From the IMG/VR virus record IMGVR_UViG_3300028597_000007: a stretch of DNA of 64,000 nucleotides; one strand, written 5' to 3'. The stretch comes from a virus. A program made the translations under genes and the position numbers. The notes beneath the pieces are model-generated. The model was given only the letters and a program-made list of their open reading frames with translations, had not been told where the DNA came from and did not search any database. This document shows positions 1-64,000 of the stretch, piece after piece (the stretch's first letter is position 1; each line of letters begins with the position of its first letter).

Positions 1-20
1 AGTCGAAGTCTGGTTTCCCG

Positions 21-455
21 ATGGTGGCGGTAGAAGCTGGTGTGAAGCCTTCTGGTCCTTTTGCAGATACGCTGGAGCGTTCCCTGCTCAACCCTGAAGA
101 AGAAACCTGCTTCTCCATCCGTGCGGCGGTAACGCCTGTCATGGAAGGTGGTCGCGAGTCTCGTTACATTGAAGACATCGTGACCTGGGACTATGTGAAC
201 GAAGGCGGCATCGCCATCGCTCGCAAGTATTACTCCATGGCACTGGAAGAAATGGGCGGTGCTGTAGCCGACATCGGCGAAAGCAACCTGATCGTGACTC
301 CGGCTATGCTGGTTCACGCCAAGGAAGCCTCCATCCGCAACATGGGTCTGGAGTCGTACGAGACTCAGTACCTGACCGACCTGCAACATCGCTTGGGTTG
401 GGCAGTGCCTGAGAAGAAGATCATCTCCACCCCTCGCTACCTGAACTGGCGGTAA
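21..455 (+). CDS. Hypothetical protein, probably the 3' part of a gene that starts upstream of the window
   Basis: Frame is open back to position 3, has strong codon bias, and is followed by a hairpin. Confidence 0.75.
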   Translation: MVAVEAGVKPSGPFADTLERSLLNPEEETCFSIRAAVTPVMEGGRESRYIEDIVTWDYVNEGGIAIARKYYSMALEEMGGAVADIGESNLIVTPAMLVHAKEASIRNMGLESYETQYLTDLQHRLGWAVPEKKIISTPRYLNWR

Positions 456-492
456 CATACTCCCCTGCCTTTTTGGGGCAGGGGAACTATGC
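456..492. terminator. GC hairpin flanked by CATA/TATG
   Basis: CATAC-TCCCCTGCC...GGCAGGGGA-AC-TATGC directly after the stop. Confidence 0.75.
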
Positions 493-498
493 CGTTTG

Positions 499-535
499 AA
501 CAATATTTGAAAACTAAATTATCATTGTGAGACTA
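499..535 (+). promoter_or_regulatory. Putative phage promoter, degenerate copy of the 37-nt repeat
   Basis: AACAATATTTGAAAACT-AAATTATCATTG-TGAGAC, same spacing as the copies at 1858, 23617 and 51843. Confidence 0.55.
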
Positions 536-570
536 GGTAATCTGGTTTCAATAATCTTCCCCCAAAGAGG

Positions 571-846
571 ATGTCCCCTATGCCAGAAATGATCATAAGG
601 AGAACTCAGGAGCGAGTTGGAAACCGGTACCTAGGAGCTTCATCGCAGGTCTACGTTTTTAGCAAGCGCAAGAATACCTTCGTGTTTACCTCACTCTGGA
701 ACTTCCAAGTTAGCGGGCGCAAATCCGTTCCTCAGGAAGTTGAAGAGATGAATGGTAATGCAGTCACGTTGGCGGCAATAACTCCATACGGGCGACATGA
801 CGACCCTGTGGAGCAAATTAATCTAAAACACTGGGGAGTAAAGTAA
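571..846 (+). CDS. Hypothetical protein
   Basis: First ORF after the putative promoter; its stop overlaps the next start (TAATG). Confidence 0.55.
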   Translation: MSPMPEMIIRRTQERVGNRYLGASSQVYVFSKRKNTFVFTSLWNFQVSGRKSVPQEVEEMNGNAVTLAAITPYGRHDDPVEQINLKHWGVK

Positions 847-1109
847 TGACCAACACAGGAATCCACAGCTATTCCAATCGTCAGATTCGTAAAGAAGATG
901 GCAGTCGATTGAATCGCTTCGTGGGGGTCCTGGGCGAGATGGTTGGATCAGGCGCTCGCAAGAGCGCCGTTTCCAAGACCACCTCTGTCCTGGACAAAGC
1001 TGGGAGCAAACGTGTGTTCAGTCGTTTGGTATTGTGCCATCCGACCAAGGGAGTTACTCGACGTGGATTCATTTTCAAACCTCAACAAGCAACGCCGTGC
1101 TGGGGATAA
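846..1109 (+). CDS. Small basic hypothetical protein (NRQIRKEDG motif)
   Basis: GGAG SD; shares a motif with 7720..7977. Confidence 0.65.
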   Translation: MTNTGIHSYSNRQIRKEDGSRLNRFVGVLGEMVGSGARKSAVSKTTSVLDKAGSKRVFSRLVLCHPTKGVTRRGFIFKPQQATPCWG

Positions 1110-1125
1110 CCTCTTCGTCTACAGC

Positions 1126-1317
1126 ATGACTATCGGACGCAGCGAGGGCGGCGAGGTAGAACCAAGGTGGTCTGAAAAGACTTTCTCCTTTGGCTACCAG
1201 CAATCCGAACAACACCATGTCTACACCGACGGGCGGGAGCGCATCTACGGCGATCCACCTGATTGGGTTAAAGGAGCGGTCGATGTCAAACAAGGAACTA
1301 GAACCACTGAATTCTGA
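1126..1317 (+). CDS. Hypothetical protein (start uncertain)
   Basis: 3' part of track ORF 943..1317; fills the gap between neighbours. Confidence 0.45.
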   Translation: MTIGRSEGGEVEPRWSEKTFSFGYQQSEQHHVYTDGRERIYGDPPDWVKGAVDVKQGTRTTEF

Positions 1318-1642
1318 CATCACCTTCACCAGTGCTCAGTGTAATTTGGGTGATGGGTGGGCGCAGAGCTTTCTGTCTACTGTAGTGCACGATCCTGGGC
1401 CACCCGCCTCGATTCGTGCAAATGCAACTGGCAAGAGCATCAAGGATGGTAGTGACTACAACACCGTCAACCAGGTGACCTTGCACTGGCCTAAGCTTCG
1501 TCAGAGGTTCAAGGTGTTCGGTGCAGAAACTCAGCGGGCTCGATTGATGACTCCCGAACGTAAGTACGGCGAGTACATCGCGCGAGTATCCGATGGCCTG
1601 TCTCTCAATTTGGGCAGCGGTGTTACGTTGCACGATTTGTGA
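1283..1642 (+). CDS. Hypothetical protein
   Basis: AAGGAG SD before ATG 1283, in frame with the track ORF. Confidence 0.75.
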   Translation: MSNKELEPLNSDITFTSAQCNLGDGWAQSFLSTVVHDPGPPASIRANATGKSIKDGSDYNTVNQVTLHWPKLRQRFKVFGAETQRARLMTPERKYGEYIARVSDGLSLNLGSGVTLHDL

Positions 1643-1649
1643 GGGGCTC

Positions 1650-1859
1650 ATGAGAAAGCTTGAGTACAACGTCCAGCAATTTCGCAGCGATAGCGGATTC
1701 ATCTACCAAAGCCATCAGACATTGGTGTGGGAAGATGATTCCAACGACAACCATGCTCGCCATGCGATGTTCATACAGAACACTGTAAACGGCATGAGTG
1801 GTCGGCACTACGAGGACCGGTTCCCTAAACCTGGTCGGTTCTGTCGCCATACGAAATAA
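1650..1859 (+). CDS. Hypothetical protein
   Basis: GAGGGG SD before ATG 1650. Confidence 0.6.
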   Translation: MRKLEYNVQQFRSDSGFIYQSHQTLVWEDDSNDNHARHAMFIQNTVNGMSGRHYEDRFPKPGRFCRHTK

Positions 1860-1894
1860 CCAGATCTCACCCCTAAACTATCATTGTGAATCGC
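1858..1894 (+). promoter_or_regulatory. Putative phage promoter (37-nt repeat)
   Basis: AACCAGATCTCACCCCT-AAACTATCATTG-TGAATCGC; 14/17 identity to the 5' block of the 23617 and 51843 copies. Confidence 0.65.
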
Positions 1895-1975
1895 TATCCA
1901 AAGCTTTTCACTTTTACCATTTCCCGTGTTCATGGCCTGAGCACGGGTCTACCTATTCTTGAAGGAAACGAAACA

Positions 1976-2476
1976 ATGGCAATCCAAAAGAAGCTGTCCA
2001 AAGGCACCGCTCACCTGCTGGCTCAACTGCAGAACGAGGTGAAGGAAACCGTACTGGTCGGCGACGCCAAGATGCCTGGCGACCTGGAAGTCACCCTGAG
2101 CAACACCAAGCTCGCCGAGTGGCAGAAAGATTACCGCGTGACCACCACCCTCGGTGAGCGTGGCGTATCGGTTGACGACATCGAGGCAGTTGGCCTGTGG
2201 CGTCGTGACCTGCAGAACGCCACCCGCATGTTCGGCGGCGACAACGGCGTCGAGTACCTGGAAGAGCACGCTGACGCCGACAGCTTCCGCATCACCGTCA
2301 ACACCGAAGACAACGCTCTCTCCGTGCAGGCGGCGTTCTACCGTCCGGGCAAGGAAGAGCAAGGCAACACCAACTTCATCAGCATCACCGACCAGTGGGC
2401 CGGCAGCGATGAAGATAAGGCAATCGAGAACCACCTGAAAGGCCTGACCAAGCGTCTGGCGAGCGGTAAGAAGTAA
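1976..2476 (+). CDS. Hypothetical protein with strong codon bias
   Basis: AAGGA SD, ATG 1976, between promoter and hairpin. Confidence 0.85.
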   Translation: MAIQKKLSKGTAHLLAQLQNEVKETVLVGDAKMPGDLEVTLSNTKLAEWQKDYRVTTTLGERGVSVDDIEAVGLWRRDLQNATRMFGGDNGVEYLEEHADADSFRITVNTEDNALSVQAAFYRPGKEEQGNTNFISITDQWAGSDEDKAIENHLKGLTKRLASGKK

Positions 2477-2486
2477 ATCCAACGTT

Positions 2487-2526
2487 GACCGGCCGCCAGG
2501 GATGGCATGGCCGGTCCTTTTTATGC
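2487..2526 (+). terminator. Hairpin followed by TTTTTATGC
   Basis: GACCGGCC...GGCCGGTC; TATG at 2522; T-rich tract downstream. Confidence 0.75.
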
Positions 2527-2572
2527 TGCATTTATTTTTTGCTGGGGCACTATGGAAATTAGGAAAACAGTC

Positions 2573-2752
2573 ATGACCAAGCGTGGGCTGTATGCTGGTG
2601 TTCCGATTGCCCACACGATTTCATGGGAAGACGTTAAGGAACCTGGGCAAGTAAAGGTCTCCAGGATGACTACCCACAAGCATCGCCGAAATGAATTCCA
2701 ACGATTCATCTTGGCGGATAACAAAACCATCTTTATCGACTTGCCTTTCTAG
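2573..2752 (+). CDS. Small hypothetical protein
   Basis: AGGA SD before ATG 2573. Confidence 0.55.
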   Translation: MTKRGLYAGVPIAHTISWEDVKEPGQVKVSRMTTHKHRRNEFQRFILADNKTIFIDLPF

Positions 2753-2763
2753 GAGGGATTCTT

Positions 2764-3531
2764 GTGTTCGGGTTCAATGAGAAAGAAATGCAGGAAGCGG
2801 AAAAGCTTGCTGACCTGTACGACCGCATGCGCAAGTATGCACGGGAATTGGATATCCGCGTGGTCACCGCTACGGCAGGAATTCAGTCTGCGCCGGATGT
2901 CACCGACATGACGATCACCTGGGACGACTCTCAGCGTCCAAAGGTCCTCGACTACATCTCCTTGATGCGCACCAAAGAGCGTCCCGTAGCGGTGAAGCTG
3001 CGTCTGGCTGACAATGCGTGGGACTTCACCATGCCGATTGGTTACAGTCCGCTACGCGATGGTGTTCGTCAGGAGTTCAATGGCAAAGACGATACCCCAA
3101 CCAAAGACAGCTGGCTCGTGTTACCGCAAGGTGAGGGGGAGGTGGTTGAATCGTTGGAGTCGCTTCTTGCTAGGCAGGAAGAGATCGACTCCATCACACC
3201 GGTCGAAGAAATGTCCCCAAACCCAACTCGGAAGGTTGCCGTACTGGGTGGTCGCATGACTGGGCGTACTGCATTGCTTCTGGCCTCATTAGGTGTTGCT
3301 GCTGCAGAAGGTGCTTTCGCCGAACGGGTGGAAAAGATCTCTGGACTTGATGCAGACTTCGATGGCCGGGTCGACAATCAAGGACTGGTCCGTTACAAGA
3401 CCAAGCGCCCAATGAGCTTTGGCTTTGGCTTCGGTGGTCAAGCGGCTGACACTGCAGTCTCTGGTGCCGAGAAGCGTCAGTGGTCCGACCGTAAGCCCAA
3501 CGGCAAAAGGAAGAAGTCATGGGAGAGGTAA
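2764..3531 (+). CDS. Hypothetical protein ending in NGKRKKSWER
   Basis: AGGAGG SD, GTG start, 255 aa. Confidence 0.8.
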   Translation: MFGFNEKEMQEAEKLADLYDRMRKYARELDIRVVTATAGIQSAPDVTDMTITWDDSQRPKVLDYISLMRTKERPVAVKLRLADNAWDFTMPIGYSPLRDGVRQEFNGKDDTPTKDSWLVLPQGEGEVVESLESLLARQEEIDSITPVEEMSPNPTRKVAVLGGRMTGRTALLLASLGVAAAEGAFAERVEKISGLDADFDGRVDNQGLVRYKTKRPMSFGFGFGGQAADTAVSGAEKRQWSDRKPNGKRKKSWER

Positions 3532-3716
3532 GAAAGGTTTCCTTCTCAGTAAAGAAATCCTGCGTGCGCCTCAGACGCATCCGTGATCGCTTTGCTGAGA
3601 TTGTCAGGGAGTTCTATGCCAAGGCCGAAGAGATCAATCGCGAGGTCAGGCTGAAAGAAGTCAATCGTCCTACCCACGGTCGCAACGGAAAGCCGTTGAA
3701 GCGGTGGGAGCGATGA
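3519..3716 (+). CDS. Small basic protein ending in NGKPLKRWER
   Basis: Overlaps both neighbours in operon fashion. Confidence 0.6.
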   Translation: MGEVRKVSFSVKKSCVRLRRIRDRFAEIVREFYAKAEEINREVRLKEVNRPTHGRNGKPLKRWER

Positions 3717-4024
3717 GAGGGGCAGGTGAGCGCTTTAAGGAGGCGCGGCTCGCGGCAAACATGACGCAGGAAGAAGTCGCCATCAAGGCCGGTTGTCGCA
3801 GGGCCACCGTGTCCGACTTCGAACGCGGTGTTTACCCAGGTGCCAGGGTGGTAACAGTAAGTAAGCTTTGCGAGGTGATTGGTGCCGACCACGCCTATAT
3901 TGTCAATGGCTGGCGATGCAGTGACCAATTGGGCATCCCCGACATAGGTCACTTGTCTCAAGCTGACCGCATCGAATACAAGTTGGATGTTCTGCTGGCC
4001 AGAACCAAGCATCTGGAGCTATGA
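3713..4024 (+). CDS. XRE/Cro-C1 family helix-turn-helix protein
   Basis: FKEARLAANMTQEEVAIKAGCRRATVSDFERG matches the HTH_3 pattern; ATGA overlap with upstream gene. Confidence 0.9.
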   Translation: MRGAGERFKEARLAANMTQEEVAIKAGCRRATVSDFERGVYPGARVVTVSKLCEVIGADHAYIVNGWRCSDQLGIPDIGHLSQADRIEYKLDVLLARTKHLEL

Positions 4025-4025
4025 C

Positions 4026-4313
4026 ATGATCAAGGGCATGTGGTGTAGCAACAAGCAAGAAGTCAACTTCCTACCAGACGACGTGGTTGACATCCATACG
4101 CATCACGAGCGCCTGTCGTATGTTGGCGGCTCCAGTACAGCTATCCAGGTAACCCACAGCGACTGCCAAAGCTTTCGCAAAGATACCGGTAGCTTCTACA
4201 ATCAATGGCATGTAAATGCAGACGAGAAGGTTGTTGACTTCTCTCGCAGGACTTCCCGAAGCGCTGTGTTCGCAAGCACTGGGCTTTCGGTTCAATTGAG
4301 AAACAAGGATTAA
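4026..4313 (+). CDS. Hypothetical protein
   Basis: ATG 4026 directly after the upstream stop. Confidence 0.65.
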   Translation: MIKGMWCSNKQEVNFLPDDVVDIHTHHERLSYVGGSSTAIQVTHSDCQSFRKDTGSFYNQWHVNADEKVVDFSRRTSRSAVFASTGLSVQLRNKD

Positions 4314-4315
4314 TT

Positions 4316-5398
4316 ATGCGTACTCTGGAAAACTTCTTCAAGAATGGTCTGACCAACAACCTGACCAACCGCGTATTCAAAATGGTTTACGGCAAACTGT
4401 ACGAGGAGACCCCAGCCGTTGGTGGTCCTCGTAAGTCGTTCCATGAGCTGATGAACACCCCGCACGTCAATCAAGCGGCGCGTGACAACATGCTGCACCT
4501 GATGCCGGAGGAAGGCAAAGGCCTCTTCGGCAAGCCCGTGGTTGAACGCAGCCCTAATGAAGGCGTGGGGCGCTTTGATACTCGTTTCCGTCAAGCAGTG
4601 GAAGCGCAAGGCGGGGCAGTGCCGGAGAAGACCTTCCCAACCCTGCACGTTTGCCTGGAGGAAACTCCAGAGGAAATCCAGGAGAAGGTTGAGCGCATCG
4701 CAGGCCACTCCTTCCAATCTATTGGCCGCAGTATGCGCAGTGCCGAGCTGCGCCCTCAGGACATCTTTGACATCCGCCGCCCTAACGAAGATGACCTGGA
4801 GAAACACCGCGGCTTACTCGGCAGCGACTCCATCATCGTCGATGCCCGCACTCGTCTGCGTCCAGGCGATGCATTCACTGCCGGTAACGACATGGCACAG
4901 AGCTGGAACACAGGCGGGGTTGTTGTCACCGCCACCGCCGCTCGCAAGTGGCTGTATGGCGAGTACATGGAGCCGCAATTGCGTGAGGTGTACCGTGATG
5001 CCCTCTGGTACCTGGCTCAAACCGATGCTTCGGCCAATATGTTCATTACCGTCCACCTGAATCGTCTGCACCTCATCCGTGGCTCCGACATGGCCAACGT
5101 GCCAAAAATCCAGAACATGGAACCCGACGTGTTTGAGCGCTATGTCAAGGGATTGCGCCCAACCCTCATCGCGTCCTCGTCCATCTGCACCGCGATGCGT
5201 GCCGTGCGCTCGATGCTGCCTGAGGCCAAGTACGTTTGGTTCGACGGCGACCTGCGCTGGTGGTACATGGATTCGAGCATGGTCAACTTGGTCTGGCCAG
5301 AGAACAGCAGTGTTCCTGTATCCGTGTTGGAAGACGCGGTTCTCGAAGCAGCTGACCGCGGCCTGATGAATCAGCCCCTGTGCCCTGACCTCGCTTAA
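4316..5398 (+). CDS. Hypothetical protein (360 aa)
   Basis: Long ORF, AAGGA SD, typical codon usage. Confidence 0.85.
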   Translation: MRTLENFFKNGLTNNLTNRVFKMVYGKLYEETPAVGGPRKSFHELMNTPHVNQAARDNMLHLMPEEGKGLFGKPVVERSPNEGVGRFDTRFRQAVEAQGGAVPEKTFPTLHVCLEETPEEIQEKVERIAGHSFQSIGRSMRSAELRPQDIFDIRRPNEDDLEKHRGLLGSDSIIVDARTRLRPGDAFTAGNDMAQSWNTGGVVVTATAARKWLYGEYMEPQLREVYRDALWYLAQTDASANMFITVHLNRLHLIRGSDMANVPKIQNMEPDVFERYVKGLRPTLIASSSICTAMRAVRSMLPEAKYVWFDGDLRWWYMDSSMVNLVWPENSSVPVSVLEDAVLEAADRGLMNQPLCPDLA

Positions 5399-5451
5399 TC
5401 GTCCACTACTCGTCTGTATACTTTGCAGACACCCACAAAGGAGATGTACCC

Positions 5452-5796
5452 GTGAAACTCGTTATCAATGATGCAAACCTGCTGGCGGCGTTCCAGAAGG
5501 TAGAAGGTAAAGAAGGCGTGGTGCAGGCCGTTGTTCTGGCGGGCGGTACCTTCGAGAAAGTTCGCCTGCAGGCGCTGGGCGGCGCCACCATCGAATTGCC
5601 TATCGAAGGCCTGCAGAAGCCCCAGGTCATCGAAGCCGGTCAGACCCTGCAGTTTACCGCCAATGGCTGGGTTGATGGTTTCGACTTCAAGGACATCAAG
5701 CTGTTCGGCAAGGCACCTGAAAAGGCCGCCGAGCGCGTGCACTCCGGCGGCAGCTCGCCTCTGGCAGCGCCTGAGAAGTCCAACCGCTACGCGTGA
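5452..5796 (+). CDS. Hypothetical protein with strong codon bias
   Basis: AAGGAG SD, GTG start. Confidence 0.85.
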   Translation: MKLVINDANLLAAFQKVEGKEGVVQAVVLAGGTFEKVRLQALGGATIELPIEGLQKPQVIEAGQTLQFTANGWVDGFDFKDIKLFGKAPEKAAERVHSGGSSPLAAPEKSNRYA

Positions 5797-5803
5797 TCGG
5801 CCA

Positions 5804-5835
5804 GCGCCTCTCTCTGCGGGGAGAGGCGCCTATGC
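5804..5835 (+). terminator. Hairpin followed by TATGC
   Basis: GCGCCTCTC...GAGAGGCGC-C-TATGC. Confidence 0.7.
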
Positions 5836-5848
5836 TCAAGGATAGGAA

Positions 5849-6379
5849 ATGACTACCATCGTTTATCATCGTGGTGAGTTAGCCACCGATAGCCGGATCA
5901 TTCGTCACCAAGACACCATCGAACTTGAACAGTCGTCTTGGGGCGAGAAAGTTTACACCAGTCCCTGTGGTCGTCTGCTGCTGGCTAAGGCTGGCATGGG
6001 TTGGACTGAAGCGTTCATGGATGGGTTGGTAGAACACCTCATCGGTGAACTTGCACGTAAACGCGAGAACCCTGGTCACAAGATCGTTGTCCACAAGGAT
6101 GCGATGGACTGGGCAGATTCTCTGCTCATCGTTACCAGCGATGGCGCGCACTGGGTCGATAAGATCCGTTCGCGCACTGTGGACGACGTTGACATCGTCA
6201 CCATGGGTACGGGTGCCCATTTCGCCAGAGCCGCTGTAAACATCGGTAAGAGCGTTACAGAGGCTGTTGAGATCGCCATTCGTCATGACAAGATGAGCGG
6301 CGGTAAGATTCACCATTACAAGGCCTCTGATCTTAAGCCTTTGATCGAGGAGAAGGGCGATGAACATAGTCCTGTATAA
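5849..6379 (+). CDS. Ntn-hydrolase, HslV/proteasome beta-subunit-like threonine peptidase
   Basis: N-terminal (M)TT, ATDSR, MGTG and DKMSGG motifs. Confidence 0.75.
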   Translation: MTTIVYHRGELATDSRIIRHQDTIELEQSSWGEKVYTSPCGRLLLAKAGMGWTEAFMDGLVEHLIGELARKRENPGHKIVVHKDAMDWADSLLIVTSDGAHWVDKIRSRTVDDVDIVTMGTGAHFARAAVNIGKSVTEAVEIAIRHDKMSGGKIHHYKASDLKPLIEEKGDEHSPV

Positions 6380-6896
6380 GGGCGAGCGTATCCGCTTCTG
6401 CTGCAACATCGGGGGCGATAAGCACGAACCTATCTTCGCCACCATGGATGATTGGTTTACTCCTAAGGGGTTGCTCATCCCACTAAGCCGTGGTGCTGTC
6501 GAAATGCGTGAGATCCTGCGCGATCCCACCTACCAGCCTGACCGGGTGTGGGAGGACACGGTGTGCTCGATGCTCTTGGATACCAAGGGGCTAATCTTCA
6601 ACATCGAGTTCCTCTGGGATCACGACAACGCGCGACTGCGCACCGTATCCATTCTATCCAACACCGGACCTAGCGCCGTATGGGCGAACTCCTACTCGCG
6701 CCGCCTTCATGAGGCGGCTACAGTGATGCTTCACTTCTACGAAGACATGAGTGATGTGGTCACTGAACTGAACCAGATCGTACCTATGATGGTAGAAGGT
6801 TACGAGGAGTGGGATCATGCAGCGCTTACCAAACATGTCCGGGAAGAAGTCGAACGACGCTACCCTGCCAATCCCGCAACAGAGCCTGGAGGGTGA
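6360..6896 (+). CDS. Hypothetical protein, possible inactive Ntn-fold paralogue
   Basis: Similar size; N-terminus MNIVLYKG resembles MTTIVYHRG of the upstream gene. Confidence 0.7.
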   Translation: MNIVLYKGERIRFCCNIGGDKHEPIFATMDDWFTPKGLLIPLSRGAVEMREILRDPTYQPDRVWEDTVCSMLLDTKGLIFNIEFLWDHDNARLRTVSILSNTGPSAVWANSYSRRLHEAATVMLHFYEDMSDVVTELNQIVPMMVEGYEEWDHAALTKHVREEVERRYPANPATEPGG

Positions 6897-7085
6897 GCTT
6901 CTACCGTTCACCCCTCCGCCAGCTGTCCAAAGCCACAAGGCCGAGGACATCTATCGCTTTGAAGAATTGCTTGATGTAATCAAGCACCTGGAGGACGTCG
7001 TTAAGACCGTCCCTGTACGCTTGGAGATCGGTCAAGACTCTGAGCAATAACCGCTAGAGCCCCACAAGGGGTAAGGAACCGCCAC

Positions 7086-7730
7086 ATGGCACTTTCGATT
7101 GAACAACAAGTAATGGCCTACCTGATTCAGTGCGCCATTGAACGCCGTACTACCACTTACGAAGAAGTGGCTGAACGGTTTGATCTCCCCACCACATGGC
7201 CTCGTCTGAGCCAAACGGTGAGCCCGATCCTGTATCGCATCTATGACTGGTGCGAGAAGAAACGCTTGCCCAAACTTACCGTACTGGTCGTGCGTAAGTC
7301 TGGTGCAGATATGGCCCTGCCTGGACGGGGTTTCTGGGCCGTGAGCAATCTACCTCACATTGGCCGGCATGAGAAAGTTCTCTTGACCGAGATGTGGGTC
7401 GCGGACGTTTACAACTACTTCACGGTACCCAACATTGCAGTGGATGCACATCACCGCGCGGACATGGGTTTCAAGCCCCTTAAGCAAGAGAACGCTTATC
7501 GAGCCTGCCTTGAGTTGTGGACCAGTATGGGTAACAACATTGGTGCGTACACCAACGCTCAGGTTGAACAGATCTTCAATGATCAGGCTGCGGGCATGTA
7601 CGGTCCGAGCGTTATTCGGGCGACGATCGTTGAGAAGGAAGTGGTATTCGAGTTCTTTGACGGTATTCGTTGGGAACGTCTGCGGATGGACCTGCCGCTA
7701 ATCCGGGAGGCGCTCGGACATGGCAATTGA
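7086..7730 (+). CDS. Putative winged-helix DNA-binding protein
   Basis: TTYEEVA...ILYRIYDWC...LPKLTVLVVRKSG...LPGRGFW pattern; AAGGA SD. Confidence 0.65.
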   Translation: MALSIEQQVMAYLIQCAIERRTTTYEEVAERFDLPTTWPRLSQTVSPILYRIYDWCEKKRLPKLTVLVVRKSGADMALPGRGFWAVSNLPHIGRHEKVLLTEMWVADVYNYFTVPNIAVDAHHRADMGFKPLKQENAYRACLELWTSMGNNIGAYTNAQVEQIFNDQAAGMYGPSVIRATIVEKEVVFEFFDGIRWERLRMDLPLIREALGHGN

Positions 7731-7977
7731 AGATGAGTACGAGCTGACCTTCACAAACCGACAGGTGCGTGAAGAAGATGGTTGGCGGATGAACCACATG
7801 CAGGTCAGGAACATCGATGAAGATAGCTTCTACATCGTTGATCGCCAAATGACCACCCCTGCACCACGGTCGACGACCATCACCGACACCTGGACACCCA
7901 ACAGCATGGGTGTTTACGCGGACGATTATAACTACGACACGCGATTCAGGAGGTTCCGCCATGCACCACTTTCCTGA
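7720..7977 (+). CDS. Small hypothetical protein (NRQVREEDG motif)
   Basis: Operon-style overlap; motif shared with 846..1109. Confidence 0.7.
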   Translation: MAIEDEYELTFTNRQVREEDGWRMNHMQVRNIDEDSFYIVDRQMTTPAPRSTTITDTWTPNSMGVYADDYNYDTRFRRFRHAPLS

Positions 7978-8290
7978 AGAGGAAGACCTCAACCTGATCT
8001 GTGGAATGGAGGACGAGATGCTCAAGCGTCAACACCTCTACATCTACAACAAGCAGACGCGTACCCAATGTGGCAACAGTCACGTTGAGCACGTAATGCG
8101 TGGCGGTGCCAGCGACGATGTTAGGGCTTACTGCTATACTCACAGCGATGAGTTCGGGCAATTGCGTGAGCAACACCTTGCCAACGTACCAACCGGGCTC
8201 TGTCATTATTCGCCTCACTTTGAGGCGTGGGTAAGGCCAAAGATTCGGTTGTTGTTCCTGCCGGATGTTCCACCGAGCATTGGGATATGA
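7961..8290 (+). CDS. Hypothetical protein
   Basis: AGGAGG SD before ATG 7961. Confidence 0.75.
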   Translation: MHHFPEEEDLNLICGMEDEMLKRQHLYIYNKQTRTQCGNSHVEHVMRGGASDDVRAYCYTHSDEFGQLREQHLANVPTGLCHYSPHFEAWVRPKIRLLFLPDVPPSIGI

Positions 8291-8502
8291 TCAAACTCAG
8301 GTACATCGTTGACCAAAAGCATGGTGACCTGCGCTGGCCATTCGACAGAGCGTGCATGACCACAATCATGGATGAAGAAGGTCGGCGTGTGGTCTCCAGT
8401 GGTCCAGACGAATACGGTGGGCAGTACCAGCGCTCCACTGCGTACGCTCGCGGTGGCTCGCCTCAGTATTCCTACCCGCTAAGTGTAAGGAGAAAGATGT
8501 GA
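8287..8502 (+). CDS. Hypothetical protein
   Basis: ATGA overlap with the upstream stop. Confidence 0.6.
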   Translation: MIKLRYIVDQKHGDLRWPFDRACMTTIMDEEGRRVVSSGPDEYGGQYQRSTAYARGGSPQYSYPLSVRRKM

Positions 8503-8729
8503 TCGAAGGAAAGCTTGTAGCCATTTCCCACAGCACAGAACGCTGGGGAAGTGGTGACGTGCAGCATACTACCACCGAACACTTGGACAACCACACTCAT
8601 CGGCTGACCAAGGCATGGCTAAAGCCGGATGGTCGGATGGCTGGCTACTCCATGTTCGGCGATGGTCGTAACGGTGCCGACTGGGGTTACCAATGGGGTA
8701 ATCCATTTGATCAAATGTCCGACACCTGA
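8499..8729 (+). CDS. Hypothetical protein
   Basis: AAGGAG SD, GTGA overlap. Confidence 0.65.
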   Translation: MIEGKLVAISHSTERWGSGDVQHTTTEHLDNHTHRLTKAWLKPDGRMAGYSMFGDGRNGADWGYQWGNPFDQMSDT

Positions 8730-8738
8730 ATAAGCTAT

Positions 8739-8827
8739 CCTCCCTCTCCCTTCGGGGAGGGGGAGGCTATGCCCTCACTTCTTTTTTTTTGTTTTACGGC
8801 ATAAATGCCCAGCCCGAAGGCTGGGCA
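8739..8827. terminator. Back-to-back hairpins between convergent genes, each followed by TATGC in its own direction
   Basis: + strand CCTCCCTCTCCC-TTCG-GGGAGGGGGAGG-C-TATGC then a T9 tract; - strand TGCCCAGCC-TTCG-GGCTGGGCA-TT-TATGCC. Confidence 0.85.
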
Positions 8828-8832
8828 CTGGC

Positions 8833-9714
8833 TTACGCCTGGAGGCCGACTTGATTCGAACCAGCTTCCTCGATCGACTTCTTGTAACCGCGGTTGGCGG
8901 CTTCAACGTTCGCGTGGATGCTATCGAATGCAGCAGGACGGTTGTTCGGCGATACGCCGGTCAGGGAGATGCTGTTCAGCACTTCCTGGGCGAACTCGAA
9001 CACGGCGGCAGTGGACTCGGTCACGGAGGTGAACTCCATGGACAGGGTCAGCGCTTGGTCGCCGTCTGGCAGGTTGCGGACCATTTCGCGAGGGATACCG
9101 GACGAAGGCATCATGTTGCTGAGCAGGGCAGCCTCCACCACATAGCGGTGGGTTGGGTCTGGCTCGATGAAGAGCATGCTCATGGACATGAAGTTTTCCA
9201 GGATTTCCTCTGGCATGTCCGAGATGGCCATGTGGAGGATTTCCGGGAACTTCGTCTCCGGGTTCATCATCGCAGTGCGCTGCCAGTAGGTGAAGAAACG
9301 GGTAATGACTTTCCCGTACTTCTCCTGGTAGCTGAACGAAGGCGTGGATTCCGCCTGGGTCATGTTCTGGATGATGCGCAACTTCTGACCGCCACCGCCG
9401 ACCGGAGTCTCGGCAAAGTCAGGAGTGATGGTGAGGTTGATACCCTCGATGGAGAGCGGGTGCTCTTCGACCAGGACCTTGAGGGTCTCGATCATCAGCT
9501 GGCCGCCGTCGATGTAATCCATGAACAGCGGATGCTGAACAAGGATCGGAATCATCGACTTCCGGGTGTAAGGGGTGTTGCTGGGCAGTTCGCGGAAGTT
9601 GGGCATGAAGCCCATTTGCTGACCCATCCGCGGGTCCACTACAGGCGAGTAAGCGCCCTTCGCGAAGGACTCTTTACCCAGCATGCGATTAACGAAATCG
9701 TTTGCCATGGTCAT
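8833..9714 (-). CDS. Tail tube protein (phiKZ gp30-like)
   Basis: 293 aa, directly downstream of the sheath gene; size and position match the phiKZ-like tube; FIEPDPT motif. Confidence 0.8.
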   Translation of the reverse strand: MTMANDFVNRMLGKESFAKGAYSPVVDPRMGQQMGFMPNFRELPSNTPYTRKSMIPILVQHPLFMDYIDGGQLMIETLKVLVEEHPLSIEGINLTITPDFAETPVGGGGQKLRIIQNMTQAESTPSFSYQEKYGKVITRFFTYWQRTAMMNPETKFPEILHMAISDMPEEILENFMSMSMLFIEPDPTHRYVVEAALLSNMMPSSGIPREMVRNLPDGDQALTLSMEFTSVTESTAAVFEFAQEVLNSISLTGVSPNNRPAAFDSIHANVEAANRGYKKSIEEAGSNQVGLQA

Positions 9715-9755
9715 GCATCCTCAAATGGCCCGCCCCTTTCGGGGCGAGCAGGGGG

Positions 9756-11840
9756 TTAAGCGGCTTGAGCGGTCTCGGTGCCGTTCAGGGCGTCCAGACG
9801 GTCGGTGAGAACGGTGAACGAACCCACGGTGCGCATGGTGCCCATGTACAGGGTCACATTGCAGGACCAGGAGAAGCCACGCGAGCTGTCCGCCGGGGTG
9901 AAGTAGGTGTCCGGCACAACGGTAACACGACCGTCGTACTTGCCAGCTACCGCCTTGGCGATCTTGTCGTTGGACTTCTGGATGAACTGCGCTTCGGTCA
10001 GGCCCTTGATGCCGACCAGCTCGGTCCACACAGCACGGCACACTTTGATGACGTCGACTGCCACGATCATGTTGAACGCGGAGTTGAGCACCGAGGTGTC
10101 GTCCTCGTAGACAGTCTGGTACGCCGGGACGAACTGATCGCGACGGTCCTTGTACTGAGCCCAGCAGATGCCGTTGGCCCAGAAGTTGTCGATCATGGCT
10201 TCGGACTTCGAACGCGCGTTGATCTCGGTGTAATCCTTGACCACGTTGTTCTTCGGATCGTCCGGCTGCTTCTCGGCCACCCAGATGCCATCGCCAGCGC
10301 CCATGTAGGCCGCACAGTCTTTGGCAAACTTGTAGGTGAGAGGAACGACCGACTTGACCTTCGCCTTCGGCATTTCGCCAGCATGGCCCAGGATGATCGC
10401 GCGGCAGCACTGAGTGCCGTGCAGCACGGATTCTGGGTAGCCCAGCAGAGCGTTCTTCAGGGAGACGCCGATCGAGTAGTCCTCGGCCTCGCTGTTCATC
10501 GGCTGGCCCCACACCTGGGTCGACATGACCAGGTAGATGTCATCGCGGTTGGCGAGCATCTGTGGGAACTTCAGCTTGGTTTCCAGCGAGAAGCCCGAGT
10601 CGTACATGCAGGACATCGGCACACGCCAGCGGTCCCACAGACGGTTCTCGTTGTTCATGAAGTTGTCGAGCCAGTCGCCGCAAGCCTTGTCGTAGGCTTC
10701 GTCGGAGATGTCACCGTCGTCACCGCCCTCAGCGAAGTGGGTGGTGGTGTCGGTGAACAGCAGGCCACCGTTGGCTGGGGTCTCGACCTGGATCGAGTAG
10801 TACGGGTAGCCCAGGTACGACTGACCGGTCAGGAAGTTGACCATGTGGAAGTCTTCAACGTCATCGCCAGCAGTGCCGAATTCGATCTCGGCTGCGTGGA
10901 TGGCCTTGAGGAACAGCTCCAGGTTCTTCTCGTAGACGTGGTAGCCGCTGAAGGTACCGAAGGTGTGCGGACCGCCATCGGTGGAGCGAGCGTTGTACGC
11001 CTGCACCAGGGTGTCGTCGATGCCGTATTCAGCGTTGGTCAGACGGTCATAGACGTCTGGCTTGAACGTGAACTCGACATACTGCTCGCCGGAGATGGTC
11101 TGCTTGGTCAGCGCGGACGAACGAGCATCCTTACGCTCTACTGCCTGGAAGCGGTACAGGAATGCACGCTGGTCTTCGATCAGGCCTTCACGGGTACCAC
11201 CAGCCGACTTGATGGTCGGAGCCATCAGACGGAAGCCGCCACGATCGCCAGCAGCGCCCTTGTGAGGACGGATGATGTCGAACAGTGGGACCTTGGTGGA
11301 CGACTTGCCGTCCTTGTTGGAGATCAGGTCACCGGTGGCCTGTTCTTGCTGACCCAGGGTGTTGTCCTTGAGCGGCGAGGAGGTGATACGGATGCGGGTA
11401 CCGCCGGTGATCTTCGGACGGGTAGTGCTCACGACCTTTTGGCCTTGGGCATTAACCTTATGAGAGCCGTCGGAATTACGCTCGTAGTTCACGATGTCGT
11501 CGACAACCCACTCACCCCAGATGGTCTTACCGGCACGCTTGGCACCAGTGCCAGTGATGCGGCAAATCATCTGTTGGTTGGCAGCCTCATTCACAGCCTG
11601 CGAGAGCAGGGACTGGTGGCTGAAGTACGGCGAGCGACGATCGTAGATGTCAGCGCCGAAGGTGTTGAACAAACGGTCGCCGGAGACGATCTCGTCCGAC
11701 TCGGGGCCCCAGGAAGTGCGGAGCAGGAACAGGGGCAGGTGCGTCGGGATCTGCAGAGGGTCGATGACGTTGTCCCGAGGACTGATGTCATTCAAACCAT
11801 CGAACAGAAAGCGCGGAGCCCCATTTTTTACAGTGGCCAT
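9756..11840 (-). CDS. Contractile tail sheath protein (phiKZ gp29-like)
   Basis: 694 aa; PTHLPLF...WGP N-terminus, YDSGFSLETK and sheath-like C-terminal domain. Confidence 0.9.
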   Translation of the reverse strand: MATVKNGAPRFLFDGLNDISPRDNVIDPLQIPTHLPLFLLRTSWGPESDEIVSGDRLFNTFGADIYDRRSPYFSHQSLLSQAVNEAANQQMICRITGTGAKRAGKTIWGEWVVDDIVNYERNSDGSHKVNAQGQKVVSTTRPKITGGTRIRITSSPLKDNTLGQQEQATGDLISNKDGKSSTKVPLFDIIRPHKGAAGDRGGFRLMAPTIKSAGGTREGLIEDQRAFLYRFQAVERKDARSSALTKQTISGEQYVEFTFKPDVYDRLTNAEYGIDDTLVQAYNARSTDGGPHTFGTFSGYHVYEKNLELFLKAIHAAEIEFGTAGDDVEDFHMVNFLTGQSYLGYPYYSIQVETPANGGLLFTDTTTHFAEGGDDGDISDEAYDKACGDWLDNFMNNENRLWDRWRVPMSCMYDSGFSLETKLKFPQMLANRDDIYLVMSTQVWGQPMNSEAEDYSIGVSLKNALLGYPESVLHGTQCCRAIILGHAGEMPKAKVKSVVPLTYKFAKDCAAYMGAGDGIWVAEKQPDDPKNNVVKDYTEINARSKSEAMIDNFWANGICWAQYKDRRDQFVPAYQTVYEDDTSVLNSAFNMIVAVDVIKVCRAVWTELVGIKGLTEAQFIQKSNDKIAKAVAGKYDGRVTVVPDTYFTPADSSRGFSWSCNVTLYMGTMRTVGSFTVLTDRLDALNGTETAQAA

Positions 11841-12025
11841 TTAAACGCTCCTTTAAAGGATGGTGTTCTTTCTTTGCAAAGAGGTTGCCTACCGGTCAAC
11901 GCTCCCTTAGGGCCATGGTCCCCCTCGGAAGAGGCAGGCCTTGCTATAGGCCAATTTGACTTAGCCATAAGATAATACTTTATCTTTCAACCGATCATTC
12001 ATATATCCAACACGCCGAGGCCAAC

Positions 12026-12901
12026 ATGATCATTGACCCCTACGAAACAACCCTCGCTCGCCCTTACCAGTCGGACAAGATCCGTAGTCAGGTAACTCAG
12101 GCAGCGATCTCTGACGGTGTCTATGACCTCGTCTTTCGAATCCGGGAAGATCACCGTGAAGTAAGCTCCTTCACGCAACCTATCCTGTTCGAAACCCCTG
12201 GCAACAAGGGTCTGCGTGTTGCGGTTGACAGTCGCCAGTACAAAGGCTCCAACTCGTTCGTTACCGAACAGCTGGACCTGCTCGAACTGCGTGCAGCGTT
12301 GACCCTGTACGGGGCGCGGGAAGGCAACCTCACCTCTTTCTATCACCCGGTGGCTTCCACTGCCTTTGCCAACTTGATCGCTGGGATCATCTCCCAGCGC
12401 TTTGGCATTGACCCGAAGCTCAAGGCGTATGTCACTGTAGTGGCAGCTGCACACTACTACAACATTACCCACCAGCTCGATGCCGGTTATGGCGACCAGG
12501 ACATTCCTCTGATCATGCAGGCCATCATGCGTGACCTGCGTCTGCCTGCCGATATCGTGGAAGCAGCGCTGGACAAGTGCGAATACGGCGACACCATGGA
12601 ATCGCTGTGCGAGAACATTCGTCGGGTCGATGGCACCGAGCGCACCACCTCGCTGGTGCCTGGCTTGATCATCAACTCCTCGGGTGGCCTGTGGTACGGC
12701 ATCAACGCCGCTGAAACCGTAGGTATTTCTTACGAGCATGCGCCCACCTTCTGCGCCCTGTTGTTCAATGCACTGGGTGACGGTAGCTACAGCCGTGGCG
12801 AGATGGCCAAGCGCCTGAAATACATTGGCTCTGTGCGTCAGAAGGCGGAGAACTTCCGCAAATCGATGCGCACCATTCAATCGGAGATCACAAATGCCTA
12901 G
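12026..12901 (+). CDS. Virion structural protein (phiKZ gp28-like by synteny)
   Basis: Divergent from the sheath gene; first of the four-gene block ending in terminase. Confidence 0.7.
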   Translation: MIIDPYETTLARPYQSDKIRSQVTQAAISDGVYDLVFRIREDHREVSSFTQPILFETPGNKGLRVAVDSRQYKGSNSFVTEQLDLLELRAALTLYGAREGNLTSFYHPVASTAFANLIAGIISQRFGIDPKLKAYVTVVAAAHYYNITHQLDAGYGDQDIPLIMQAIMRDLRLPADIVEAALDKCEYGDTMESLCENIRRVDGTERTTSLVPGLIINSSGGLWYGINAAETVGISYEHAPTFCALLFNALGDGSYSRGEMAKRLKYIGSVRQKAENFRKSMRTIQSEITNA

Positions 12902-15581
12902 TAAGTACCTTATCGAGCATGCACGAGCAAACGTCTGGTGCACGCCCGAACAGGACTTCCAGGTGGTTATCGCTCCAATGCGCATTAGCGAAGATCGCGG
13001 TGTGCGCAGATCCATGCGCGTGGAGATGGGTCAGGACATTTCGATGCCTGATATCGACGCCAAATTCCACGTGTGGCAGATCGGTAACCTGCACCCTGGC
13101 CTGATCGGGCTGTTCCCACGAGCTGGGCACTGGGTACGCGCGACAGACCACATGAACGTGCAAGGCATGATGATCAACGTCTATAACAAGATGGGTGAAC
13201 AGGTGCCTCGCTTTGAAGTGTGGTTTGTGGTGCTACCTGACCGCAACCTGCTCATGGCCATTGAAGAACATGACGACCGTTACGACTTCATTGGCCAGCA
13301 AACCTTTGTGCGCTTTTACTCCAACGCCTTCTACGAGTCGGTGCGTAGCCAAGGTCTGCCACAGATTCCTTCTGGCACCTACATCGAGAACCCGATCAAC
13401 GATTGGGCCAACTTGGGTGGGCTGCGTGCATCTGGTACTTCTGGCGATGTGTTGATTGAGGGTAAACGCTCCAAGACCCGCAATGACATCATGGTCATGC
13501 AGAACCGCTACACCCAGCTCAAGGCGCTGAACGTCGGCCAGGTCACCTGCTTCTATAACGGGCGACTGGTGCCAGACTTCGACGGCACCTTCTACACCGC
13601 TGCTGTCTGGGCAGCAGGTGATTGGTGTGAAATCGTGGTCGATGCTTCGATGACAGAGATCGTGCAGTTTAAGGTCAATGGCCTGGACACGTACGACTCT
13701 ACCCTCGACAGTGTGCGCAAGTACCTGTTGCATCGGCTGAACGACAAGCTCAGCGTGATCCAGTTCAAGGACGATCTGGACATCTACCTGACTCGCCCCA
13801 TTGGGACGGATGGTCGCTTCGAGGGACGGTACTACTACCAGAACACGAAGAAGGCTGTGCGTCAGGTCACTCACCAAGACTGGTCGATGCCTGTGGCCTT
13901 CGTGGCTGGCTTCAAGGACGCCGCGTTCACCAATCCACAAGAATGGACGATCCGCGTTTACACCCGTAAGTCTGGCTACGACCGTAAGTTGGTTAACGAG
14001 GCCGCCCGCATTCAAGAGCTGTATCGCTTGTCTGCCGCTCAACGGCGCCGAGCCATGCTGGGCCTTGATTCCACCATGTCGTACTGGCGGGCCCCAAATC
14101 TGGAAGCAAACATGTACGCTTTCATGATGCAGGACTTCCAGGGCAATTTCACGGTTGAACAAGTGCAGGAAGGCTACGGGTACAATGCGATCAGTAAGCT
14201 GGTGGCAGACAGTCCAATCGCCGTGACCAACCAGAACGGCAACAAGGTGGTGGTATTGCCGGCTGGCCTGCAGACTCGTGCGACCATCTACGAGTACGAT
14301 GTGAACGGCTTGCTGCTGGGCTACTACCAGACTTCGGGCACCATCCACTACAGTTGCCGCAATGCCAGCTGTGCGTTCGTAGAGGGGCGTGTGGGTACTG
14401 GTGGTCCTAACCTCACCACGGTCTTTGGTGTCAAGCCATTTAACATCAACCCTGACTGGGACTACTTCTGCTTGAAGGCTCAGGTCTGGAATGGGACGAT
14501 CTCGGGTGGCTGGTTGCCGGCTGAACTGGATAAGGACTACGTGATTCGCGATGGGCAGATCCGCTGGAACTTGGACGGCACGGCATGGGTATGCGCGATT
14601 CGTAACAACGAGTTCTTCCTCTCTTACGACATTGAACTCGATGCCCGTGATGGGTTGATGATCTTCAGTGTGCAGTCGGAGGAGGCCAATGACTTCGAGC
14701 CTGCCAACCGCGTGGAACCTGTTCCTTACGGGAAGCTGGACATCTGGCTGAATCGTCGACCACTGATCGAGAACATCGACTACGTGGTCAAGTGGCCTCA
14801 GGTGGTGATCTGCAACAAAGAGTTCATCCGTTTGGCGGACACTCAGGCAGTCACGGTTCGTTGCACTGGGTTGCCGATGCTGAACGCAGATGGCGAGTTC
14901 TACCGTCAGCTGCCACTGGACTACGGTTTTGTGCAGTATGGTCAACTGTCGCGTAACAATCGTTACAACGTTCGCATGGACAAAGTGCAGCGTGTGGTTG
15001 TGCGTGGCAAGGTGATGACGCCGTCTCAAGTCAAGTACCCAGAGGAAGGCACCGCCATCTCCTCGGCTGCTGTCAAGAACGGTGACCCATACGCGATCGA
15101 GGAGGTCATTGTTCCTATCGGGTTGTTCACAACCACCGGCACTTATCCACTGCGGGCAGCTGCAATGGAGCGGGACCGTCAGGTTGAGGACTACATGACT
15201 CGGTTCATCAAGGACCCTGTCCCTGCCAACTACAACCCGGTAGAAGATCTCTACGACTTGTTCAGCCCGTTCCTGGCCAAGGTTATCCGAGACCTGCAAC
15301 ACGGGTATCTGGTGATCGATCCTACCCAAGTTCCGCTGACCAACGCCCAAGTGCGCGAGCTGCTCAAGGACTACACCTACCTGCTGGACTACGATCCGAC
15401 TCGTTTGGATCTGCCGACAGACTACGTGACCATCCACGCACACGACAGCTACGACATGATCACGCTGGGGGTTTACCATTTCTACCTGTTGGAGATGGCG
15501 GTCAAGCTGTTCATGCCAGGACTGATCGATGTCAGCCGCTGGGTTCAAATTGACTCTCAGTGGGCACCCATTCAAATTTAG
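12894..15581 (+). CDS. Large virion/baseplate protein (phiKZ gp27-like)
   Basis: About 895 aa, GGAG SD before ATG 12894; N-terminal YL..HA..NVWC.P.QD pattern; synteny. Confidence 0.75.
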   Translation: MPSKYLIEHARANVWCTPEQDFQVVIAPMRISEDRGVRRSMRVEMGQDISMPDIDAKFHVWQIGNLHPGLIGLFPRAGHWVRATDHMNVQGMMINVYNKMGEQVPRFEVWFVVLPDRNLLMAIEEHDDRYDFIGQQTFVRFYSNAFYESVRSQGLPQIPSGTYIENPINDWANLGGLRASGTSGDVLIEGKRSKTRNDIMVMQNRYTQLKALNVGQVTCFYNGRLVPDFDGTFYTAAVWAAGDWCEIVVDASMTEIVQFKVNGLDTYDSTLDSVRKYLLHRLNDKLSVIQFKDDLDIYLTRPIGTDGRFEGRYYYQNTKKAVRQVTHQDWSMPVAFVAGFKDAAFTNPQEWTIRVYTRKSGYDRKLVNEAARIQELYRLSAAQRRRAMLGLDSTMSYWRAPNLEANMYAFMMQDFQGNFTVEQVQEGYGYNAISKLVADSPIAVTNQNGNKVVVLPAGLQTRATIYEYDVNGLLLGYYQTSGTIHYSCRNASCAFVEGRVGTGGPNLTTVFGVKPFNINPDWDYFCLKAQVWNGTISGGWLPAELDKDYVIRDGQIRWNLDGTAWVCAIRNNEFFLSYDIELDARDGLMIFSVQSEEANDFEPANRVEPVPYGKLDIWLNRRPLIENIDYVVKWPQVVICNKEFIRLADTQAVTVRCTGLPMLNADGEFYRQLPLDYGFVQYGQLSRNNRYNVRMDKVQRVVVRGKVMTPSQVKYPEEGTAISSAAVKNGDPYAIEEVIVPIGLFTTTGTYPLRAAAMERDRQVEDYMTRFIKDPVPANYNPVEDLYDLFSPFLAKVIRDLQHGYLVIDPTQVPLTNAQVRELLKDYTYLLDYDPTRLDLPTDYVTIHAHDSYDMITLGVYHFYLLEMAVKLFMPGLIDVSRWVQIDSQWAPIQI

Positions 15582-15594
15582 CGAGAGCTGACAG

Positions 15595-17298
15595 ATGGCA
15601 ACTATCAATACCAATCCGTCCATGATCGTCGACCCCAAACGGGCGTGGACATCGTGGAACATCAATCAGATCTTCGTGCCGGGTGGTGCCGGGGGTCTGA
15701 ACGTTCCAAACATTGACGACCAGATCATCCAGTGGGGTAGTGACCGCTACTTCGTCTACCGTTGCTCTGACGTTGACTACACCACCGGTAAGTCCACGCT
15801 CCAACTGATGCACGAGTCGCCTTACGTGCAAGCGGAAGGTGTGGAAGACGTGATCCTGTCGTCGGGCCCTGGTACCCCGATCGAGTCGTTCCGCGCATAT
15901 GTGGACAAGAGCGTCAAGCCTGCCACTATCTCGATCGACCGTCAGTTCTTCTTCCTGGGCACCGATGCTCGCTACGTCAAGATCTACAAAGGTACCGACA
16001 CTTCTCCGCAAGGGCAAGTCGTCTCGGCCATGTACGATCAAGGCAATGAGCTGATCGGCGAGAACATCCCGCTCAAGCAGGTGGCCACCGCCCGCATTCC
16101 ATCGGCCGGCCTGGTGACTGCAATCGACTCTGCTGTGAAGATTGTCGAGACCGGTTACCTGACCACTGACCTCGTGGATAACGAAGTCATCACCGTGGTG
16201 GCATTCGGCGATGCTGGCAACATTGTGCAGCAACGTGCGGTCACCGTGTACAACACTTCGTTTGCACGACAGGTAGATAGCGAGCGTCGTTACGTGCTGG
16301 ACGTCGAGCTTGATACCCAGTTCCTGTCCGAGGGCGATGACAACGTTATTGTCATTCCGCGGAACATGACACTTGAGTCTGTGCTGACCATGTGTAAGGT
16401 TCTCTACTCCGACGGCAGTCCAAAGCGCGTACCCATCGACGGCACTAAGGCGGCACTGCATGGGATGTACTCCAGCCGCTACATTGCCAACTCTGACGGT
16501 GTGCGTGCCAAGGTCGTTCTGATGTATCGCCTGGATGAGAACGAGTGGCTGTACGGTGCTCAGGTGGGTGAGTTCCCTCACAAGTCCCGTGCGTACTCGG
16601 TGGAATCTGCGCCGTTCGAGAAGGCATTCGCCTGCCGTATTTGGGCCCTCCCGCAATGGGTGGACGCCAACAATGGCTATCGTATGCGCTATTACCTCAC
16701 GACCTTGCGTCGCGATACGATCTATGACATCACCGACAAGGTGCGTTTCAGCCCCTCGTCGCCGTCGTTCAACCCATTGGCATATGGCCAGCTGCAGAAC
16801 CTGATTCTGCAAGTGGACATGAACAAAGTGGATAGCAGCTTCAAGGCTTGGAAGTATGTACAGCCGACGGGGATCACCCTGTTTGCTCCTGCTTCCGAAG
16901 GCCCGGCTACTGCCTACACGGTGAACTACGAGCCTACTCAAGGCACGGTGCATGGACTTGGCTTGCAGGTCAAGGGTGATTACCGCTCGGCAGGTTTCTG
17001 GCTGTTCGATATCTCGATGGCGGCGGGTAGTCTGGCCGCGTGGTTGGAGAAGATGTTCTACACGGCTTTGCCGATCTACAACCCGACGTCCGAAACACGT
17101 GCTCCGGCACCTACCCATTTCAACATGATCTGTGCTGGCGTTAGCAAAGAGTTCGCAGTCGCAAGCTGGAAGAACTCGCTGCAAATGTCCATCACCCCTG
17201 GACCAGGCGAGCAAGTCCGCTTTGAGTGGATTCTGCGCGATGGCACTGGCGATCACCTGCTGGGCGTTACCTCCGCACCAATGTTCCAAGTGGACTGA
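15595..17298 (+). CDS. Virion/baseplate protein (phiKZ gp26-like)
   Basis: 567 aa, immediately upstream of terminase; synteny. Confidence 0.7.
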   Translation: MATINTNPSMIVDPKRAWTSWNINQIFVPGGAGGLNVPNIDDQIIQWGSDRYFVYRCSDVDYTTGKSTLQLMHESPYVQAEGVEDVILSSGPGTPIESFRAYVDKSVKPATISIDRQFFFLGTDARYVKIYKGTDTSPQGQVVSAMYDQGNELIGENIPLKQVATARIPSAGLVTAIDSAVKIVETGYLTTDLVDNEVITVVAFGDAGNIVQQRAVTVYNTSFARQVDSERRYVLDVELDTQFLSEGDDNVIVIPRNMTLESVLTMCKVLYSDGSPKRVPIDGTKAALHGMYSSRYIANSDGVRAKVVLMYRLDENEWLYGAQVGEFPHKSRAYSVESAPFEKAFACRIWALPQWVDANNGYRMRYYLTTLRRDTIYDITDKVRFSPSSPSFNPLAYGQLQNLILQVDMNKVDSSFKAWKYVQPTGITLFAPASEGPATAYTVNYEPTQGTVHGLGLQVKGDYRSAGFWLFDISMAAGSLAAWLEKMFYTALPIYNPTSETRAPAPTHFNMICAGVSKEFAVASWKNSLQMSITPGPGEQVRFEWILRDGTGDHLLGVTSAPMFQVD

Positions 17299-17304
17299 TA
17301 AAAC

Positions 17305-17332
17305 GCTTCCTCTCCCTCCGGGGAGAGGAAGC
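17305..17332. terminator. Perfect 12-bp hairpin upstream of terminase
   Basis: GCTTCCTCTCCC-TCCG-GGGAGAGGAAGC. Confidence 0.65.
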
Positions 17333-17348
17333 ACATGGAGTAACGACT

Positions 17349-19532
17349 ATGATTTTACACGATCGCGATATTGACCACTATGCAGGGGCGATCTATGACC
17401 TGCAGACCAGCAACAAAAGCTTCATCCGTTATGTAGCCCTGCTGCGCAAGATGGGTGTCAAGAACGCCTACTTCTGCTTGGCCCTGCTTCACCCAGAATT
17501 GCAGGGGGTCGATCCACACGACCCTAACCTGGATGAGATGACCAAGGTCCTCATCTGGGAGGAGTGTAAGGAAAACCCGTGGTACTTCATCCGGGAAGTG
17601 ATCCGCATTAAAGCGGGTGACATGATTCCTTACATCGCCAACCGTGGCAACATGGCTTTGATGTGGCTGTTCCTGAACCACATCGACATGTTCCTGATTC
17701 AACCCCGTCAGACCGGTAAGTCGGTGGGGGCTGACTGTTTGATGTTGTGGTTGATTTACTTTGGCTGTTATAACGTCGACATACAGCTAATCACAAAAGA
17801 CGCCAAGCTACGAACGGACAACATCCTCCGTTTGAAAGCGATGCGAGACGGGATGCCCCAGTGGCTGATTGTCACAGACAAGTCCGACCCGGATAACACC
17901 GAGGAGATCGGATACGCCACCAAGAAGATGCGCTACATTGCCAAGGTACCGCGTGCTTCTGCAACGGACGCTGAGAAAGTAGGTCGGGGTGCCACCTCTC
18001 CGATTCTGCAGTTCGACGAAGCCCCCTTCATCAACCACATCGGTATTACGTTGCCGTCGGCTATGGGTTCCTCTACTCGGGCCCGTGAGAACGCCAAGCG
18101 CCTTGGGGCGCCGTATGGGGTACTCTACACAACCACTGCGGGTAAGATCGACTCCCGTGATGGTCGCTTCGTATACGACATGTTGGCAGGTGCTGCAACG
18201 TGGAGTGAGCGTTACCTGGATGCTGGTTCTCAGGCAGCGCTGGAACAGATGATGCTCGACAACTCGACGGGCGATGTTCCACTGATGAACTGTACGTTCT
18301 CTCACCGTCAGTTGGGTTACACCGACGAATGGTTGTGGGAAACCATGGCCCGAAACAAAGCGTACGGGGAAATCGCAGAGCGCGACTACATGAACCGCTG
18401 GACCAACGGTACCGGCAGTAACCCGATCAACGTGAAGATTCTTGAACGTATCGCTGGGTCTGAGCGTGAGCCGGATGACGTGCAGCTGTTCAAAGAAGGC
18501 TACATGGTTCGCTGGTACATCCCAGAGGACAAGATCGAAAGCTTCATGGAAAGCCGTCGCTTCATCATGGGTCTGGATACCTCGGACGCCATCGGTCGAG
18601 ACGGTATCGACATGGTGGTTATCGACACGCGTTCTCGTGCTGTGGTTGCAACTGGTACCTACAACCGGACCAACATCTGGCGGTGGATCAGTTTCTTGGG
18701 TGCGTTCATGCTCAAGTACCCAAACATTACGCTCATCCCAGAACGCAAGTCGTCGGCTCAGTCGATCATCGATGGTCTCATTCAGATTCTGGATGCGGCA
18801 GGCGTCGATCCATTCAAACGGATCTTCAACCACATCGTCGACAACAAAGAGCGCTACTCGGACGAGTTCACCAACACCGGCAACTCGATGCTGCGTCGTC
18901 GTATGTTCGAAACCCACAAGCAATACTTCGGGTTCAACACCACAGGCGAGTCCCGTACTCACCTGTACGTCAACGTACTCAACGACTCGCTAGATGAAGC
19001 CGCTGGTAAGATCTTCGACAAGAAACTGTCGGGTGAATTCCGTGGCTTGGTGGTTAAGAACGGTCGTATCGACCACCAGACTGGTGGACACGACGACTCG
19101 ATCATTGCGTACCTCATGGCCAACTGGATGCTCACTCACGCGAAGAACCTGCAGCACTATGGCATCACGCAGAAAGATGTCCGTACTGAAGTGATTCGTG
19201 GTCAAGACAAGATCTCTGTCCAAGACATGATCCGTCAAGACCGTGCGCGTAAGTTGCGTGACCAACTCGAAGATCTGTTTGTCCGTCTGAACGAGGCTGA
19301 CAGTGAAGTCGAGGCAATCCGTCATGAGCACGAGATTCGCCACCTGATGTCGATGTCTATGGACATTGGTGAATCGGCAGAATCCATCCAGGAACTTATC
19401 GATACCGCAGCAGTGCGGCGTCGTGAGCGGATGCGTAATGCCCGCATGTCTGGACCTGTGCACTCCATGGGCTTCAACGGAATGTACAGTCGTCAACCAT
19501 CGCAATGGACCCCTCCTCCAATGTCGTGCTGA
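17349..19532 (+). CDS. Terminase large subunit
   Basis: Walker A PRQTGKS, Walker B LQFDEAPF, YTTTAG coupling motif, RNase H-like nuclease GLDTS...HDD; GGAG SD before ATG 17349. Confidence 0.95.
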   Translation: MILHDRDIDHYAGAIYDLQTSNKSFIRYVALLRKMGVKNAYFCLALLHPELQGVDPHDPNLDEMTKVLIWEECKENPWYFIREVIRIKAGDMIPYIANRGNMALMWLFLNHIDMFLIQPRQTGKSVGADCLMLWLIYFGCYNVDIQLITKDAKLRTDNILRLKAMRDGMPQWLIVTDKSDPDNTEEIGYATKKMRYIAKVPRASATDAEKVGRGATSPILQFDEAPFINHIGITLPSAMGSSTRARENAKRLGAPYGVLYTTTAGKIDSRDGRFVYDMLAGAATWSERYLDAGSQAALEQMMLDNSTGDVPLMNCTFSHRQLGYTDEWLWETMARNKAYGEIAERDYMNRWTNGTGSNPINVKILERIAGSEREPDDVQLFKEGYMVRWYIPEDKIESFMESRRFIMGLDTSDAIGRDGIDMVVIDTRSRAVVATGTYNRTNIWRWISFLGAFMLKYPNITLIPERKSSAQSIIDGLIQILDAAGVDPFKRIFNHIVDNKERYSDEFTNTGNSMLRRRMFETHKQYFGFNTTGESRTHLYVNVLNDSLDEAAGKIFDKKLSGEFRGLVVKNGRIDHQTGGHDDSIIAYLMANWMLTHAKNLQHYGITQKDVRTEVIRGQDKISVQDMIRQDRARKLRDQLEDLFVRLNEADSEVEAIRHEHEIRHLMSMSMDIGESAESIQELIDTAAVRRRERMRNARMSGPVHSMGFNGMYSRQPSQWTPPPMSC

Positions 19533-19535
19533 CAA

Positions 19536-19572
19536 CATACGCCCCCTCCCCACCTGGGGAGGGGGCTATGCC
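19536..19572. terminator. Bidirectional hairpin flanked by CATA/TATG
   Basis: CATAC-GCCCCCTCCCC-ACCT-GGGGAGGGGGC-TATGCC between convergent genes. Confidence 0.85.
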
Positions 19573-19573
19573 G

Positions 19574-20893
19574 TTACCCTTTCATTTTGGAAATGTCGCT
19601 ACGAACAGCTTCGACACTCTTTTTCAGCTTGGCCTTAATGGCCGGGTCCAGATCGTCATGCGACAGCATCTTGGCAGTGTGTTCGTAGAGTTCCTTGTAA
19701 GCCACGGTCATGTCCTGGGCGAAACGCTTAAAGCCCATGGTCATTTCCCGCATCTCCAAGTCGGCCGCAACCATCAGGTTGTTGATGACGCGCAGCATGC
19801 CTTCGAAGTCTCTGGCCTTCTTACGAATGTGCTCCATGACGTCTTTCGGTACGTCTGTAGCGTCGTCCAGTTTCTTCTGAGCCTCTGCCACAGACTTTTG
19901 GGCCTTGGCCAGCTTTTCGTCAATCTGCCCAACAAACCCAAGCCAACCTAAAGCAACCTGCAACTCAACGCCCAGGTAGGTGGAGGAAGGTGGCGATGCG
20001 TCCTTGTAGAATTTGGCCAGCGGAGAACTACCCTTCAGGTCGTCTGGGGTCACCTTCATGCGGATGACAGATTCATAGCTTTCGAGATAAGCGTTGAATT
20101 CCTCGATGGTGGCACCACGCTTGTTGAGTTTCTTCTCCCAGTCGACCGTACAATACATCGACTTCGCATCAAGGTTGGCTTTGATGTTATCGTACGTGAA
20201 GGCTTCCCTACCGCTGAAGGAAGGTAAGTCGCGCAGCGTAAGTTTATCGACGTTACCCTTGGAGATAAGGTCAATGTCGCCGCCAACGTTATCGGCAAAG
20301 AACTTATCAAGGTACGACACCATCCTGCAATTGTCGGCACTCAACTTGCTGGCAGCGTCCAGCGCAGGCATTGCCGCCCAGGCCATCAACTCACCACGAG
20401 TGACACCCTCCTCAACCAATTGCTCCATGCGCTTCTGTACGGCTTCCTGAATCTTCTCGCGCATGGCCGGGTCGTTCTGATCGAACACCGTCTGGTAGAC
20501 AGTGACGCATCGCTTGGTCATTTCCTGTTGCTTAGCGGCTTTATCGCCACGGGACATCATCTTGGTGATGAGGAAACCAATGGCACCGATGGCAGCGACC
20601 GCGCCAACCACAGCAGCGACCTTAACAGCCGTCTTGAGAGACTCGGTGGCCACGGCGTAGTTGGTGTGCGTAACTTGACTGGTGAAGGATTCCAGCACTA
20701 CCTGAGACGGCAGGATGCCTTTGAACTGGGTGGCGTGGGCAATGGACACACCGCCTGCCATTTCCAAAGATTCCAGCTGCATCTGGAACTCCTTGCCCTG
20801 GGAGTCTGCCAAGTCGCGCAGTTCTTCCAACTGCTCCAACGTCATGCCTGCCATCTCTTCAGGCGTGATGTCGGTAATTCCGGGAATGTTCAT
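19574..20893 (-). CDS. Internal head (ejection-type) virion protein, phiKZ-like paralogue family
   Basis: Acidic propeptide, GGVS...LES FT...NY.VATESL motif, then a hydrophobic segment. Confidence 0.75.
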   Translation of the reverse strand: MNIPGITDITPEEMAGMTLEQLEELRDLADSQGKEFQMQLESLEMAGGVSIAHATQFKGILPSQVVLESFTSQVTHTNYAVATESLKTAVKVAAVVGAVAAIGAIGFLITKMMSRGDKAAKQQEMTKRCVTVYQTVFDQNDPAMREKIQEAVQKRMEQLVEEGVTRGELMAWAAMPALDAASKLSADNCRMVSYLDKFFADNVGGDIDLISKGNVDKLTLRDLPSFSGREAFTYDNIKANLDAKSMYCTVDWEKKLNKRGATIEEFNAYLESYESVIRMKVTPDDLKGSSPLAKFYKDASPPSSTYLGVELQVALGWLGFVGQIDEKLAKAQKSVAEAQKKLDDATDVPKDVMEHIRKKARDFEGMLRVINNLMVAADLEMREMTMGFKRFAQDMTVAYKELYEHTAKMLSHDDLDPAIKAKLKKSVEAVRSDISKMKG

Positions 20894-20902
20894 AGAGGTT
20901 CC

Positions 20903-22228
20903 TTAAATCCTGGGCAGAGACTTGATGGACTCGCGGATACCTTCGCGGATCTTCTCGTCGGTGTTCGGGTCGTTGATGATGTATTCCAGCGCAATCTTGA
21001 TACCCTTGACTTCCATCACGTTGATGGCGGTCACCGCTTGAGCGACGTGGGTATAGGTTGCGATTTCCAAGTTGATCAGGTCGATCAGTTTGTCCACGTA
21101 CTTGACCGAGTCGCGGATGTCCTCGATCAGTGCAGTCAAACCTTTCTTGAAGTCTGGTGGAAGGTCAGCGTCAACACCTTCCAGACGCTTCTCCTGCTTG
21201 GGCAGGTCTTGGGCGATCTTGGAGATGTCGTTGAGCATCTTGTACTGCTCAGCCAACTTGGTCGGCGACTTGACTTCTTTGTTGGGTTGCTTGTTCATGC
21301 GGTCGAAGACAACACGGGTCATCTCGACGCTGAAACCGTTGTCGCCACGGGCCCAGGACATGAAGGTTTCGAAGTCGATCTTCTTGCCCAACATGGTGTT
21401 GGTACCCACGCTACCGTAGTGCAGTTCTTTGAACTGCTCGGCGCACCAGTGATCAAGCTTAGCCGTCTCTGTGTGGTCAACACGACCGATGGTGGCATGG
21501 GCTTTCATGAAGCCTGGGGTGATTAGGCCATTTGGGTTCTTGGCGAACTTGATGATCTCATCGATGGCGGGTACCAGCTTCTCGTGGTAGTCCTTGTAGG
21601 TGTTGATGTTGGCTCGTTCAATCAGCTGGGTGAGCGAGGCGCCGATCTTCACATCTTTGTAGAAGAGCTGCTCCAAATAACGCATGGTGTAGGCGTTGGG
21701 CTTGGAAGCAACGAAGCGCTGGATACCTTGTTCACGACTGTCTGCACGAGCCTTCTCGGCGTCACGCGCAGCCTGGGCCTCGTTGGCACGCATCTTGGCC
21801 ATGTTGCTTTCCCAAGCTACACGAGCTTCACGTGCCTTCTTCTCATCCTCGGCCGTCTTGGCATTGAGGGTGGCAGTCTTCTTGTTCGCGGTCTTCAGTG
21901 CCCAGTACAGCAGCGAACCAAACACCGCAACGACAGCAACACCTACCAGCACCTTGGCAGTGGTGGACAGGGATTCTTCCACCATCCAGTAGCCGTTGTA
22001 GCTTGGGCGGTCAGTGAAGCCTTCCATCGCCATGGTAGGTGGCAGGAGTTCACGCATTTGCATGGCGACGTCTTTGGAGATGCCGCCCACTTCCTGCATG
22101 TTCTCCATGTACATGATGACCTTGCCATGGTCACGATCGATATCCCGACGCAGGACTTCAATGCCCCGCTCATCCAACGTGAGCAAATGCTCCAGTGTTA
22201 CGTGCTTGTATTTTTCTCGCAGATCCAT
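20903..22228 (-). CDS. Internal head (ejection-type) virion protein, paralogue of 19574..20893
   Basis: GGIS...AMEGFT..PS.N.Y...EESL motif, then a hydrophobic segment. Confidence 0.75.
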   Translation of the reverse strand: MDLREKYKHVTLEHLLTLDERGIEVLRRDIDRDHGKVIMYMENMQEVGGISKDVAMQMRELLPPTMAMEGFTDRPSYNGYWMVEESLSTTAKVLVGVAVVAVFGSLLYWALKTANKKTATLNAKTAEDEKKAREARVAWESNMAKMRANEAQAARDAEKARADSREQGIQRFVASKPNAYTMRYLEQLFYKDVKIGASLTQLIERANINTYKDYHEKLVPAIDEIIKFAKNPNGLITPGFMKAHATIGRVDHTETAKLDHWCAEQFKELHYGSVGTNTMLGKKIDFETFMSWARGDNGFSVEMTRVVFDRMNKQPNKEVKSPTKLAEQYKMLNDISKIAQDLPKQEKRLEGVDADLPPDFKKGLTALIEDIRDSVKYVDKLIDLINLEIATYTHVAQAVTAINVMEVKGIKIALEYIINDPNTDEKIREGIRESIKSLPRI

Positions 22229-22245
22229 GGCGGGATGCTCCGGGC

Positions 22246-23571
22246 CTATTTGTAGTAGTTCATGGTGAGTGCGCGGACCACGATATAAAGTTCCAACGCG
22301 GTGCGCAGCGATGCGATTTGTGAATCGGACTTGGACAGCTTGGACTTCTTGACGATGTCTTCCGCATAACCGCGGGCCTTGATCAGGCCTTGGTCTTTCA
22401 TACGGGAGGCACCGTAGAGGTCTTTGAGCTTGCTTACGAGCAGAGCCATGTTGTCCACAGACTTGATGTCAATGCGGTTAACTTGGATGTACTCGATGGC
22501 GTGCAGCACCAGCTCTTCAGACAGCTCGTTGGTGGGGACTTTGGTGCGACCCTTGTGTGCCTCGCACACCCACTTCAAAAGATCCCACAGGAGCTTCTCT
22601 GAGGCCGTAGAGACCAACTCTCGTACCAGCGTCACGACCTCATCACGAATGAACGTGTTAGGGTCGTTCATCACCGACTGGATGTAGGTGACATAACGCT
22701 TGTTGTTGTCGAGGTTAGACTTAACCATCAGCTCGCCGTCAATGACGAGAGTAGAAGTCACGGTGCGAATACGCCCACCATTGCGACGAATGTCCATGTG
22801 GACTTGGAAGATCTTCTTGACCACTTCACGCAGACGGTCCTGAGGCTCGGTTACCGCGTAGGTTACACGGCTGTCGGGAGCAAAGTGCGTCACCACGCGT
22901 GCGTGAATGGCGTTGGGTTGCAGGAAGTTCTCAGCACGGGTCGTGAACCATGCGTCCCAGCTACCAGCCTGCTTGATACCCCACTTCAAATCGAGGGAGG
23001 CATAAGTGGCTTTGGCCTCTTCGATGGAGGCAGGCTTGTCGTACCAATGCGACAGGAGCGACGTGAACAGCTTAACCTGCAGCATGTAGAACGCATCGAT
23101 CTTACCCTGTTCCTTGGCCTTGATAGAAAGCTTAGAGGAGGTATGAATACGATGGATCAGGTACAGGGCCGCGGTGTTGTACGGGTCGGACAGACGAGCG
23201 AAGTCAGATTCGATCAACGGCGTCTGGATAATGCGTTGGCGAGCATCGTGTTCGCTGATACCCAAGACGTCTTCAAAGAACACGTCACGGTCAATCTTGG
23301 TGTGGCGCACGATTTCCACACCAAGCAGGTTACCACCAAAGAACGCAATGTGGTCTTCGTTCTTGTTGATGAAACCCAGCTTGTAGCGGCGGATGCGGTC
23401 GATCAAATAGTTGTCGACAGTCAGGTCTTCACACAGTTCGTCGTAGACCCGCTTGATTGCATCGCCAGTGGCACCCAGTGCTTCGAGCGCCATTTGTGGT
23501 TCAAGGTTAAGACGGTGTGAGGCGTCCCATTCTTGGTCGAAGATAAACGTCGACGTTTGTTCCGAAAACAT
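22246..23571 (-). CDS. Conserved phiKZ-like virion-associated protein
   Basis: 441 aa; HIAFFGGNLLGV motif recalled from phiKZ-like proteins; ALE site near the N-terminus. Confidence 0.6.
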   Translation of the reverse strand: MFSEQTSTFIFDQEWDASHRLNLEPQMALEALGATGDAIKRVYDELCEDLTVDNYLIDRIRRYKLGFINKNEDHIAFFGGNLLGVEIVRHTKIDRDVFFEDVLGISEHDARQRIIQTPLIESDFARLSDPYNTAALYLIHRIHTSSKLSIKAKEQGKIDAFYMLQVKLFTSLLSHWYDKPASIEEAKATYASLDLKWGIKQAGSWDAWFTTRAENFLQPNAIHARVVTHFAPDSRVTYAVTEPQDRLREVVKKIFQVHMDIRRNGGRIRTVTSTLVIDGELMVKSNLDNNKRYVTYIQSVMNDPNTFIRDEVVTLVRELVSTASEKLLWDLLKWVCEAHKGRTKVPTNELSEELVLHAIEYIQVNRIDIKSVDNMALLVSKLKDLYGASRMKDQGLIKARGYAEDIVKKSKLSKSDSQIASLRTALELYIVVRALTMNYYK

Positions 23572-23616
23572 AGTGGGTATCCCCGGTTAAGGTGGCTATA
23601 CGATAGGAGGCGATTT

Positions 23617-23653
23617 AACCAAATCTCAGACCTATAATACCTACTTGAATGAC
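23617..23653 (+). promoter_or_regulatory. Putative early phage promoter (37-nt repeat)
   Basis: AACCAAATCTCAGACCT-N12-TGAATGAC; both blocks identical to 51843..51879. Confidence 0.75.
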
Positions 23654-23679
23654 GAGAATAATCTTTGTCATTTCATTAT

Positions 23680-23702
23680 TTTCCCAAGTCCTAAGGAGGA
23701 CT
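23680..23702 (+). promoter_or_regulatory. SD-sequestering hairpin repeat, copy 1
   Basis: TTTCCCA-AGTCCT-AAGG-AGGACT. Confidence 0.7.
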
Positions 23703-23706
23703 AATC

Positions 23707-24618
23707 ATGCAAGAAGCTAACCTCACTTTCACTGAATCCGTTGAAGGCGCCCTGATGTTCAGCCATGAGGGTCGCAACTTCCTTTACGCTGGTCGTAAGG
23801 ATGGGTTCGTGTACGGCGTCCGCACTGATGCCAATGGCAGGTGGCAGGCGTTGGTTGGCGACGCCGCCAACCGTGAGTACGAGCTGGTGGGCACCAAGGC
23901 CACTCAGGAGGGCATGGACTTTATCGTGTTCGATCTGGCCCACATCAAGATCGATACGCTGGTGGAGGTCCAAGACCTGGTGAAGCAGCGGGATGAGCTG
24001 GATGACCTGGCTATCTCAACCATCAGCAAATCCGATTGCCGCAAACCAGACGGCATCAGCATCGGGTTGATCGATGGCATGCTGGCCATGGCTCGGGTTC
24101 TGCGTAAGAGCGACCTGTCCGCCAAAGAGGTGCAGGAAGCTTTGAAGGACCTGCAGGCCGATGAGGATATGAAGTTCCTCATGTACTCGGCTACTCTGGT
24201 ACCGATGGCCCAGTGCGACACCGACTGGGAGTTCGGTGAGGAGGAGAAGGTTCTCGTCCCTGCGGATGAGCCTGTGCTGATCGCCCCAGCTGCGGTGGCC
24301 TTAGCCAAGGCTCCCGAGCCACCGAAGGACGGCTCGTACAAGGTGGTGTTTGCTCAGAAGACCTGGCCATGCGGCTGGGATCAAGAGGACTCCACTACCG
24401 AGTTCCCGGATCGGGATGCCCTGAACGCCTGGCTGCTGGGGAAGATCGAGTGGTGCAAGTACGAGGATAACGGTTTCCGTTGCCGGGTCTACCGGTACGA
24501 TAACAACTTCCCGTACTCGGTCGGCAAAGCCGAGTGGACTGACAAACAGTTCACCGACGTTGGCCTCAGCTGGAAGCCTACCGTTGAAATCCTTTCCGAC
24601 ATGGAATGGATGAAGTAA
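23707..24618 (+). CDS. Acidic hypothetical protein
   Basis: First gene after the promoter; strong SD. Confidence 0.85.
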   Translation: MQEANLTFTESVEGALMFSHEGRNFLYAGRKDGFVYGVRTDANGRWQALVGDAANREYELVGTKATQEGMDFIVFDLAHIKIDTLVEVQDLVKQRDELDDLAISTISKSDCRKPDGISIGLIDGMLAMARVLRKSDLSAKEVQEALKDLQADEDMKFLMYSATLVPMAQCDTDWEFGEEEKVLVPADEPVLIAPAAVALAKAPEPPKDGSYKVVFAQKTWPCGWDQEDSTTEFPDRDALNAWLLGKIEWCKYEDNGFRCRVYRYDNNFPYSVGKAEWTDKQFTDVGLSWKPTVEILSDMEWMK

Positions 24619-24687
24619 TACCCGCAACACCCTAGCCTGCCAATGGTGGTGGGCTAGGTCAATTTCAAGTTCTAGGAGAACACTGCA

Positions 24688-25104
24688 ATGGCTATGAAAG
24701 ATTTCGATACTAAAGAACTGATCGTCGGCTTCACTGCAATTGCCCTGCTGGCAGTTGGCTGCGTCTGGGTGACTCTGGGCATCTACAAGTGGGTCGGTCA
24801 ATCGGCAACAAACATCCTCTGCCTGATGAGCATTGTAATGATCGTGTATACCGAGTGGCGGATGCGCAAGAATCCGATGGAGCTGCGCAAGTATCTACAC
24901 GACCTGCACAAATCCCTGTGGGCTCATAAGCACGCTTATCGGATTCGTGCTTTCATGTGCCTGATGAACATCTCGGCACTGTTCTCGCTGGCGCTGCTTG
25001 GCTGGTGGTTCGCGTTCTTCACTGGCCTGTGTCTGTCTGTTGTGCTGATCAAACGTATCCGTGAAGCACAGATGGTTCACTGGCGCGAAGGCACTACCGC
25101 TTAA
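24688..25104 (+). CDS. Multi-pass membrane protein
   Basis: About four hydrophobic segments; AGGAG SD. Confidence 0.8.
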   Translation: MAMKDFDTKELIVGFTAIALLAVGCVWVTLGIYKWVGQSATNILCLMSIVMIVYTEWRMRKNPMELRKYLHDLHKSLWAHKHAYRIRAFMCLMNISALFSLALLGWWFAFFTGLCLSVVLIKRIREAQMVHWREGTTA

Positions 25105-25118
25105 TCCACCTTTCCTCC

Positions 25119-25150
25119 GGGGCCTCCATGAGGGGGCTCCAACTTATGCC
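25119..25150 (+). terminator. Hairpin followed by TATGCC
   Basis: GGGGCCTCC-ATGA-GGGGGCTCC (two G.U pairs), TATG at 25145. Confidence 0.6.
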
Positions 25151-25168
25151 CGCATTAGGAGATACATC

Positions 25169-25678
25169 ATGATGAACGCAATCTTCGGCAACAACCACAA
25201 CAACTGGAACCACAACGTAGATGCGGTTCTGGAAGCCCTGCAGGCCTGCGACTATCAGGCTCGTATCGAGCGCGAAGGTGCCTCCAACAAGAAGCATCAG
25301 CTGCTGGGCGTCGGCCTGCTGTTTGTCGACAGCGCCGAGCAGTATGTGGTGCCATGCTTCAACGACATGGAGTTCGAGCTGACTCCAATCGTTCTGCGTG
25401 AAGGCAAGCTGGTGGTGACCATGAAAGCTGTCGGCAAGGCCAAATCGATTGGCCACCAGTGGTTCGAGTCGGTGGTCACCGAAGGTAATGGTCACCTGGC
25501 CATGTTCATGACCACTCAGGACAAGGTCAACGAAGCTGTGCGCACCGAACCTCCAATCTACGAGCCGCCGGTGGTGTTGGTACCGAAAGACGAGGCAGCG
25601 GCAGCGGTCTCTACTGCGGCTGAAGCTGCAGTGAACCAGACTGCTCCAGCCGGCACTGCACCAGCGGCAGCCGCGTAA
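25169..25678 (+). CDS. Hypothetical protein with Ala-rich tail
   Basis: AGGAG SD before ATG 25169; strong codon bias. Confidence 0.85.
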   Translation: MMNAIFGNNHNNWNHNVDAVLEALQACDYQARIEREGASNKKHQLLGVGLLFVDSAEQYVVPCFNDMEFELTPIVLREGKLVVTMKAVGKAKSIGHQWFESVVTEGNGHLAMFMTTQDKVNEAVRTEPPIYEPPVVLVPKDEAAAAVSTAAEAAVNQTAPAGTAPAAAA

Positions 25679-25684
25679 CACCCA

Positions 25685-25714
25685 GGGCCTTCTAACGAGG
25701 GCCCACTCTTATGC
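25685..25714 (+). terminator. Hairpin followed by TATGC
   Basis: GGGCCTTC-TAAC-GAGGGCCC, TATG at 25710. Confidence 0.6.
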
Positions 25715-25744
25715 ACATTCATGGGGAGTGTGTATAAAAGTTTG

Positions 25745-25766
25745 ATACCCACGTCCTAGGGAGGAC
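25745..25766 (+). promoter_or_regulatory. SD-sequestering hairpin repeat, copy 2
   Basis: ATACCCAC-GTCCT-AGGG-AGGAC. Confidence 0.7.
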
Positions 25767-25768
25767 TT

Positions 25769-26674
25769 ATGAAAGATCTGGAAAAGCAATTCGAACCACA
25801 AGACATCGAGTCGGCCAAAGCCTGGGTTCGCAATGAATGCGGTCCCATGAGCGAAGAGGGCTTCGCCAAGGCAGTTAAGCAGGTGCTTGAACTGCGTAGG
25901 GCTCCGCGTGTCATCGAGCTTAAGGGAGGCGTACCGCTGAACATGCACACCCCGCCAGCGGACTACAAACCTTTCCCCGAAGAGGTGCTCAACCAAGTAC
26001 CTAAGCGGTACAACGAAAAGCAGGTCACCGAGGCCAAGGCTTACATCAGTGAGAACTTCGATACTCGCGCACTATCTGGCGGTGATTACGACAAGCTCCT
26101 GGGCCAGGTGCTGCAGGTGCTCAACCCGACTGGCCTCCCATGGGATGTCAGCGAACTGAATGCGGATATATTCGCCAAGCCTGTCCAGCATTCCTACGTG
26201 ACGGGGGAACTCCTGCAAAGGGCGGAAGAAGAGCCTCTACTGAATCTGGATAACGTCCGTCGGATGCCAGAGATGCAGAAGCCTGCGCCGACCTTCGAAG
26301 ACAAGGTTACCAATCGCCTGATGCTGGCACTGGCCCGTGGTGAGATCAAGCTGGAGCTGGATGGCACTCCAGAGGGGAAGGCTCGCGATGCCAAGGTGGT
26401 CAAGGAGTACCTGACCCGCAATGCCGGCTACTACCCCTACGAGACTCGTGACCAATGGCTGCAAGAGACTGGTGGGGTTTCGGTTAATCCGCGTGGTGGT
26501 GTGGACTTCGAGTATCCAGACAGCGACGGCATCTGCATGTTCGACATCAACCCACCTCGTCCAACCGATACCCATGCCAGCGGCCTGTTGGAGAAAGTGC
26601 AGTTGGGTCGTAACCCAGAACTGCGTACTAATCGACTCGTCCTCGTCACCCCAATCAGTGACAAAGACGAATGA
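25769..26674 (+). CDS. Hypothetical protein with two internal repeats of about 45 aa
   Basis: ...AKAW...QVL and ...AKAY...QVL repeats. Confidence 0.85.
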   Translation: MKDLEKQFEPQDIESAKAWVRNECGPMSEEGFAKAVKQVLELRRAPRVIELKGGVPLNMHTPPADYKPFPEEVLNQVPKRYNEKQVTEAKAYISENFDTRALSGGDYDKLLGQVLQVLNPTGLPWDVSELNADIFAKPVQHSYVTGELLQRAEEEPLLNLDNVRRMPEMQKPAPTFEDKVTNRLMLALARGEIKLELDGTPEGKARDAKVVKEYLTRNAGYYPYETRDQWLQETGGVSVNPRGGVDFEYPDSDGICMFDINPPRPTDTHASGLLEKVQLGRNPELRTNRLVLVTPISDKDE

Positions 26675-27030
26675 ACCGCGAGGTAAAGGAAGCTCGGTTC
26701 ATCATCTTTGATGGTATTCAAACCGGAATGCTCAGACTGCGCAGCCTCGACGACGATCTCGAACACAATGCTCGATTGGCCAAGGCCTTCGTTGCAGTGT
26801 GGCGTGCCAAGCATCGGACCTGCGTAGCCAGGACCCAGATCAAGTCCATGGAGATGTATGCATTGGTTGAGCGATTGCCAACCGGTGCCGACGTATCTGT
26901 TGAGGAGGCGTTCCTTGAGCAGGAACGCCTTTATCAGCTGGAGTTTCCACAACCATTCAGGCCATACGGGATTATTGAAATCCATTGGCTTTATGAATTA
27001 TCCAAAAAGCTAGTAATTCCCAGATCCTAA
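26671..27030 (+). CDS. Hypothetical protein
   Basis: ATGA overlap with upstream gene. Confidence 0.7.
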   Translation: MNREVKEARFIIFDGIQTGMLRLRSLDDDLEHNARLAKAFVAVWRAKHRTCVARTQIKSMEMYALVERLPTGADVSVEEAFLEQERLYQLEFPQPFRPYGIIEIHWLYELSKKLVIPRS

Positions 27031-27038
27031 GGAGGATC
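27016..27038 (+). promoter_or_regulatory. SD-sequestering hairpin repeat, copy 3 (compensatory change)
   Basis: ATTCCCA-GATCCT-AAGG-AGGATC. Confidence 0.7.
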
Positions 27039-27040
27039 AG

Positions 27041-27796
27041 ATGTCCAAAGCAAAACGCGCAATGATTGAATCCATGACGCCAGAGAACCGCAACATTCTG
27101 TTGCTGTTGCAAATGCGCACGGGGACTTACATGGATGGCGAGACCACCGTCTGTAAACGGGTGAGCGTCATTCGTCATCGCGGGGCAGAGTACATCTGTC
27201 CTGTTACCAACCCAGGCATCGACATGGACATGCGGCCGCTCATTCTCAATCCGAATGGCGACATCGTCCGGTCTGTGGTTGGCGTCAAGTTGGACCAGTC
27301 GTCCGAATACGTCGGCATGCTGGACATCATGGTGGGTAGCACAGAGCTGCTCGAAGGCATGCGCCGTGCTTCGGTAGAGCGTCGTCGTGGGCCAGTCACC
27401 CCACTAACGGGTGGCCGTCGTATCACTGACCCTGCTTACGCCAGCCAACCCAAGCACTCCCAAACGGGGATGGGTCGCATTAGCCCAGCACGCATGCACG
27501 GTGAGACCGAGTACAACTCCAACTACCCGCTGGAGGCACTCACGCTCAGCCCGGAGGCGTTGGCAACCATTGGGGCTCACGCCAACCAAGAGTCGATCAG
27601 TGCGACAAAGGCCTTGATCATGAACAAGGCTCCGTTGAAGGATTCCGAATACTTCCACACCAAGATTCGGATGCCTGGCTATGTACCTCGCAAGGTCAGC
27701 TTCTGGGCCCGCATGGGTTACCGTTGCGAAGTCCTCATGGAACGCGTGGCAGAAAGCCGCGTAGGTCGTTTCTTCAAATCGCTGTTCAATCGTTAA
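27041..27796 (+). CDS. Hypothetical protein
   Basis: Strong SD, 251 aa. Confidence 0.85.
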   Translation: MSKAKRAMIESMTPENRNILLLLQMRTGTYMDGETTVCKRVSVIRHRGAEYICPVTNPGIDMDMRPLILNPNGDIVRSVVGVKLDQSSEYVGMLDIMVGSTELLEGMRRASVERRRGPVTPLTGGRRITDPAYASQPKHSQTGMGRISPARMHGETEYNSNYPLEALTLSPEALATIGAHANQESISATKALIMNKAPLKDSEYFHTKIRMPGYVPRKVSFWARMGYRCEVLMERVAESRVGRFFKSLFNR

Positions 27797-27798
27797 TT

Positions 27799-27820
27799 AT
27801 ACCCACGTCCTAAGGAGGAC
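27799..27820 (+). promoter_or_regulatory. SD-sequestering hairpin repeat, copy 4
   Basis: ATACCCAC-GTCCT-AAGG-AGGAC. Confidence 0.7.
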
Positions 27821-27825
27821 ACGCT

Positions 27826-28011
27826 GTGAAGAATTTTGCTATCCTGGCTTTCGGTATTGTTGTTGGCATGACTGTTGTTTTGAACTCCTCGCTGATGCAG
27901 GAGCCTAAAGCACAAGCACAAGAGGAAGTGGCTACTGGTCATCGTATTACCCCCATGGGTCAGTCGATGATCACCTACGCCGGTGCTCGTGCTCAAGTCG
28001 TCGCCTTCTAA
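27826..28011 (+). CDS. Small secreted or membrane-anchored protein
   Basis: N-terminal MK plus hydrophobic helix; strong SD. Confidence 0.7.
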   Translation: MKNFAILAFGIVVGMTVVLNSSLMQEPKAQAQEEVATGHRITPMGQSMITYAGARAQVVAF

Positions 28012-28033
28012 CCATACCCGCAGGAGAAATACC

Positions 28034-28417
28034 ATGGATCTGTTTGACGTAATGATTAGCCTGTCTTCCACCCGCAAAATGGAACACCAGGATCACTGGT
28101 TCACTCCAACGGGGGGCTGGAAAGGCTTGATCAATGACCAGATCGAACACACTCAATCGGGCGACGTGATCTACACACTCGCCCCATCGGGTAGCCGCAT
28201 GATCGTCATCGTGACGCCATTCGGCAATGTCTTACTGGAAGAGGTTGATCGCTCAGCACGCACGGTTATCCTGCGTACCACCCCCATGCTCGAAAGACTG
28301 TGGGGCAAAGGGAATGTTCCTGAAGACCAGTTGGAATGTCTACTGGGTCTTTGGGGCAATGACAATGTCGGGCACACCCTGCAGAAACTTGCACAGGCGC
28401 CTTTAACAGCTGGATAG
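28034..28417 (+). CDS. Hypothetical protein
   Basis: AGGAG SD before ATG 28034. Confidence 0.8.
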   Translation: MDLFDVMISLSSTRKMEHQDHWFTPTGGWKGLINDQIEHTQSGDVIYTLAPSGSRMIVIVTPFGNVLLEEVDRSARTVILRTTPMLERLWGKGNVPEDQLECLLGLWGNDNVGHTLQKLAQAPLTAG

Positions 28418-28431
28418 CCATGGAGGCTACA

Positions 28432-28599
28432 ATGCGATTCTTATTGTCTAAGGCAAGCCTGATCTTCTTCGCCACTGTGCTCATGCTCGGTGGCCCGCGC
28501 ACGATCCTCATCCTGATCGCTGCGTCTGTAGTTACCATCGTAGCTGGTGTAGTATCCCAGCTACTGTTCAAAGTAAACATCCATGAGACCGGAGGTTGA
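28432..28599 (+). CDS. 55-aa two-helix membrane protein (below the ORF-track cutoff)
   Basis: GGAGG SD; MRFLLSKASLIFFATVLMLGGPRTILILIAASVVTIVAGVVSQLLFKVNIHETGG; fills the gap exactly. Confidence 0.75.
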   Translation: MRFLLSKASLIFFATVLMLGGPRTILILIAASVVTIVAGVVSQLLFKVNIHETGG

Positions 28600-28600
28600 C

Positions 28601-28957
28601 ATGGTAAACCCAAGCCAAGCAATTGTTTTCATCAAGAACGACGATCCCAAAGCCACTATGCGTCACATCCCTGTGGATGATGATCCGAAGTGGCTGGCCA
28701 AGCTCAAGTACGTGCTGGACTACGGTTCGAAGTACGCGGACTTGGTGGGGCCGCTGCTGGTATCTCACACGCTCCACGGGCCGAATGGGGAGGACAAACT
28801 CATGTTCTACCCACTACCCTACCTCTTCCGCACAGAGCGCGAGCGCAAGCAAGCAGCGGAACGCCTCGGCAAGCAAGCGCCACCCGATGCATGGGTGCGC
28901 CGCAAGCTGAAGGTCCTGGCCAATCTCTGTGGCCGTGAAGAAGCACAAGTCGCCTAA
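28601..28957 (+). CDS. Hypothetical protein
   Basis: GGAGG SD before ATG 28601. Confidence 0.75.
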   Translation: MVNPSQAIVFIKNDDPKATMRHIPVDDDPKWLAKLKYVLDYGSKYADLVGPLLVSHTLHGPNGEDKLMFYPLPYLFRTERERKQAAERLGKQAPPDAWVRRKLKVLANLCGREEAQVA

Positions 28958-28973
28958 ATCTTAAGGCGACCAT

Positions 28974-28996
28974 ATTCCCATGTCCTAAGGAGGACG
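28974..28996 (+). promoter_or_regulatory. SD-sequestering hairpin repeat, copy 5
   Basis: ATTCCCA-TGTCCT-AAGG-AGGACG. Confidence 0.7.
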
Positions 28997-29001
28997 AAGA
29001 A

Positions 29002-29346
29002 ATGGAATCAGCTACTGAAAACGTGATCGTAGATGGTCATGCCTGCACCACTGGTCTTCTGGGTATGGCTCGTAGCTGGCATGCAGATGTCAGTCAAAAC
29101 GGGCCTGTCGTAGAGAAAGAGCATGAGGGGCTGATGTACTACCTCGCCATGCTGCTCACCCAGGAAGATCACCCCGCTGCCGATGCGGTTATTCACCTGC
29201 TCGATGCTGCCGAGTTCCATGCAGCTTACGAGCGTGACACCCATCGCGTCACCCTGGCTTGCAATGGCCTTTCGTTTACTCGTGTCATCGATCCCGACAC
29301 CGCGTGTGCGTACCTGATGGCCAACCCCCACATCGAAACCCACTAA
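29002..29346 (+). CDS. His-rich hypothetical protein
   Basis: Strong SD. Confidence 0.8.
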   Translation: MESATENVIVDGHACTTGLLGMARSWHADVSQNGPVVEKEHEGLMYYLAMLLTQEDHPAADAVIHLLDAAEFHAAYERDTHRVTLACNGLSFTRVIDPDTACAYLMANPHIETH

Positions 29347-29363
29347 CCCAATGAGGAGGACGT

Positions 29364-29870
29364 ATGAAGAAACACATCGAAACTGCGTCCTCCGTCATTG
29401 CCAACCACTATGGCCTTAAATGGAATGGACGCTCACTGACTCTCAAGCGTTGGGAGTCAGTGGGTTGTCTGTCCAGTTTATTTTTTGTTTCAATTCATCT
29501 GGATTCCAGCACACACCTCTACTTGGTTGACCGTAAGGACATCGACGTAGAGGAAGAAGGGATGCGGTTGAAGCTACCATGCTTCCACTTCAGCCCGCAG
29601 ATGGTTGACACGCTGAATGCTGATCGCCATCAAGTGTGGTACATGGTGGTTGAGGGTGAACTCATCCTCATCCGAGATCACAATGTGGAAAGGTTGTTCA
29701 AGCGATTGCGCATTGCCTCAGTAGGTCCAGACCGTCACCGATTCGAACAAGACGTGATTGGTCTGGATATTGATATCCGCCAAGACTACATCCCGGGCAG
29801 GGGCAAGGTCAGGCGAGACTACTGGAAGAATCATCTCAATCGGAAAAGACCCGTGTTAGAGCCCGCATAA
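29364..29870 (+). CDS. Hypothetical protein
   Basis: GAGGAGG SD. Confidence 0.8.
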   Translation: MKKHIETASSVIANHYGLKWNGRSLTLKRWESVGCLSSLFFVSIHLDSSTHLYLVDRKDIDVEEEGMRLKLPCFHFSPQMVDTLNADRHQVWYMVVEGELILIRDHNVERLFKRLRIASVGPDRHRFEQDVIGLDIDIRQDYIPGRGKVRRDYWKNHLNRKRPVLEPA

Positions 29871-29917
29871 CCTCCCCTCCCGTTTGGGAGAGGAGGATCG
29901 TATGCTGTTTTTTTTTG
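29866..29917. terminator. Hairpin flanked by CATA/TATG with displaced T-tract
   Basis: CATAA-CCTCCCCTCCC-GTTT-GGGAGAGGAGG-ATCG-TATGC-TG-T9. Confidence 0.8.
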
Positions 29918-30000
29918 TTGCGTGGTGGCTCATTGATGCCAGTTTTACATGGGTTAACTTATGAAGTACCTCGTCAACCCCTTATGTACGGAGTTTGGCC

Positions 30001-30390
30001 ATGGCATTGGCATTGGTTGAACGTATCGAGTCCTCGACTCAGTCTCGCTACGTGTTGGATGGCAGGGGCCCAGCCTGCGCTTCCTACTGGCAGGACTTTC
30101 GTGGCCTCGAAGCTATGCTGTCGGAAAAGCATAGCACCGCGCTGTACATGGCGCAGTTAGCTAAGGAAAGGGGCGACCTTTGCCGTAAGTTCGAAACCGA
30201 CATTCCCCAATCTGTTTTGGACAAATATGTTGCGCAAGCGCCGTCTATCCTTAGGAAGTTGGATAGAGATATCCAGTCCATCATTCAACAAGGAGGAAGT
30301 TCAGATATAGTGTACCTAAATACACTATCCACGGTTAGGGCTGCGATGACCGACACCATCACACACCTTGTCCGCATCGTAGGGCGTTAA
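30001..30390 (+). CDS. Hypothetical protein
   Basis: GGAG SD before ATG 30001; directly upstream of the macrodomain gene. Confidence 0.65.
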   Translation: MALALVERIESSTQSRYVLDGRGPACASYWQDFRGLEAMLSEKHSTALYMAQLAKERGDLCRKFETDIPQSVLDKYVAQAPSILRKLDRDIQSIIQQGGSSDIVYLNTLSTVRAAMTDTITHLVRIVGR

Positions 30391-30392
30391 TC

Positions 30393-30839
30393 ATGGGCTT
30401 ACTTGTCGCTTATCAAAGTCTCTTTGCTCAAAGCTTTCAAGCCACCGTCGTAACCGTAAACTGTGAAGGCTTCATGGGCAAGGGCGTCGCTGAAGTTTGC
30501 AAGCGTTTGTATCCGAATGTTTACATCGATTACTTCCGGCGTTGCAAGAGCGGCAAGTTGAAACCTGGTCACATCAGTAACGAGGACTGTTACCAACTGT
30601 CAGATGGGCGATACATCATCCTGTTCCCCACCAAAGACCGCTGGCGACGTAATAGTGAGTTTGATTGGATCGAGTCAGGCCTTAAGGATCTGCTCGCCCA
30701 TTGTCATCGACTGTGTTTGGATGATATTGGCCTTCCCCCTCCAGGCTGCGGAAACGGTGGGTTGGACCTAAAGGATGTGCAGCCACTGATTGAGTCTATA
30801 TTCAGCGAGGAAGATGTGGAAGTAACCTTATGTATATAG
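30393..30839 (+). CDS. Stand-alone DarG-like macrodomain (ADP-ribosyl hydrolase)
   Basis: TVNCEGFMGKGVA, ILFPTKDRWR (DarG catalytic Lys context), PPPGCGNGGLD. Confidence 0.9.
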   Translation: MGLLVAYQSLFAQSFQATVVTVNCEGFMGKGVAEVCKRLYPNVYIDYFRRCKSGKLKPGHISNEDCYQLSDGRYIILFPTKDRWRRNSEFDWIESGLKDLLAHCHRLCLDDIGLPPPGCGNGGLDLKDVQPLIESIFSEEDVEVTLCI

Positions 30840-30859
30840 ACGCGTTGCTGCGGCTAGAT

Positions 30860-31102
30860 CCTTACCCTGAGGAGTCGACTTGTGACCTGGGATGCCAGGC
30901 CTTGTTGGCAAGATGGGTGCGGCGGTGGATTTTTAAATGTCCTTTTAGCCACCGCAAGTTGTGCGATGCCTGCCGTCCCCTGTGGACCGCTGGGTTGTGC
31001 AGCCTACAGAACGTTGGGCTCCGCCCTTGCCCTGCCGCTTAGCGTTCTGTGGGGTGACTCCCCATCGTGTACCGGTATTCGGGTCAGCCTTCGGGCTGAC
31101 CC
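30860..31102 (+). ncRNA. Candidate structured RNA or structured 5' leader
   Basis: Gene-free; 14-bp helix 31005-31018/31038-31051 with G.U pairs, several other helices, terminal UUCG hairpin. Confidence 0.4.
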
Positions 31103-31109
31103 TTATGCC
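31081..31109 (+). promoter_or_regulatory. UUCG hairpin followed by TATGCC upstream of a structural gene
   Basis: GGGTCAGCC-TTCG-GGCTGACCC-T-TATGCC. Confidence 0.7.
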
Positions 31110-31119
31110 GCCAGATGCT

Positions 31120-31659
31120 ATGCAGGATAAACCTGTATACAGGAGACACGACATGGTCATCGACCGCACACTGAGTGGGCCAGAAGTTCTGGTCGCCCTC
31201 ATCAATAGCCGTAACCCCGGCAAGAATCTCACTGTGGACCAGGTGACCTTTGGCACCCCCACACCAATCCAGGACCACCCAAGTGAGGAGAACACCTCCA
31301 TCCTCGTTTACCCAGTGACTGGCAAAGGCTACGGTGGCGATCCCGAGGAGTTCTATTACTCCCGCATGATTGGCAATCAGGTCAAGCAAAACCCGCCTGC
31401 ATTCATCGTGATCGAAAACGGTGAAGACGGGGTGTCCATCCGTAATAAGGTGGCCGTGGCCTTCAATGTCAACCCAGACGAGATGCTCATCTCTGATGCC
31501 ATGTTGACCGACATCGCCGATTCCCAGTACCGTCCAAGTGGTCAGGGCACCACTACCTGCGTACTCAGTGGTAAGCCTGGCAGCCTGCTGTACCTTGATT
31601 TCAACTCTGGGTATCAGTTGGTTGACTTGGTAACGCCAGAGTACCCAGGCGCCCAGTGA
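31120..31659 (+). CDS. Tail/baseplate-associated paralogue (family A)
   Basis: LVALINSRN...VTFGTP...NTSI...GKGYGG...FYYSR domain shared by the array; start uncertain, no clear SD. Confidence 0.75.
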   Translation: MQDKPVYRRHDMVIDRTLSGPEVLVALINSRNPGKNLTVDQVTFGTPTPIQDHPSEENTSILVYPVTGKGYGGDPEEFYYSRMIGNQVKQNPPAFIVIENGEDGVSIRNKVAVAFNVNPDEMLISDAMLTDIADSQYRPSGQGTTTCVLSGKPGSLLYLDFNSGYQLVDLVTPEYPGAQ

Positions 31660-31707
31660 TAATAGTATGCGATACCCTGTCGCATTCCTACCCCAAGGAG
31701 ATGTTCC

Positions 31708-32229
31708 ATGCAAATCAATGTGGCTAAAACCGCACAGGAAAACCTGATCGACTTGATCATCGACGCCAACCCTGGTAAGTCGCTGGCAGCCAATCAGTTC
31801 ACCGCCGCAGCCCCTGCAGCCATCACTCCGGTAGGCGAGCTGAACTCCAGCATCGTTCTGTCGGCTGTCGTTGGCCAGGGCTACGGCGCTGGCGACGTGA
31901 CCTTCCGCTACACCCGTCTGGCCCTGACCAGCGGCAAAGCTGTACCGGTCACTTCCGTTCAAGTTGCCGAAGGCGACGACCAAGCTGCCTCCCTGGCCAA
32001 GGTCATCACCGCCCTGGGCATCCTGGCTTCCGAAGTCGATGCCAGCGACTACGCTGCCCCGACCGACGACACCACCCCAGGTATGATCACCCTGACTCCG
32101 AAGGCCAGCTCCGTGCTGTACGTCGGTGATGAAGTGGTCATCGAGCTGACCCTGCCGGCTGAAGCAGAGCCTACCCTGGCTGAAACCTTCACCGTGACCG
32201 ACCTGAACGGCTTCGATGCTGCTCAGTAA
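31708..32229 (+). CDS. Tail/baseplate-associated paralogue (family A)
   Basis: LIDLIIDAN...NSSI...GQGY...FRYTRLAL; ends in TVTDLNGF. Confidence 0.85.
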   Translation: MQINVAKTAQENLIDLIIDANPGKSLAANQFTAAAPAAITPVGELNSSIVLSAVVGQGYGAGDVTFRYTRLALTSGKAVPVTSVQVAEGDDQAASLAKVITALGILASEVDASDYAAPTDDTTPGMITLTPKASSVLYVGDEVVIELTLPAEAEPTLAETFTVTDLNGFDAAQ

Positions 32230-32236
32230 GTGACAA

Positions 32237-32275
32237 CATAAGCCCCCGGCCTCCACGTAGGGCCGGGGGCTTATG
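32237..32275. terminator. Perfect 15-bp inverted repeat including CATA/TATG
   Basis: CATAAGCCCCCGGCC-N9-GGCCGGGGGCTTATG between convergent genes. Confidence 0.85.
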
Positions 32276-32276
32276 C

Positions 32277-33014
32277 TCATGCAGGGGTAAACCCATTGAG
32301 GTCAGTGTTGGTAAACGCCTCTGCCAAAGACAGAAGTGGCACCGCCTCGAAGCCATTGAGGTCAGTATTAGTGAACTCGCTGGCCAGAGTTGGCATGGAT
32401 CCGAAGGTTACCGTGCCTGGGTAGAACAGGTAGCTATCTGGATTAGATACCAGCATCAGTGTGGTTGCAGTCAACTTCGATTTGGTCATGTCGAAATCAG
32501 ATGCGTCCACCAGCAGACTACGGCTACGCAGGTCAGCAATTACATCTGCCAGACTGGAGTAGTTTGCAGCATTGAGCTTAAGCGTTGCCAGCGCGCCGAT
32601 GGAACGACGCCCGTAGGTCAGTGTGTGGCTAACTCTGGTTGGTGCATCGAAGCCTGGGGTCAGGTCCAACTGAGTCTTACCTGTCTCGTTGACCTTGCGG
32701 GGCTTGGACAACGAGTACAGCTGCCACGGGATGGTGGCGCTGGCTTTCGACTGAATCAATTTCTTGACGCCGTCGATTGGAGTAATATCCAACGGTAGGG
32801 TGATCGACCCATCGGACATCTGGATGACCATCATGCGCAGGCCAGCCAACTCTACCTGTGCAGGTGTCTTTTGGATGACCGATGCACTGAGGCGACTGAC
32901 CTCGGTGGAACCAGGCGCCTTTTCAATCACGATACCTTGCAGCGAGAACAGGTCAACCGCTGGGAGTTCCTTCTCCACAACGACGCCCTGAAGGCTAAAG
33001 AGATCAGTTTCCAT
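32277..33014 (-). CDS. Virion-associated protein with N- and C-terminal tandem repeats
   Basis: Twice DLFSLQG(V/I)V(V/I)EK; twice FTNTDLNGF; degenerate family A core. Confidence 0.8.
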   Translation of the reverse strand: METDLFSLQGVVVEKELPAVDLFSLQGIVIEKAPGSTEVSRLSASVIQKTPAQVELAGLRMMVIQMSDGSITLPLDITPIDGVKKLIQSKASATIPWQLYSLSKPRKVNETGKTQLDLTPGFDAPTRVSHTLTYGRRSIGALATLKLNAANYSSLADVIADLRSRSLLVDASDFDMTKSKLTATTLMLVSNPDSYLFYPGTVTFGSMPTLASEFTNTDLNGFEAVPLLSLAEAFTNTDLNGFTPA

Positions 33015-33037
33015 GTTGTGTAACCTCGTCTAGAAAC

Positions 33038-34075
33038 TTAGCGATCCGCGACCTTCAGGGAGATCTCCAGACCATCCATTGCAGTGGCTGCAGTCTGCTC
33101 AGCTGCCGAACGCGAACTGACCCCCATGAGAAGGTTTGGCAGCACTGGCAGCACCGGTGGCTGGATGGCCGTCACTTCCTTGGTGCTAGGACCACGCTTA
33201 TGTGTAACCTTGAGGTCGCCTGGCTGACCGACGGTATAGTTGGACTTGGCCACTACAAAAGTGCCGAGCACTGGAGTGTCGTTGGGGAGGACGTAGCCAT
33301 CAGCCTTGGTCATCTTAAGTTCGGGGGGCACCGAACCAGCAGCGCCCTTGACGCGAGTGCCGGAGTCAGTGGCGTAGTCCTTGCGGGTCAGTACGTCAGT
33401 AAGGGCATCCACATTGAAGCCTTGACTGGACACCATCTTCAGCGGAACACTGGAGATATCCACGGGACCCGTGCGGGTATTAATCCCGTCATCACCGGCA
33501 TCGTAGATGATCAGCACGTCGGTATGCATGAAGTATGCCACGCTACCCAGGCCGAAGTAGAAATCAGCACCATTGTTCCGCAGGGTGGTCAGGTTGGTAC
33601 CTTGGTAGAGGTTAGGCCAGGTGGCGTTCAGCTTGTTGTCGATCCACAGCTCGACCGTACCGGTCTCGCGATTAATCACAAGCTCTGCGTAGAACTCAGC
33701 CACGCCTGCTGGAACGTTGTAGATGAAGTTGGTGCCAATCAATCGGAACACCGGGAAGGCACTGACGATGCCGGCTTGCGGGACCTGAGCACGGAAACGC
33801 GCGCCGATGACAATGGTCGAATTACCGACCGCAATACCCAAACTACTGGTGAGAGGACCAACCACTCGGTGACCGGCGTTGTAGGGTGCCAACCAGGATT
33901 TGCCGTTGGCCACTTCCACGTTGATGATGTCGGTTTTACCAACCATGGTTGCGCCAGTGGTGATCAACGCGTAGACACCTGGGCAGGCCCCGTATGGTTT
34001 CGGGTCTTGGGTGTTGTAGTTCACCCCCGCGGCAAGGCCCAGGCCCTTGAAGTTTTCAGCTAGAACGATGGCCAT
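33038..34075 (-). CDS. Tail fibre/receptor-binding-like beta-sandwich protein (family B)
   Basis: Beta-rich; TRTGPVDISSVP motif shared with the other family B genes. Confidence 0.7.
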   Translation of the reverse strand: MAIVLAENFKGLGLAAGVNYNTQDPKPYGACPGVYALITTGATMVGKTDIINVEVANGKSWLAPYNAGHRVVGPLTSSLGIAVGNSTIVIGARFRAQVPQAGIVSAFPVFRLIGTNFIYNVPAGVAEFYAELVINRETGTVELWIDNKLNATWPNLYQGTNLTTLRNNGADFYFGLGSVAYFMHTDVLIIYDAGDDGINTRTGPVDISSVPLKMVSSQGFNVDALTDVLTRKDYATDSGTRVKGAAGSVPPELKMTKADGYVLPNDTPVLGTFVVAKSNYTVGQPGDLKVTHKRGPSTKEVTAIQPPVLPVLPNLLMGVSSRSAAEQTAATAMDGLEISLKVADR

Positions 34076-35104
34076 TTACGCCTCCACGAACTTGAGCTTG
34101 TGAGTGATGTCGTTCAGCGACCGAGTAGTCGAAGCCGTACGAGCAGCCAGCGGGGCGATGAAGTTCAATCGATCCGCGCTGCGCGTGGTCAGGTCTACTG
34201 CCTGATCGGTGGTGGTTACCGCATCGAGCTTGCGCTCAAGGGTTGCCGTCACAGTCTGACTGCCGGTACGCTGAGCACCTACAAAAATACCGGCTGCCAG
34301 TTGGCGACTAACATCGATGCCGGTCAGGTCGAGGCTGAAGTTGACCTCTGCCGCTGCTGCGTTGGCCTTGGCGACGGTACCTTTGGTCAGAGGCTGGCCT
34401 TGGGTATTGACGATGCGGGTATTGACAATTGTTTCCAGTTCTGCCGCTGTCTTGTCGAAGCCGCTGACAGACGATACCTTGACCGGTACGGAGCTGATTT
34501 TGACCGGACCCAGTCGTGCGCTTGGGTAAACACCGTCGTTCCAAGCGATGTAAGCGTCGCTCGTAAACAGTGCGCGGGCATCGTTGTAGTTGCGGGCAGC
34601 TATGCCCAATGTGAAGCCAGCAGTGGTAAGGTTGGCACTGGTGCCACCACTGATGTTGGCGATGACCCCAACCGATACGCCGTCAATGTATCCAGTGACG
34701 GTACCCTGATCGCGATCGATCTCCACCTCAAGGTAGCAGTCGGTCGGCGGAACCTGTGCCGAGTTGGCGACCGACTGGAACAGGTAAAGCTTACCGCCAC
34801 CGATGTTCAGATAAAGTGGGGCAGTGTTGACGTCTCCCAGGTGCTTAACCAACCCAGTGAAGCGGCAACCGAAGTAGATCTTCTTCACCGCAGTTGGGAC
34901 GATGAAGTTTGGCAGCATGGTCCAACCATGTTGGCCCGAGGTGCCCCGGTTCAGGGAGGCCATCTTACCCTTTTGGGTGACGGTTTCTGGTGGGGCACTG
35001 CCAAAGGCGGTGTCGAACGCACCGAACTTGTTGAGACCCAGTGCAGGGAACTCCAGGCCGCTAACCCCCATGTGGTGAACGGCCATCGCAAATTGAAGAC
35101 TCAT
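34076..35104 (-). CDS. Tail fibre/receptor-binding-like beta-sandwich protein (family B)
   Basis: ARLGPVKISSVP; AAGGAG SD before ATG 35104. Confidence 0.7.
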   Translation of the reverse strand: MSLQFAMAVHHMGVSGLEFPALGLNKFGAFDTAFGSAPPETVTQKGKMASLNRGTSGQHGWTMLPNFIVPTAVKKIYFGCRFTGLVKHLGDVNTAPLYLNIGGGKLYLFQSVANSAQVPPTDCYLEVEIDRDQGTVTGYIDGVSVGVIANISGGTSANLTTAGFTLGIAARNYNDARALFTSDAYIAWNDGVYPSARLGPVKISSVPVKVSSVSGFDKTAAELETIVNTRIVNTQGQPLTKGTVAKANAAAAEVNFSLDLTGIDVSRQLAAGIFVGAQRTGSQTVTATLERKLDAVTTTDQAVDLTTRSADRLNFIAPLAARTASTTRSLNDITHKLKFVEA

Positions 35105-35114
35105 GGCTATCTCC

Positions 35115-35609
35115 TTAGATGTAACCAATGTCGGAGTTGGTAAACAGAGTGGACGTCAGTGGTTTGCGCCCAACTGTCAACGTACACGAGCCCTTGTAGA
35201 ACGGGGAGCCGGACTTGGCACGCAAGGTAATTGTGAAGTTGGCCAACGAACCCTGGGCCACCACTGGATCATCTTCCAGATCGAAGGTGGTGAACAGGAT
35301 ACCTGTGTGTCGCTCCAGTTGCTTGAGCACCTTGTGGACCGTGGTGTCCTCTGGGAAGAGGGTACCCTTGTTCAACAGGAGGGTCTCAAGGTCCTTGAGT
35401 TGTCGGCGGTTGTAGTAAAAGGTTTTGGTCAACGTGCCAGTGCCAGCAGCATCCGGGTAGGTGACCACCATCTGGACTTCGCGCTTGGTACCGAAGCCGG
35501 TGGAAGGAACAACCTGATCCTGCAAGGTAACCTTGGTAGGGTCAAGCGTTCTTCCAACCAGATTCGAAATCAAAGTCACGAAGCCTGCCTTGGAGAAGGG
35601 GGCAAGCAT
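35115..35609 (-). CDS. Tail-associated paralogue (family A, N-domain only)
   Basis: FYYNRRQL...TTVHKVL...FTTFDLED. Confidence 0.75.
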   Translation of the reverse strand: MLAPFSKAGFVTLISNLVGRTLDPTKVTLQDQVVPSTGFGTKREVQMVVTYPDAAGTGTLTKTFYYNRRQLKDLETLLLNKGTLFPEDTTVHKVLKQLERHTGILFTTFDLEDDPVVAQGSLANFTITLRAKSGSPFYKGSCTLTVGRKPLTSTLFTNSDIGYI

Positions 35610-35617
35610 GCGTCACC

Positions 35618-36544
35618 TCAGCGGTTGTACTGGAAAATGAAAGGTTCAGTGAACCACGGGCTGGCAACCGAGGTGGTCACCACAAGTGCCCTGTCGAAGC
35701 GCCCAGTCTGATCACATTGGGGGTAAGCGGCATTGGGCAGGTCGATCAACTTGCCACGGGTGGAGCGAAGGCCGCCTTTGACCGTCGCCGCCTGACCTGG
35801 AACAAACCCACTGTGGCCACCCAGCGCGTTGGCAGTGTTGGCCAAAACGTCTGCGAAGGCGGCCGAGATGTTTACGTCGGTCGCCGAGAACGTGTTCAGA
35901 TCAGTGCGCAGAGATGTGAAGTCCAAGCCCTGGGTGAGGAGAGGATACAGCTGGGTCTCTGTTGGCCAGTCAAGACCAACCAATTCCCAGTCACGCGCCG
36001 AAGGTACAATGACACCCATGTTGACCTGAGACCCAGGCTCGAAGAACACCGAGCTGGCAGACGCCTTGAAGTAGGTATCGCCAGACTGATTCAGTGCCTC
36101 ATCCACGATCTCCGAGCGAGCAACCTTGGTACCAAACTTGGCGTTGAATGCGTCGAGCATGTCGCCTGTGGTAAGTGCCCCTGGAACAAACTTGAATGTA
36201 TCCAGGTTCCGACCATAGGCGAGATCATCGATGGGGTAGCGTGTATACGCCAGGTTCACCGAACCGCGGAATCCAGAGGACGGCTTCACACTGAGCTGGA
36301 TCTCGGCATTGAAGCGACCAGCTACCTTGGTGATCGGAGTTCCCAGGTCAAAGTCCGACAAGGCCAAGGTGACGTTGTGGTTCGCCTTGATCGAGTTGGC
36401 AATGTGCTGTTTGTAGTCGAGGGTGAAGCCGGCCGCTGACCGCGCAGAGACCAAGGCGTACGCCGACACAGAGTCGACAGAGATCACCTTGTTCTGCGTA
36501 GTCAGCGCGTAGGCAGACACCTGGTCAACCTTGATCGTTCCCAT
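35618..36544 (-). CDS. Tail-associated paralogue (family A)
   Basis: FNAEI...GFRGSVNLAYTRY; C-domain ending FIFQYN. Confidence 0.8.
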   Translation of the reverse strand: MGTIKVDQVSAYALTTQNKVISVDSVSAYALVSARSAAGFTLDYKQHIANSIKANHNVTLALSDFDLGTPITKVAGRFNAEIQLSVKPSSGFRGSVNLAYTRYPIDDLAYGRNLDTFKFVPGALTTGDMLDAFNAKFGTKVARSEIVDEALNQSGDTYFKASASSVFFEPGSQVNMGVIVPSARDWELVGLDWPTETQLYPLLTQGLDFTSLRTDLNTFSATDVNISAAFADVLANTANALGGHSGFVPGQAATVKGGLRSTRGKLIDLPNAAYPQCDQTGRFDRALVVTTSVASPWFTEPFIFQYNR

Positions 36545-36555
36545 GTGTAACTCCT

Positions 36556-37677
36556 TTAGCTACTCGCTTTGAGGCGGAGCTTGTAGCTATCGACGTCAGC
36601 CTTGGTCCCCGGAGTACCAGTCCACTGACGCAAGAACGCCGCTTTGGCGAAGTTGCTCAGCAAAGGGGTCTTAGTGTAGTCGAAGGTTTGGGTGAAGGTG
36701 AATTGCTTGGTCGACTCCACGGTTGCCCCACGCATTGCGATGGCATCCAGGGAACTGGCACCTGCGGTGCCAATGGCGTCCAACTGCATGTTGATCGCAT
36801 TTACGCGGTCGTTCGCTGCGAGGCCTGCGGTGGAGAAACTGATCAGACCCTTGGGGTCGGCCTCATCCACGTTCACAAACGTCATAGCGGCTGCCGCAGG
36901 TACCGAGATGGGGCTTGTCTGGGTATCGTTGAGGGAATCCACCAGAGTAGAACCAGCCACGTTAACAGACCAACCGGCATCAACGCTGGCCACAGGCAGA
37001 CGTTTGACGATCTGTGAACCCAAGCGATCAGTGGGATCACCGTCTTCGATCAGGGCCAGGTAGACATCGCGGTGGTCAACTGCACAGCTGCCGTTACCGT
37101 AGTCGGAGGATTGACCAGAGTGTCCGAAGGTGAAGGCCTTGACCTTGCCGTAGGCGGTGATCGCTGCGGCGACATCCACTGTTCTGACAACCAAACCATC
37201 ACGAACGAGTTTGACCTTGCCGTTGACGCGGTCAAACACCGCTTCCCAATAGTGCATCAAGCCGAGGGTGATCGAGTTCCAGTCGGTGAACTGACAAACG
37301 CGGGTAACCGTGTCGTTCTCATGCAAGACGCCGATAGTCATGTTCGAGGACAGCATGTTGCTGTAGGCGCGCAAGACTTGGCGAACGCCCATGGTCAGCT
37401 TGGAAGTGGCGTCCTTGAGCCCTGGCTGGATATCATCAAACGGAATAGCCAGCATACCGTTGAACGGGTTAGGGTACGTGGCAGTGCCGCAGTTCGTTCT
37501 GATCCAGGCGCCCTCATCAGGATTGGGTACCTGCTTGGAGTAGGCGCAACTCGCATAGCTACCGATAGCGTTCTGGCGGAATTGTAGACGGGTACTGGCC
37601 AGGGTGGCGCCGTTGGCTGGAGCAGCAATGTTGCCAGGCGGCACGTTATCGAACCCGAAGAAATCGAGAATCTTCAT
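36556..37677 (-). CDS. Tail fibre/receptor-binding-like beta-sandwich protein (family B)
   Basis: YWEAVFDRVNGKV, DRLGSQIVKRLPV. Confidence 0.7.
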   Translation of the reverse strand: MKILDFFGFDNVPPGNIAAPANGATLASTRLQFRQNAIGSYASCAYSKQVPNPDEGAWIRTNCGTATYPNPFNGMLAIPFDDIQPGLKDATSKLTMGVRQVLRAYSNMLSSNMTIGVLHENDTVTRVCQFTDWNSITLGLMHYWEAVFDRVNGKVKLVRDGLVVRTVDVAAAITAYGKVKAFTFGHSGQSSDYGNGSCAVDHRDVYLALIEDGDPTDRLGSQIVKRLPVASVDAGWSVNVAGSTLVDSLNDTQTSPISVPAAAAMTFVNVDEADPKGLISFSTAGLAANDRVNAINMQLDAIGTAGASSLDAIAMRGATVESTKQFTFTQTFDYTKTPLLSNFAKAAFLRQWTGTPGTKADVDSYKLRLKASS

Positions 37678-37686
37678 GTCGCCCCC

Positions 37687-38497
37687 TTATTCGGTAACTG
37701 GATCGTTAAACTGCAGATACAGACGACGAGCACCGTCGGCATTTGGACGCAGTCGTACACCCACGGCGTACTTAAAGCCTGGGTGAGTGGGGAGGTCTTC
37801 GTGGTTGTTGCCGACGTAAATAACCTCGGCCTCATCCAGCGTGTAGTTACCATCGCCAGTGGCCACCCAGTTACCCTTACCTTCTTCGGTAGGGTCCATC
37901 TCACCCAGCATGGCGGCAAAGGAAGTAGCGCAATCCTCGGACAACGGACCCAAGGAAACCGCCAGCAGGTATTCTGCAGACTGGGTGAAGTCTGCGCGGA
38001 AGAAGTTGTGCAGTGTGTTCATATCAGGCCCAATCGAAGTAGGGTTGAGTGATGGCCGTGTTGATGTGGGGCAAACGACCAGTCTTGTATTGCCAGCTAC
38101 CTTTCCAGAGGATGCAGGTAGACTTGGCCACGAGTGGGATGGTGTAGGTGCCATCACCATTGTCCACGACGTCCCCGTTTTCTAAGTCGTCCTGGTCGAA
38201 CAACACACCCAGCATTTTGAGCAAGTAGGGGAAACAGTCGTAGACCTTGGTGGCCGCGGACATGGTCACCGATGGGTTCGCCGGAGCATTGAGCTTGAGC
38301 GTCTCCAGACTGTTGCGGTTGTACCGGAAGGTGCGGTTACCCGTGTAGTTCACATTACCTGTGACCGCCGTCAACTTGATCTTGGTGTTGTAACCGTCTG
38401 GGTCGTTGGCCAATGCAACCGGGGGACTGAACAACCAGTCGGCCAGCGTGCCTGGGATCAGTGTGTGTGCCGCCTGCAGTTGAATGAGCAGGCTCAT
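37687..38497 (-). pseudogene. Family A paralogue split by a one-base frameshift (38024..38497 N-domain plus 37687..38022 C-domain)
   Basis: - strand reads TGG GCC TGA T ATG; removing one G gives ...FDW-PD-MNTLHNFF, matching the junction in intact paralogues. Confidence 0.65.
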
Positions 38498-38528
38498 TTT
38501 GGAACCTTGTTTAAAGTCCATAATTCAC

Positions 38529-39410
38529 CTAGCCCTTGTAATGCAGGAAGAAACGACCAGCGAACCAACCGCCGGCAACAGGAGGCGTAACCACGGCAAC
38601 GTGGGTGTAGTCCACCGAGTTAGCCTCTGGGACGTTAACGTTGGGCAGGGCGTAGCGAATGATCCTGCACCCCGCCATCCCGTTCTCAACGCTGGCAACA
38701 CCGTCAAAGTCTAGTGGTCGGCCAGACACGGCAGCCATGTAAGTTACCAGCTCGCGCAGCGCGGCGGTATTTGCCATGATGGTCAGTGCCGTGAAGGTGT
38801 TCAGCAAGTCCTTAAACTTGGTGAAGTCAGTCCCGTAGGTCATGAAGTCTGCCAAGTTGGTTTGACTACCGCCTGGTGCAGCACCAGACACCAGTGCAAC
38901 CACTGCCGGGGTAGCCTCGGGTACTTGTTCAGACACCGGCTTTTTGCTGGCCAGTCGGTTAACGTTGAGTTGCCCAATCCAGGCAGGGTTGTTACCCATT
39001 AGGACCAAGCCCCTCAGGGCCGGGGCCGCACCGATGACGGTTGTACTGAAGTCGGCTGGAACAAAGGCAGTGCCGTATTTCTGGTTCACCCAACGACAAA
39101 CAGCCTCAACCTTGATGTTGTTGCCAGACAGATCGGCTGGGTACGCATAGTCGTCAAGCTGTGGCACGCCCTGAGCGAACATGGTCAGCGGTGCAAGCCG
39201 GCGATACGTCAGAGTTGAGGCACCCATGTAGAAGCCGCCATCGACGGCCATCACGGGGATCTGGGTGTTACGGATACCCTGACCAGTAATCGCAACTGGA
39301 GTACCCAGCTTGCAGTTATCTGGAGAGACGGGCACCTTTAGGTCAGGGTTATCCCGGTTGATCAGGTCATAGACCAACTGGGAGGATTCTTTTCGATAGT
39401 CGATGTCCAT
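38529..39410 (-). CDS. Tail-associated paralogue (family A)
   Basis: LVYDLINRDNP...RNTQI...LTYRRL; ends GRFFLHYKG. Confidence 0.85.
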   Translation of the reverse strand: MDIDYRKESSQLVYDLINRDNPDLKVPVSPDNCKLGTPVAITGQGIRNTQIPVMAVDGGFYMGASTLTYRRLAPLTMFAQGVPQLDDYAYPADLSGNNIKVEAVCRWVNQKYGTAFVPADFSTTVIGAAPALRGLVLMGNNPAWIGQLNVNRLASKKPVSEQVPEATPAVVALVSGAAPGGSQTNLADFMTYGTDFTKFKDLLNTFTALTIMANTAALRELVTYMAAVSGRPLDFDGVASVENGMAGCRIIRYALPNVNVPEANSVDYTHVAVVTPPVAGGWFAGRFFLHYKG

Positions 39411-39434
39411 CTTTTCATCCCAAGTTTGGAGAAG

Positions 39435-39461
39435 GGCCGGGGGCTACCCGGCCACTATGCC
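39435..39461. terminator. Hairpin with adjacent TATGCC
   Basis: GGCCGGG-GGCTA-CCCGGCC-AC-TATGCC. Confidence 0.6.
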
Positions 39462-39462
39462 G

Positions 39463-40344
39463 TCAGTCAGCCGAGTTAGGGTTGTCAGGGTCGTTGAAGT
39501 GCAGGTAGAAGCGACCAGTAGGTACGGTCACGTCAGCACGCAGTTCCAAGCACATGACGTACTTGTACGACTGGTTGGTCGGGAAGACCATGGAGTTCAG
39601 ACCGCAGAAGATAACCTTGGCACCTGCCACCGACCACGACTTGCTGGAGCCGTCGGAGTTCCACAGCGTGGCACCTGGACCTTTGTCGAGAGCCTTGAGC
39701 ATCACTACCAGACGATCTGCCTGGGCCTGGGTCAGGGTGCCTTCCACCATGGCCAACAACTCGTCGCGATAAGCGGTGAGGTTGAGTGGGTAGGTGTACA
39801 GCAGTGCCGAGGTCTGGGTGGTCGGGTCAGTTACCGGGTAGTTCAGACCATTGAGCGCTTTGACAGTCAGCTGGTCGGCCAGGTTGGCGCCGCCTTCAAT
39901 AACGTCGAAGGTCAGTTGATCCAACCACAATGGCGAGGTCGCCTTGGCCTTGAGAGTAACTGTACCCACGCCATCTACCAGGGTGAGTGGCTCGTCGACG
40001 ATGTCCTGCTTGCCGATTACCAGACCGAAGTAGTACAGGATGTTCGGCAGCAGATCATGGGTGGTAACCGGCTTGTAGCACTTCAGGGTACGGGTCGGCT
40101 TGAAGGCAGCGAAGTCGCTCAGCTTCAAGCGGTCGTACTTGATGGTTGCCTTACCTTCGAATCCAGCGCCCGCAGCAGCGGTCACTTTCATGTAGGTGTT
40201 CTTGGTGGTAGTACCTTCCATCCAGGTACCTGCAATCGGCGCAGGGGACGACCACAGCAAGTTCGTCAACGTGAACATGGTGGTACTGTTCGCCGTGTTC
40301 AGGTAGTTGAGGAGGGCCTGATTGGAATCAATGAAAACAGACAT
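39463..40344 (-). CDS. Tail-associated paralogue (family A)
   Basis: KNTYM...GFEGKATIKYDRL; LNGLNYP; GRFYLHFND. Confidence 0.85.
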   Translation of the reverse strand: MSVFIDSNQALLNYLNTANSTTMFTLTNLLWSSPAPIAGTWMEGTTTKNTYMKVTAAAGAGFEGKATIKYDRLKLSDFAAFKPTRTLKCYKPVTTHDLLPNILYYFGLVIGKQDIVDEPLTLVDGVGTVTLKAKATSPLWLDQLTFDVIEGGANLADQLTVKALNGLNYPVTDPTTQTSALLYTYPLNLTAYRDELLAMVEGTLTQAQADRLVVMLKALDKGPGATLWNSDGSSKSWSVAGAKVIFCGLNSMVFPTNQSYKYVMCLELRADVTVPTGRFYLHFNDPDNPNSAD

Positions 40345-40356
40345 GACTGTCTCCTC

Positions 40357-41268
40357 TTAGATGTTGAAGTACAGTGGGACGAACGCTTTGATAAGCGGAT
40401 GCGTGCGCAGGTCCATCGGGATGGCGTACGCGAAGCCCGGCTTGACGAAGTGCGTGCGCAGTGCGTTGGTCGCACCGGCCGGCAGAGCGACCGGGACACC
40501 AAAGCTTGCGCTGGCGTTGCCCAGACCCATTGGGTTGGTGTCGACGTTGTACGGACTGAGGTTGAGGTTGAGACCCGTCTTGCCGTTGATCCAGTTCAGC
40601 AGCCCCTGGTTGCCCGTGGAGTTGATGACGCCCAGGTTCGTCGATGCCGTCCAAGCGTTGTTGAGCGCCCACTCGGTGCAATCCAGACCAGCCAGCAGGA
40701 AGCGACCGTCGTATTTGCGATCCGGGATGGCGATGAAGTCGTTGCCATCGGGCCACACGGCGCCTGCGAGTTCCTGCACGGTCAGGATGTCTAGGCCGAT
40801 CTGTTGCAGGCCACGGTTCCACTTGACAGAAACGCTGCCGGTGTAAGCATAGTTGTCTGCGTTTGCAGTCCAAGTGCGGACGATGCCATCCTGCACTGCA
40901 GCCCAGGCAGAACCAGTGATCTTGGCATCTTCAAGATTGATACCGTACATCTGGTTGATGATGTCGATGGCCGCAGCCTTGGTCATGGTGCCGCCATCAT
41001 TCACCCAACGGGTAAACTGCACGGTTTGGCCACGGAACAGGTCACCCAGCACCCGGCGATGGTACTGTACCTCGACCATGCCGCGGTACTTGGACGAGTC
41101 CTTGGCAGTGATCTTGATGGAAGTGTTCAGCTTGCCGACTGGAGTGGCCAGTGCGGTGGGCGGACCATAGAGGAAATTGTCCGCATCGATTGGCCAAGGC
41201 ATGTTCGGGTTATCGGCATTGATTTGCGCGATCACCTCGTTGAAGTTTGTACCTTTGAAAATTGGCAT
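40357..41268 (-). CDS. Tail-associated paralogue (family A)
   Basis: QINADNP...LNTSIKI...YRGMVEVQYHRR. Confidence 0.85.
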   Translation of the reverse strand: MPIFKGTNFNEVIAQINADNPNMPWPIDADNFLYGPPTALATPVGKLNTSIKITAKDSSKYRGMVEVQYHRRVLGDLFRGQTVQFTRWVNDGGTMTKAAAIDIINQMYGINLEDAKITGSAWAAVQDGIVRTWTANADNYAYTGSVSVKWNRGLQQIGLDILTVQELAGAVWPDGNDFIAIPDRKYDGRFLLAGLDCTEWALNNAWTASTNLGVINSTGNQGLLNWINGKTGLNLNLSPYNVDTNPMGLGNASASFGVPVALPAGATNALRTHFVKPGFAYAIPMDLRTHPLIKAFVPLYFNI

Positions 41269-41278
41269 GGGCGTTTAC

Positions 41279-42052
41279 CTAGGCTGGATTGTAGTGGAAG
41301 TACAGGGCGCCGGCGAGTTGGCCGCTCGTAACAGCTGTCTGGATAAAGACGCGCTGGAAGGCAGGGTTGGCATCCGGCACGTCAGCCGTTGCACGATCCA
41401 CGACCTTGCCCTTGAGGAAGTCAGGGATGCCCATTCGACGACAAACCGATTGAACCAGAGCCCAGTCAGTGTAGTCGCCTTTGGCATTGGGCTTGAGCGC
41501 GGCCTGGATACCCGAGAAGTCCGCGCCCCACGTCCACATACGGGCCGACTGCTTGTTGAGGACAGTGTTGGGGTGCTTGTAGATATCCAGATCAGCATTG
41601 CCAATCACCGAGTCCAGCCACGATGGGCCAAACGAAAGTGCGGCGGTGATACTACCGAACCATTGCAGGGAGTTCTCCTCGATGGCCATCGTCAGTTCAG
41701 TGGATTCGCCATCAGCCAGGACAGGTGGCTCGAAAGCTACAAAGTCTTCTGGGTTGATTTGAATCTTGAACAGGTTGATGAGGGCCTGAGTCAGCGCATC
41801 TCGGTTCAACTCGGTCAACGAGCGGAACGCAAAGTCAGGCGCATACTCTGCAATGTCCATGCGGTTGTAATACACATCGACTTCACCGTAGTAGCCGCGT
41901 CCAGGAATGCCGGAGATGGTCACCAAAGTGTTTCGATCGTTTTCCGTAGTCGGCTGGGGGACCGAGAACGCAAGGCGCTTATCCGTAAACTCCTTGGGTG
42001 GATTGAACATGTCGTTGAGGACAATGATCATCCGTTCACTGTTAGTGTTCAT
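41279..42052 (-). CDS. Tail-associated paralogue (family A)
   Basis: RNTLV...GRGYYGEVDVYYNRM; ends GALYFHYNP. Confidence 0.85.
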   Translation of the reverse strand: MNTNSERMIIVLNDMFNPPKEFTDKRLAFSVPQPTTENDRNTLVTISGIPGRGYYGEVDVYYNRMDIAEYAPDFAFRSLTELNRDALTQALINLFKIQINPEDFVAFEPPVLADGESTELTMAIEENSLQWFGSITAALSFGPSWLDSVIGNADLDIYKHPNTVLNKQSARMWTWGADFSGIQAALKPNAKGDYTDWALVQSVCRRMGIPDFLKGKVVDRATADVPDANPAFQRVFIQTAVTSGQLAGALYFHYNPA

Positions 42053-42063
42053 GACACCCCTCC

Positions 42064-42906
42064 TCAGGCCTGGATGACAGGCTCGTCGAAGTGGAGAGTC
42101 AGATCACCCGTCAAGCCGATGCTGTAGGTGTCGCTCAGACGCACCTTGATGAAGAAGTCGTACTTGGTGTTGGAGATGTCCGGGTTATCCCGGCAAAGAC
42201 CAACAGCGGTCACCTCAGCGCCTTGTAGACTGTATCGCCCACTACCGGTCAGCAGCCATGGGTCGTTAGTCTGGAAAGCCAGTACATCGCGGATGATCGA
42301 CAACTGGTCGGTGCCGACCACAATGTCCTTCAACTGATTGTAGGACGTCGACATGTTGCGCCAGTACGAATAGATCTGGGCATAAGGTCGAGTGGTGGTT
42401 GGCGATGGATAGTTCAGGCCATTGAGGCGGGTGTTCTTCAGGTAGTCGCCCAGGATCAGGCCACCTGTACGAGTACCCACCATGGTCGAGCCAATCCACG
42501 CCAAACTGGTTGGGACGGCGTCCAGTTGGATCGGGGTACCTACAACCTTTTCTTCCGTGGTGAGGTCACGAACAACAATGTCCTCGGCGGTAAAGACCGT
42601 GCCGAAGCGTTTGTTCATGGCATCGATGATATCCTTGGTGGTGTTGAGTTCCTTCACTGGAACAATCAACTCGACTTGGGTAGCCAGGTCGGACAAGGGG
42701 TTACGGTGATAGCGGAGGGTCATTTCGCCAGCGTAAGCCGACTGCTGGTTCTTCGCCGTGATTTTGATGGACGTATTGAGCAGCCCCACCGCCGGAGTTA
42801 CCTCGGCAGGAGCAGACCAGACGTACTCGGCGACAACCAGGTCGAGTTTGTTCAGGCGGTTGATCGAATCCACCATCACATCCATCGAGGGTTTGTAAAG
42901 CGCCAT
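42064..42906 (-). CDS. Tail-associated paralogue (family A)
   Basis: LNTSIKI...YAGEMTLRYHR; LNGLNYP; GDLTLHFD. Confidence 0.85.
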   Translation of the reverse strand: MALYKPSMDVMVDSINRLNKLDLVVAEYVWSAPAEVTPAVGLLNTSIKITAKNQQSAYAGEMTLRYHRNPLSDLATQVELIVPVKELNTTKDIIDAMNKRFGTVFTAEDIVVRDLTTEEKVVGTPIQLDAVPTSLAWIGSTMVGTRTGGLILGDYLKNTRLNGLNYPSPTTTRPYAQIYSYWRNMSTSYNQLKDIVVGTDQLSIIRDVLAFQTNDPWLLTGSGRYSLQGAEVTAVGLCRDNPDISNTKYDFFIKVRLSDTYSIGLTGDLTLHFDEPVIQA

Positions 42907-42918
42907 AGACTTGCCCTT

Positions 42919-43755
42919 TTAGGAAATGACGTTGTAATGGAAGTAGGCCTTGCCTGCATAAGGCAAAACCTGACCGATAGGTTGCTTGTCCTCGATCACC
43001 TGAATAAGGACACGGTCGTAATCCTTGTTGGCCTCGGGCACCTCCGACGTTGGGTAGTCGTACACCGGGTTCCAGTAGCCTTGCGGCCAGTTGGAGAAAC
43101 CGAAGCCAGCCATCAGCGCACGCATCCCGTTCGGGTTGTTCAGGATGGCGGCGTACGGGTGCCTACGAATGGCGTCGTAATGCTCGGACCAATCGCGCGA
43201 ATAAGTGAACAGCGTGATCGGTGTCTTCGCCAGCGTGGTTGTCTTTTGGCCGGGGTGCAGGTGCACATCCAAGTCAGAGATCTGGATAGCCTCCGACAAC
43301 TGGATGCGACGCCGAGTAAACTGGACACTGAACTTACCAATGTAGGACAGTGAGGTGGTTAAGGCGATGAGAGGGATGTTGACTTCCTCGTTCTCGCCGA
43401 GCCAGCTGTAGTCAACCTGGTCGAAGTCGTCCGCATCCAACTGGAGCCCAAGCTCCTGGCTGATATAAGGGAGCATCGAGTGCAGGTTACCGTTACTCAA
43501 CCCCGTGATACGCGGACGATATTCGCCGAAGGCACTGGTCAGGTCCATCCGTTCATATTGAACAGGGACCATGCCCTCGTACGCAGAATCGGGCACGGGG
43601 ATGACGGTGCTAGTCACCAGGGTCGGAAGGGGCCCCTGGACAAACTTAGGCGTGGTGAAGATTACATCGTCCGGGTTCAACGGGGAGGGAAGAACGTTCT
43701 GTTGATTGATAAGATCAACCAAAACGTCCTTGCCCTTTCCAGGGACAAGGATCAT
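42919..43755 (-). CDS. Tail-associated paralogue (family A)
   Basis: LVDLINQQN...YEGMVPVQYERMDL; GKAYFHYN; AGGAG SD before ATG 43755. Confidence 0.85.
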   Translation of the reverse strand: MILVPGKGKDVLVDLINQQNVLPSPLNPDDVIFTTPKFVQGPLPTLVTSTVIPVPDSAYEGMVPVQYERMDLTSAFGEYRPRITGLSNGNLHSMLPYISQELGLQLDADDFDQVDYSWLGENEEVNIPLIALTTSLSYIGKFSVQFTRRRIQLSEAIQISDLDVHLHPGQKTTTLAKTPITLFTYSRDWSEHYDAIRRHPYAAILNNPNGMRALMAGFGFSNWPQGYWNPVYDYPTSEVPEANKDYDRVLIQVIEDKQPIGQVLPYAGKAYFHYNVIS

Positions 43756-43850
43756 TTTTCTCTCCTGAAACCGTGGTCTGAAGGGAAGGAATGCGTGCGG
43801 TGGGCAAAACATTCACATAGGATTAGACCATAGTAAAATAATGGATGGGC

Positions 43851-43881
43851 GGCATAAAAGCGAGTGGCCTCACGGCCACTC
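43851..43881 (-). terminator. Hairpin followed by TTTTATGCC on the - strand
   Basis: GAGTGGCC-GTGA-GGCCACTC then GCTTTTATGCC. Confidence 0.65.
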
Positions 43882-43909
43882 ACTCTCAGCCACTCAGGGT
43901 TGCTTGGCC

Positions 43910-44461
43910 TTAGGCGGCCGGCGCTACCGGGTAGTTCAGACCGCTCAGGGTGGTTACGGTGATGACCTGGGCCAGTGGGATGTCCTCGGACTGCAGGGTC
44001 AGAGTGAGCGATTCCAAGAACACGTAGGAGTCGGCATGAGCCGGGATCTGAATGGTCTTGGTTTCGTTCGGGGTACCTGCCCAGGAACCGATGTCGCCAT
44101 CGACGTAGTCCTTGTCGGTCAGGTTGATACCCAGAGCAGTGTTGATCTCTGGGATCAGATCCTTGTACTTCTCGGCGTCGCCGATCGGAAGGATCAGGTC
44201 ACCCTGGATACCGGCGGCGGCGATGAAGCCGTCGAGGGCCAGGCGGTTGTAGGTCACGGTAACGGCACCGGTATAACCGGAATCCGGCAGGGCGGTCACT
44301 TCCAATGTGGTGTTGGCAACCGGGTTTTGACCGGCTGCTGCAACGGGTACGCCCAGGCCCATCACCGCGCTGGAGATGGTCTTGCCAGGGTTATCGTAGT
44401 TGATGAGGTCGAAGATGATCTCTTCGGGAGCCTTTTTGAAATCACTGACATGTCCAGCCAT
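43910..44461 (-). CDS. Tail-associated paralogue (family A)
   Basis: FDLINYDNP...ANTTL...GYTGAVTVTYNRLAL; ends LSGLNYP. Confidence 0.85.
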   Translation of the reverse strand: MAGHVSDFKKAPEEIIFDLINYDNPGKTISSAVMGLGVPVAAAGQNPVANTTLEVTALPDSGYTGAVTVTYNRLALDGFIAAAGIQGDLILPIGDAEKYKDLIPEINTALGINLTDKDYVDGDIGSWAGTPNETKTIQIPAHADSYVFLESLTLTLQSEDIPLAQVITVTTLSGLNYPVAPAA

Positions 44462-44562
44462 GTGGCACCTGTGCTCGCGATGTGTGTGGTTGGGGTTTAT
44501 AAGGGCCTAAGTAAAAGACCACATACCATAGTAAGGTTATAGATAACGTTAGGAGCACAAAA

Positions 44563-45231
44563 ATGCAGGGGCTATTTGTAACGCTGGAGGCCACAGAGGG
44601 GGCTGGGAAGGGTACCTCTCGCGGGTTCCTCGACGACTGCTTTAAAGCGGCTGGGAGAACCACTACGCTGACTCGTGAACCAGGTGGCACGCCACTGGCG
44701 GAACGAATTCGGGAGCTACTGCTAGCTCCCAGTGACGAGACCATGTGTACCAATACTGAGCTATTGCTCATGTTTGGTTCTCGCATGCAGCATGTGGAGA
44801 AGGTCATTCTCCCACGGATGGCCAAAGGCTCTGTGGTGCTCTGTGAGCGGTTCACGGACAGCACCTATGCGTATCAGCACTATGCGCGGGGATTGTCTAA
44901 GGAGTTTATTGACGGCCTTGTGGCACTATTCAATCCACCGGTACCTGACTACACCTTTATTCTGGACATTGATCCAGAGATCGGCATGCGTCGGGCAAGT
45001 GCTCGTGGGCAACTGGACCGCATTGAACAGGAGAAGATGGACTTCTTCCACAGGGCCCGTAACGGTTTTCTGACACGAGCCAAGGAAGATACTTCAGGAC
45101 GTTTCCGAATTGTGGACGCCACTCCACCGATTCCAGAAGTACGCAAGCAGTATCTTGACCACCTGTTGAATGACAACTTAATTACACCAGAGGCAGCGGC
45201 CCTGGTAAGGGAGAAGTACGATGTCGCATGA
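44563..45231 (+). CDS. tmk: Thymidylate kinase
   Basis: FVTLEATEGAGKGT P-loop, TREPGGT, LCERFTDSTYAYQ, PDYTFILDIDP, LDRIEQE. Confidence 0.95.
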   Translation: MQGLFVTLEATEGAGKGTSRGFLDDCFKAAGRTTTLTREPGGTPLAERIRELLLAPSDETMCTNTELLLMFGSRMQHVEKVILPRMAKGSVVLCERFTDSTYAYQHYARGLSKEFIDGLVALFNPPVPDYTFILDIDPEIGMRRASARGQLDRIEQEKMDFFHRARNGFLTRAKEDTSGRFRIVDATPPIPEVRKQYLDHLLNDNLITPEAAALVREKYDVA

Positions 45232-46558
45232 AGGCAATGAAAAGCTGAACGAAATCCTGGGTGGTCTGCTGACCAGTTATCAAGGTCTGCAAGCTATGGC
45301 AGATGTACAGCGTGATGAGTTCATGGCGGAGATCACCGACGAAACCGGCAAGATCGACCTGGTCAAACTGACCGCCCGTACCGATCGCCTTCGAGCCGAA
45401 CGATCAGCGCAAGAGCAACAAAAACACCCCTACGAACTGAACCCGGTGGACTTTGTCAACAACCCGACCCATCGTGCGGATATTCTCGCAGGGCTTGAAG
45501 GGTTCCTGAAACTGGACTACACGCAGGGGCATGATCCGGTGGCTGAAAATCCAGCCGAAGCAGCCAAGTCCTGGATTCGTCAGGTTCTCGCTTGGGCTAC
45601 TTGCAGCAAGGGCTACCAGGAGCAGATCGAAAGCTTCACCTCCAGCACTGAAGAAACCAACATTGCCGAGAAACTCGGTCGTGGGTTGGTCAAGCCGGAG
45701 GTAACCTACGATGACGATGTCAACATCATCAAGCGTGTCCAAGAGGTGCTCGACGCAGCTCTGGAAGGTAACGATTACCACGAACTCAAGAATGCGGCTG
45801 AAACTGCTCGCGAGTTTGTAAAGGACGTTCTCGTCATGGTCACCAGTGTCCGACATAACACGAAGCCCGTGCTGGACCTGAAGAAGATCGTTGAGATCAT
45901 GCGTGATTGGGTTGAGGCAGAAAGCCTGGCTAGCCATGTGAAGTTCGACATGGCCAACATGATCGAGTCCCTGGACAAGATCATTGCTCAGCACATTGGT
46001 GAAGACGTTCCAGTCGCCGTCGATGCCCAGGTGACCACCGAGTCGCGCACGGTTCACTCGCTTGGCGCAGTAATGTCGGCGGCCAATGACCACCCGCTGG
46101 ATATCGACCAGACAGCACTGAAAGAAGTGGCACTGTGGCTGAACTCGATCGTTGCCAACAACCCAGGCTTCCACAACCTAGGTAAGGAAGGTTACATCAT
46201 TGTACCTAGCTCCAACAATCTACCAGGCAATGTTGTCGACTCCGTTCGTGGTTACCTGATCTCCTATGGTCAAGGCGAGCACATGGCATCGGAACTGCGC
46301 TCTCAGGCAGCGGTGCGTGGTGACCTGTCCATCAACCACATGCCTGAATGGTTTGCCACTACCTGGGGCCATACCTCCAAGGGCGGCTTTGCTGCGCTGA
46401 TGTACCACACCATGACCCAAGTGGCGGCTCAGGAAAAACCGAAGACGGTCCACATCAGCAGCGCTGAGTTGGGCAAGTTGGAAGAAGCCATCCGCAACGA
46501 TCAACCCTTCGCTCTCGTTGACTACATCAAGAGCGCCACCAAGAGCGACGTGAAATGA
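45221..46558 (+). CDS. Helical hypothetical protein (445 aa)
   Basis: Long ORF coupled to tmk and folA. Confidence 0.85.
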   Translation: MSHEGNEKLNEILGGLLTSYQGLQAMADVQRDEFMAEITDETGKIDLVKLTARTDRLRAERSAQEQQKHPYELNPVDFVNNPTHRADILAGLEGFLKLDYTQGHDPVAENPAEAAKSWIRQVLAWATCSKGYQEQIESFTSSTEETNIAEKLGRGLVKPEVTYDDDVNIIKRVQEVLDAALEGNDYHELKNAAETAREFVKDVLVMVTSVRHNTKPVLDLKKIVEIMRDWVEAESLASHVKFDMANMIESLDKIIAQHIGEDVPVAVDAQVTTESRTVHSLGAVMSAANDHPLDIDQTALKEVALWLNSIVANNPGFHNLGKEGYIIVPSSNNLPGNVVDSVRGYLISYGQGEHMASELRSQAAVRGDLSINHMPEWFATTWGHTSKGGFAALMYHTMTQVAAQEKPKTVHISSAELGKLEEAIRNDQPFALVDYIKSATKSDVK

Positions 46559-47250
46559 CCGAACGTAAAATCTGCTGCATCCTCGCCATCAACAAGAAAG
46601 GCGTGATCGGCCACAATGGTAAGTTGCCGTGGCATCTACCAGACGACCTGGCGCGTTTTAAGCGCATCGTGTCGGGCAACACCATGGTCATCGGCCTGCG
46701 CACCCACGAGTCCATTCAGGAGTTTCGCGGGGCGGCCGTGCGCACCCATGACCGAAAGGTCAAGGAAGCCTGGGATAACTTCGATAAGGTCAAAGTAGAG
46801 ATCATTGCTGCTGGCCACTCGGAAGCCAAGCAGAAGCGCCTGATTCAACAGGCACAGTTCCGCTGCGACCAATCCTTGGGGCTGATCGATCCGGTGTACT
46901 TCCCGCACTCGCTACCCAACCGCTTGACCATCGTGGTTTCGACCACCATGGTGGAGCCTAGCAGCAACCCCAACATTCGCGTAGCGCGCTCCCCCGAAGA
47001 AGCGATCGCCATTTGGCAGCGCGAGGGCAAGGGCAATCTGTACGTGGCTGGCGGCGCCAAGCTGTACGAGGCGTTCTGGGACAAGATGGAACTGCTGCAC
47101 CTGACCATCGTCGAAAACGAAGTTGATGGTGACACCAAGTTCCCGTTCGAACTCCAGGGCGCCGAGTGGCGGCAGTTAGCCAAACAGACCATGCGCGACG
47201 ACAAGGAAAACATCACCCACGTATTCCACGTGCTGGCCAAGAAGGTGTAA
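46555..47250 (+). CDS. folA: Dihydrofolate reductase with an insertion of about 62 aa
   Basis: VIGHNGKLPWHLPDDLARFK, LPNRLTIVVS, YVAGGAKLY, GDTKFP. Confidence 0.92.
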   Translation: MTERKICCILAINKKGVIGHNGKLPWHLPDDLARFKRIVSGNTMVIGLRTHESIQEFRGAAVRTHDRKVKEAWDNFDKVKVEIIAAGHSEAKQKRLIQQAQFRCDQSLGLIDPVYFPHSLPNRLTIVVSTTMVEPSSNPNIRVARSPEEAIAIWQREGKGNLYVAGGAKLYEAFWDKMELLHLTIVENEVDGDTKFPFELQGAEWRQLAKQTMRDDKENITHVFHVLAKKV

Positions 47251-47252
47251 CA

Positions 47253-47627
47253 ATGAAGCTATGGACAATCCAGCTCGGGCAGTGGCGAGTGGCTAAGGAA
47301 AGAAATATCCCCATGGTCAACACCACGGTGATGTCTGGGTTGTCCTGGCTTGCACCGACCTGGGAGATGGTAAAAGGCCACAAGGCACGTGTAATTAGTG
47401 ACGCCGAATACATCGTGCAATACGTTCCAATGATGGTGCTGTCGCAACACATTAATCGAGAAGAGTGGCTGTCTCTTGTCCGAATGGAAGAGGTAGCCGT
47501 TGCCTGCTATTGTAAAGTTGGCGACTTCTGTCACCGCAAACTCTTGATTGAGATATTCAAAGAGTTCTGCGAACAAGAGGGCATTGAGTTTACCTACATG
47601 GGTGAACTTACAAAGGGGGCATCATGA
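47253..47627 (+). CDS. DUF488-like protein
   Basis: LAPTWEM and ACYC...FCHR motifs. Confidence 0.7.
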   Translation: MKLWTIQLGQWRVAKERNIPMVNTTVMSGLSWLAPTWEMVKGHKARVISDAEYIVQYVPMMVLSQHINREEWLSLVRMEEVAVACYCKVGDFCHRKLLIEIFKEFCEQEGIEFTYMGELTKGAS

Positions 47628-48175
47628 GCAACCACTACGCTTATCAAACGCACAAGCTTTATCGCGGGCTTGTGTGTGACATTGTTCACTCTCTGCGTGA
47701 GGGTGAATGGGAATGCGAGAAGGAGTTGATGGATGCGATGCACCCCATTCCTTCTGGTGTATCGGATCTGTGCATTCACTTTGCGGTAACCAAATTTGGT
47801 GCCCTTGAGCTGATTGCTACTAGTGCCGATGACACCGTAGCCCGTTGGCTCCTGGATGCGGCCTGCACCCATATCGACATCAGCCGCAATTCCATCATGT
47901 CCATTGGCCGACTGCAGAACACGTTCGAGCGCTTCTGGGACACATACATCTCCAAGTGTACTCGCATTGACATGCATCATAAACGCCGCGGGGCACATGC
48001 GCCGATCATGAACAGTCGTGTCTACTTTGCCGACCAAGTAATCAAGTCATGGCTGAACAATGGTTGCATTGACATTGTTGTCCAGCCTGGCGAGATCCGT
48101 ATCGGCAATCAAGCCTACCACACCAACCGGTCGTGGCGTCGTAACGTGCGGGAGCTGATGGGACAGGATGTGTGA
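47624..48175 (+). CDS. Hypothetical protein
   Basis: ATGA overlap with upstream gene. Confidence 0.75.
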   Translation: MSNHYAYQTHKLYRGLVCDIVHSLREGEWECEKELMDAMHPIPSGVSDLCIHFAVTKFGALELIATSADDTVARWLLDAACTHIDISRNSIMSIGRLQNTFERFWDTYISKCTRIDMHHKRRGAHAPIMNSRVYFADQVIKSWLNNGCIDIVVQPGEIRIGNQAYHTNRSWRRNVRELMGQDV

Positions 48176-48596
48176 GATGACACCTATCAACTCTGTGCTG
48201 GAAGAGCTGGTCAACGATGTTGGTCTGGCTCTGGGTATGGAATGGCGCTACAAGTATCAACCGCACTATGAAGATCCGTCCTCTGGTTTGGAGATCGAGT
48301 TGTCTGTCTATGGCATCCTGATTCACCATCACCACAAGAACGCTACTCCAGAAGTTGTGGCGTATGGCATTTCCGATAAGCGTCACCCCGTGGACTGGGA
48401 AGTGTTGAAGGCAGGGCTTGTCTTCTTCTATCGACTGATCGGCCAGCATGTGCTGCCCCCAGTGGTTACCCAGCAACCATGTGGACTTACCAAGTTTGCC
48501 GTGGGGATGACCAAGGCAGTGCTGCAAGGTGTTCAAGACCAGCGGGTGGTTGTGATGTCGTTTAAGGATGGCGTCAATGATGTGAAGTTGCGATAA
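48168..48596 (+). CDS. Hypothetical protein
   Basis: Operon-style overlap. Confidence 0.7.
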   Translation: MCEMTPINSVLEELVNDVGLALGMEWRYKYQPHYEDPSSGLEIELSVYGILIHHHHKNATPEVVAYGISDKRHPVDWEVLKAGLVFFYRLIGQHVLPPVVTQQPCGLTKFAVGMTKAVLQGVQDQRVVVMSFKDGVNDVKLR

Positions 48597-48597
48597 G

Positions 48598-48639
48598 GGC
48601 ATACTCTCCGCCCCCGTAGGAGCGGAGAGCACTTATGCC
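48598..48639. terminator. Bidirectional hairpin flanked by GGCATA/TATGCC
   Basis: GGCATA-CTCTCCGC...GCGGAGAG-CACT-TATGCC between convergent genes. Confidence 0.8.
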
Positions 48640-49148
48640 GGCAGTGGGTAATTCAGACCGCCCAACTGGCGGACTTGGATGATCTCGGACAGGTCGATCA
48701 GTTGGGGTCTGAGGACTTCTGTCAGGATCTCTCCTTTGTAGTACATGGAATCAGGCGATGCACGGACGGCGATGATTGCCTCATTGTCCTCCCAAGTGAT
48801 CGGGTCGTCAATAAGATCTGCTTCTGTGACGTTCATTCCGTAGTTGATCTGTAGGGCTGGGATCAGATCATGAACGGAGTCGGCACGAGTCTGCAAGGAC
48901 AGGTGTTCGATGCCGAGGTAAGTGGAGAAGATCCACTCAAGGTCAATCTTGTCGAAAGTGGCTACCACGCTGCCGGTGTACTTCTTGGGGATCAACGAGG
49001 TGATGGTGACTGCCGTGTCTCCTACACGCTCTGGGTCATCATTGACCCGTGGTTCGCCGACGTGTAGGTCGGCGTAAGGGATACTGAACTTACTCGCCTC
49101 AAAGACGATATCGAGCAATATCTCCTTATGTGGTTTTAGCGTCGGCAT
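48633..49148 (-). CDS. Isolated tail-associated paralogue (family A)
   Basis: GDTAV...YTGSVVATFDKIDL, SVHDLIP, ends LGGLNYP; AGGAGG SD before ATG 49148. Confidence 0.8.
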   Translation of the reverse strand: MPTLKPHKEILLDIVFEASKFSIPYADLHVGEPRVNDDPERVGDTAVTITSLIPKKYTGSVVATFDKIDLEWIFSTYLGIEHLSLQTRADSVHDLIPALQINYGMNVTEADLIDDPITWEDNEAIIAVRASPDSMYYKGEILTEVLRPQLIDLSEIIQVRQLGGLNYPLPA

Positions 49149-49233
49149 GGCGACCTCCTGAGTGTGTGCATACCATTCTTCAACCACCACGCTCTGGAGA
49201 CAATCTATCAGACCTCACATACGGAGCAATACC

Positions 49234-49884
49234 ATGGCTTTCCTTTCTGACAACTCCATTACCCGACGCTGCCTTATCCCCGACACCAACTTCGTCGGTG
49301 AAACCACCAAGTGGCTACCCGGCATGATCGAGCCGTTCTACGCACAATCGGTCAAATCAGAAATGCGCGAAGTGGGCGATGTGCGCATTCCAGTTGACGT
49401 GTTCTCGTATGGTCTGTCCAGCTACGGCTACGACGTGCGGTTGGCCGATGGTCTGGAGATCTTCACCAACATCAACAATGTCAGCGGCGACGCCAAGCGA
49501 CCAGATAAGGGTAACAAGGTCAAGGCCGAGATCCTGACCGACGAATGGGGCGGTCGCTTTGCATGGTTGCCTGCCGGTGGCTTCATGTTGGGCCACACCG
49601 TGGAATACTTCCGCATCCCACGCGACATCATTGTCATCTGCCTGGGCAAGTCCAGCTACGCCCGCGAAGGCATCATCGTCAACGTGACCCCACTGGAACC
49701 GGAATGGGAAGGTCAGGTGGTCATCGAGATCTCTAACACCTCGGGTGTGCCGCAGAAGATCTACGTCGACGAGGGCATCAGCCAGTTCCTGTTCGGTCTG
49801 GGTGACGAAGTTTGCTCCGTGTCCTACAAGGATCGTGGCGGCAAGTATCAGGGCCAACTCGGTATCACTCACGCAAAGGTGTAA
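49234..49884 (+). CDS. dcd: dCTP deaminase
   Basis: [39 protein letters not shown]. Confidence 0.95.
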
Positions 49885-49886
49885 TT

Positions 49887-50129
49887 ATGGCAGGGTTTGA
49901 AATGTCCAGACTGCAACTTAGCGAAGGGCGTGCAAATGCTCTGACCATTGGTATTGGTGACGACAAGGTCGACGTGGTCCTTACCGATGTTACCCCGCCC
50001 GACATCGAAGAGCGCATTCGCAAGCGCTTCGAGCAGAAGGGAGGTACTGCGGCAGAGCTTGCTCTCTGGATGCAGGGCTGTAACTGGGGGTTGACCATGC
50101 GTAAGAAGACACTGTCTCTGGGGGTTTGA
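49887..50129 (+). CDS. Hypothetical protein
   Basis: ATG 49887 just after the dcd stop. Confidence 0.7.
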   Translation: MAGFEMSRLQLSEGRANALTIGIGDDKVDVVLTDVTPPDIEERIRKRFEQKGGTAAELALWMQGCNWGLTMRKKTLSLGV

Positions 50130-50130
50130 A

Positions 50131-50637
50131 ATGCGTGCTGAAGATCCGTGGTTGGTTTGTCGTTATTCCCCGATGCAGATTGATGGAGCGATCTACTTCG
50201 TTACTGCTGTGAGTCTGCCGGCTGGTCAGTTGCGTCGTGACAAGATGCCGCAGCTTGTGACCTACGTTGATCCCCGCACTGGTGTTGAGTACACTCGCAC
50301 CAAAGAAGACTTCATGACTCGCGCCCACTATGCGGACTTGGACCAGGTTCAGGAGATTCTGGACTTCCTCAAGCCGCATCATTATCGAGCTGTGCAGATC
50401 TCGTCTGGTCACTCTGGTGTCATTCCGATCACCATGGTCATGAAGTCCTACCCCGATGCCCGCGGCCAATGTCTGACCTTCAACGATCGTGAGCTGATCA
50501 AGAAGTTCAGCGCAAACCTCGACCCACATGCCTGCTTCAATTCTATTGTGGTTGGGGCGCGGTTGTTGGAAGAGCATTCGGCCACTCGTTTTGTTCGCCT
50601 TGCCCGTATTCTGGGCGGCACTATTTGGAGCGTTTGA
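50131..50637 (+). CDS. Hypothetical protein
   Basis: Contiguous operon; LVTYVD...YTRTKEDF segment. Confidence 0.75.
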   Translation: MRAEDPWLVCRYSPMQIDGAIYFVTAVSLPAGQLRRDKMPQLVTYVDPRTGVEYTRTKEDFMTRAHYADLDQVQEILDFLKPHHYRAVQISSGHSGVIPITMVMKSYPDARGQCLTFNDRELIKKFSANLDPHACFNSIVVGARLLEEHSATRFVRLARILGGTIWSV

Positions 50638-50638
50638 A

Positions 50639-50896
50639 ATGGTAATGCGTCAATGGCCAGCCAAGGTCAACTTCTCTATCACCTATCTGGTGGCCAATGG
50701 TCCTGAGGGTGTAGATGAAGGTGGTGAGTTTGCTACCGAGCATCTGACCGTCAATGTGGAAGCCCTGTGTGCTGACCATGCTCTGCGCAAGATCAAGGAT
50801 GAGTTCCTGAAGATCCATCCAGGTGCGGCCTTCAAGTTTGGCCCCGTGCTCTGGTATCCGGCAGAGCAGATTGGTAAGGTTGCATTAACCTTCTAA
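50639..50896 (+). CDS. Hypothetical protein
   Basis: Contiguous operon. Confidence 0.7.
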   Translation: MVMRQWPAKVNFSITYLVANGPEGVDEGGEFATEHLTVNVEALCADHALRKIKDEFLKIHPGAAFKFGPVLWYPAEQIGKVALTF

Positions 50897-50939
50897 GGGC
50901 CTTGCTAGATGTATTAGCAGGAATTATAAGGATCGCACG

Positions 50940-51224
50940 ATGCGAACACTGATCGTGGGAGGGTTTGGAATGGCTCTGGCGAGGGCGCTTTTGCGCGAGG
51001 TCGCCATGCCTGTGGTTGAGTGCGATGCCGTGAGCGGCGTCGACTTCGACTATGAGGCCGACTATGAGCCTGGTTCCAAGTTCTCCCGACCATGTGCGGG
51101 GCTGTGTCGACCGGTACCTGCGCGCCTTCAACCGTACCGCACTGTAAAGGACAGTGTATGGACAGCTGGGGTCGCGCACAGTCCGAGAAGACCTTTTGAA
51201 CTCAAGGGTGTAACGCCGGCATAG
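50940..51224 (+). CDS. Hypothetical protein
   Basis: AAGGA SD. Confidence 0.55.
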   Translation: MRTLIVGGFGMALARALLREVAMPVVECDAVSGVDFDYEADYEPGSKFSRPCAGLCRPVPARLQPYRTVKDSVWTAGVAHSPRRPFELKGVTPA

Positions 51225-51384
51225 CCCACTATCAAATCCGGCCCATAAGTGAAATAGGAGCATCCCACGAACTACTGGCTTTACTGGTTAGCATTGCTAA
51301 TCGGGTCAGTGGTCGCAATACCAGTTGTGCTCACGCGGAACACTACCGTTCTCTTGCCTTGGACCGTTGGGGTCGGGCTTGTGG

Positions 51385-51820
51385 AAACGTGTACCGGGTG
51401 TGCGAGGCTGGTATGGAAAAGTGTGTTGGCTGGGATTGGCAAATCGCCTAATCCAAACCTGAATACTTTCCAAGCGACTGCCTGACAAACTCACAGGCCG
51501 CATTGCCGAAAGCAGGGGGTTTAAATGGACCCCATTAAGAGACCTCCGGTTTTCTCTTGTATATCTGCACAGATGTTCTGCTCGTGTAGCCTTGGGTTAA
51601 ACTGAGTTCCCACGGACTCAGCCCTTGAGCGCACCCAGACCTAGGTAGTGACCCCCCGGCGGTACCCCCAGTCCAAGTAAGGCCAACACGTCCCCGTGGG
51701 GGATACGTGAAGAGCTGCTTCCTTGACTCTCTAGCACCACCAGCAGGCTGACGGCTGGTTGGTTTCACTGAGAGCTTGTGTGGCCTTGAGTCCGGTAGGG
51801 TACTCGTCGGGTACACGTTT
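51385..51820 (+). ncRNA. Candidate large structured non-coding RNA (about 435 nt)
   Basis: 11-bp closing helix AAACGTGTACC/GGTACACGTTT, nested 8-bp helix, at least eight local hairpins, no credible ORF over most of it. Confidence 0.5.
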
Positions 51821-51842
51821 ACTTATGCCCTTGGCCCGTTTA

Positions 51843-51879
51843 AACCAAATCTCAGACCTGAATTATCACTCTGAATGAC
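51843..51879 (+). promoter_or_regulatory. Putative early phage promoter (37-nt repeat)
   Basis: AACCAAATCTCAGACCT-GAATTATCACTC-TGAATGAC. Confidence 0.75.
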
Positions 51880-51933
51880 CGTCAGTAATGATTGGTTTTT
51901 CTTATTGTCCAATACCTACAAGGAATTAGTTTC

Positions 51934-52422
51934 ATGACTGTACGTTCCATCGACGAGCATCTGAATAACACAGCGCTCGAACGCATCCGCACTACCTTCG
52001 ATGCCCTGGTGGAAAACATGGGGGTTGACATCGAAGCCCTGCAATCTGGAAGCCTGCCGTACTTCCACATCCCCGAAGACCTCATCAAGCCAAACATCGT
52101 CAAGCACGCTGAGGGCGAGCTTGCTTATGGCCTCGATGAGAATGGCATTGAGCACATCGCCGTGTTCAACGTCATGGGTTGGGCCATCTTTGGCCGTAAC
52201 GGTGAGTTCACCCTGCCTGACGGTGTGGCTGAACAGGACCCGCTGGACGTTGTAGCCATCGACGAGCGCTACGACTACTGGTACGATCTGCTGAGCGAAT
52301 ACGTTCGTGCAGTGGACATGCCAGACAAAATCGACGACCCCTACGACGACGAGATCAATGTCGAAGCGGGCTTCGGTGACGCCGACGAAGACGGCGAACC
52401 AATCGATCCTAACGACGAATAA
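51934..52422 (+). CDS. Highly acidic protein
   Basis: AAGGA SD before ATG 51934; about 40 D/E versus about 9 K/R in 162 aa (hand count). Confidence 0.85.
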   Translation: MTVRSIDEHLNNTALERIRTTFDALVENMGVDIEALQSGSLPYFHIPEDLIKPNIVKHAEGELAYGLDENGIEHIAVFNVMGWAIFGRNGEFTLPDGVAEQDPLDVVAIDERYDYWYDLLSEYVRAVDMPDKIDDPYDDEINVEAGFGDADEDGEPIDPNDE

Positions 52423-52483
52423 GTCGCTTAGCCTCGATCCATCCTTTTAGATATTTTACCCATTTACTGGGGGAGTTGTAACT

Positions 52484-52939
52484 ATGCCAGCTTTTCGTTT
52501 GAGTGACCGTCGCCTCTTCATTCCAGAGGTAGGGATCATTCCGTACATTCGGTATCTGCGTTTGACCAAGAACGGTAACCGGCAATATCTCGTTGTCAAG
52601 GGCAAGCAAGTTACGCACTATTTCGGCATCTACAACGACAACGGTTTGGAGCCACTGAAGTTGGCGTTGGAGACACTGCAACAGGAGCACGGGGTTATTC
52701 GCACGGGCAATGCCTTGCGTAAGCGTGAGCGTCGCGATAAACAAAATCCAACGGGGATGGTGGGAGTCTACAAGAAGGCAGGCTTCTATCCGTACCACGT
52801 AACCTGTCCATACGAAACCAAAGAGGATGTACGCAGTCTAGCCACTGCATACTTGGTTCGTCAACAGGCGGAAGCAGAGTATGAGCGTAAGAACGTTCTT
52901 ACTCCAGGTCAGGTGCTGGCACAAGCATCAGGTCTGTAA
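52484..52939 (+). CDS. Basic protein with AP2-like DNA-binding signature
   Basis: KQNPTGMVGVY...AYLVRQQAEAEY resembles the NTSG..GV...A..AR..AE pattern; no HNH motif. Confidence 0.55.
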   Translation: MPAFRLSDRRLFIPEVGIIPYIRYLRLTKNGNRQYLVVKGKQVTHYFGIYNDNGLEPLKLALETLQQEHGVIRTGNALRKRERRDKQNPTGMVGVYKKAGFYPYHVTCPYETKEDVRSLATAYLVRQQAEAEYERKNVLTPGQVLAQASGL

Positions 52940-53001
52940 CACTTCCACTATCGGACAACTCAGTCGGCACAGATCGGCCTGGTTGTCCTAAGGAGCAATG
53001 A

Positions 53002-53553
53002 ATGCTTCAAGAACCCATTATTCGAAACGGGATCACCTTAGATCCCAGCATGGATGGTATCACGCACATAAACGTGTATACCGGGGGAAACACAGTTGTC
53101 GGCAGGGAGGCTAGTAACCTGTACGACAGAACACCAACTGACAACCCTAGACTGATCCTTGTCAAGGGGCCTTACTCGGCAGAGCTAAAGCCCATTGGTT
53201 ATTTCAAGACCCTTGAAGGATTTTGGTGGTGGTTGTCAACGGGTATGACCGATGACTATTTTAGGACGTGTAATGGATTTGAAGCGCGTAAGCGTGGATC
53301 ATCGTTGCCGAAGGTGACCCTTGAGTCGTTCAAGCATGAAATCAAATATGCGATAGCACTCAAGTACAAGACATATCCTGAAATCTTGGCTCGGTTACTG
53401 AACTCAACCCTCCCATTGGCTCACTACTACGTGTACGGCAAGCGTTGCCCTAACCCATTGGTTAGAACCGCTGACCGCAGCATGTGGGTGATCAGGTTCC
53501 TTGAAGAGATTCGAGAGAGCCGAGGGGAGGTAATAGACACTATTCTGACGTGA
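53002..53553 (+). CDS. NADAR-family-like protein (T4 gp30.3-like)
   Basis: GREASNL...FKTLEGFW...NGFEARKRG aligns by eye with SNF...LEGF...SG..A...G of phage NADARs. Confidence 0.65.
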   Translation: MLQEPIIRNGITLDPSMDGITHINVYTGGNTVVGREASNLYDRTPTDNPRLILVKGPYSAELKPIGYFKTLEGFWWWLSTGMTDDYFRTCNGFEARKRGSSLPKVTLESFKHEIKYAIALKYKTYPEILARLLNSTLPLAHYYVYGKRCPNPLVRTADRSMWVIRFLEEIRESRGEVIDTILT

Positions 53554-53593
53554 CGACGCTGAGCCTTATCGCCTGCGTCGACGGAGAGAGCAA

Positions 53594-54457
53594 ATGACTG
53601 AACCAAAACCAGTTATCCTACTCAACATCGCCGAGACGGTTCCGGTTCTCGAAGGGTTGAATCTGTACGCCATCGAAGCGGGTAACACCGACGCTAAAAA
53701 GATGGATGATCACGAAAGCTGCTTCCGCTTCTACGTGACCGCTACCAACACCAAAACCGGTGAGCGCACCAAAGAGCGTTTCGCCCTGCACGGCCGACTG
53801 CAGTCCCGCAAGGGCGTCGGCATTGACCACAAGTTCGTGGTCGACAAGATCGTCACCACGGTCAAGGAGTATCTGGCCAAAAGTGACATGATGATAACCG
53901 ACGACCTGCCGATGGGTCCAACCATGACCCAGGCCATCTGGCGTCACACCTTCGGCTCTGGCTACCGCGTTGCCGACTTCGCCAACGGCGTGGGCGTGTT
54001 CGCCCAGCCAATCGAAACCAACTTCCAGATCCTGGACGGCGACATTGAAGCCCTGGATGCAATGGACGGGAACTTCACCCTGGCCGTTGCCTCCGATTCC
54101 CTGGTGAAGTTCTACCTGGGCGAAGAACCGCCGGTATGGGGTTACAAGCACGAAGAGCGCACCGCATGGCGCCCTCACAAGAAGAAAGTCACTCCGGGCA
54201 TCATCTCGGCGTGCCTGGAACACTTCGTGGAGCACGCAGACCCAGGCCACAAAGAACTGCAAGCTTTCCCAAGCGATCGGTTCGAAGACCTGAAGTCCTA
54301 CGTGCTGAGCAAACGCGCCGTGAAAGAAGACGTGATCGATGCGGCACCGGAACCTGTCCAGGTTGAGCAACAGCCGGTTGATCTGTCGGCGCCTGAGAAA
54401 CCTGGCCTGCTCAAAAGACTTGCCAGCACCATCGGTATGGGTGCAGCCCAAGGGTAA
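53594..54457 (+). CDS. Hypothetical protein
   Basis: GGAGAG SD; strong codon bias. Confidence 0.85.
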   Translation: MTEPKPVILLNIAETVPVLEGLNLYAIEAGNTDAKKMDDHESCFRFYVTATNTKTGERTKERFALHGRLQSRKGVGIDHKFVVDKIVTTVKEYLAKSDMMITDDLPMGPTMTQAIWRHTFGSGYRVADFANGVGVFAQPIETNFQILDGDIEALDAMDGNFTLAVASDSLVKFYLGEEPPVWGYKHEERTAWRPHKKKVTPGIISACLEHFVEHADPGHKELQAFPSDRFEDLKSYVLSKRAVKEDVIDAAPEPVQVEQQPVDLSAPEKPGLLKRLASTIGMGAAQG

Positions 54458-54528
54458 CAGTTGAGTTTGGGGGGAGGAATCCCCCCTTACCACTGTTAAT
54501 TTTTTGTAGCTCGGCCAGGACCTTTACC

Positions 54529-55095
54529 ATGGACAAGTCGTTTTACACCAAGGTAACGGGGGACACGATCACCGCAGGGCGCTTCACTTTGGCCACCTTG
54601 CGTTTAACTCACCGACTAGGGTTAAGACGACTGTTCTCTTTCGTCTATCGCCACTTCACGGAAGAGGGTAAGCGTTGGAAAAGGATGTTGGCACTCAGTG
54701 CCATTGCGGAAACGGCGATCATGGAACGTGTAGGTTCTAATGATACGCTTAGGCGATTTGATCGGAAAATGGAAGAACACGTTGAGGTTGCAGCTGACCG
54801 TAAAACGTGGTGGGTCTTATTCGAGGTCTTTAACGATGTCGAGATGACCTACATGGTGCAGGACTTCTTAAGTCACAATCGTCGGGAAGATTTCCAGGCA
54901 TTTGGTAGAACCTGTACCGCAATCGCCAGACAAGTTCTGAACGTCTCCGTTGTGTCAGATTCTCAAGGAGCTGTTCTCAGGGAACCGGATTTTATCCGCG
55001 TCGTAGCGATACAACAACTAGCCGCATGCTTTGCCTCTTTCCCGTCTTTGCGCAGGACAGAGGAGCAGATCCGTCACCACATCCGGGCGTATTGA
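54529..55095 (+). CDS. Hypothetical protein
   Basis: AGGA SD; 188 aa. Confidence 0.7.
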   Translation: MDKSFYTKVTGDTITAGRFTLATLRLTHRLGLRRLFSFVYRHFTEEGKRWKRMLALSAIAETAIMERVGSNDTLRRFDRKMEEHVEVAADRKTWWVLFEVFNDVEMTYMVQDFLSHNRREDFQAFGRTCTAIARQVLNVSVVSDSQGAVLREPDFIRVVAIQQLAACFASFPSLRRTEEQIRHHIRAY

Positions 55096-55162
55096 TCTGT
55101 CAATTTTGGGAGGTATCTATTGAGGTACCTCCCTCCTTTGCTTTATGACCCCAGGAGCAGAA

Positions 55163-55852
55163 ATGGAAAACAAAGAAGTTCAAGTCCGACTGATGGTGTT
55201 GTCCACCGATCACGAGGATATGGAAGGTTACGAGAAGGCATTGCGTACTCTCTTCGAAGAGAACGTGGTGTCGATCAACTATTTCGATTGGGCCGTCAAA
55301 CACCCGCGCCCGCCAGTTGATCTGGGTCGCGATGGTCGCCGGGAGTTCGGCGAAAGCAACCGCGATCCGAACGCTTTCACGGTGCGCCTGGGTATACCGG
55401 CAACCATGGCAGCCAACCTGTCCGTGTTCCAGGAGCAACTGACCAACACCACCCTGCGCCGTGACCAGTTCGACCAGGACAAACGCAAGTCCTTCACCCT
55501 GGCCCTGTACGAGGTGATACCAGACGACAGTGTTGCCGAACTGTCCATCGGCCGCATTAAGGTTATCTCCAACTGCTTCTTCCCAGAGATCGGCATCGGG
55601 TTTGGCCAAGTGCAGGAGCCACGATTGGAAGTGGAGCGCGAGCGCCATCACGACCAGCCATCGCAATGGAAGACCAAACCTGTCAAGAGCAGTGGACCAG
55701 TGGCAGAAGAAGGCCGTACCCATTTCGAAGTGGCTGGCCGTGAACTGATCGCCAATGACAAGGCGCGCGAGGCAGTCTTCAATCACGCGTTCGGCAATCA
55801 CGCCAAAGCCGTGAACAAGAAGAACTTGGGCAAGGTCGCAGTCAAGAAGTAA
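55163..55852 (+). CDS. Hypothetical protein
   Basis: AGGAG SD before ATG 55163. Confidence 0.85.
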   Translation: MENKEVQVRLMVLSTDHEDMEGYEKALRTLFEENVVSINYFDWAVKHPRPPVDLGRDGRREFGESNRDPNAFTVRLGIPATMAANLSVFQEQLTNTTLRRDQFDQDKRKSFTLALYEVIPDDSVAELSIGRIKVISNCFFPEIGIGFGQVQEPRLEVERERHHDQPSQWKTKPVKSSGPVAEEGRTHFEVAGRELIANDKAREAVFNHAFGNHAKAVNKKNLGKVAVKK

Positions 55853-55859
55853 CCGCCTG

Positions 55860-55888
55860 CCTCCTCCCTACGGGGAGGAGGTTTATGG
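55860..55888 (+). terminator. Hairpin followed by TTTATGG
   Basis: CCTCCTCCC-TACG-GGGAGGAGG-TT-TATG; T-rich tract downstream. Confidence 0.75.
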
Positions 55889-55909
55889 TCTAGGATTTTC
55901 TTTTGTTTC

Positions 55910-55946
55910 AACTGATTTACAAACCTAAATTATCGACTTGACTAAC
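55910..55946 (+). promoter_or_regulatory. Putative phage promoter, degenerate copy of the 37-nt repeat
   Basis: AACTGATTTACAAACCT-AAATTATCGACT-TGACTAAC. Confidence 0.5.
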
Positions 55947-55959
55947 CGAAGGAATTCAT

Positions 55960-56427
55960 GTGATGCCGGAATATCGTCGCTTTCGTACCTCGCTTTGCCG
56001 TCGTCTGTTCTCGGGTTACTACGCCTGGTATCTGGAGAACCGCGAAACGTTGGAAAAGATCCATCTGGTTGTTGACTACAGTCAGATGATCGATGTGCCG
56101 TTCTTGGAGTCATACGCAACCAAGACACTGCACCCGCTGTACAACACCGAAATCCATCAAGTGATCCTCAACCTGTCGCCGGAAGCTATCCGTGGCTTTG
56201 GCGATACCGAGTATGGGATCTACTTCGATGCGCGCTTCGGCGGCGTAGATCAACATGTCGTCGTTCCTTGGGCGGCATTCATGCAGGCGTTTGTACTTGA
56301 CGAGAATAACACGGGCCAAGCGCCCATGGGCTTCTCTGGCTTCCCTCCCTATGAGTACGAGGCTGTAAAGGATGAACCAACTCCACCAACCCCAATCGGA
56401 AGACCATCTCTCTCCGTCGTCAAGTAG
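55960..56427 (+). CDS. sspB: SspB-like ClpXP protease adaptor
   Basis: HLVVD, ILNLSPEAI, FDARFGG, VPWAA, C-terminal RPSLSVVK ClpX-binding motif. Confidence 0.88.
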   Translation: MMPEYRRFRTSLCRRLFSGYYAWYLENRETLEKIHLVVDYSQMIDVPFLESYATKTLHPLYNTEIHQVILNLSPEAIRGFGDTEYGIYFDARFGGVDQHVVVPWAAFMQAFVLDENNTGQAPMGFSGFPPYEYEAVKDEPTPPTPIGRPSLSVVK

Positions 56428-56514
56428 AGAGCCTTGGTTATGCGCACTTGTCCTGGTCGTAAGCCTGGGCATTTGCGGTCTATCAGTTATCTCCTTTCTC
56501 CACTAGGAATCGTC

Positions 56515-57885
56515 ATGAACAAATTGCAAGCAACCATCCGTAACCTGCTGGAAAACGGCGTGGAGCGCTCCGATCGTACTGGGGTCGGCACCCTGGCACA
56601 GTTCGGCCATATTGACCGCTGGGACCTCGAAGCAGGTCATCCACATGAGAATGCGAAGTTCACCCCGTTCAAGATCAACGTGGCTGAGTTGATCTGGATC
56701 ATCTCGGGCTCTACTCGCCTGAAGTTCCTCAAGGAACACAAGTGCCATGTGTGGGATGAATGGGTCAAGCCTGGCACTGAAGTGTGGGGACGTGAGTATA
56801 CCTACAAGGAGCGCCTGGAGATCTTCAAGCGTAAGTGCGAAGAAGGCAAGATCCAGAAAGAGGCCGTCGATCAGTACGTCGACATTTGGATGGAGATGCA
56901 TCCGAATGCGGTGATGGATGTTGAAGCCCATGAGCTGATGCTTGAGAACTTCAACATCCACACCCATGAACTACTCGACGGTGAACTGGGTCCTGTGTAC
57001 GGTCAGCAGTGGCGCAGCATCGTCGATACTCGTCGCGTTACCTTGAGTGAGGTTGAAGGCTACGTCAAACGCGGCTACCGCTTTGTCGGTGTACTGAAAG
57101 AGTCTGGCAACTCCCAGCACACTCCTGGACGTGGACGGCGTGGTCGAGGCCGCCGCATGATACGCACCGGTACTCGGATCAAGAGCAGTGCCAAGGTAGC
57201 CATCGTTGAGCGCAAGATCGATCAGCTGCAGAACGTCATCGACCAGCTCATCAACAAACCAGACGATCGCGGTATTATCGTCAACGCCTGGCATGTGCCT
57301 GATCTGGACCAGATGGCCCTGCGCCCTTGTCACACCCTGTTCCAGTTCGACACTGAGCGTCGTCCATGGGACGAGGTGCTGAGCGACATCACTGAGTCCG
57401 AACACTGGGACGAGTGGGATGAGCGCATTCAGGGCAAGTCCTCCCTCAAGAAAGAGGCGGAAGACTGGATCGAGGCCCGCAATGGCCGTGGGTTCCGTTC
57501 GCCGGACTTCTACGAATTCATCTACGAGTTTGCAGAGTCCAAACGTGTCCCCACTCGCAAACTGAGCTGCCTGCTCTACATGCGTTCGAACGACAGCTTC
57601 CTCGGGCGTCCATTCAACATCACCCAGTACGCTTTGCTGACCCGCATGGTGGCCCAGGTGGTGAACATGCATCCAGGCGAATTCGTTCTGGTCAACGGCA
57701 ACCTACACCTCTACAAGAACCACATCGAAGCGGCGAAGACCCTGCTGGAACAGAAGGGCGATCGTCCTCTGCCATGGGTCAACATCAACCCAGATGTCAA
57801 GCGTATCGAGGACTTCAAGGTTGAAGACTTCGAACTCATCAACTATGACCATGGGCCGAAGATCGGCGCACCGGTGGCAGTATGA
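56515..57885 (+). CDS. thyA: Thymidylate synthase with large insertions
   Basis: DRTGVGT, GELGPVYGQQWR, MALRPCH catalytic Cys, RSNDSFLGRPFN, HLYKNH. Confidence 0.95.
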   Translation: MNKLQATIRNLLENGVERSDRTGVGTLAQFGHIDRWDLEAGHPHENAKFTPFKINVAELIWIISGSTRLKFLKEHKCHVWDEWVKPGTEVWGREYTYKERLEIFKRKCEEGKIQKEAVDQYVDIWMEMHPNAVMDVEAHELMLENFNIHTHELLDGELGPVYGQQWRSIVDTRRVTLSEVEGYVKRGYRFVGVLKESGNSQHTPGRGRRGRGRRMIRTGTRIKSSAKVAIVERKIDQLQNVIDQLINKPDDRGIIVNAWHVPDLDQMALRPCHTLFQFDTERRPWDEVLSDITESEHWDEWDERIQGKSSLKKEAEDWIEARNGRGFRSPDFYEFIYEFAESKRVPTRKLSCLLYMRSNDSFLGRPFNITQYALLTRMVAQVVNMHPGEFVLVNGNLHLYKNHIEAAKTLLEQKGDRPLPWVNINPDVKRIEDFKVEDFELINYDHGPKIGAPVAV

Positions 57886-58199
57886 CTTGCGACATTGCGG
57901 TCTACGATGGTCGTGGTCTGAGTGAGGAGACAGACGGTAAGGGGTATCCTGTCCACCTGTTTGCATTCTCTTCGCAGGGCTATGGCTTTCTTGTTCACAC
58001 GGGTCTCTACCAGATCCCCCGTATCCTGACCCCCGATGGCCTGCGTGGTATCTACTTGAACGAACATCGCGTACAGGTGGCGGAGGCTCTCAGGAAGTAC
58101 AAGGGCATCGCTGGTTTTGACCTGCCCCGTCCCGATGAGTTGTTTGCAGCTATCTCAAGACATCAGTTCTTGGTTGACCTGCAAATCGGTTATCGGTAA
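57882..58199 (+). CDS. Hypothetical protein
   Basis: ATGA overlap with thyA. Confidence 0.7.
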   Translation: MTCDIAVYDGRGLSEETDGKGYPVHLFAFSSQGYGFLVHTGLYQIPRILTPDGLRGIYLNEHRVQVAEALRKYKGIAGFDLPRPDELFAAISRHQFLVDLQIGYR

Positions 58200-58203
58200 A
58201 CCG

Positions 58204-58238
58204 CATACGGCCAGGGGGATGACCCCTGGCCTTTATGA
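58204..58238. terminator. Hairpin flanked by CATA/TATG
   Basis: CATAC-GGCCAGGGG-GATGA-CCCCTGGCC-TT-TATG. Confidence 0.8.
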
Positions 58239-58253
58239 CACTAGGAGAATTAC

Positions 58254-58988
58254 ATGATCATTCCACGCACGCAGGTTATACCCCTCACTGAACCAGTTGG
58301 GTGTATCACCCCCTATCAGTCTTGGTTGTTGTCAAGTAGGCAGACCATTTCTGGTAAGACCGTGATCAAGAAAATACTGGACGGTTTCATTGTTGGTGAT
58401 GCCGAACTTGACCCGCGACCGAAGCTTCTACTTTGCTTCTCTACCCAAACCAACAACCTTGAAATCGACGGACCCAAAGACTGCAAAATCGAAACGGTTC
58501 ATGTGACCGAGGACCTGATGCAGCTCAAAGTCTTGGCAGCGCAAATTATCTTTGAATTCGAGCGCGTCAACAGGGAAGGTTACCGGGTAGTTGGGTTAGT
58601 GCTGGACGAGCTGGTTACCAACGAGTATGTGGAGAGCATTGTGCAGCGGACCGAGCAACTGATAGGGGAGGTAGCCGAGCGTGATCGCCCTGAGATCGAG
58701 CGTAATACTTGGTCGCCGATCAACGCGTTCTATCGCTATCTGCGCGGTACCTTCTGCAAGTGGGGTTACTGCTTAATTGTTCATCACCCACTCGACAAGC
58801 GTCTGAACGACGTGGCGTATGAAGATGTACTTCCACCTGGATGGTACAACGGAACGCGTACCCTGGCTCAGGAGTTCGACGCCGAAGCAATGGTGTATCT
58901 ATCTGGTCCTGACGAGTACACCGCCCTACGCGGTAAGCTGCGCCACGTCGAGGTCGACTTCACCGAGGAAGTGAGGGTTAAACTGTGA
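58254..58988 (+). CDS. Hypothetical protein, possibly a degenerate RecA/DnaB-like fold
   Basis: AGGAG SD; SGKT, GLVLDEL, HHPL and GWYNG...LAQEFDAE segments. Confidence 0.7.
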   Translation: MIIPRTQVIPLTEPVGCITPYQSWLLSSRQTISGKTVIKKILDGFIVGDAELDPRPKLLLCFSTQTNNLEIDGPKDCKIETVHVTEDLMQLKVLAAQIIFEFERVNREGYRVVGLVLDELVTNEYVESIVQRTEQLIGEVAERDRPEIERNTWSPINAFYRYLRGTFCKWGYCLIVHHPLDKRLNDVAYEDVLPPGWYNGTRTLAQEFDAEAMVYLSGPDEYTALRGKLRHVEVDFTEEVRVKL

Positions 58989-59236
58989 GCGGCTATGCAT
59001 ATCTGTTGTTCACAACCACAATGGTGTTAGGTGGTCACGGCAATAGTGCCAACACCGCTGTCGCCTCCAATGCCACCCACGTGGAATCCAAGGCCGACTG
59101 CATGCAGGGCGTCAAAGACTTCATTGGCCAAAGCAACTTCAAGCTTATGGGCAATGAAGGTTCGTCTCAGATAGAGGTGGCCGGACGTACCATTGTCAAG
59201 ATGGCTACCTGTTCAATTAGCGAAGGGGATTCGTAA
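58985..59236 (+). CDS. Small protein with signal-peptide-like N-terminus
   Basis: GTGA overlap; hydrophobic N-terminus; two Cys. Confidence 0.6.
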   Translation: MSGYAYLLFTTTMVLGGHGNSANTAVASNATHVESKADCMQGVKDFIGQSNFKLMGNEGSSQIEVAGRTIVKMATCSISEGDS

Positions 59237-59691
59237 TGGAACTTGCAGAAAAGATTCGCCGCATTCAGACCGAGCTGGGCAAGCCTTGTTCTGTCAATCA
59301 ATGCGGTCCTGGTGTCATCATCCCAGAAGATCCATTGCAGGATCTGGGTGACACCGTTCTGATCCATGTATTGGTTGACGCCAATGCGCTGGATATCCAA
59401 GACGGTAAGCACGAAGACTTCGCCTGGGAGCAGGCGTACTTCACTGTGTTCAACCGCCCGTCGTTCAACGATGACCCTATCGAAGTTCAGGCCAAGTCGA
59501 TCTTCGACAACTGGACCAAGAAAGGCTTCGCCAAGAACGCACATTCGCCACATCCGGTAGAGCAGGCACTGCACTATCTCAACCTGGTGATAATGGCTCC
59601 AGGCTCCTATGGGGCCAAGAGCTGCTTCGAACGTGCCAAGGTTCTGATCCTGGCTCACTGCTCTGTCGGCCAAGGCGCTAAAGAAGCTTAA
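59236..59691 (+). CDS. Hypothetical protein
   Basis: TAATG overlap. Confidence 0.8.
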   Translation: MELAEKIRRIQTELGKPCSVNQCGPGVIIPEDPLQDLGDTVLIHVLVDANALDIQDGKHEDFAWEQAYFTVFNRPSFNDDPIEVQAKSIFDNWTKKGFAKNAHSPHPVEQALHYLNLVIMAPGSYGAKSCFERAKVLILAHCSVGQGAKEA

Positions 59692-59754
59692 GCTGTATTT
59701 CTCAATCGGGCTGGGCAATCTCCCAGCCCGCATTTGACTATCAAGGAAAACATC

Positions 59755-60633
59755 ATGACCGTAGTTGCTACCCAGAATAACCCAACCTCCGAGAAGTCCG
59801 TAAAGGTAGATATCGACCGCGGTAAACAGGTATTCAGTGCGGCTGACCTGTACAAGCAAGGCGACAATCGCTTTACCGGCGATGTGTTGCCGAATGCCGG
59901 GGATCGGGTATTTGTTCCTTGGTTCGAAGACGGCTACCACATGCTTGTTACTTCCGTAGACTACAAGACACTCAATTGGGTCCATGAGCAAGTTAACGGC
60001 GACGCCTGGAGCGCATGGTCTGCAGACCTGGAGCGCGATCAGCAGAACAAGGCCGGCGGCATTCACATGGACGAACTGACCATGGGTGCAGGACTTGTCC
60101 ACGTTCAGGTTGAGGAAAAGCCAGAAGACGACAAGGGACTCGCAGCCAAGGCCAAGCTAGCCGCTCGTACGGCTGCCCGTAAGACTGCTCAATTGATCCG
60201 CTGGTCTATCTGGGTGGCTATCTCGCTTACCATCATCTGTGCGGCTCTGGTGGTCTCCTATGGCTACAAGACCATGGTGACTGGCCACCTGTCGGACGAG
60301 CGCCCTTGTGCCATCGACTTTGGTGGCGACATGGTGGTGGGCGGTAAGCGTACCTTCAACTACCCATTCAAAGAGATCTATGGCTTCCGCATGGTGGACA
60401 CCAGCAAGATCTCTGAGCGCACCGTGGTAGATGTACGCGGCGATGCCATGACCATCGTTGGTCTCAAAGGCAAGCAACTCCTGCAATCAGAAGATTGGTC
60501 GATCAATGTGGGCGCAGGAGAGCGCGGTATCCAGATCCTCAAGGATGCCGATGTCTACACCTTCGTCGTGAATACTGGCAAGGGTCAGCCACGCGTTCGC
60601 ACCATCACCCATGACGCTATGTGCAAAGGCTAA
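59755..60633 (+). CDS. Single-pass membrane protein
   Basis: AAGGA SD; central TM segment WSIWVAISLTIICAALVVSYG. Confidence 0.85.
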   Translation: MTVVATQNNPTSEKSVKVDIDRGKQVFSAADLYKQGDNRFTGDVLPNAGDRVFVPWFEDGYHMLVTSVDYKTLNWVHEQVNGDAWSAWSADLERDQQNKAGGIHMDELTMGAGLVHVQVEEKPEDDKGLAAKAKLAARTAARKTAQLIRWSIWVAISLTIICAALVVSYGYKTMVTGHLSDERPCAIDFGGDMVVGGKRTFNYPFKEIYGFRMVDTSKISERTVVDVRGDAMTIVGLKGKQLLQSEDWSINVGAGERGIQILKDADVYTFVVNTGKGQPRVRTITHDAMCKG

Positions 60634-60647
60634 TACACGAGGGAGTC

Positions 60648-61148
60648 ATGTTCGAGACAAAAGCTGAGGGTAGCAGTTACTCCTCCACTTCTACCCGTGC
60701 AGTAAAGGAAGTGGACAAGGGTTGTTTTGTGCTGGAGCATGTCAGCACAGGCAAAGTCATTGTGGGTGTCTCTGATCATGTAACGGATGAGGTGAACCAA
60801 AACCTCAACCAACTGTACGGCGAGACCCACAAGAACAAACACATGAACGAGGTCTGCAAACGAGACCCAGAGTTGCGAGTTCATGTTTATCCAACCAAGA
60901 CTGCCGCGGCGGCTGAGAAGATCGCCAAAGAGATCAAAGGCAGCGTGGAGCCAGCGTATCTTTTTCTAGGGGATAACCTAACGAGGAAGAAACCATGCCC
61001 AGCAAAAGCGAAAAGCAAGCCCGCACAATGCGAGCCGCAGCCCACGACAAAGAGTTCGCGGACAAAGTCGGAATCCCCCAAGACGTTGCCAGAGAGTACG
61101 TCGAAGCCGATCGCAAAGAGCGGGACAAAAAAGAAGGCAAGTAAGTGA
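60648..61148 (+). CDS. Degenerate GIY-YIG-like protein
   Basis: KGCFVLEHVSTGKVIVGVS resembles GIY-x9-11-YIG; HKN motif; last about 50 aa look like a shadow of an overlapping ORF. Confidence 0.55.
   Translation: MFETKAEGSSYSSTSTRAVKEVDKGCFVLEHVSTGKVIVGVSDHVTDEVNQNLNQLYGETHKNKHMNEVCKRDPELRVHVYPTKTAAAAEKIAKEIKGSVEPAYLFLGDNLTRKKPCPAKAKSKPAQCEPQPTTKSSRTKSESPKTLPESTSKPIAKSGTKKKASK
60995..61144 (+). CDS. 49-aa conserved-type small phage protein (not in the ORF track)
   Basis: GAGG SD; MPSKSEKQARTMRAAAHDKEFADKVGIPQDVAREYVEADRKERDKKEGK. Confidence 0.75.
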   Translation: MPSKSEKQARTMRAAAHDKEFADKVGIPQDVAREYVEADRKERDKKEGK

Positions 61149-61150
61149 CT

Positions 61151-61180
61151 GGCGCCGGGGCAACCCGGCGTCTCTCTATG
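61151..61180 (+). terminator. Hairpin followed by TATG
   Basis: GGCGCCGGG-GCAA-CCCGGCGTC-TCTC-TATG. Confidence 0.6.
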
Positions 61181-61195
61181 ATCGTTGGAGATGTG

Positions 61196-61522
61196 ATGAG
61201 AAACAATAAGTTCGATTTGACCGGGTGGCACAAGCTGGGTATCTACTTCGGCCTGTTCCTGATCATCGTCGGTGGGCTGATGTACCTGCCGGACCTGGCC
61301 CATTACCAGATCAACAAGGCACACTTTGCCAAAACCAAAGGCAGTGCCGTCTGGCTCGAACACGACAACAACATGCGTCGTACCCAGTATTACGGAGAGT
61401 GTCGCCAGATGCCCAAGTTGGTGGGCGATGCTCCAGAGACTTGTGCAGGTGAAGCCTTCAGCCTTTTCCCAGATAGGAACTGGAAACTGGTTGCCGAAGA
61501 GAACATGAAGAAGGGGCTGTGA
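61196..61522 (+). CDS. Membrane-anchored protein
   Basis: GGAG SD before ATG 61196; TM segment LGIYFGLFLIIVGGLMYL. Confidence 0.75.
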   Translation: MRNNKFDLTGWHKLGIYFGLFLIIVGGLMYLPDLAHYQINKAHFAKTKGSAVWLEHDNNMRRTQYYGECRQMPKLVGDAPETCAGEAFSLFPDRNWKLVAEENMKKGL

Positions 61523-61523
61523 A

Positions 61524-62747
61524 ATGCAATTCGAATCTAAAGATGGCAAAATCCGTTTCGACGCTATTCGCATCAACCATGTGGCGTTTAGCGGTCAGGC
61601 GTTTACAGGCGCTCCGTTCGAGGGTGATGACGGCGATGGCTGGATTCATGGCGCGATCTCGGCTGGCCTGGTATCGATGGTGTCTGGTGACGCTACCGAG
61701 CACGCGGTATGGGCTGTTAACGTGGGTAATGGTGAGGCTGTGTTGGCGTCTCCGGGCGACTACGTGGTCAAACAGGTGGGTGCCGAAGCCCTTTACGTCT
61801 GCCTGGGTCCTCTATGGGAACTTCTCACGCAACCGGTACAGACCATCCAAGACGTCTGCGATGCGCTCCATGCGAAAGTAGACGCCAAGGTCGAAGCAAC
61901 GGCCAAGGAGCATCGGTCAGGGTTTGATGTGTCTGCCTGGTGTGACTACGTTGAAGAATGTCTGGGTAAGCCGGACGTTGCCTTCGACGTCGATTGGCAG
62001 CTGTTGTTCAATGAACTGCACAATGACATCGGTGAGGCCGAAACGATCACCCTGCCTCCACGGGCTTTCCGCCTGTATGGTGTCCTGACCCACATGGTCA
62101 ACCATCGAATGGAACCGGACGACCGTTACTTCCGTAACGCTGCCATGTGGGCAGAGATCATCCAAGATGCCCGTGCGAAGGGTGACCTGTTCTTGGAGCG
62201 GGTGTTGAAAGATCGGGTTGATGTTGGTGAGGATCAGGAATTGATCACTGTAGCACCTAAGCCTCGTCCTGCCACCCCAGAAGAGATCGGCCACCCTAAC
62301 CCAGTGGAAGGCCGTACCTATGGCATGGCTCTGGAATCGGCGATTCCTGTTCTGGATCAGGACAACAACCTCGTTGGCACTGCTCACGTTGGTGAGGAGA
62401 TCCAGATGAGCGCCAAGGAAGTTCTGGCAGTCAAGTCCACAGATGCACCAACCGACTACGACTCGCGCATGAACGCCTGGTGTGATCGGGTTCACCGCGA
62501 GTACCTGAACCTTCACCCCAACGTGCTGCGCCCCTGGGTGGGTTTGGCCGAAGAGGTTGAGGTTATCATGGCTGGGCGTGAGGTGGCCAGTCTACCACGA
62601 CCATGGTTGGTCGCCTACGGCACCGTACACGCTATGGCGAAGCAGTATGAGCTGTTGAAGCCAGGCCCTGACGAACTGGAGTCCCTGATGGTTAGCAAAA
62701 ACATCGGCGCTACTCTGGCCAATCAGCTGTTAGGTTCGGTCGAGTAA
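61524..62747 (+). CDS. Multi-domain hypothetical protein
   Basis: N-terminal SPGDYVVK motif; an internal helical domain appears twice (AWC..V...L.......W..L..E.....). Confidence 0.85.
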   Translation: MQFESKDGKIRFDAIRINHVAFSGQAFTGAPFEGDDGDGWIHGAISAGLVSMVSGDATEHAVWAVNVGNGEAVLASPGDYVVKQVGAEALYVCLGPLWELLTQPVQTIQDVCDALHAKVDAKVEATAKEHRSGFDVSAWCDYVEECLGKPDVAFDVDWQLLFNELHNDIGEAETITLPPRAFRLYGVLTHMVNHRMEPDDRYFRNAAMWAEIIQDARAKGDLFLERVLKDRVDVGEDQELITVAPKPRPATPEEIGHPNPVEGRTYGMALESAIPVLDQDNNLVGTAHVGEEIQMSAKEVLAVKSTDAPTDYDSRMNAWCDRVHREYLNLHPNVLRPWVGLAEEVEVIMAGREVASLPRPWLVAYGTVHAMAKQYELLKPGPDELESLMVSKNIGATLANQLLGSVE

Positions 62748-62750
62748 CAA

Positions 62751-62789
62751 GCATAACTCCCGCCCCCTCCAAGGGGCGGGAGCCTATGT
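62751..62789. terminator. Hairpin flanked by GCATA/TATGT
   Basis: GCATAA-CTCCCGCCCC-CTCCAA-GGGGCGGGAG-CC-TATG. Confidence 0.8.
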
Positions 62790-62841
62790 CGTCAACTGTA
62801 AATTTTTGCCCTAATGGTAAAACTGTTTTGGGAAATGTGTT

Positions 62842-63729
62842 ATGAATCTCGTAGCATTGAAGGCAGCCAAGAACGATCTGGTTGCATCGGTCTTTACCAA
62901 CATCATGGCCAACTGGGCAAAGGAGCCTGGCCTGGTCACATGGAAGAAGAACTTGGAAGTGGCCTACCACCACACCAAGCGTCAAGGCACTACCATCGGC
63001 CTGTTCAGCAACCTTGCTGGCAAACTGGGTGGTAAGGTTGATGACCTGCCTTTCTTCCAGATTCAGGCTGAGAGGCTTCCATTTAAGCTCATTAACGTCG
63101 AAGGGTGGAAGGTCAACTTCGGTATCAATGAGTATCTCGGGACGCGTTACAACGAAGTAGCGGCGCTCCTAGTACCGTTCATGACTTACGCGACAGTTCT
63201 TTACCACAACAAGAACAACCTGATCTGGAACATCGAGGTCGGGGACTGGACAAAACGCGAGCCTTTGGTGATTACCTTCGCCACACCTCAGTCTCTGGTC
63301 AAGCTGGCGTTGTGGGGCCACATCCTGGTGAGTGACGCCACGCTGATTGGCGCGCACACCCCACTGCCAATACCGTTACAAGTACCGGACTTTGACGAAG
63401 CACAGCTTAAGGTGTTCGACAAGTATTCGGATGAGCGCATTATCCACGAGCTGATGCGTAACCGTCACGGTAAACCGATCTTCTGGGGACCTGCGCATGC
63501 TGAACGCATTGTGGGCACCTACGACAACGCTCGACTGGAGAACGGCTACATCACCGTAGACGCCTCGCTGATCGATCCCACCGAATGGCACAGCCTGGAG
63601 ATGGGGGTGGTTATTATCCCGCGTCAACGTTACGATACTAAACGTAGTGGGCGCAAATATACCAAGCGCTACATCACCCCGCACACAGAACTGGAAGTCA
63701 GACTTCTGGTCACGATAACCAAGGAATAG
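62842..63729 (+). CDS. Hypothetical protein
   Basis: 295-aa ORF. Confidence 0.8.
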   Translation: MNLVALKAAKNDLVASVFTNIMANWAKEPGLVTWKKNLEVAYHHTKRQGTTIGLFSNLAGKLGGKVDDLPFFQIQAERLPFKLINVEGWKVNFGINEYLGTRYNEVAALLVPFMTYATVLYHNKNNLIWNIEVGDWTKREPLVITFATPQSLVKLALWGHILVSDATLIGAHTPLPIPLQVPDFDEAQLKVFDKYSDERIIHELMRNRHGKPIFWGPAHAERIVGTYDNARLENGYITVDASLIDPTEWHSLEMGVVIIPRQRYDTKRSGRKYTKRYITPHTELEVRLLVTITKE

Positions 63730-63732
63730 ATC

Positions 63733-64000
63733 ATGCTCTACATTTACGGGGAAGCACACTTTCAACCGGAGTCGGTCAAGTTTATCCACGCCGAAATCGA
63801 ACGTATCCGTCCACAAGTTCTGATCCACGAGCTACTTAACGACGCGGTACTGTCGGCCACCGATGTCAAAATCCAACTGAGCCACTGCGATGGTAAGGAC
63901 TGGTGTGACCCACGTGTCAACATCGACGTGTTCCGCTTGGCCAGTCGGTTGAAGATCCCTGTATTTGGGTGTGACCTGTCGCAGACTGAGCTGGACAGTC
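63733..64000 (+). CDS. Partial gene, possible ChaN/TIKI-like metalloprotein
   Basis: AAGGA SD; MLYIYGEAH...LIHEL...IPVFGCD; runs off the window. Confidence 0.6.
   Translation, partial: MLYIYGEAHFQPESVKFIHAEIERIRPQVLIHELLNDAVLSATDVKIQLSHCDGKDWCDPRVNIDVFRLASRLKIPVFGCDLSQTELDS

Follow-up and report, generated by a model that had tools for sequence, protein, structure and literature searches.

A conserved RNA fold with an apparent membrane-peptide gene inside it in uncultured phiKZ-like jumbo phages

Introduction

The type I toxin mRNAs hok/mok and timP are folded mRNAs of a few hundred nucleotides that encode a small hydrophobic membrane peptide. Their ribosome-binding site lies in secondary structure, they adopt long-range 5'-3' fold-backs or alternative conformers, and they are easily taken for non-coding RNAs. 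The timP mRNA was first annotated as the non-coding RNA RyfA, and alternative folds control its translation (PMC11228461). ROOL and GOLLD (Rfam; bioRxiv 10.1101/2024.12.08.627333) are phage-borne, multi-helix RNAs of several hundred nucleotides with conserved loops and optional branches. The sRNA005 of phage 201phi2-1 and the phiKZ sRNA upstream of gp182 are shorter than 250 nt, originate in 5' UTRs and are located ahead of a tail gene (PMC11512511).

The element described here lies in a stretch of 64,000 nucleotides of viral DNA, hereafter the window. It resembles the type I toxin mRNAs in that a small hydrophobic peptide ORF of 59-74 codons was found within the RNA, in that the ribosome-binding site is predicted to lie in partly covarying secondary structure, and in its putative long-range fold-back and alternative conformers. 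In contrast to those mRNAs, its peptide resembles neither Hok nor TimP in sequence or by Pfam, no gene for an antisense RNA was seen at the element, translation would apparently start at ACG, the non-coding 3' domain, at ca. 340 nt, greatly exceeds theirs in size and ornateness, and the carrier is a lytic jumbo phage, in which the element closes a run of nucleotide-metabolism genes. The features of ROOL and GOLLD listed above recur in the element, but the element gave no covariance-model match to them even at E<=10, occurs in phiKZ-like jumbo phages (ca. 55% G+C), contains a conserved ORF and, known as it is from sequence alone, gives no sign of multimers. With the 201phi2-1 and phiKZ sRNAs it shares a conserved structure, an occurrence in nucleus-forming jumbo phages and a position beside a conserved gene, but it is ca. 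630 nt long and apparently sits at the 3' end of an operon. To our knowledge, it is rare for a large RNA fold to be conserved and yet of unknown function, and we know of none described for phiKZ-like nucleus-forming jumbo phages. In such phages, RNA must exit a protein shell for translation.

Results

Genomic setting and relatives

The window belongs to the genome of an uncultured phiKZ-like jumbo phage. Its virion protein of 918 aa shares 37% identity with the counterpart in Xanthomonas phage Xoo-sp14 and has 288 matches among phiKZ-type phages. An earlier note on this DNA had pointed to a gene-poor gap, and the gap is real: the ca. 700 bases from the stop at 51224 to the ATG at 51934 contain no called or long ORF. 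The same gap was left without a gene call in seven of the eight distinct relatives obtained by protein look-up. A gene for dCTP deaminase precedes the element by 2 kb, the neighbouring genes are all on the + strand, and base composition shows no local shift at the element.

Relatives were gathered in three ways, namely by look-ups of the protein that the 162-aa gene encodes, by pattern scans of DNA and by a profile search, which together yielded 13 distinct related metagenomic sequences that were grouped into nine lineages, all of them phiKZ-like jumbo phages. The closer lineages are the window with L009, L001/L008/L010, L003, L005-7 and L004, and the distant ones are L011-14, L015, L016 and L017. 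Several of the contigs measure 214-232 kb, and one contig, with repeats at its termini, is complete. Wherever the contig was long enough (L001, L003, L005-L009, L011, L012 and L015), the gene order was kept: dCTP deaminase, several small genes, a gap of 460-870 nt and a gene for a protein of 148-166 aa. The gap is 75-95% identical within the closer lineages and 54-56% identical to that of L004, so that its conservation equals or exceeds that of the flanking coding DNA (ca. 74%).

A covariance model of the Ha-Hd region (Table 1) found exactly one copy per source, including a single copy in each of two whole contigs. A candidate copy in Xoo-sp14 was discarded as noise, the best hit of covariance model R1 there being 12.8 bits and antisense inside a CDS. 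When the gap and its 162-aa neighbour were compared with 50,697 phage records (blastn with near and distant settings, tblastn), no match was obtained; no phage record matched the window at the DNA level, and a pattern scan of bacterial and archaeal genomes did not find the element.

The downstream gene adjoins the element in every case, and its product of 148-166 aa has a strongly acidic conserved tail (DMPDKI..P.DDEI.VE.GFGDAD.DGEP). The 162-aa protein of the window falls in no Pfam or PHROG family, and its Atlas model is poor. On the other side, the upstream 94-aa ORF stops ca. 25 nt later in the lineage of the window than in most relatives, so that in the window its final codons run into the 5' strand of the closing helix; in most relatives this strand falls beyond the stop.

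Table 1. Positions in the window of the features of the element and of its neighbours
Feature	Position	Strand	Remarks
Upstream 94-aa ORF	50940-51224	+	compared with L001 3029-3313
Closing helix, 5' strand	51203-51213	+	CAAGGGUGUAA; pairs with 51823-51833
Hairpin H0	51215-51242	+	GCCGG/CCGGC stem; conserved loop with CCCACUAUCAAA
Shine-Dalgarno-like AGGAG	51256-51260	+	6 nt ahead of the ACG codon
Small ORF, unannotated (putative)	51267-51485	+	72 codons, ACG to TGA; hydrophobic N-terminus YWLYWLALLIGSVVAIPVVL
Long interrupted hairpin inside the ORF	51318-51414	+	20-22 of 26 positions pair in lineages A-C
Hairpin Ha	51474-51501	+	GCG...GCCUG / CAGGC.CGC; holds the TGA stop of the ORF; loop ACAAACUCA
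Central sub-domain	51502-51649	+	closed by AUUGCC/GGYAGU, 51502-07 with 51644-49; contains Hc, Hd and H5
Hc	51516-51533	+	invariant GGUUUAAAUGGACC
Hd	51536-51559	+	five double-change pairs
H5	51602-51621	+	loop CCAC; three double-change pairs
Long 3' arm	51655-51811	+	51655-77 with 51785-811; 51714-18 with 51780-84
Arm terminal stem	51727-34/51768-74	+	present in every lineage by alignment reading
Closing helix, 3' strand	51823-51833	+	UUAUGCCCUUG; UUAUGC invariant in all nine lineages
Promoter-like motif	51852-51866	+	TCAGACCT-NN-A-N-TAT; bounds the element, precedes the 162-aa gene
Downstream 162-aa gene	51934-52422	+	own Shine-Dalgarno, ATG and promoter-like motif

Evidence for a conserved fold

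Pair counts were made on alignment A7, which holds 10 sequences. The proposed pairs number 135 in total and are 91-96% paired across relatives; 36 of them changed on both sides as compared to 0-6 in shifted controls, although these counts are not independent events, because the sequences are related and only about nine lineages are known. In the 3' domain, 95.6% of cells at the 71 pairs were paired, while the value fell to 33-43% when the partners were slid; 20 pairs showed double changes (0-3 in slid controls), and none of 500 shuffles scored as high. In the 5' half, the 64 pairs were 90.7% paired, with 16 double-change pairs against 2-6 in controls. The covariation in homologues that the earlier note had named as a check is thus strong.

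RNAalifold energies of the alignment were compared with those of columns shuffled within conservation classes. For the 3' domain, the resulting z was -6.67 with the + strand as against -2.62 with the - strand; it was -2.63 (+) and -0.70 (-) for the 5' part, and -0.76 (+) and +0.31 (-) for the neighbouring 162-aa gene. G.U pairs occupy 80 of 593 cells in the 3' domain. Since these cells would be A.C on the - strand, the RNA is read from the + strand, in keeping with the strand preference of G.U pairs reported before.

The comparison of folding energy with shuffles was less telling. With single sequences and dinucleotide shuffles, the 436 nt originally delimited gave a z of -3.68 (+) and -2.79 (-) and the full element gave -4.23, but a coding stretch of equal length (50500-51130) gave -3.17, which makes the single-sequence z a poor filter in this genome and not specific. 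Taken from the alignments, we regard the comparative evidence for a conserved fold as decisive. The structured non-coding RNA proposed in the earlier note is thus borne out as a conserved + strand phage RNA fold, while the 5' third (51267-51485) appears as a conserved ORF, as described below.

Architecture of the element

As predicted from the alignments, the element is one closed RNA module of ca. 631 nt on the + strand (51203-51833), larger than the 435 nt first assigned to it; its ends are joined by CAAGGGUGUAA and UUAUGCCCUUG, and the TATGCC that had been listed as a separate feature belongs, as TTATGCC, to this closing helix. All 11 pairs of the helix form in the window, L009, L003 and L004, 10 of 11 form in L005-7 and eight of 11 in L001/L008, and L004 carries a compensatory change from A-U to G-C. 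In L015, the equivalent strands UAAGGGC and GCCCUUA pair with a probability of ca. 0.9. Next to this helix, H0 shows two independent double changes, G-C to A-U in L001/L008/L010 and C-G to U-A in L004. A pairing of GGCAUAG (51218-24) with UUAUGCC was considered and dropped, H0 and the helix from 51203-13 being the ones that covary.

Inside the ORF, the 21 pairs of the 51318-51414 hairpin in helix 4 include seven with changes on both sides. The 3' domain (51474-51833, about 340-360 nt) is non-coding, its indels of 1, 2, 5, 31 and 38 nt keeping no frame. At its 5' edge, Ha is 98-100% paired and almost invariant in lineages A-D, and L011 has a hairpin at the same position with an altered stem and a CAAAC loop. 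In the central sub-domain, the GGUUUAAAUGGACC of Hc is a 14-mer that is invariant in all nine lineages, and the stem below it covaries (GGGG/CCCC, GAGG/CCUC, and ACGG/CCGU in L016). Helices 8-11 of the long arm are 93-100% paired with 11 double-change pairs, and L015 keeps the arm with further compensatory changes. Two branches are optional: that at 51687-709 is cleanly absent in L001/L008/L010 and L004, and that at 51737-62 in L009 and L004. L009 lacks the whole of the latter inner hairpin, and a neat 6-bp stem-loop remains.

Several of the local elements named in the earlier note recur in this architecture. Hairpins 51516-33, 51537-58, 51602-21 and 51687-709 are backed by covariation, while that at 51561-76 found no support; 51433-54 is covered by a supported helix at ca. 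51432-51462, although its exact 4-bp register fails in relatives. The stem 51727-34/51768-74 enclosing 51737-62 holds in every lineage as far as the outer stem is concerned, while the inner hairpin is lost in some. The 11-bp helix 51385-95/51810-20, which bounds the 435 nt first delimited, exists in the window as described, but it is perfect there only and is not the conserved closure: L009, which is 95% identical, has two mismatches, and the other relatives form 5-8 of the 11 pairs. L005 has two double changes at the ends of this helix, and a weaker version in relatives is possible. The nested 8-bp helix 51613-20/51787-94 exists as described, with 6-8 of eight pairs everywhere and two double changes in L004, but it competes with the better-supported arm helix 9 as well as, as had been pointed out, with the local hairpin H5; it possibly represents an alternative conformer.

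The 3' tail is complementary not only to its partner in the closing helix but also to GGGGGUUUAA (51515-24), the 5' strand of Hc, the two sites being similar boxes of the form RRGGGUKUAA (51204-13 and 51515-24). In L016, the pairing of the tail with the Hc strand extends over 12 of 13 positions with a probability of ca. 0.7. This dual complementarity suggests a switch between two tail pairings; no covariation discriminates between closure and the pairing with 51515-24.

Comparison with known RNA families

A search of the window with 4227 Rfam models at gathering thresholds, among them RNase P, GOLLD, ROOL, OLE, 6S, tmRNA, group I/II introns and hok-related entries, gave no match. Nothing relevant appeared at E<=10 on 51100-52000 or at E<=5 on the loci of four relatives, and ARAGORN predicted no tRNA or tmRNA gene in the window. 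The failure to match tRNA, tmRNA, RNase P, 6S and group I/II introns noted earlier therefore holds in Rfam and ARAGORN. Bacterial RNase P RNA is of similar size and has a similar multi-helix look, and a GGAAA run is also found in the element; identity with it was rejected, with no RNase P model match at E<=10 and with the GGAAA falling within the conserved ORF. A group I/II intron was likewise rejected: no intron model matched, the downstream gene has its own Shine-Dalgarno, ATG and promoter-like motif, and the upstream ORF is closed by stops in all lineages, which counts against an intron-interrupted gene. Judged by these searches, the element is a structured RNA of no described family.

A small ORF within the fold

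One frame of the 5' part is open in all 10 close sequences with 64-72 codons, and the orthologous ORF measures 59-74 codons across relatives. The net difference in length is divisible by three, even in L004 (54% identical). Between lineages B and C, dN/dS is 0.27-0.29 in the ORF frame as compared to 0.75-1.7 in the other two frames; between the window and its relatives it is weakly frame-specific (0.46-0.74 versus 0.58-1.06), and the codon periodicity of substitutions in the latter comparison is not clear and thus uninformative. Synonymous runs are seen in the alignment (GTT/GTA/GTG and GAA/GAG at V-E, and the WKSVL block), and the differences of L004 within WKSVLAGIGK are mostly synonymous. 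A second frame is also open across the region in the window.

The Shine-Dalgarno-like AGGAG is invariant in all 10 sequences of lineages A-D. It sits in a local hairpin (helix 2) that is 93% paired, and its predicted pairing probability is 0.7-0.98 in L001, L003 and L004. No canonical start (ATG, GTG or TTG) is conserved in lineages A-D, and ACG is a very weak start in bacteria. L017 has ATG exactly at the position of the ACG (CACATGAC versus CACACGAAC), followed by the shared TTGATC..TGG. In L011, the codon after the ACG position is ATG, and the gene finder called that 59-aa gene.

The orthologues all open with a hydrophobic, Trp-containing segment despite nucleotide divergence, and protein identity across the family is 15-20%. 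In the C-terminal half, the frames of the two super-clades differ relative to the conserved GGUAUGGAA, so that only the N-terminal part looks protein-constrained family-wide. No homologue of the peptide was found, and none of six orthologues falls in a Pfam or PHROG family. From these patterns, we consider that the ORF is probably genuinely coding, and it appears to be a membrane-peptide gene that starts at a rare ACG codon.

Transcription context

The promoter-like motif lies directly 3' of the element in every relative. It has eight matches in the window, where 3.3 are expected, and five + strand copies stand just ahead of gene starts, including that at 49208 before the dCTP deaminase gene. 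The + strand copies (1867, 23626, 49208, 51852 and 55919) are 19-82 nt from the gene starts and end in TA(T/C). The motif may mark a promoter class of the phage clade's own RNA polymerase. Because no further copy separates those at 49208 and 51852, the simplest reading makes the element the 3' end of the 49208 transcription unit, and it would thus terminate a gene run consisting of dCTP deaminase and four small genes. A sigma-70 promoter scan found none. The - strand of 51000-52000, searched for motif-type promoters only, carries no copy of the motif; no antisense partner RNA was visible, and the - strand fold signal is weak. TTATGCCC was considered as a recurrent promoter and was not enriched, and a terminator called at 51800-51814 is actually part of the long arm.

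Discussion

We tentatively favour, by analogy with type I toxin mRNAs, the hypothesis that the element is a self-locking mRNA for a membrane peptide. The fold of the RNA itself would set both the timing and the amount of synthesis of a membrane-active peptide, and it would do so by three means: sequestration of the Shine-Dalgarno sequence in a hairpin, a start codon that is near-cognate and weak, and the 5'-3' fold-back. The 3' domain would serve as a lock or stabiliser, as in the hok and timP mRNAs, and the invariant 3' tail, by pairing with either 51204-13 or 51515-24, could act as a conformational switch. If the fold does control a membrane-active peptide, phages would have their own equivalent of the control seen in type I toxin mRNAs. 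A point against the self-locking mRNA is that the invariant loops in the 340-nt 3' domain exceed the apparent needs of a simple lock.

The same loops make a trans-acting role a serious rival, since they are invariant over nine lineages. According to this explanation, which we hold to be rather doubtful, the 3' domain (ca. 51474-51833) would be a free-standing RNA cut from the 3' end of the operon, of which the ORF would be the last gene, and it would work as a ribonucleoprotein scaffold, a protein sponge or an anti-defence decoy. The strongest structural signal (z -6.67) indeed resides there, the invariance of GGUUUAAAUGGACC and UUAUGC fits contacts with a partner, loops of the CCCAC type recur three times, branches come and go as in ornate non-coding RNAs, and conservation is above that of the flanking genes. 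Against it, the closing helix pairs the 3' tail with a stretch that precedes the ORF, and the ORF region is itself in the conserved fold, both of which argue for one unit. In addition, no processing site or separate promoter is visible, and no partner protein was found, the adjacent 162-aa protein being without family and poorly modelled. If the 3' domain does act in trans, it would be a new RNA class.

A combination of the two appears unlikely to us, in which the 3' domain would be the first representative of a novel class of large structured RNAs that act in trans and are confined to nucleus-forming jumbo phages (e.g. a ribonucleoprotein core or an anti-defence decoy), and would be co-transcribed with an ACG-initiated membrane microprotein gene and physically coupled to it by a switchable helix. 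The element would then be a dual-function RNA.

It is improbable that the whole 631 nt are a single non-coding RNA with the open frame a by-product of RNA constraints. The ORF region is base-paired with covariation, lineages A-D have no canonical start, GGUAUGGAA is kept at the nucleotide level though the frames differ between clades, a second frame is open in the window, and codon periodicity between the window and its relatives is not clear, all of which would suit such an RNA. It would not explain why the frame stays unbroken in all lineages, even in L004 at 54% identity, and indels sum to multiples of three, nor why dN/dS is lowest in the ORF frame, why synonymous runs occur at V-E and in the WKSVL block, why the hydrophobic N-terminus is kept despite nucleotide divergence and why L017 has ATG at the homologous codon.

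An element acting at the DNA level (a replication origin, a packaging site or another protein-binding region) would account for a large gene-poor stretch with many inverted repeats that is more conserved than its flanks, but it is very improbable, as the 80 G.U cells are A.C mismatches on the other strand, the alignment z-score is asymmetric between strands and the compensatory changes preserve pairing rather than sequence, and an origin in particular is unlikely because of the one-strand G.U pairs and the lack of iterons or tandem repeats in the element, where base composition does not shift locally either.

If the ORF is indeed coding, the element also illustrates how a gene can hide, in that a near-cognate ACG microprotein ORF would have been missed by callers in seven of eight relatives and read as non-coding RNA. 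The element is single-copy with a covariation-backed architecture and is directly amenable to probing or imaging.

The hairpin at 51515-51535, invariant as it is, resembles a sequestered translation start (GGGG/GAGG, UUUAA, AUG GAC C). A second ORF from the AUG in its loop was rejected, as the 15-27-codon ORFs that follow are not conserved in frame. The UUUAAAU at the same hairpin is a classic slippery heptamer, yet no ORF crosses it. Loops of the CCCAC or CACG(A/G)AC type are found at three sites, 51226-51230 in H0, 51263-51273 in the Shine-Dalgarno hairpin and 51608-51618 in H5, and could be repeated binding sites for one partner. In L009, the 3' tail carries a tandem duplication of TTATGCCC (2880-2900).

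Follow-up and report, generated by a model that had tools for sequence, protein, structure and literature searches.

The question raised by this locus is what a jumbo phage keeps in a gap that appears to hold no gene. The preliminary description, made from a single genome, had suggested that the gap is gene-poor and purely non-coding, and that a phage-encoded structured RNA of about 435 nt (51385-51820, + strand), outside the described families, occupies it. We analyzed the window, the whole 64,000-nt stretch of viral DNA, together with homologous loci. Covariation, and searches in which no Rfam family matched, bore out a conserved structured + strand RNA encoded by the phage; its extent and its non-coding character had to be revised. 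Judged from sequence comparison, the element is a large, structured, and previously undescribed phage RNA in which a membrane-peptide gene with a non-AUG start is embedded, and it is probably two-in-one, fold plus peptide, rather than purely non-coding. Few large RNAs with an elaborate conserved structure are known from nature. In the literature we found none described for phiKZ-like phages; known sRNAs of the phiKZ group are shorter than 250 nt (PMC11512511).

A conserved element of uncultured phiKZ-related phages

The window derives from a phiKZ-related jumbo phage that has no close relative in culture. The dCTP deaminase encoded here shares 60% identity with the Noxifer enzyme, and in a sister genome the beta subunit of RNA polymerase shows about 34% identity to phiKZ gp71-type subunits (phiPA3 and others); no match to tubulin was found. 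Neither the gap (blastn for DNA) nor its two flanking proteins had a match in 50,697 GenBank phage records, and the RNA element was not found in GTDB genomes. Homologues were gathered from IMG/VR, ENA, JGI, and Logan contigs via the flanking proteins and motif scans; for the distant ones, comparison relied on motifs and folds. In 12 sequence types the element occupied one and the same syntenic position, and these types represent six deep lineages of uncultured phiKZ-related phages (the window genome's group, L006/L087, L028, L073, L075, and L076). Further pattern matches in viral contigs and metagenomes were rejected as chance matches. In three sister genomes of about 230 kb each, one of them complete, the signature motif of the RNA (see below) was single-copy, and neither tRNA genes nor a reverse transcriptase (RVT_1) were found.

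Comparison of the homologues placed the onset of DNA conservation at about 51157 and its end at about 51833, well outside the 435-nt unit first proposed. The conserved structured RNA comprises at least 51160-51833 on the + strand, about 680 nt, and it ends in a conserved 3' strand (UUAUGCC; 51816-51833, + strand) that is near-invariant in all homologues. Among close relatives the element's 5' part is 85-89% identical, compared to 67-72% for the flanking genes. L029 and L031 carry insertions of two different GIY-YIG homing-endonuclease genes beyond the 3' end; the element itself is essentially undisturbed by them, and they mark its 3' boundary. Both genes are free-standing and lie just 3' of the RNA (L029 5726-6295; L031 5747-6262), and L031 has a second copy of the 3' strand and promoter behind its endonuclease gene.

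Upstream of ORF1, a promoter-like motif (50906-50918, + strand) forms part of a 43-nt block that is 88-93% identical in close homologues, and each of the 11 homologues checked had a looser form of the motif at a distance of 500-670 nt upstream of its core. Motif conservation suggests that a transcript of about 915 nt likely starts here. ORF1 itself (94 aa; 50940-51224, + strand) has a signal-peptide-like N-terminus, and its 3' end overlaps the 5' pseudoknot of the RNA. The N-terminus is hydrophobic in all nine ORF1 homologues checked and the remainder is weakly constrained (pN/pS 0.48-0.95); ORF1 had no match in PHROGs, Pfam, or ESM Atlas. TATG at 51157-51160 was rejected as a late promoter, since a synonymous change in L087 and its absence from four distant lineages indicate that it reflects ORF1 coding. 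Of the downstream signals named in the preliminary description, the promoter-like motif is real: it belongs to the next gene, lies outside the RNA (51852-51867, + strand) and recurs at 508, 1867, and 55919. The TATGCC reported alongside it is irregular, being found at one of the three other motif copies. This second motif is clade-specific, ends in TATC..TGA, and is distinct from the motif at 50906.

A covarying fold with an invariant hairpin

A 121-pair model was evaluated on eight sequences. In 93.7% of cells the bases were paired and 26 pairs had changed on both sides, compared to 11.5 compensatory pairs in shuffles and at most six in slid controls, a comparison that flatters the model, as it was read partly from the alignments on which it was counted. 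Only six independent lineages lie behind the covariation, yet sister pairs contribute new compensations: L006 and L087 show fresh compensation relative to each other, e.g. an A-U/U-A swap. When the distant lineage L028 was added to the 3' core, 90.7% of cells were paired and 18 pairs had changed on both sides. Among the pair types observed across homologues, G.U outnumbered A.C by 40 to 10, which supports an RNA of the + strand, the orientation already favored from the G.U pairs of this genome. Folding of 51385-51820 also surpassed shuffles more clearly on the + strand (z -3.7) than on the - strand (z -2.8). For the 3' core, + strand z-scores ranged from -1.1 to -5.9 in 11 homologues, and minus-strand folding also beat shuffles in some homologues.

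From 5' to 3', the element consists of a pseudoknot, helix P1, a hairpin, a folded ORF2 domain, and a multi-arm 3' core. The H-type pseudoknot (51160-51195, + strand) is formed by stem 1 (51160-63/51181-84), which was 100% paired with one compensatory change, and stem 2 (51168-73/51190-95), which consists of 7 bp of different sequence in L006 and L087; the pseudoknot was not traced in the four most distant lineages. The long-range helix P1 joins its 5' strand (51206-51213, + strand) to 51823-51830, with 95% of cells paired. In the window genome, L001, L002, L008, L031, L006, and L028, this 5' strand matches the 3' end better than any other upstream strand does; P1 is weakened in L001 and L087 and unclear in L073 and L075. 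Next comes a covarying hairpin with a conserved loop (51215-51242, + strand), which lies just ahead of the ORF2 ribosome-binding site and keeps all five pairs in all eight sequences, with two compensatory pairs. A weaker helix, 51249-53/51818-22, adjoins the ORF2 Shine-Dalgarno sequence (75-88% paired), and the ORF2 domain is itself folded, with a closing helix at 51305-16/51474-86 (+ strand).

Within the 3' core, a conserved ACA and a short GGC/GCC hairpin (51493-51507, + strand) are present in 13 of 13 aligned sequences. They are followed, beyond the signature hairpin, by an arm around a conserved internal loop (51559-51652, + strand), which is closed by 51559-61/51650-52 and 51565-68/51645-48 and holds hairpin 51602-21, and by a long arm (51655-51811, + strand) built on 51655-67/51798-811 and 51673-77/51785-90. 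The 13-bp helix 51655-67/51798-811 is 95-100% paired, with 4-5 compensatory pairs, and at 51676/51786 an A-U/U-A swap divides the sequences 4:4. This swap contradicts a long helix, 51489-503/51778-91, that appeared in some single-sequence folds. The long arm carries an optional 38-nt hairpin insert (51678-51716), which is absent at nearly the same point in two distant lineages, the L001 group and L006, and is kept as a near-identical copy in the sisters L008 and L087. Its patchy distribution suggests repeated loss or allele swapping.

The helices first proposed for this locus are all present in this genome, but the two long-range ones are not conserved. The supposed 11-bp closing helix, 51385-95/51810-20, is perfect here only and retains 6-9 of its 11 pairs in homologues; by chance, 700 nt should contain about 0.06 perfect inverted repeats of 11 bp (estimate), so that the helix by itself is suggestive at best. 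Similarly, the nested 8-bp helix 51613-20/51787-94, previously read as one arm of a switch, keeps 6-7 of eight pairs, and covariation backs the local hairpin 51602-21 in its place. The covarying partners favored instead are 51389-94 with 51338-43, 51805-11 with 51655-61, and 51785-90 with 51673-77. Among the other local hairpins, 51433-54 is kept, as is 51537-58 with variable sequence, and 51516-33 combines an invariant core with a covarying base. Hairpin 51480-98 is near-invariant but shows no covariation, and a covarying helix competes with it. Hairpin 51561-76 is weak (3-6 of six pairs in homologues), and 51687-709 lies inside the optional insert.

The signature of the family is the invariant hairpin GGUUUAAAUGGACC (51516-51533, + strand; 14 invariant columns in six lineages). 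The fourteen successive bases 51518-31 are identical in six of six lineages, and the base of the stem shows compensatory pairs. Also invariant across lineages are the short hairpin before the signature and the 3' UUAUGC. The 3' core, about 345 nt and non-coding, keeps its signature unchanged even where ORF2 falls to 10-35% identity; on the evidence of the alignments, this invariance is far above any requirement on a 3' UTR. Inside the invariant hairpin lies a palindrome, UUUAAA (51521-51526), a possible dimer contact.

The 3' end is complementary to two look-alike strands, the 5' strand of P1 (51206-13) and a strand of the hairpin (51517-24), which differ from each other by one base, and one U.G pair is common to both registers. 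In every homologue the 5' side and loop of the hairpin are complementary to the 3' end at 12-16 of 20 positions, with no change of register, and this match is top or tied-top among about 630 20-nt windows in 7 of 12 homologues. L075 has a lineage-specific 5-bp extension of the pairing. Since invariant strands cannot covary, the alternative pairing rests on register conservation and this one extension. The 3' end may toggle between the two strands as a switch, or the hairpin loop may form a long-range pseudoknot that stacks on a shortened P1. Prediction puts the hairpin state ahead by 3-15 kcal/mol in the whole element; for some homologues, hairpin and alternative pairing are predicted to be about equal when the core is folded by itself.

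A small gene inside the RNA

ORF2 (51267-51485, + strand) is an unannotated frame of 72 codons with an ACG start and an N-terminal hydrophobic helix. Standard gene callers mostly miss it because of that start. A Shine-Dalgarno sequence, AGGAG (51256-51260, + strand), stands 6 nt before the ACG, and both the motif and its spacing are invariant in all close homologues, L006, and L087. An in-frame stop lies just upstream of the start in the window genome, L006, L029, and L031.

Substitution patterns point to coding. Between close pairs, pN/pS of ORF2 was 0.17-0.27, like that of neighboring genes; the pooled value was 0.45 in frame, compared to 0.61-1.28 in the five other frames, and stops numbered zero in the ORF2 frame and 5-20 in the others. 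L006 and L087 differ by 11 synonymous and five other changes, the latter mostly conservative, and include a serine codon swap from AGT to TCC. Furthermore, the frame is open in six of six lineages for about 64-81 codons, ending 23-55 nt before the invariant hairpin, with a joint chance of about 0.002 as calculated from shuffle rates, and Trp, Pro-Trp, and Gly-Ile-Gly-type motifs recur in frame across lineages. By these measures ORF2 is a small ORF under protein-level selection within a structured RNA. The gap therefore holds a gene, which takes up the first 100 nt of 51385-51820: computationally, the 5' quarter of that segment is protein-coding and the rest is non-coding core.

The candidate starts of distant lineages, GTG, ATA, CTG, or ATC, are inferred from their spacing to Shine-Dalgarno-like sequences; those in L028, L073, and L075 are guesses, and the L028 Shine-Dalgarno sequence is weak. 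Near-cognate starts kept across a phage clade would represent a possible strategy. The best 17-residue hydropathy was 1.8-2.4 in seven of nine ORF2 copies and about 1 in L075 and L076. A low-confidence structure model (pLDDT 53, too poor for a fold search) predicts a helix at residues 3-26. No family match to ORF2 was found in PHROGs, Pfam, or ESM Atlas. A frameshift from ORF1 into ORF2 was rejected, as the frame relation of the two varies among close homologues.

Candidate functions of the RNA

With Rfam 15, no match reached the gathering threshold in the window and nothing credible appeared at E ≤10 in the window and seven homologue loci. These model searches agree with the preliminary description, which had seen no hallmarks of tRNA, tmRNA, RNase P, or group I/II introns. 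Like tmRNA (RF00023), the element has paired ends, structure before an internal ORF without AUG, and a structured region past the stop; in addition, ORF2 has an Ala-rich end in some cases, and there is an SspB-like gene at a distance of 4 kb. Unlike tmRNA, it has no T-arm, G3.U70 acceptor stem, or CCA, and the Ala-rich end is lacking in four lineages. ARAGORN found no tRNA or tmRNA, RF00023 had no match at the locus (E 10 per genome), and ORF2 was rejected as a tag ORF on account of its 64-81 codons, its Shine-Dalgarno sequence, and an Ala-rich end in only two of six lineages. Type A RNase P RNA (RF00010) shares with the element paired ends, a possible pseudoknot strand by P1, and superficial motif echoes; the phage RNA differs in lacking a conserved P4, CR-I, CR-V, and a model match, and in containing a coding ORF. 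A search of three genomes with RF00010, at E up to 10 per genome, gave no match at this locus, and the GGAAA strands considered for P4 (CR-I/CR-V, bulged U) are not conserved in distant lineages. RF00028 (group I intron) likewise gave none at the locus (E 10 per genome), and an intron with rejoining exons was rejected because the flanking ORFs carry their own starts and stops. Group II introns, retrons, and RT-associated RNAs were set aside, with no Rfam match and no RVT_1 in three genomes, and the ROOL, GOLLD, and OLE models had no match. ROOL and GOLLD RNAs usually sit close to tRNA genes, of which the three genomes have none. A CsrA/RsmA sponge was also rejected: a hand count gave about 10 GGA where about 12 are expected.

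We propose, with a probability of roughly 0.45, that the element is a dual-function phage RNA with an RNAIII-like layout, combining a weakly made membrane peptide with a folded core that acts in trans. RNAIII has 514 nt, 14 stem-loops, a 5' membrane peptide with delayed translation, and a conserved 3' domain (PMC12612679). The phage RNA resembles RNAIII/hld of Staphylococcus aureus and Pel RNA in size (about 500-700 nt), many stem-loops, a 5' ORF for a membrane-active peptide, a conserved 3' non-coding domain, and 5'-3' long-range pairing (PMC12612679). It differs in having no sequence or model match to them, an ORF of 64-81 codons with a near-cognate start, and a second ORF upstream; it is unrelated to RNAIII and works like it at most. 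Transcription from the promoter at 50906 would yield the RNA of about 915 nt that also carries ORF1. Initiation of ORF2, at a near-cognate codon (ACG in this genome) behind a good Shine-Dalgarno sequence, would be weak, so that little of a single-pass inner-membrane peptide would be made. The main job would fall to the folded 3' core, acting in trans as a scaffold or sponge for a host or phage protein or complex, to which it would present the invariant hairpin and internal loops; this emphasis is suggested by a core invariance that outlasts the peptide sequence. The 3' end would either hold the core locked in a long-range pseudoknot, in which the hairpin loop pairs with 51818-23 and P1 is cut to 5 bp, or toggle between its two partner strands. 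An element with defined ends, an invariant core, and a putative two-state pairing can be made in vitro without the phage.

Type I toxin systems such as hok/Sok and aapA/IsoA likewise combine a small hydrophobic ORF with alternative folds and 5'-3' pairing, and the 3' domains of type I toxin mRNAs are far smaller than 345 nt. That the element is a tightly repressed mRNA of this kind (hok, aapA, timP) for a toxic or timing membrane peptide is, in our estimate, unlikely, even as the best placed of the rivals. Its structure would then serve entirely in cis, with the 5'-3' pairing and the pseudoknot keeping ORF2 silent until trimming of the 3' end, or its refolding onto the invariant hairpin. The hydrophobic small ORF, the upstream pseudoknot, the 5'-3' long-range helix, and the helix 51249-53/51818-22 adjoining the Shine-Dalgarno sequence are all consistent with such control. 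Moreover, timP/TimR shows the same small hydrophobic ORF, upstream pseudoknot, alternative folds, and 5'-3' pairing, and timP sets a precedent for the use of a pseudoknot and alternative folds (PMC11228461). However, 3' trimming gave no predicted gain in accessibility of the ribosome-binding region in eight of nine homologues (in pseudoknot-blind prediction); the Shine-Dalgarno sequence is thus predicted to stay unreleased. No antitoxin was evident, and a scan for sigma-70 promoters and terminators detected no minus-strand antisense signal. The single copy in a lytic phage, the ACG start, and a very large 345-nt 3' domain with invariant motifs, oversized for a type I toxin mRNA, also argue against this reading.

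The two-register pairing of the 3' end admits a further, improbable reading, in which the 3' core is a ligand-sensing or catalytic RNA downstream of a controlled ORF and the 3' end swaps between the two look-alike GGGU-N-UAA sites. Swapping would license non-AUG initiation or cut out the ORF2 domain. If true, phiKZ-like phages would harbor a ribozyme, or a riboswitch acting from the 3' side, of a new class.

Self-assembly is about equally improbable: as a large ornate RNA of the ROOL/GOLLD kind, the core would form homo-multimers via loop contacts and the ORFs would be a flexible passenger region. ROOL and GOLLD have palindromic kissing loops, and GOLLD has a conserved 3' and a variable 5' part (PMC12286853); the phage K lncRNAs, whose function is unknown, are likewise large and multi-helix and have a conserved 3' region (PMC9241854). 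The element resembles these RNAs in size, phage origin, multi-helix architecture, and conserved 3'/variable 5' organization (PMC12286853, PMC9241854), the invariant hairpin contains the UUUAAA palindrome, and GGCC palindromes recur. It differs from them in that no ROOL, GOLLD, or OLE model or other Rfam family matches, the three genomes have no tRNA genes, and a selected ORF is embedded; palindrome-to-palindrome covariation was not seen.

A group I intron guide pairs in turn with its sites through the same U.G wobble. By analogy, the element could be a ribozyme or self-processing RNA whose 3' strand serves as an internal guide for two GGGU-N-UAA sites in turn, the ORF2 domain being cut or excised, or it could be a remote RNase P-like processing RNA. 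The U.G pair common to both registers, the invariant non-coding motifs, and the free-standing homing-endonuclease genes adjoining the element in two lineages would fit, but we regard this as a long shot: no group I, RNase P, or tmRNA model matched at the locus even at E 10 per genome, a conserved core resembling P4 or P7 is lacking, as is a reverse transcriptase, and L001 and L087 carry a degenerate 5' site. Finally, a DNA-level origin or a packaging or regulatory site whose inverted repeats merely mimic RNA structure, akin to the replication locus offered in the preliminary description, fits a single-copy, intergenic element whose minus strand also folds better than shuffles in some homologues, but is very improbable given the strand-specific, G.U-preserving covariation (40:10 over A.C on the + strand), which extends to long-range and pseudoknot pairs, the coding selection inside, and the lack of a GC-skew inflection.

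An SspB-like gene (phrog_8945; 55960-56427) lies upstream of thymidylate synthase and is kept in most sister loci reaching that far; a link to ORF2 through an SsrA degron was rejected, as ORF2 ends are not conserved. The gene at 53002-53553 matches phrog_652 and phrog_11222, both of unknown function. In L031 (2251-3743) the dCTP deaminase gene is apparently split by a GIY-YIG/NUMOD3 gene (189 aa, endonuclease, 60 aa), possibly reflecting an intron or a split gene. The window's dihydrofolate reductase (46555-47250, 231 aa) and thymidylate synthase (56434-57885, 483 aa) are both longer than usual, with apparent insertions.
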